IMG/VR virus record: IMGVR_UViG_2740892229_000004
Origin: a virus
Taxonomy: Duplodnaviria > Heunggongvirae > Uroviricota > Caudoviricetes
Reading direction: 5' to 3' (one strand)
DNA: 11,421 bases
Shown: in pieces, positions 1 through 11,421 of the stretch
How the letters are laid out: the number at the start of each line of letters is the position of its first letter
Numbering within the stretch: the first letter of the stretch is position 1
Made by a program: the position numbers and the translations under genes
Notes under the pieces: generated by a model
Databases searched by the model: none
What the model was told of the DNA's origin: nothing
The model's input: the letters and a program-made list of their open reading frames with translations, nothing else

Positions 1-216
1 CAGAAGACGCAGATGCCGTCCATGAATGAAGCCGTTAAACAGATTGAGCAGGAAGTGCTTACCACCTGGCCCACGGAGGCAATTTCTCATGCTGAAAACG
101 TGGTGTACCGGCTGTCTGGTATGTATGAGTTTGTTGTGAATAATGCCCCTGAACAGACAGAGGTCGCCGGGCCCGCAGAGCCTGTTTCTGCGGGAAAGTG
201 TTCGACGGTGAGCTGA
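1..216 (+). CDS. G: Tail assembly chaperone gpG, C-terminal fragment (lambda-like allele; 5' end outside window)
   Basis: Frame 1 from position 1 reads QKTQMPSMNEAVKQIEQEVLTTWPTEAISHAENVVYRLSGMYEFVVNNAPEQTEVAGPAEPVSAGKCSTVS then stop, matching my recollection of the lambda gpG C-terminus. It is a second allele of the complete G at 1523..1945. Confidence 0.85.
   Translation, partial: QKTQMPSMNEAVKQIEQEVLTTWPTEAISHAENVVYRLSGMYEFVVNNAPEQTEVAGPAEPVSAGKCSTVS
192..198 (+). promoter_or_regulatory. Slippery heptamer G_GGA_AAG for the -1 programmed frameshift (G to G-T), copy 1
   Basis: GGGAAAG sits in the G frame (gcg gga aag) 6 codons before the G stop. The -1 frame continues as FDGELSFALKL (the T reading frame) until the gap at 235. 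Confidence 0.8.
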
Positions 217-244
217 GTTTTGCCCTGAAACTGGNNNNNNNNNN

Positions 245-574
245 CTTTTTGATGGTCGCCCCGCTGTTTTTGATGAGGAAGATTTTCCGGCAATTGCCGT
301 TTATCTCACCGGCGCTGAATACACGGGCGAAGAGCTGGACAGCGATACCTGGCAGGCGGAGCTGCATATTGAAGTTTTCCTGCCTGCTCAGGTGCCGGAT
401 TCAGAGCTGGATGCGTGGATGGAGTCCCGGATTTATCCGGTGATGAGCGATATCCCGGCACTGGCAGGACTGATTACCACGATGGTTACGCAGGGCTATG
501 AGTATCGTCGTGATGACGATATGGCGTTATGGAGTTCTGCAGATCTGACTTATTCCATTACATACGAGATGTGA
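245..574 (+). CDS. U: Tail terminator protein gpU, C-terminal part (5' end lost at gap 235..244)
   Basis: Translation [109 protein letters not shown] with stop at 572..574 matches lambda gpU with a few substitutions. Confidence 0.85.
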   Translation, partial: LFDGRPAVFDEEDFPAIAVYLTGAEYTGEELDSDTWQAELHIEVFLPAQVPDSELDAWMESRIYPVMSDIPALAGLITTMVTQGYEYRRDDDMALWSSADLTYSITYEM

Positions 575-581
575 GGACGAT

Positions 582-622
582 ATGGCAACACCAAATCCCC
601 TTGAGCCGGTAAAAGGTGCCGG
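582..622 (+). CDS. V: Major tail protein gpV, 5' fragment of a variant allele (MATPNPLEPVKGAG), cut by gap 623..632
   Basis: ATG at 582 lies 8 nt after the U stop and is preceded by GAGGA. The 14 codons parallel the V N-terminus ([14 protein letters not shown]) of the complete copy at 767. Confidence 0.6.
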
Positions 623-633
623 NNNNNNNNNNT

Positions 634-759
634 GATATCCCGGCACTGTCAGATTTGATCACCAGTATGGTGACCAGCGGCTATGACTATCGGCGCGACG
701 ATGATGCGGGCCTGTGGAGTTCAGCCGATCTGACTTATGTCATTACCTATGAAATGTGA
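634..759 (+). CDS. U: gpU C-terminal fragment, second allele
   Basis: Translation [41 protein letters not shown] with stop at 757..759 is the lambda-type gpU C-terminus. Confidence 0.8.
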
Positions 760-766
760 GGACGCT

Positions 767-1507
767 ATGCCTGTACCAAATCCTGTAATGCCGGTGAAAG
801 GGGCCGGGACCACCCTGTGGGTTTATAAGGGGAGTGGTGACCCTTATGCGAATCCGCTTTCAGACGTTGACTGGTCGCGTCTGGCAAAAGTTAAAGACCT
901 GACGCCCGGCGAACTGACCGCTGAGTCTTATGACGACAGCTATCTCGATGATGAAGATGCAGACTGGACTGCGACCGGGCAGGGGCAGAAATCTGCCGGA
1001 GATACCAGCTTCACGCTGGCGTGGATGCCCGGAGAGCAGGGGCAGCAGGCGCTGCTGGCGTGGTTTAATGAAGGCGATACCCGTGCCTATAAAATCCGCT
1101 TCCCGAACGGCACGGTCGATGTGTTCCGTGGCTGGGTCAGCAGTATCGGTAAGGCGGTGACGGCGAAGGAAGTGATTACCCGCACGGTGAAGGTCACCAA
1201 TGTGGGACGTCCGTCGATGGCAGAAGATCGCAGCACGGTGACGGCGACAACCGGCATGACGGTGACACCCGCCAGTGCTTCCGTAGTGAAAGGGCAGAGC
1301 ACCACGCTGACCGTGGCATTCCAGCCGGATGGCGCAACCGACAAGAGCTTCCGTGCGGTGTCTGCGGATAAAACAAAAGCCACCGTGTCGGTCAGTGGTA
1401 TGACCATCACCGTGAAAGGTGTTGCTGCAGGCAAGGTCAACATTCCGGTCGTATCCGGTAATGGTGAGTTTGCTGCGGTTGCAGAAATCAACGTCACCGC
1501 CAGTTAA
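767..1507 (+). CDS. V: Major tail tube protein gpV, complete (246 aa) with C-terminal Ig-like domain
   Basis: ATG at 767 is preceded by GAGGA at 758..762. The translation [36 protein letters not shown]...[18 protein letters not shown] is near-identical to lambda gpV as I recall it. The C-terminal third is Thr/Val/Ser-rich, typical of a Big_2 Ig-like domain. The track ORF 737..1507 begins at an upstream in-frame ATG inside the U tail, which I reject as the start. Confidence 0.95.
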
Positions 1508-1522
1508 TCCGGAGAGTCAGCG

Positions 1523-1945
1523 ATGTTCCTGAAAACCGAATCATTTGAACATAACGGTGTGACCGTCACGCTTTCTGAACTGTCAGCCCTGCAGCGTATT
1601 GAGCATCTCGCCCTGATGAAACGGCAGGCAGAACAGGCGGAGTCAGACAGCAACCGGAAGTTTACTGTGGAAGACGCCATCAGAACCGGCGCGTTTCTGG
1701 TGGCGATGTCCCTGTGGCATAACCATCCGAAGAAGACAAAGCTGCCTTCCATGAATGAAGCCGTTAAACAGATTGAGCAGGAAGTGCTTACCACCTGGCC
1801 CACAGAGGCAATTTCTCATGCTGAAAACGTGGTGTACCGGCTGTCCGGTATGTATGAGTTTGTGGTGACTGATGCTCCTGAACAGGCAGAGGACGCCGGG
1901 CCTGCAGAGCCTGTTTCTGCGGGAAAGTGTTCGACGGTGAGCTGA
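1523..1945 (+). CDS. G: Tail assembly chaperone gpG, complete (140 aa)
   Basis: ATG at 1523 is preceded by GGAGAG at 1511..1516. Translation MFLKTESFEHNGVTVTLSELSALQRIEHLALMKRQAEQAESDSNRKFTVEDAIRTGAFLVAMSLWHNHP... matches lambda gpG. The C-terminal region differs from the fragment at 1..216 (VTDAPEQAED versus VNNAPEQTEV). Confidence 0.95.
   Translation: MFLKTESFEHNGVTVTLSELSALQRIEHLALMKRQAEQAESDSNRKFTVEDAIRTGAFLVAMSLWHNHPKKTKLPSMNEAVKQIEQEVLTTWPTEAISHAENVVYRLSGMYEFVVTDAPEQAEDAGPAEPVSAGKCSTVS
1921..1927 (+). promoter_or_regulatory. Slippery heptamer G_GGA_AAG for the -1 programmed frameshift producing gpG-T, copy 2
   Basis: The heptamer is in the G zero frame (gcg 1919..1921, gga 1922..1924, aag 1925..1927). 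The -1 frame is open from here to 2361 and encodes the T sequence. Confidence 0.85.
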
Positions 1946-2361
1946 GTTTTGCCCTGAAACTGGCGCGTGAGATGGGGCGACCCGACTGGCGCGCCATGCT
2001 TGCCGGGATGTCATCCACGGAGTATGCCGACTGGCACCGCTTTTACAGTACCCATTATTTTCATGATGTTCTGCTGGATATGCACTTTTCCGGGCTGACG
2101 TACACTGTGCTCAGCCTGTTTTTCAGCGATCCGGAGATGCATCCGCTGGATTTCAGTCTGCTGAACCGGCGCGAGGCTGACGAAGAGCCTGAAGATGATG
2201 TGCTGATGCAGAAAGCGGCAGGGCTTGCCGGAGGTGTCCGCTTTGGCCCGGACGGGAATGAAGTTATCCCTACTTCCCCGGATGTGGCGGACATGACGGA
2301 GGATGACGTAATGCTGATGACAGTATCAGAAGGGATCGCAGGAGGAGTCCGGTATGGCTGA
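1927..2361 (+). CDS. T: gpT reading frame, expressed as the C-terminal extension of the G-T fusion chaperone by -1 frameshift from G
   Basis: The -1 frame relative to G reads FDGELSFALKLAREMGRPDWRAMLAGMSSTEYADWHRFYSTHYFHDVLLDMHFSGLTYTVLSLFFSDPEMHPLDFSLLNRREADEEPEDDVLMQKAAGL... with stop at 2359..2361. It has no independent start or ribosome-binding site and overlaps the H start. Confidence 0.9.
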   Translation: MFDGELSFALKLAREMGRPDWRAMLAGMSSTEYADWHRFYSTHYFHDVLLDMHFSGLTYTVLSLFFSDPEMHPLDFSLLNRREADEEPEDDVLMQKAAGLAGGVRFGPDGNEVIPTSPDVADMTEDDVMLMTVSEGIAGGVRYG

Positions 2362-3025
2362 ACCGGTAGGCGATCTGGTCGTTGATTTAAGTCTGGATGC
2401 GGCCAGATTTGACGAGCAGATGGCCAGAGTCAGGCGTCATTTTTCCGGTACGGAAAGTGATGCGAAAAAAACAGCGGCAGTCGTTGAACAGTCGCTGAGC
2501 CGACAGGCACTGGCTGCACAGAAAGCGGGGATTTCCGTCGGGCAGTATAAAGCCGCCATGCGTATGCTGCCTGCACAGTTCACCGACGTGGCCACGCAGC
2601 TTGCAGGCGGGCAAAGTCCGTGGCTGATCCTGCTGCAACAGGGTGGTCAGGTTAAGGACTCCTTCGGCGGGATGATCCCCATGTTCAGGGGGCTTGCCGG
2701 TGCGATCACCCTGCCGATGGTGGGGGCCACCTCGCTGGCGGTGGCGACCGGTGCGCTGGCGTATGCCTGGTATCAGGGCAACTCAACCCTGTCCGATTTC
2801 AACAAAACGCTGGTCCTTTCCGGCAATCAGGCGGGACTGACGGCAGATCGTATGCTGGTCCTGTCCAGAGCCGGGCAGGCGGCAGGGCTGACGTTTAACC
2901 AGACCAGCGAGTCACTCAGCGCACTGGTTAAGGCGGGGGTAAGCGGTGAGGCTCAGATTGCGTCCATCAGCCAGAGTGTGGCGCGTTTCTCCTCTGCATC
3001 CGGCGTGGAGGTGGACAAGGTCGCT
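2354..3025 (+). CDS. H: Tape measure protein gpH, N-terminal part (cut by gap 3026..3035)
   Basis: ATG at 2354 is preceded by GGAGG at 2341..2345. Translation MAEPVGDLVVDLSLDAARFDEQMARVRRHFSGTESDAKK...ASISQSVARFSSASGVEVDKVA matches the lambda gpH N-terminus, including a hydrophobic stretch GLAGAITLPMVGATSLAVATGALAYAW. Confidence 0.92.
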
Positions 3026-3035
3026 NNNNNNNNNN

Positions 3036-3144
3036 GACGGCCCTGGTGAATGCCGGTGTGCGTGGTGGTGAGCAGTTTGAGGCGATCAGCCAGAGTGTGG
3101 CGCGTTTCTCCTCTGCATCCGGCGTGGAGGTGGACAAGGTCGCT
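3036..3144 (+). CDS. H: gpH fragment, alternative allele of the segment ending ...SQSVARFSSASGVEVDKVA
   Basis: Reads TALVNAGVRGGEQFEAISQSVARFSSASGVEVDKVA, against SALVKAGVSGEAQIASISQSVARFSSASGVEVDKVA in the preceding fragment. It is bounded by N10 runs on both sides. Confidence 0.75.
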
Positions 3145-3154
3145 NNNNNNNNNN

Positions 3155-3262
3155 TTGTCCGATTTCAACAAAACGCTGGCCCTTTCCGGCAATCAGTCGG
3201 GGCTGACGGCAGATCGTATGCTGGTCCTGTCCAGAGCCGGGCAGGCGGCAGGGCTGACGTTT
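3155..3262 (+). CDS. H: gpH fragment, alternative allele of the segment LSDFNKTL(V/A)LSGNQ(A/S)GLTADRMLVLSRAGQAAGLTF
   Basis: Reads LSDFNKTLALSGNQSGLTADRMLVLSRAGQAAGLTF. The same segment occurs at about 2797..2896 with V and A at the variable positions. Confidence 0.75.
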
Positions 3263-3272
3263 NNNNNNNNNN

Positions 3273-3838
3273 ACTGACAGCGATGGCACGTCAGTTCCAT
3301 AACGTGACGGCGGAGCAGATTGCGTATGTTGCTCAGTTGCAGCGTTCCGGAGATGAAGCCGGGGCATTGCAGGCGGCGAACGAGGCCGCAACGAAAGGGT
3401 TTGATGACCAGACCCGCCGCCTGAAAGAGAACATGGGCACGCTGGAGACCTGGGCAGACAGGACTGCGCGGGCCTTCAAATCCATGTGGGATGCGGTGCT
3501 GGATATTGGTCGTCCTGATACCGCGCAGGAGATGCTGATTAAGGCAGAGGCTGCGTTTAAGAAAGCAGACGACATCTGGAATCTGCGCAAGGATGATTAT
3601 TTTGTTAACGATGAAGCGCGGGCGCGTTACTGGGATGATCGTGAAAAGGCCCGTCTTGCGCTTGAAGCCGCCCGAAAGAAGGCTGAGCAGCAGACTCAAC
3701 AGGACAAAAATGCGCAGCAGCAGAGCGATACCGAAGCGTCACGGCTGAAATATACCGAAGAGGCGCAGAAGGCTTACGAACGGCTGCAGACGCCGCTGGA
3801 GAAATATACCGCCCGTCAGGAAGAACTGAACAAGGCAC
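3273..3838 (+). CDS. H: gpH internal fragment (lambda-type allele, alpha-helical coiled-coil region)
   Basis: Reads LTAMARQFHNVTAEQIAYVAQLQRSGDEAGALQAANEAATKGFDDQTRRLKENMGTLETWADRTARAFKSMWDAVLDIGRPDTAQEMLIKAEAAFKKADDIWNLRKDDYFVNDEARARYWDDREKARLALEAARKKAEQQTQQDKNAQQQSDTEASRLKYTEEAQKAYERLQTPLEKYTARQEELNKA, matching lambda gpH. Confidence 0.88.
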
Positions 3839-3848
3839 NNNNNNNNNN

Positions 3849-4855
3849 AGCACGGGCATTCAAATCCATGTGGGATTCGGTGTTGGATATTGGTCGCCCG
3901 GACACTGCCCAGGGAATGCTGGAGAAAGCAGAAAAGGCTTTTGATGAGGCGGACAAAAAATGGCAGTGGTATCAGAGCCGGAGCCACCGGCGCGGTAAAA
4001 CCTCAGCATTTCTTGCCAATCTCCGGGGAGCATGGGAGGACAGAGCGAATGCGCAACTTGGGCTTTCAGCCGCCACGTTGCAGGCCGATCTTGAAAAGGC
4101 CAGAGAGATGGCAGCAAAGGACTGGGCCGAGTCTGAGGCATCACGGCTGAAATATACCGAAGAGGCGCAGAAGGCTTACAAACGGCTGCAGACGCCGCTG
4201 GAGAAATATACCGCCCGTCAGGAAGAACTGAACAAGGCACTGAAAGACGGGAAAATCCTGCAGGCGGATTACAACACGCTGATGGCGGCGGCGAAAAAGG
4301 ATTATGAAGCGACGCTGAAAAAGCCGAAACAGTCCGGCGTGAAGGTGTCTGCGGGCGATCGTCAGGAAGACAGTGCTCATGCTGCCCTGCTGACGCTTCA
4401 GGCAGAACTCCGGACGCTGGAGAAGCATGCCGGAGCAAATGAGAAAATCAGCCAGCAGCGCCGGGATTTGTGGAAGGCGGAGAGTCAGTTCGCGGTACTG
4501 GAGGAGGCGGCGCAACGTCGCCAGCTGTCTGCACAGGAGAAATCCCTGCTGGCGCATAAAGATGAGACGCTGGAGTACAAACGCCAGCTGGCTGCACTTG
4601 GCGACAAGGTTACGTATCAGGAGCGCCTGAACGCGCTGGCGCAGCAGGCGGATAAATTCGCACAGCAGCAACGGGCAAAACGGGCCGCCATTGATGCGAA
4701 AAGCCGGGGGCTGACTGACCGGCAGGCAGAACGGGAAGCCACGGAACAGCGCCTGAAGGAACAGTATGGCGATAATCCGCTGGCGCTGAATAACGTCATG
4801 TCAGAGCAGAAAAAGACCTGGGCGGCTGAAGACCAGCTTCGCGGGAGCTGGATGG
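3849..4855 (+). CDS. H: gpH internal fragment: its first ~290 nt are a divergent allele of 3463..3838, then it continues into the downstream coiled-coil region
   Basis: Begins ARAFKSMWDSVLDIGRPDTAQGMLEKAEKAFDEADKKWQWYQSRSHRRGKTSAFLANLRGAWEDRANAQLGLSAATLQADLEKAREMAAKDWAESEASRLKYTEEAQKAYKRLQTPLEKYTARQEELNKALKDGKILQADYNTLMAAAKK... and runs to ...MSEQKKTWAAEDQLRGSWM. The flanks are conserved and the central cassette is divergent relative to the previous fragment. Confidence 0.88.
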
Positions 4856-4865
4856 NNNNNNNNNN

Positions 4866-4926
4866 ATCATGTCAGAGCAGAAAAAGACCTGGGCGGCTGA
4901 AGACCAGCTTCGCGGGAACTGGATGG
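4866..4926 (+). CDS. H: gpH 61-nt fragment, single-codon variant (RGNWM versus RGSWM) of the end of the previous fragment
   Basis: Reads IMSEQKKTWAAEDQLRGNWM and is near-identical to 4795..4855. Confidence 0.7.
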
Positions 4927-4936
4927 NNNNNNNNNN

Positions 4937-5302
4937 GCAGCAGCAGGGCGCGAAGCAGGCGGCAATCAGTGCCCAGGCGCGGGGCCTCACCGACCGTCAG
5001 GCGCAGCGGGAGTCGGAAGAGCAGCGCCTTCGTGACGTGTACGGTGATAATCCGGCTGCGCTGGCGAAGGCCACATCGGCACTGAAGAACACCTGGTCTG
5101 CGGAGGAGCAGCTTCGTGGAAGCTGGATGGCCGGGCTGAAGTCCGGCTGGGGCGAGTGGGCGGAAAGTGCGACGGACAGTTTTTCGCAGGTTAAAAGCGT
5201 GGCCACGCAGACCTTTGACGGTATTGCACAGAATATGGCGGTGATGCTGACCGGCAGTGAACAGAACTGGCGCAGCTTCACCCGCTCCGTGCTGTCCATG
5301 AT
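4937..5302 (+). CDS. H: gpH internal fragment, strongly diverged allele of the region covered by ~4670..4855 and 5313..5482
   Basis: Reads QQQGAKQAAISAQARGLTDRQAQRESEEQRLRDVYGDNPAALAKATSALKNTWSAEEQLRGSWMAGLKSGWGEWAESATDSFSQVKSVATQTFDGIAQNMAVMLTGSEQNWRSFTRSVLSM. Its counterpart in the neighbouring fragments is QQQRAKRAAIDAKSRGLTDRQAEREATEQRLKEQYGDNPLALNNVMSEQKKTWAAEDQLRG(S/N)WM then AGLKSGWSEWEESATDSMSQVKSAATQ... Confidence 0.82.
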
Positions 5303-5312
5303 NNNNNNNNNN

Positions 5313-5854
5313 CAGGCCTGAAGTCCGGCTGGAGTGAGTGGGAAGAGAGCGCCACGGACAGTATGTCGCAGGTAAAAAGTGCAGCCACGCAGACCTTTGA
5401 TGGTATTGCACAGAATATGGCAGCGATGCTGACCGGCAGTGAGCAGAACTGGCGCAGCTTCACCCGTTCCGTGCTGTCCATGATGACAGAAATTCTGCTT
5501 AAGCAGGCAATGGTGGGGATTGTCGGGAGTATCGGCAGCGCCATTGGCGGGGCTGTTGGTGGCGGCGCATCCGCGTCAGGTGGTACAGCCATTCAGGCCG
5601 CTGCGGCGAAATTCCATTTTGCAACCGGGGGATTTACGGGAACCGGCGGCAAATATGAGCCAGCGGGGATTGTTCACCGTGGTGAATTTGTCTTCACGAA
5701 GGAGGCAACCAGCCGGATTGGCGTGGGGAATCTCTACCGGCTGATGCGCGGCTATGCCACCGGTGGTTATGTCGGTACACCGGGCAGTCTGGCTGACAGC
5801 CGGTCGCAGGCGTCCGGGACGTTTGAGCAGAATAACCATGTGGTGATTAACAAC
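5313..5854 (+). CDS. H: gpH fragment: hydrophobic Gly/Ala-rich segment and distal region
   Basis: Reads GLKSGWSEWEESATDSMSQVKSAATQTFDGIAQNMAAMLTGSEQNWRSFTRSVLSMMTEILLKQAMVGIVGSIGSAIGGAVGGGASASGGTAIQAAAAKFHFATGGFTGTGGKYEPAGIVHRGEFVFTKEATSRIGVGNLYRLMRGYATGGYVGTPGSLADSRSQASGTFEQNNHVVINN, matching lambda gpH. Confidence 0.88.
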
Positions 5855-5864
5855 NNNNNNNNNN

Positions 5865-5925
5865 GACCGGGGGATTTACGGGAACCGGCGGCAAATATGA
5901 GCCAGCGGGGATTGTTCACCGTGGT
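5865..5925 (+). CDS. H: gpH 61-nt fragment duplicating 5626..5686 (TGGFTGTGGKYEPAGIVHRG)
   Basis: Identical to the corresponding stretch of the previous fragment except for its first base. Bounded by N10 runs on both sides. Confidence 0.7.
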
Positions 5926-5935
5926 NNNNNNNNNN

Positions 5936-6233
5936 GTTTGTCTTCACGAAGGAGGCAACCAGCCGGATTGGCGTGGGGAATCTTTACCGGCTGATGCGCG
6001 GCTATGCCACCGGCGGTTATGTCGGTACACCGGGCAGCATGGCAGACAGCCGGTCGCAGGCGTCCGGGACGTTTGAGCAGAATAACCATGTGGTGATTAA
6101 CAACGACGGCACGAACGGGCAGATAGGTCCGGCTGCTCTGAAGGCGGTGTATGACATGGCCCGCAAGGGTGCCCGTGATGAAATTCAGACACAGATGCGT
6201 GATGGTGGCCTGTTCTCCGGAGGTGGACGATGA
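5936..6233 (+). CDS. H: gpH C-terminal end, allele 1 (stop at 6231..6233)
   Basis: Reads FVFTKEATSRIGVGNLYRLMRGYATGGYVGTPGSMADSRSQASGTFEQNNHVVINNDGTNGQIGPAALKAVYDMARKGARDEIQTQMRDGGLFSGGGR then stop, matching the lambda gpH C-terminus. The stop overlaps the M start as ATGA. Confidence 0.92.
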
Positions 6234-6379
6234 AGACCTTCCGCTGGAAAGTGAAACCCGGTATGGATGTGGCTTCGGTCCCTTCTGTAAGAAAGGTGCG
6301 CTTTGGTGATGGCTATTCTCAGCGAGCGCCTGCCGGGCTGAATGCCAACCTGAAAACGTACAGCGTGACGCTTTCTGTC
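6230..6379 (+). CDS. M: Tail tip assembly protein gpM, 5' part of copy 1 (cut by gap 6380..6389)
   Basis: Reads MKTFRWKVKPGMDVASVPSVRKVRFGDGYSQRAPAGLNANLKTYSVTLSV, matching the lambda gpM N-terminus. Confidence 0.88.
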
Positions 6380-6389
6380 NNNNNNNNNN

Positions 6390-6750
6390 AACCGGAGGAT
6401 TTACGGGAACCGGCGGCAAATATGAGCCAGCGGGGATTGTTCACCGTGGTGAATTTGTCTTCACGAAGGAGGCAACCAGCCGGATTGGTGTCGGCAACCT
6501 GTACCGCCTGATGCGGGGCTATGCGGAAGGTGGTTATGTGGGCGGTGCCGGAAGTCCGGCGCAGATGCGGCGGGCTGAAGGCATTAATTTTAATCAGAAC
6601 AATCACGTGGTGATTCAGAACGACGGTACGAATGGTCTGCCAGGTCCACAGATGATGAAGGCGGTGTATGACATGGCCCGCAAGGGTGCCCGTGATGAAA
6701 TCCAGGCACAGATGCGCGATGGTGGTCTGTTCTCCGGAGGTGGACGATGA
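6390..6750 (+). CDS. H: gpH C-terminal end, allele 2 (diverged distal segment)
   Basis: Reads TGGFTGTGGKYEPAGIVHRGEFVFTKEATSRIGVGNLYRLMRGYAEGGYVGGAGSPAQMRRAEGINFNQNNHVVIQNDGTNGLPGPQMMKAVYDMARKGARDEIQAQMRDGGLFSGGGR then stop. The region GYAEGGYVGGAGSPAQMRRAEGINFNQ ... LPGPQMM differs from allele 1 (GYATGGYVGTPGSMADSRSQASGTFEQ ... QIGPAAL). Confidence 0.88.
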
Positions 6751-7076
6751 AAACCTTCCGCTGGAAAGTGAAACCCGGTATGGATGTGGCTTCGGCCCCT
6801 TCTGTAAGAAAGGTGCGCTTTGGTGATGGCTATTCCCAGCGAGCGCCTGCCGGGCTGAATGCCAACCTGAAAACGTACAGCGTGACGCTTTCTGTCCCCC
6901 GTGAGGAGGCCACGGTACTGGAGTCGTTTCTGGAAGAGCACGGGGGCTGGAAAGCCTTTCTGTGGACGCCGCCTTATGAGTGGCGGCAGATAAAGGTGAC
7001 CTGCGCAAAATGGTCGTCGCGGGTCAGTATGTTGCGTGTTGAGTTCAGCGCAGAGTTTGAACAGGTGGTGAACTGA
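6747..7076 (+). CDS. M: Tail tip assembly protein gpM, complete (109 aa)
   Basis: Reads MKTFRWKVKPGMDVASAPSVRKVRFGDGYSQRAPAGLNANLKTYSVTLSVPREEATVLESFLEEHGGWKAFLWTPPYEWRQIKVTCAKWSSRVSMLRVEFSAEFEQVVN, matching lambda gpM. Its start overlaps the H stop (ATGA) and its stop overlaps the L start (TGATG). Confidence 0.95.
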   Translation: MKTFRWKVKPGMDVASAPSVRKVRFGDGYSQRAPAGLNANLKTYSVTLSVPREEATVLESFLEEHGGWKAFLWTPPYEWRQIKVTCAKWSSRVSMLRVEFSAEFEQVVN

Positions 7077-7461
7077 TGCAGGATATCCGACAGGAAACAC
7101 TGAATGAATGCACCCGTGCGGAGCAGTCTGCCAGCGTGGTGCTCTGGGAAATCGATCTGACAGAGGTTGGTGGAGAACGTTATTTTTTCTGTAATGAGCA
7201 GAACGAAAAAGGTGAGCCGGTCACCTGGCAGGGGCGACAGTATCAGGCGTATCCCATTCAGGGGAGTGTTTCGAACTGAATGGCAAAGGCACCAGTACGC
7301 GCCCCACGCTGACGGTTTCTAACCTGTATGGCATGGTCACCGGGATGGCGGAAGATCTGCAGAGTCTGGTCGGCGGAACGGTGGTCAGGCGTAAGGTTTA
7401 TGCCCGTTTTCTGGATGCGGTGAACTTCGTCAACGGAAACAGCGACGCCGATCCGGAGCAG
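7076..7461 (+). pseudogene. L: gpL copy 1, disrupted by a 1-nt deletion near 7268 (in-frame stop at 7277..7279); the remainder is L sequence in another frame up to gap 7462
   Basis: Reads MQDIRQETLNECTRAEQSASVVLWEIDLTEVGGERYFFCNEQNEKGEPVTWQGRQYQAYPIQGSVSN then stop. Copy 2 has ggggagtggttttgaactg where copy 1 has ggggagtgtttcgaactg, one base shorter. Downstream of the deletion the +1 frame encodes NGKGTSTRPTLTVSNLYGMVTGMAEDLQSLVGGTVVRRKVYARFLDAVNFVNGNSDADPEQ, which is genuine L sequence. Confidence 0.75.
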
Positions 7462-7471
7462 NNNNNNNNNN

Positions 7472-7516
7472 CTGCGTGTTGAGTTCAGCGCAGAGTTTGA
7501 ACAGGTGGTGAACTGA
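7472..7516 (+). CDS. M: gpM 3' terminal fragment (LRVEFSAEFEQVVN, stop 7514..7516)
   Basis: Near-identical to 7031..7076. Followed directly by the L start. Confidence 0.75.
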   Translation: MRVEFSAEFEQVVN

Positions 7517-8088
7517 TGCAGGATATCCGGCAGGAAACACTGAATGAATGCACCCGTGCGGAGCAGTCGGCCAGCGTGGTGCTCTGGGAAATCGACCTGA
7601 CAGAGGTCGGTGGAGAACGTTATTTTTTCTGTAATGAGCAGAACGAAAAAGGTGAGCCGGTCACCTGGCAGGGGCGACAGTATCAGCCGTATCCCATTCA
7701 GGGGAGTGGTTTTGAACTGAATGGCAAAGGCACCAGTACGCGCCCCACGCTGACGGTTTCTAACCTGTACGGTATGGTCACCGGGATGGCGGAAGATCTG
7801 CAGAGTCTGGTCGGCGGAACGGTGGTCCGGCGTAAGGTTTACGCCCGTTTTCTGGATGCGGTGAACTTCGTCAACGGAAACAGCGACGCCGATCCGGAGC
7901 AGGAGGTGATCAGCCGCTGGCGCATCGAGCAGTGCAGCGAACTGAGCGCGGTCAGTGCTTCCTTTGTGCTCTCCACACCGACGGAAACGGATGGTGCCGT
8001 TTTTCCGGGCCGCATCATGCTGGCTAATACCTGCACCTGGACCTATCGCGGCGATGAGTGCGGTTATCACGGTCCGGCGGTCGCGGAT
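7516..8088 (+). CDS. L: Tail tip assembly protein gpL, copy 2, intact frame for 191 codons (3' end cut by gap 8089..8098)
   Basis: Reads MQDIRQETLNECTRAEQSASVVLWEIDLTEVGGERYFFCNEQNEKGEPVTWQGRQYQPYPIQGSGFELNGKGTSTRPTLTVSNLYGMVTGMAEDLQSLVGGTVVRRKVYARFLDAVNFVNGNSDADPEQEVISRWRIEQCSELSAVSASFVLSTPTETDGAVFPGRIMLANTCTWTYRGDECGYHGPAVAD, matching lambda gpL. Confidence 0.92.
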
Positions 8089-8098
8089 NNNNNNNNNN

Positions 8099-8402
8099 TA
8101 GCCGCTGGCGCATCGAGCAGTGCAGCGAACTGAGCGCGGTGAGTGCCTCTTTTGTACTGTCCACGCCGACTGAAACGGATGGTGCCGTTTTTCCGGGGCG
8201 CATCATGCTGGCTAATACCTGCACCTGGACCTATCGCGGTGATGAGTGCGGTTATCACGGTCCGGCGGTCGCGGATGAATATGACCAGCCGATGTCCGAT
8301 ATCACGAAGGATAAATGCAGCAAATGCCTGAGCGGCTGTAAGTTCCGCAATAACGTCGTCAACTTTGGCGGCTTCCTTTCCATTAACAAACTTTCGCAGT
8401 AA
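8099..8402 (+). CDS. L: gpL C-terminal fragment with stop (Cys-rich C-terminus CSKCLSGCKF)
   Basis: Reads SRWRIEQCSELSAVSASFVLSTPTETDGAVFPGRIMLANTCTWTYRGDECGYHGPAVADEYDQPMSDITKDKCSKCLSGCKFRNNVVNFGGFLSINKLSQ then stop at 8400..8402. It is followed by ATG at 8408 (MTQT...), cut by gap 8420. Confidence 0.88.
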
Positions 8403-8429
8403 ATCCCATGACACAGACANNNNNNNNNN

Positions 8430-8555
8430 GAATATGACCAGCCAACGTCCGATATCACGAAGGATAAATGCAGCAAATGCCTGAGTGGCTGTAAGTTTCG
8501 CAATAACGTCGGCAACTTTGGCGGCTTCCTTTCCATTAACAAACTTTCGCAGTAA
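8430..8555 (+). CDS. L: gpL 3' terminal fragment, allele with PTSD and NVGNF
   Basis: Reads EYDQPTSDITKDKCSKCLSGCKFRNNVGNFGGFLSINKLSQ then stop at 8553..8555. Confidence 0.8.
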   Translation, partial: EYDQPTSDITKDKCSKCLSGCKFRNNVGNFGGFLSINKLSQ

Positions 8556-8559
8556 TCCC

Positions 8560-8626
8560 ATGACAGAGACAGAATCAGCGATTCTGGCGCACGCCCGGCG
8601 ATGTGCGCCAGCGGAGTCGTGCGGCT
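8560..8626 (+). CDS. K: gpK long-form N-terminal fragment (MTETESAILAHARRCAPAESCG), cut by gap
   Basis: ATG lies 4 nt after the L stop and the frame is open to the gap. It is a variant (T-E) of the MTQTESAILAHARRCAPAESCG start seen at 8712. Confidence 0.65.
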
Positions 8627-8636
8627 NNNNNNNNNN

Positions 8637-8706
8637 CGGTTGTAAGTTCCGCAATAACGTCGGCAACTTTGGCGGCTTCCTTTCCATTAACAAACTTTCG
8701 CAGTAA
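8637..8706 (+). CDS. L: gpL 3' terminal fragment (third copy)
   Basis: Reads GCKFRNNVGNFGGFLSINKLSQ then stop at 8704..8706. Confidence 0.75.
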
Positions 8707-8711
8707 ATCCC

Positions 8712-8778
8712 ATGACACAGACAGAATCAGCGATTCTGGCGCACGCCCGGCGATGTGCGCCAGCGGAGTCGTGCGGCT
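8712..8778 (+). CDS. K: gpK long-form N-terminal fragment (MTQTESAILAHARRCAPAESCG), cut by gap 8779..8788
   Basis: ATG lies 5 nt after the L stop. The sequence is open and in the same codon phase as the K body at 9055..9711, although the stretch between them is an inserted L fragment and a gap. Confidence 0.65.
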
Positions 8779-8789
8779 NNNNNNNNNNT

Positions 8790-9044
8790 TATGCCGATCC
8801 GGAGCAGGAGGTGATCAGCCGCTGGCGCATTGAGCAGTGCAGCGAACTGAGCGCGGTGAGTGCCTCCTTTGTACTGTCCACGCCGACGGAAACGGATGGC
8901 GCTGTTTTTCCGGGACGTATCATGCTGGCCAACACCTGCACCTGGACCTATCGCGGTGACGAGTGCGGTTATAGCGGTCCGGCTGTCGCGGATGAATATG
9001 ACCAGCCAACGTCCGATATCACGAAGGATAAATGCAGCAAATGC
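8790..9044 (+). CDS. L: gpL internal-to-C-terminal fragment (another copy, with GYSGPAVAD)
   Basis: Reads YADPEQEVISRWRIEQCSELSAVSASFVLSTPTETDGAVFPGRIMLANTCTWTYRGDECGYSGPAVADEYDQPTSDITKDKCSKC. It is placed out of genomic order between K fragments. Confidence 0.82.
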
Positions 9045-9054
9045 NNNNNNNNNN

Positions 9055-9711
9055 CGGGAAAGATATTTCCCCTGCGTGAATATCTCCGGTGAGCCGGAGG
9101 CGTATTTCCGGATGGCTCCGGAGGACTGGCTGCGGGCAGAAATGCAGGGTGAGATTGTGGCGCTGGTCCACAGTCACCCCGGTGCTCTGCCCTGGCTGAG
9201 TGAGGCCGACCGGCGGCTGCAGGTGCAGAGTGATTTGCCGTGGTGGCTGGTCTGCCGGGGGGCGATTCACAAGTTCCGCTGTGTGCCACATCTTACCGGG
9301 CGGCGCTTTGAGCACGGGGTGACGGACTGTTACACGCTGTTCCGGGATGCTTACCATCTGGCGGGAATTGAGATGCCTGATTTTCATCGTGAGGATGACT
9401 GGTGGCGTCACGGTCAGAATCTCTATCTGGATAATCTGGAGGCCACAGGGCTGTATCAGGTGCCGTTGTCAGCGGCGCAGCCGGGCGATGTGCTGCTGTG
9501 CTGTTTTGGTTCATCGGTGCCGAATCATGCCGCCATTTACTGCGGCGACGGCGAGCTGTTGCACCATATTCCTGAACAACTGAGCAAACGAGAGAGGTAT
9601 ACAGACAAATGGCAGCGACGCACACACTCCCTCTGGCGTCACCGGGCATGGCACGCATCTGCCTTTACGGGGATTTACAACGATTTGGCCGCCGCATCGA
9701 CCTTCGTGTGA
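9055..9711 (+). CDS. K: Tail tip assembly protein gpK (MPN/JAMM-like plus NlpC/P60-like), 5' end interrupted by gap; conventional 199-aa start would be the ATG at 9112
   Basis: Reads ...GERYFPCVNISGEPEAYFRMAPEDWLRAEMQGEIVALVHSHPGALPWLSEADRRLQVQSDLPWWLVCRGAIHKFRCVPHLTGRRFEHGVTDCYTLFRDAYHLAGIEMPDFHREDDWWRHGQNLYLDNLEATGLYQVPLSAAQPGDVLLCCFGSSVPNHAAIYCGDGELLHHIPEQLSKRERYTDKWQRRTHSLWRHRAWHASAFTGIYNDLAAASTFV then stop. A JAMM-type H-x-H-x7-S-x2-D motif lies at 9169..9210. The Cys (DCY) and His (NHAAIY) fit an NlpC/P60 arrangement. The 3' end overlaps I by 103 nt. Confidence 0.9.
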   Translation, partial: RERYFPCVNISGEPEAYFRMAPEDWLRAEMQGEIVALVHSHPGALPWLSEADRRLQVQSDLPWWLVCRGAIHKFRCVPHLTGRRFEHGVTDCYTLFRDAYHLAGIEMPDFHREDDWWRHGQNLYLDNLEATGLYQVPLSAAQPGDVLLCCFGSSVPNHAAIYCGDGELLHHIPEQLSKRERYTDKWQRRTHSLWRHRAWHASAFTGIYNDLAAASTFV

Positions 9712-10250
9712 AAACGGGGGCCGAAGCCATCCGGGCGCTGGCCACGCAGCTTCCGTCGTTTCGCCAGAAACTGAATGAGGGCTGGTATCAGGTGCGCATT
9801 GCCGGGCGTGATGCAGGCGAAAATGAATTATCAGCCCGTCTTAATGAACCGCTGGCAAATGGTGCTGTGATCCATATCGTGCCGCGTCTGGCAGGAGCCA
9901 AAAGTGGCGGTGTGTTTCAGGCTGTGCTGGGGGCGGCTGTTATGGCGGTTGCTATATGGATGCCGGGGGTAGGAATTATGGCGAGTAATCTGCTGTTTTC
10001 TCTCGGTGCCAGTATGACGCTTGGCGGTGTTGCACAGATGCTGGCCCCTAAACCCAAAACTCCCCGTACACAGACAACGGATAACGGCAAACAGAACACC
10101 TATTTTTCTTCACTGGATAATATGGTTGCCCAGGGCAATGTCCTGCCCGTTCTGTACGGTGAAATGCGTGTGGGGTCGCGGGTGGTATCTCAGGAGATCA
10201 GCACAGCAGATGAAGGGGATGGTGGTCAGGTTGTGGTGATTGGTCGCTGA
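9609..10250 (+). CDS. I: Tail tip assembly protein gpI, complete (213 aa)
   Basis: Reads MAATHTLPLASPGMARICLYGDLQRFGRRIDLRVKTGAEAIRALATQLPSFRQKLNEGWYQVRIAGRDAGEN...TPRTQTTDNGKQNTYFSSLDNMVAQGNVLPVLYGEMRVGSRVVSQEISTADEGDGGQVVVIGR then stop. It matches lambda gpI at both ends and has a hydrophobic middle segment. The start is embedded in the 3' end of K in another frame. Confidence 0.93.
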   Translation: MAATHTLPLASPGMARICLYGDLQRFGRRIDLRVKTGAEAIRALATQLPSFRQKLNEGWYQVRIAGRDAGENELSARLNEPLANGAVIHIVPRLAGAKSGGVFQAVLGAAVMAVAIWMPGVGIMASNLLFSLGASMTLGGVAQMLAPKPKTPRTQTTDNGKQNTYFSSLDNMVAQGNVLPVLYGEMRVGSRVVSQEISTADEGDGGQVVVIGR

Positions 10251-10290
10251 TGCAAAATGTTTTATGTGAAACCGCCTGCGNNNNNNNNNN

Positions 10291-10474
10291 CACACAGACA
10301 ACGGATAACGGCAAACAGAACACCTATTTTTCTTCACTGGATAATATGGTTGCCCAGGGCAATGTTCTGCCCGTTCTGTACGGTGAAATGCGCGTGGGAT
10401 CACGTGTGGTTTCTCAGGAGATCAGCACAGCAGATGAAGGTGATGGTGGTCAGGTTGTGGTGATTGGTCGCTGA
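10291..10474 (+). CDS. I: gpI C-terminal fragment (second copy, synonymous and near-synonymous differences)
   Basis: Reads TQTTDNGKQNTYFSSLDNMVAQGNVLPVLYGEMRVGSRVVSQEISTADEGDGGQVVVIGR then stop at 10472..10474. Confidence 0.85.
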
Positions 10475-10492
10475 TGAAAAACGTTTTATGTG

Positions 10493-10520
10493 AAACCGCC
10501 TTCGGGCGGTTTTATCGTTT
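10493..10520 (+). terminator. Stem-loop AAACCGCC-TTCG-GGCGGTTT followed by a T-rich tract, in the I-J intergenic region
   Basis: An 8-bp perfect inverted repeat (10493..10500 and 10505..10512) encloses a TTCG tetraloop and is followed by TTATCGTTT. It lies 15 nt upstream of the J ribosome-binding site GGAG. The first half of the same element is present at 10264..10280 before a gap. Confidence 0.45.
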
Positions 10521-10534
10521 ATGGAGCATGACGA

Positions 10535-10820
10535 ATGGGTAAAGGCAGCAGTAAGGGGCATACCCCGCGCGAAGCGAAGGACAACCTGAAGTCCACGCAG
10601 CTGCTGAGTGTGATCGATGCCATCAGCGAAGGGCCGGTTGAAGGTCCGGTGGATGGATTAAAAAGCGTGCTGCTGAACAGTACGCCGGTGCTGGACAGTG
10701 AGGGGAATACCAATATATCCGGCGTCACGGTGGTGTTCCGGGCCGGTGAGCAGGAGCAGTCACCGCCGGAGGGATTTGAATCCTCCGGCTCCGAGACGGT
10801 GCTGGGTACGGAAGTGAAAT
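10535..10820 (+). CDS. J: Central tail fiber / tip attachment protein gpJ, N-terminal part (cut by gap 10821..10830)
   Basis: ATG at 10535 is preceded by GGAG at 10523..10526. Reads MGKGSSKGHTPREAKDNLKSTQLLSVIDAISEGPVEGPVDGLKSVLLNSTPVLDSEGNTNISGVTVVFRAGEQEQSPPEGFESSGSETVLGTEVK, matching the lambda gpJ N-terminus. Confidence 0.92.
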
Positions 10821-10830
10821 NNNNNNNNNN

Positions 10831-11226
10831 CAGCAGTAAGGGGCATACCCCGCGCGAAGCGAAGGACAACCTGAAATCATCCCAGATGCTGAGCGTGATA
10901 GACGCCATCAGTGAAGGGCCGGTTGAAGGTCCGGTGGATGGATTAAAAAGCGTGCTGCTGAACAGTACGCCGGTGCTGGACAGTGAGGGGAATACCAACA
11001 TCGCCGGTGTCACGGTGGTGTTCCGGGCTGGTGAGCAGGAGCAGACTCCGCCGGAGGGATTTGAATCCTCCGGCTCCGAGACGGTGCTGGGTACGGAAGT
11101 GAAATACGACACGCCGATCACCCGGACCATCACGTCGGCAAACATTGACCGACTGCGTTTTACCTTCGGTGTGCAGGCACTGGTGGAAACCACCTCAAAG
11201 GGGGACAGGAATCCATCGGAAGTCCG
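10831..11226 (+). CDS. J: gpJ N-terminal region fragment, second allele
   Basis: Reads SSKGHTPREAKDNLKSSQMLSVIDAISEGPVEGPVDGLKSVLLNSTPVLDSEGNTNIAGVTVVFRAGEQEQTPPEGFESSGSETVLGTEVKYDTPITRTITSANIDRLRFTFGVQALVETTSKGDRNPSEVRL. Differs from 10535..10820 at a few codons (STQLL/SSQML, ISG/IAG, SPP/TPP). Confidence 0.88.
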
Positions 11227-11236
11227 CCTGNNNNNN

Positions 11237-11421
11237 NNNNGACCATCACGTCGGCAAACATTGACCGTCTGCGTTTTACTTTCGGCGTGCAGGCACTGGT
11301 GGAAACCACCTCAAAGGGGGACAGGAATCCATCGGAAGTCCGCCTGCTGGTTCAGATACAACGTAACGGTGGCTGGGTGACGGAAAAAGACATCACCATT
11401 AAGGGTAAAACCACTTCACAG
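11237..11421 (+). CDS. J: gpJ fragment continuing to the window end (3' end outside window)
   Basis: The frame starting at 11238 reads TITSANIDRLRFTFGVQALVETTSKGDRNPSEVRLLVQIQRNGGWVTEKDITIKGKTTSQ, matching lambda gpJ. The track ORF 10535..11380 crosses this fragment in a different, spurious frame. Confidence 0.88.

Follow-up and report, generated by a model that had tools for sequence, protein, structure and literature searches.

Collapsed-repeat bubbles are an established feature of short-read assemblies of Escherichia coli genomes that carry several lambdoid prophages. In the corresponding de Bruijn graphs, identical stretches collapse and differing ones split into short allele-specific nodes, and most assemblers break contigs there. 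The window analysed here, a stretch of 11,421 nt, instead strings such nodes together with fixed 10-N gaps. It is byte-identical to the entire NCBI WGS record CCPP01000122.1, which is part of the draft assembly of an E. coli isolate (GCA_000752895.1). Since the record belongs to an isolate assembly, an E. coli genome with several prophages is favoured over a metagenome, two sources that the preliminary description had left side by side. The window is not a single real piece of DNA but a draft-assembly scaffold where lambda-type tail genes stand in series in alternative versions, an ordinary artefact without biological novelty.

A letter scan bore out the count of 21 runs of exactly 10 N separating 22 fragments (F1 to F22), and no other ambiguous base was present. 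The runs start at 235, 623, 3026, 3145, 3263, 3839, 4856, 4927, 5303, 5855, 5926, 6380, 7462, 8089, 8420, 8627, 8779, 9045, 10281, 10821, and 11231; the positions given for the first 20 in the preliminary description were exact, but the last run had been placed at 11227. The fragments are listed below with their window coordinates, strand, lambda coordinates, and allele type, together with their relations to one another and to a local panel of prophages (handles beginning with L). Type B denotes the ABWA45/2013C-4991 type.

F1, 1 to 234, + strand: lambda 9918-10151, gpG aa 70-140 and gpT start, lambda-type allele; 99.1% identical to lambda and 94.4% to F3, to whose positions 1099-1331 it is the alternative; last 60 nt equal to F3 1272-1331.
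F2, 245 to 622, + strand: lambda 8618-8995, gpU aa 23-131 and start of the V region, divergent allele; only 88-89% identical to lambda and to each panel prophage; overlaps the F3 start (77% to F3 2-175).
F3, 633 to 3025, + strand: lambda 8821-11213, U end, V, G, T, and gpH aa 1-224, the longest fragment; first ~1235 nt of type B (exact 1235-nt run with L002 from the start), last 372 nt lambda-type (exact 372-nt run with lambda); best match L029, 99.7%.
F4, 3036 to 3144, + strand: lambda 11105-11213, gpH aa 189-224, B-type alternative to the F3 end; 100% to L027; last 60 nt the same as those of F3.
F5, 3155 to 3262, + strand: lambda 10977-11084, gpH aa 146-181, alternative to F3 2158-2264 (97.2% identical); first base T versus C in F3 and six references; last 60 nt equal to F3 2205-2264.
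F6, 3273 to 3838, + strand: lambda 11252-11817, gpH aa 238-425, lambda-type allele; 98.8% to lambda; last 60 nt equal to F7 333-392.
F7, 3849 to 4855, + strand: lambda 11444-12432, gpH aa 302-630, B-type with an H variant longer by 18 nt; 99.8% to L027 and 99.9% to L033.
F8, 4866 to 4926, + strand: lambda 12372-12432, 61 nt, B-type arm standing against the final 61 nt of F7, with A for G at its first base; 100% to L027 8944-9004; shares an exact run of 60 nt with lambda.
F9, 4937 to 5302, + strand: approximately lambda 12239-12604, a diverged cassette of type C over gpH aa 567-687; ~80% to lambda; identical at 366/366 positions to both L007 and L037 (the prophage at 2.10 Mb in 2013C-4991); matched at 100% in only 8 of 5,426 complete genomes.
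F10, 5313 to 5854, + strand: lambda 12433-12974, gpH aa 632-811, lambda-like allele; 98.3% to lambda, with 99.6% the highest identity in complete genomes; its first position directly follows the ends of F7 and F8 (9004|9005 on L027); last 60 nt equal to F12 110-169.
F11, 5865 to 5925, + strand: lambda 12743-12803, 61 nt, single-SNP bubble arm; G at position 1 where F10 has A, then identity with F10 312-371 over positions 2-61; 100% to L027.
F12, 5936 to 6379, + strand: lambda 12806-13249, gpH aa 756-853 and gpM aa 1-50, lambda allele; 444/444 to lambda; last 60 nt equal to F13 448-507.
F13, 6390 to 7461, + strand: lambda 12743-13815, H end, complete M, and gpL aa 1-129, B-type allele; 99.7% to L027 and 99.9% to L029 and L031.
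F14, 7472 to 8088, + strand: lambda 13385-14001, M end and gpL aa 1-191, D-type allele; 617/617 to L038 (the 14EC017 prophage beside ydfJ) and 97.4% to F13 644-1072.
F15, 8099 to 8419, + strand: lambda 13824-14144, gpL aa 133-232, B-type L-end copy; 100% to L027; last 60 nt equal to F17 28-87.
F16, 8430 to 8626, + strand: lambda 14002-14199, C-type L-end copy; 197/197 to L037; starts exactly at the F14 end, abutting on L037 at 15763|15764; last 60 nt the same as those of F17.
F17, 8637 to 8778, + strand: lambda 14058-14199, lambda-type L-end copy; 142/142 to lambda.
F18, 8789 to 9044, + strand: lambda 13797-14052, gpL aa 124-208, lambda-type, out of order after F17; 99.6% to lambda; 51-nt exact suffix-prefix overlap with F16.
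F19, 9055 to 10280, + strand: lambda 14220-15474, complete K and I genes, D-like allele; 86.5% to lambda; at best 99.1% in the 5,426 complete genomes; 11 differences from L038.
F20, 10291 to 10820, + strand: lambda 15261-15790, I end and gpJ aa 1-95, B-type allele; positions 2-530 100% to L027; first base C versus T in F19.
F21, 10831 to 11230, + strand: lambda 15516-15915, gpJ aa 5-137, C-type allele; 400/400 to L037; last 60 nt equal to F22 47-106.
F22, 11241 to 11421, + strand: lambda 15810-15990, gpJ aa 103-162, B-type, end of the record; 181/181 to L027.

Gene content was assigned to each fragment by tblastn with lambda proteins, and the repeated segments named in the preliminary description were recovered: the L end occurs three times (F15, F16, and F17), the H C-terminus and the M start twice each (both in F12 and F13), as do the L start (F13 and F14), the G end (F1 and F3), the U end (F2 and F3), and the I end (F19 and F20). 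Of the two J starts, the repetition of the N-terminal gpJ region stood (F20 and F21), but a start codon is present only in F20; part of that region also recurs in F22. All fragments read in frame as a tail gene with zero stop codons, and third codon positions account for 56% of their differences from lambda, indicating that the variants are real alleles rather than sequencing errors. In F13, a 1-nt deletion near 7268 cuts L to 67 aa, and 28 contigs are recorded with an identical 67-aa product, including a 5.37-Mb chromosome; among the matches listed is the complete genome CP027355.1. Many "partial" gpL proteins from draft assemblies are also on record. Among the public gene calls for the record, 9 of 22 cross an N10. 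Gene order and any open reading frame that crosses an N run are therefore artefacts, as the preliminary description had cautioned.

When the fragments were aligned to lambda and to prophages, a check that the preliminary description had proposed, all 22 piled up on the + strand of one tail-module stretch, lambda 8618-15990 (7,373 nt, genes U to J). Depth over this interval is 1 for 4,032 nt, 2 for 2,657 nt, and 3 for 626 nt, and the positions absent from the window (11214-11251 and 14200-14219) together amount to 58 nt. Projected on lambda, the implied distance is negative at 18 of the 21 junctions (−61 to −1534 nt), the later fragment beginning upstream of the end of the earlier one, which agrees with the claim that flanking fragments are not colinear. 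The 10-N run is a placeholder, whatever the true distance. Neighbouring fragments are indeed alternative alleles, but not always simple pairs, because the allele type switches along F3 itself.

The fragment boundaries carry the k−1 = 60 nt signature of a de Bruijn graph with k = 61. Seventeen of the 22 fragments close on a 60-nt stretch that recurs letter for letter in a sibling fragment or a public prophage, and the opening base is polymorphic in 17 of the 22; interior control positions satisfied the end rule at 1.0% and the start rule at 5.5% (P ~5e-30 and 7e-18, respectively). Furthermore, the fragments have 27 maximal exact matches with one another, and 11 of these measure exactly 60 nt and lie at a fragment end. 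For the ends of F2, F7, F14, F18, and F22, no exact 60-nt run was found in the panel used. This signature explains the two 61-nt fragments that had been pointed out (4866-4926 and 5865-5925), both of which have the length of a single-SNP arm; F11 fits such an arm exactly, whereas F8 fits only against an allele absent from the window. The two differences between F7 and L027 appear to be the two sites at which F8 departs from the last 61 nt of F7. Four fragment pairs have exact runs longer than 60 nt in common (74-92 nt), which are barred in a raw unitig graph; the nodes must therefore have been lengthened once the graph had been built.

Taken together, we consider it very likely that the window is a k = 61 assembly-bubble scaffold of several lambdoid prophage tail modules in an E. 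coli isolate. The collapsed or bubble paths proposed in the preliminary description are supported by the boundary signature, by the pile-up, and by the occurrence of the exact alleles as separate prophages. The source strain would carry at least three, and probably four, lambdoid prophages, whose U-V-G-T-H-M-L-K-I-J modules are mutually 80-100% identical and whose alleles are interleaved here. In the graph, stretches common to the prophages would collapse to single nodes and each difference would open a bubble; a fragment would then be the last nucleotides of the successive k-mers in one node, written from the variant base after a fork to 60 nt beyond the last variant before the merge. Paired-end scaffolding presumably did the ordering. 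The scaffolder would set allele-specific nodes by estimated position, making alternative alleles of one segment neighbours, and every join would be written as the minimum of 10 N because the estimated distances were negative or tiny. The lack of a 100% match for F3, F10, and F19 in 5,426 complete genomes suggests that some fragments may not be true alleles but walks that switch haplotype.

The alleles probably occur together in the source strain itself. The same picture would come from at least two E. coli strains, with one or two lambdoid prophages each, in a mixed or contaminated culture or in a metagenome-like sample, and we regard such a source as improbable. The assembly artefact would be unchanged in that case, only the biological source of the haplotypes being different. 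All four allele types were seen together in no single complete genome, and the lambda-type F12 and F17 have the sequence of phage lambda itself (100% identity), which laboratory strains (J53, a K-12 and a B derivative) also carry without change. Other lambda-type fragments, however, are not lambda itself (F6 and F10), which argues against simple contamination with lambda DNA, and the record is an isolate assembly. Moreover, the exact B and C alleles occur in two prophages separated by ~540 kb on one complete chromosome, that of 2013C-4991, and the C and D alleles in two separate prophages of strain 14EC017. Several places per genome are the norm: 4,494 of 5,426 complete E. coli genomes had a match, with a median of 3 and a maximum of 13 places per matching genome.

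It is very doubtful that independent contigs were ordered and N10-joined by a later step, whether guided by lambda or a related genome or made during database processing or binning, rather than by the assembler's scaffolder. Fragment order does track lambda coordinates (Spearman 0.989), and a literature search for a program that writes fixed 10-N gaps found none. Yet free-standing de Bruijn contigs carry a shared 60-nt prefix, which these fragments, opening at the fork base, do not have; separate contigs as short as 61-142 nt are normally discarded; and the small inversions (F1 before F2, F4 before F5, and F18 after F17) suit noisy insert-size estimates better than a reference alignment. A real tandem array of partial, diverged tail-gene duplicates in one molecule, with short unsequenced gaps under the Ns, is close to refuted: nothing positive favours it, although adjacency across the Ns is beyond disproof by sequence alone; no recombination process would produce breakpoints with exact 60-nt ends and variant-base starts, all 21 gaps have the same length, the pieces fall on single ordinary ~7.36-kb modules in the 5,426 complete genomes, and such an array would break every tail gene, whereas an open frame is kept in each fragment.

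The bubble scaffold can finally be set beside the systems that it resembles. As in de Bruijn graphs of co-resident prophages, a node boundary lies k−1 = 60 nt past a variant, and where a SNP stands alone the arm is k nt long, as in F11. The window shares with the phage lambda tail module (J02459 8552-18903) its gene content, strand, and underlying order, at 80-100% nucleotide identity, and the GGGAAAG G-T frameshift site (window 192 in F1) is retained in both copies. It differs from lambda in being 1.5-fold redundant pieces of at least three modules, stopping at J aa 162, in missing 58 nt, and in having one allele with a frameshifted L gene. The complete genome of 2013C-4991 (NZ_CP027355.1) has a prophage at 2.64 Mb that is 100% identical to six fragments (F4, F8, F11, F15, F20, and F22), including the neighbourhood of the truncated gpL, and its prophage at 2.10 Mb is identical to three (F9, F16, and F21). 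In contrast, F1, F6, F10, F12, F14, F17, F18, and F19 are not exact to either of these two, so the source strain would be related to 2013C-4991 in prophage content without being identical, or else the differences reflect further 2013C-4991 prophages outside the comparison. Velvet scaffolds have a minimum gap of 10 N, and a node after a gap is written without its k−1 prefix. The window agrees with such output in its uniform 10-N gaps, an odd k (61), starts on fork bases, and ends in 60-nt shared suffixes; from this gap minimum and manner of node writing, the assembler was probably Velvet or a similar program.

It is virtually certain that the record is an assembly artefact and does not represent a single piece of real DNA. 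The window contains 21 N runs, each of exactly 10 N, and no other ambiguous base, and splitting it at these runs yielded 22 fragments of 61 to 2,393 nt (F1 to F22 in written order). The preliminary description had located 20 of the 21 runs exactly, the last one lying at 11231 rather than 11227, and the two fragments that it had given as 61 nt (4866-4926 and 5865-5925) have precisely that length. The window is byte-identical to the whole of CCPP01000122.1 (11,421 nt) in GCA_000752895.1, the NCBI draft assembly of an E. coli isolate. This record was reached through the rare 67-aa truncated gpL encoded at 7076-7279. Exact searches with gpV and gpI gave related prophages but missed the source, and a junction pattern of the window had no match in the viral, genome, and metagenome contig collections, none of which contains the source. 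An E. coli genome and a metagenome had both been considered as the source, and the former is favoured, since the record belongs to the draft assembly of an isolate. A literature search found no paper that mentions CCPP01 or GCA_000752895.1.

All 22 fragments mapped on the plus strand to lambda 8618-15990 at 80-100% identity (positions taken from BLAST coordinates), an interval comprising the tail module from gene U through the first 162 codons of J. Matches were obtained by tblastn for all ten lambda proteins, U, V, G, T, H, M, L, K, I, and J, in that order and on one strand, and every fragment was in frame without stop codons, with a 1-nt deletion in gene L of F13 as the sole exception. Pfam families detected on the gene calls of the record include Phage_tail_U, Phage_TTP_12, Phage_TAC_2, Phage_tail_T, Tape_meas_lam_C, Phage_min_tail, Phage_tail_L, NLPC_P60, and Lambda_tail_I, and the heptamer GGGAAAG of the programmed −1 frameshift between G and T occurs in each of the two copies, at window 192 in F1 and at window 1921 in F3. 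One fragment, F2 (window 245-622; gpU amino acids 23-131 and the U/V junction), is far more divergent than the others, showing 88-89% identity to lambda and to every fetched prophage.

The gene parts previously described as duplicated were all recovered by tblastn: the L end occurs three times, the ends of H, G, U, and I and the starts of M and L occur twice, and the J N terminus is represented by copies that overlap. Altogether, the 11,211 non-N bases cover just 7,373 nt of lambda coordinates, with a depth of 1 over 4,032 nt, 2 over 2,657 nt, and 3 over 626 nt, and with 58 nt uncovered. The fragments do not form a single continuous module with one copy per gene; instead, up to three alleles occupy a position and junction distances are negative. 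When 5,426 complete E. coli genomes were searched, the 22 pieces piled onto one interval of ~7.36 kb, and the 4,494 genomes with any match have a median of 3 and a maximum of 13 such places.

The fragment boundaries revealed a rule based on 60 nt. Among 27 maximal exact matches between fragments, 11 are exactly 60 nt long and located at a fragment end. The fragments were then compared with one another and with a small panel of public prophages that had already been picked when the source was identified. Every fifth interior position of these fragments served as a control. An exact 60-nt run to another allele, with a difference just before it, was found at 17 of the 22 fragment ends versus 19 of 1816 control positions (1.0%; binomial P = 5e-30). 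Likewise, the first base differed from a sibling or reference and was followed by matching sequence in 17 of the 22 fragments versus 5.5% of control positions (binomial P = 7e-18). In the 61-nt fragment F11, a single variant base is followed by 60 nt that equal F10 312-371. The other one, F8, has two differences from F7 and matches lambda exactly over a run of 60 nt; judged from its sequence, it could be the arm of a single SNP only if the alternative were an allele absent from the window. Pieces that would follow each other on a true path adjoin with no overlap: on L027, a prophage at 2.64 Mb in the genome of 2013C-4991 (NZ_CP027355.1), position 9004 is the last of both F7 and F8 and position 9005 the first of F10, while F14 ends at position 15763 of L037, a second prophage of that genome at 2.10 Mb, and F16 starts at 15764. 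The uncovered lambda stretches (11214-11251 and 14200-14219) fall between a merge and the next fork and would hold a short node common to all copies.

We propose that each piece is a node of a de Bruijn graph with k = 61, for which the final nucleotide of every k-mer would have been written out in turn. Such a node would open on the variant base after a fork and close 60 nt past the last variant before a merge, and an isolated SNP, spanned by 61 k-mers, would give an arm of 61 nt; the 61-nt fragments are explained by this rule, F11 directly and F8 less directly. A k of 31, as in Logan-type unitigs (2k−1 = 61), was rejected because common runs stop at 60 nt, not at 30. Exact runs of 74-92 nt occur in four pairs (F10/F13, F13/F14, F19/F20, and F20/F21), most other common runs stopping at 60 nt. 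Therefore, the pieces are probably not raw unitigs, and some of them would have been extended after graph construction; the longer runs are compatible with node extension during repeat resolution, unlike a raw unitig set.

Three to four alleles, or haplotypes of the lambda-type tail genes U to J, are interleaved in the window. Type A is lambda-like, with F12 (444/444) and F17 (142/142) identical to lambda and F18, F1, F6, and F10 matching it at 99.6%, 99.1%, 98.8%, and 98.3%, respectively. Type B corresponds to L027, which matches F4, F8, F11, F15, F20, and F22 at 100%, F7 at 99.8%, and F13 at 99.7%, whereas type C corresponds to L037 (F9, 366/366; F16, 197/197; F21, 400/400). Type D matches a 14EC017 prophage adjoining ydfJ (F14, 617/617; F19, 99.1%), and strain 14EC017 also carries type C elsewhere in its chromosome. 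F9 was found at 100% in just 8 of the 5,426 complete genomes, 2013C-4991 being the first among those listed. F12 is too common in complete genomes to be informative in a search for a genome with every allele. No complete genome with all alleles at 100% was found among the 5,426, the best matches being 99.1% for F19 and 99.6% for F10.

Exact copies of these alleles thus occur together in single related genomes, separated by hundreds of kilobases, and such co-residence is what an explanation by collapsed repeats requires. The competing view, that the alleles were contributed by a mixed culture and not by co-resident prophages, appears improbable to us. About the strain behind the window, the record tells only of the probable presence of three or more tail modules of the lambda type, one of them with a frameshift in L. 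As for its relatives, the C-type prophage has the type III effector genes nleB2, nleC, nleH1-1, and nleD just downstream of the tail fibre genes (L037 23157-27826, about 2087472-2092141 in NZ_CP027355.1), and these genes point to attaching-and-effacing E. coli as the group to which relatives of the source strain belong.

The way in which the pieces were joined was examined on lambda coordinates. Junction distances are negative at 18 of the 21 joins, from −61 to −1534 nt, and the other three are +2, +167, and +167; the gap is 10 N at all 21 joins, unrelated to the implied distance (−1534 to +167 nt). The N10 runs are placeholders. Exact suffix-prefix overlaps among fragments are almost absent, the only one being 51 nt between F18 and F16, and the fragments are therefore not ordinary overlapping contigs. 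Their order follows the midpoint position on lambda closely yet imperfectly (Spearman 0.989), with small inversions that put F1 before F2, F4 before F5, and F18 after F17. In the proposed mechanism, nodes would be ordered by noisy paired-end position estimates and then joined by a minimum gap of 10 N. The assembler may have been Velvet or a similar program, judging from Velvet's output conventions; a literature search for a Velvet "10 N" rule found no confirmation. There is only a slight chance that the pieces were instead joined by a later ordering step. A genuine tandem or segmental duplication, with the pieces arrayed in one molecule, can be all but dismissed, as it is contradicted by the 60-nt k-mer boundary rule, by the uniform N run at every join, and by complete genomes that contain single ordinary modules.

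Taken together, the 60-nt boundary rule, the uniform N10 gaps, and the co-residence of the alleles in related genomes support the earlier suggestion that the window consists of collapsed or bubble paths from several lambdoid tail modules. We consider it very probable that the whole chain holds, namely, that the record is a scaffold made by a de Bruijn assembler at k = 61 from the bubbles formed by three or more lambdoid tail modules residing in the same genome.

A few long fragments change allele type along their length. In F3, the first 1,235 nt are identical to the B-type reference and the last 372 nt to lambda, and the lambda-type F1 and the B-type F4 are the complementary alleles at these two places; F3 reflects either a haplotype switch inside the graph or reciprocal recombinants in the strain. 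Neither F19 (genes K and I; best match, 99.1%) nor F10 (best match, 99.6%) has an exact match in the 5,426 complete E. coli genomes. Compared with L002, an ABWA45-type prophage reference, F19 has 11 of its 14 differences in ~60 nt near the end of gene I, where the overlap with F20 begins. F3, F10, and F19 may be assembler walks that switched haplotype at stretches common to the alleles, or real recombinants. That the longer fragments are real recombinant alleles rather than assembler walks seems rather unlikely to us; were they real nonetheless, the record would document recent gene conversion among the tail modules of lambdoid prophages that share one strain.

The variants are natural alleles and not sequencing errors. 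Third codon positions account for 56% of the differences from lambda, there are more transitions (307) than transversions (220), and there is no adenine bias, since just 108 of 527 substitutions start from A; these properties, along with the kept slip site and the presence of the truncated L gene elsewhere on record, all argue for natural alleles. Programmed diversification by a diversity-generating retroelement or by invertible (shufflon) cassettes was rejected on the same substitution figures, and it is also disfavoured because the tail genes U to J, all on one strand, leave no part of any fragment unexplained.

In gene L of F13, a 1-nt deletion (GG to G) near 7268 cuts gpL to 67 amino acids, encoded at 7076-7279. 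The identical 67-aa gpL is on record for 28 contigs, the places shown including the complete chromosome of 2013C-4991, where the L027 prophage has the same truncated gene and the annotation splits L into ORFs of 67 and 146 aa. The truncated L is a real allele and not an assembly error, and it suggests a tail-defective prophage lineage. In the 90% cluster of this protein (581 members), the 14 others among the 15 entries listed all come from draft assemblies of E. coli and are annotated as "partial" phage minor tail protein L; hence, contigs very often break inside the tail module in other drafts too.

The warning that ORFs crossing N runs are unreliable was borne out by the stored annotation, in which 9 of 22 gene calls extend over one or more N10 runs:

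2354-3049, gene call crossing N10
3036-5085, gene call with a 679-aa product running through five spacers, made of two tape-measure alleles and out-of-frame pieces
5313-6076, gene call crossing N10
6230-6511, gene call crossing N10
7516-8133, gene call crossing N10
8067-8687, minus strand, gene call of 206 aa crossing N10
8712-9092, gene call crossing N10
10250-10474, gene call crossing N10
10535-11421, gene call crossing N10

Most of these calls have no Pfam hit, and they are artefactual proteins in public collections. The value of the record is practical, not biological: scaffolds of this kind are stored publicly as contiguous DNA, gene callers read across the 10-N spacers, and the resulting chimeras enter protein collections. 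The boundary rule provides a quick test that needs only the sequence, flags such scaffolds, and recovers k. In a scaffold of this kind, all gaps have the same floor length, fragment ends share k−1 bases with a sibling, fragment starts are a variant base, and the shortest fragments are k nt long. The record is useful solely as a caution and as an easy means of recognizing scaffolds of this type in public data; it holds no new biology, and the genes underlying it are ordinary tail genes of the lambda type.

Follow-up and report, generated by a model that had tools for sequence, protein, structure and literature searches.

A one-nucleotide deletion in gene L of a lambdoid prophage, set beside another L allele in a fragmented draft assembly

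Gene L and the layout of the window

The window, meaning the whole 11,421-nucleotide stretch of DNA that was analyzed (IMG/VR record IMGVR_UViG_2740892229_000004), corresponds to CCPP01000122.1 of the draft assembly GCA_000752895.1 and covers a tail region only. Gene L lies between M and K in the V-G-T-H-M-L-K-I-J cluster, according to both the annotation of finished relatives and the gene calls on draft contigs. The features that concern L in this window are given below, with the frameshifted gene termed copy 1 and the neighboring allele termed copy 2.

6747..7076, plus strand: gene M of the same prophage as copy 1, 109 amino acids, directly 5' of L (from the ORF list and a 109-amino-acid phage tail protein annotated before L in finished relatives)
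7076..7279, plus strand: 5' ORF of the frameshifted L, 67 codons, with the TGA at 7277..7279 (from the ORF list and translation)
7268..7269, plus strand: site of the 1-nt deletion, GG in intact alleles and a single G here (from copy 2, the closest intact allele, L003, and the finished pseudogenes L001 and L002)
7270..7461, plus strand: further L coding sequence, read in the -1 frame as FELNGKGTS...DADPEQ and ending with scaffold piece 13
7462..7471, no strand: scaffold spacer of 10 N, separating piece 13 (thrW-type) from piece 14 (Qin-site-type)
7516..8088, plus strand: copy 2, the intact L of another prophage, first 191 codons, cut by the next spacer
8099..8402, plus strand: 3' remainder of the frameshifted L on piece 15, ending at the natural stop; frame 1 reads SRWRIEQC...INKLSQ-stop
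8789..9044, plus strand: fragment, on piece 18, of a third L allele that belongs to a further prophage and is lambda-like (Y124 and S185 shared with lambda)

Copy 1 reads GGGGAGTGTTTCGAACTG at 7261..7278, while copy 2 reads GGGGAGTGGTTTTGAACTG at 7701..7719. When 7033..7461 was aligned with 7472..7905, the two copies were approximately 98% identical and differed by about 10 substitutions and a single gap, at 7268/7269, where copy 1 lacks one G of a GG pair. This makes the gene 698 nt long in the deletion allele as opposed to 699 nt in intact alleles. Copy 1 does not hold an uninterrupted L ORF of approximately 232 codons, since it stops after 67. Its ORF begins at an ATG that overlaps the TGA stop of M and ends in ...QGSVSN before the TGA, with the native residues at about 62 to 64 followed by VSN (after residue 64). 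Recognizable L sequence goes on 3' of the deletion as NGKGTSTRPTLTVSNLYGMV... (translated, FELNGKGTSTRPTLTVSNLYGMV...), with codons at 7270, 7273, 7276, and 7279, which is the -1 frame (equivalent to +2) relative to the ATG. An earlier, sequence-only reading of this DNA had described both copies, and its sequences and coordinates match the letters of the window. It had also noted that copy 1 is one base shorter and runs into the TGA at 7277..7279, and both the alignment and the 67-codon ORF agree. The same reading placed the continuing L sequence in the +1 frame; the continuation is there, but the codons at 7270 and 7279 put it in the -1 frame.

Twenty-one runs of exactly 10 N divide the window into 22 pieces of 61 to 2,393 nt. 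On a finished relative, these map in gene order across the lambda-type tail region, V through J, with overlaps between them. Pieces 4, 8, 11, 13, 15, 20, and 22 are 99.7 to 100% identical to a thrW-type prophage of E. coli 2013C-4991, and pieces 3, 7, 10, 12, 14, 17, and 19 are 98 to 100% identical to a second, Qin-site prophage of the same strain. The remaining pieces are only 79 to 97% identical to both prophages and therefore come from at least one more. By this mapping, at least three lambdoid prophages contribute interleaved tail regions to the window. There are 19 direct-repeat families in the window; since the pieces are overlapping contigs of paralogous prophages, these families are not genomic duplications.

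This layout also accounts for how the L alleles stand to one another. Copy 1 is on piece 13 (6390..7461), is cut at 7461, and picks up again in piece 15 (8099..8419), which matches positions 7080..7400 of L001, a finished pseudogene, at 100% identity and in reference coordinates starts 8 nt past the end of piece 13. Copy 2 is on the intervening piece 14 (7472..8088), which is 100% identical to 998,429..999,045 of 2013C-4991, within the Qin-site (ydfJ) prophage. It is open over all 191 codons on its piece and is an intact 232-amino-acid gene in 2013C-4991, where its locus lies 1.65 Mb from the frameshifted L (at approximately 2,652,150). Since N spacers join the 22 pieces of the window, the side-by-side position of the L copies is a product of assembly layout and not of duplication. 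The L beside copy 1 would be intact and belong to a different prophage of this genome, with the adjacency arising from a draft assembly that set overlapping short contigs of related prophages abreast with 10-N spacers. The sequence-only reading had counted two L copies and made no mention of the N spacers. Its copy sequences hold, but the copies are on separate pieces with a 10-N spacer between them, not neighbors on one molecule, and the L alleles number three. As a caution, no apparent tandem duplication in this window should count as genome structure.

The third L allele is very common, with 1,570 finished-genome records at 99% identity or more. The Qin-site prophage of 2013C-4991 is itself partly degraded: a lom-like gene is split by an IS66-family element (ISEc23) at L006 25643..28782, and an IS3 element is present in the lysis-region cargo.

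The truncated product and the prophage that carries it

With the missing G put back, the gene encodes 232 residues that align end to end with lambda gpL ("Tail tip protein L," PDB 8iyk chain L) and differ from it at 6 positions. The repaired protein matches the PF05100 profile at positions 1 to 206 (E = 7e-101), whereas the 67-amino-acid product covers only positions 1 to 36 of 206. This peptide is without approximately 85% of the PF05100 domain and without the whole C-terminal [4Fe-4S] domain. In the cryo-EM structure of the lambda tail, gpL and gpJ are found in the trimeric conical tip, and the [4Fe-4S] ligands of gpL are Cys173, Cys182, Cys205, and Cys212 within a C-terminal domain of residues 154 to 232 (PMC10721106). 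All four cysteine codons are kept in the DNA of copy 1 but lie out of frame past the stop, and the 67-residue product has none of them. A restart at the ATG at 7333, which gives a 146-amino-acid downstream ORF called in drafts, is unlikely to be functional, as no Shine-Dalgarno-like sequence precedes it and residues 65 to 86 would be missing. In lambda genetics, L mutants make no tails. With most of PF05100 and the Fe-S domain absent from the peptide, the carrier prophage is predicted to be unable to build a tail tip, and hence a tail, on its own.

In 2013C-4991 (NZ_CP027355.1), the pseudo-L is in a lambdoid prophage of approximately 40 kb (2,642,300..2,682,700), which extends from an integrase by tRNA-Thr (thrW)/proA to the tail fiber genes. 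The same prophage occupies this site in the German strain 25-07338. Both strains share the L frameshift, a nonsense codon in rrrD, and frameshifts in yfdP and a neighboring early gene. The nonsense codon is at position 85 of this endolysin gene (...VAR-stop-INPY...), with identical DNA in the U.S. and German genomes.

L004 29367..29864 (2013C-4991) and L005 21571..22068 (25-07338): rrrD of the thrW prophage, carrying the identical nonsense codon

Outside L, the head and tail genes of this prophage are all annotated as intact, and it also carries lom and an iss/bor-like gene. Overall, it retains a full gene set with point lesions only, and no large deletions or IS insertions were seen in it. 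A frameshift in rzpD occurs only in the 2013C-4991 assembly (461 nt versus 462 nt) and is either strain specific or an assembly error. For the source strain of the window, we infer the thrW site and the endolysin lesion from relatives that differ from piece 13 at 3 of 1,071 bases. 2013C-4991 is an American O80:H2 EHEC strain that has been discussed among ST301 strains (PMC8537712), and by its matches the carrier lineage evidently includes, or is related to, O80:H2/ST301 EHEC.

We also compared the repaired L with its closest intact allele and found 16 synonymous and 4 nonsynonymous differing codons, which are too few to test for relaxed constraint. Two of the amino acid changes, T197M and G219V (codons in 8099..8402), are private, at positions that are identical in lambda and both intact alleles compared. 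These may hint at relaxed constraint past the frameshift but are suggestive only. Apart from these two changes, no decay is visible in L itself beyond the frameshift. Since the differences from intact alleles past the frameshift are still mostly synonymous, the deletion probably arose recently by comparison with the divergence of the prophage family.

Origin of the lesion and its alternatives

No chance statistic applies to a single-base lesion; the relevant test is reproducibility in other assemblies, which this deletion passed. Five finished E. coli chromosomes covered piece 13 over 1,071 of 1,071 bases with 3 mismatches and no gap, although four of the five have near-equal chromosome lengths and may be one clone, so that the finished set amounts to about two independent lines, to which the drafts add several. 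All matches to piece 13 beyond these five require one extra base. The 3 mismatches fall outside L, and the part of L on piece 13 shows zero differences from L001. At the site itself, the five finished genomes have the sequence of the window and the closest intact allele (699 nt) has GG. An 81-nt probe over the site was matched exactly in only 5 finished genomes, against 3,409 in which at least 80% of it is covered, and the deletion allele was found in none of the 83 phage records with this stretch. The identical 698-nt pseudo-L was also present on eight N-free draft contigs from several WGS projects (JAESNO, JAEUBI, QBC*, and CACSXZ), in most of which it is surrounded by intact H, M, K, I, and J. 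The lesion is thus not confined to one assembly, being in 13 other sequences that we fetched (5 finished and 8 draft), and the exact 67-amino-acid product occurs on approximately 28 public contigs (NCBI and Logan). An exact-pattern scan for the 40-nt deletion allele in one genome per species gave no match, which carries no weight, as the E. coli representative in that set is without this prophage. The pseudo-L is already known in RefSeq, where PGAP lists it in all five finished genomes as a frameshifted pseudogene ("phage minor tail protein L, frameshifted," 698 nt). One of the draft contigs, L008 (JAESNO010000073.1), carries the identical pseudo-L but is only 99.0% identical to the 2013C-4991 prophage (L004) over 10.5 kb, with 105 mismatches, which suggests that co-resident prophages have recombined or that this short-read contig is chimeric.

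These data bear on whether the gene is as broken as it looks. The sequence-only reading had offered a consensus error at a G/T run as one option, and a missing G could come from base calling or from the collapse of near-identical prophage copies in a fragmented draft. The source assembly is indeed very fragmented here, with 22 pieces of which the shortest is 61 nt, and three other bases of piece 13 differ from the finished prophage. However, the 5 finished genomes and the 8 draft contigs, which come from different projects, have the same deletion and are otherwise invariant over the 698 nt of the gene, and the change is GG to G in a 2-base run rather than in a long homopolymer. Given this recurrence at a 2-base site, an error private to the source assembly is extremely improbable and, for practical purposes, ruled out. 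Another option raised by that reading was recoding, in which a programmed -1 ribosomal frameshift or transcriptional slippage would restore full-length gpL from the deletion allele. In its favor, the L frame past the deletion is still open to the natural stop and the genes next to L are intact. A stimulatory RNA structure 3' of the deletion would not discriminate, since intact alleles have the same sequence there. A rescuing -1 shift would be confined between the -1-frame TGA at 7213 and the 0-frame TGA at 7277, and these 64 nt (7216..7279) contain zero X XXY YYZ heptamers and zero homopolymer runs of 5 or more. The sole heptamer in L, T TTT TTC at 7183, precedes the TGA at 7213, and a shift at this point would lead to termination instead of rescue. 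Programmed frameshift sites are conserved among homologues, in contrast to this allele, which is limited to one lineage (5 of 3,409 finished genomes, none of the 83 phage records), and the two-frame arrangement of L was absent from every other homologue examined, the 83 phage records included, all of these having one open frame. A true lambda-type G/GT site in the same window does show the canonical in-frame G GGA AAG. With no slippery site in the permissive stretch and no conservation, we rejected recoding, which we consider extremely unlikely.

What is left is the sequence-only reading's option of an inactivated L in a decaying prophage, which gains support from the recurrence of the same deletion and from the further lesions in finished relatives. 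That reading had proposed looking for such lesions; the window holds tail genes only, and it is the finished relatives that supplied the rrrD nonsense codon and the two early-gene frameshifts. Taken together, we believe it very probable that the lesion in copy 1 is a genuine, vertically inherited 1-nt deletion that leaves a pseudo-L in a decaying thrW lambdoid prophage, with the neighboring copy being the intact L of another prophage. On this reading, the deletion makes a pseudogene of the gene for the lambda tail tip protein gpL in one lambdoid prophage, which also carries an endolysin nonsense codon and two early-gene frameshifts. The lesion could be real and yet masked if gpL from co-resident prophages (97 to 99% identical) complemented it in trans and allowed packaging on joint induction. 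The genome contains at least two further L alleles, of which one is an intact 232-amino-acid gene in a finished relative, and the carrier prophage has its other head and tail genes annotated as intact. Complementation between prophages is established in EHEC and was reportedly described by Asadulghani and coworkers in 2009. Still, complementation would have to extend to the nonsense codon of the endolysin gene and the frameshifts of the early genes, and masking bears on the consequence of the lesion and not on its nature. We view masking as unlikely. It is more speculative, and in our judgment highly improbable, that the L frameshift and the endolysin nonsense codon mark a prophage locked in place in the carrier lineage and kept for its cargo (iss/bor-like and lom), or that the 67-residue gpL fragment disturbs tail-tip assembly of co-resident or superinfecting lambdoid phages.

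Under the pseudogene reading, the biological weight of the finding is small: resident lambdoid prophages of EHEC often have point-mutated morphogenesis genes, and this one would be an ordinary case in a defective prophage. As a stable and lineage-restricted change, however, the deletion might serve as a marker for the thrW prophage of the lineage that holds the O80:H2/ST301 strain and its relatives.

Comparison with known systems

The closest counterparts of copy 1 are the PGAP pseudogenes C6P55_RS14630 (2013C-4991, NZ_CP027355.1) and ACYKGS_RS14095 (25-07338), which are identical to it in lesion and in gene sequence. Both are contiguous within their thrW prophage, whereas the L of the window is split over two pieces with the L of another prophage between them. 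Compared with lambda gpL (PF05100, Phage_tail_L), the gene has the same M-L-K-I-J order, the same Fe-S cysteines, and 232 residues when repaired. It differs in having the 1-nt deletion after codon 64, so that only a 67-residue N-terminal peptide is read from the L start.

To our knowledge, the G/GT -1 frameshift is the only recoding event in the lambda tail genes. It belongs to the same tail cluster as L and is present in the window, where G GGA AAG is at 1921..1927, in the reading frame of gene G (ORF 1523..1945) and close to its end, and is overlapped by the T ORF. A second G GGA AAG is at 192..198 on piece 1, from another prophage. In contrast to the G/GT site, the L lesion has no slippery heptamer in its permissive stretch and is not conserved. 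The T TTT TTC heptamer of L is in the 0 frame and kept in both copies (7183..7189 and 7623..7629), a -1 shift there leading to a TGA after about nine codons, and it looks coincidental.

The carrier prophage resembles the cryptic lambdoid prophages of EHEC and K-12, such as the Sp/SpLE pool of O157:H7 Sakai and DLP12, Rac, and Qin of K-12, in its tRNA site and in the scattered point lesions in lysis and morphogenesis genes. Relative to these, it is at an early stage of decay, with a full gene set, whereas the Qin-site prophage of the same genome does have IS insertions.
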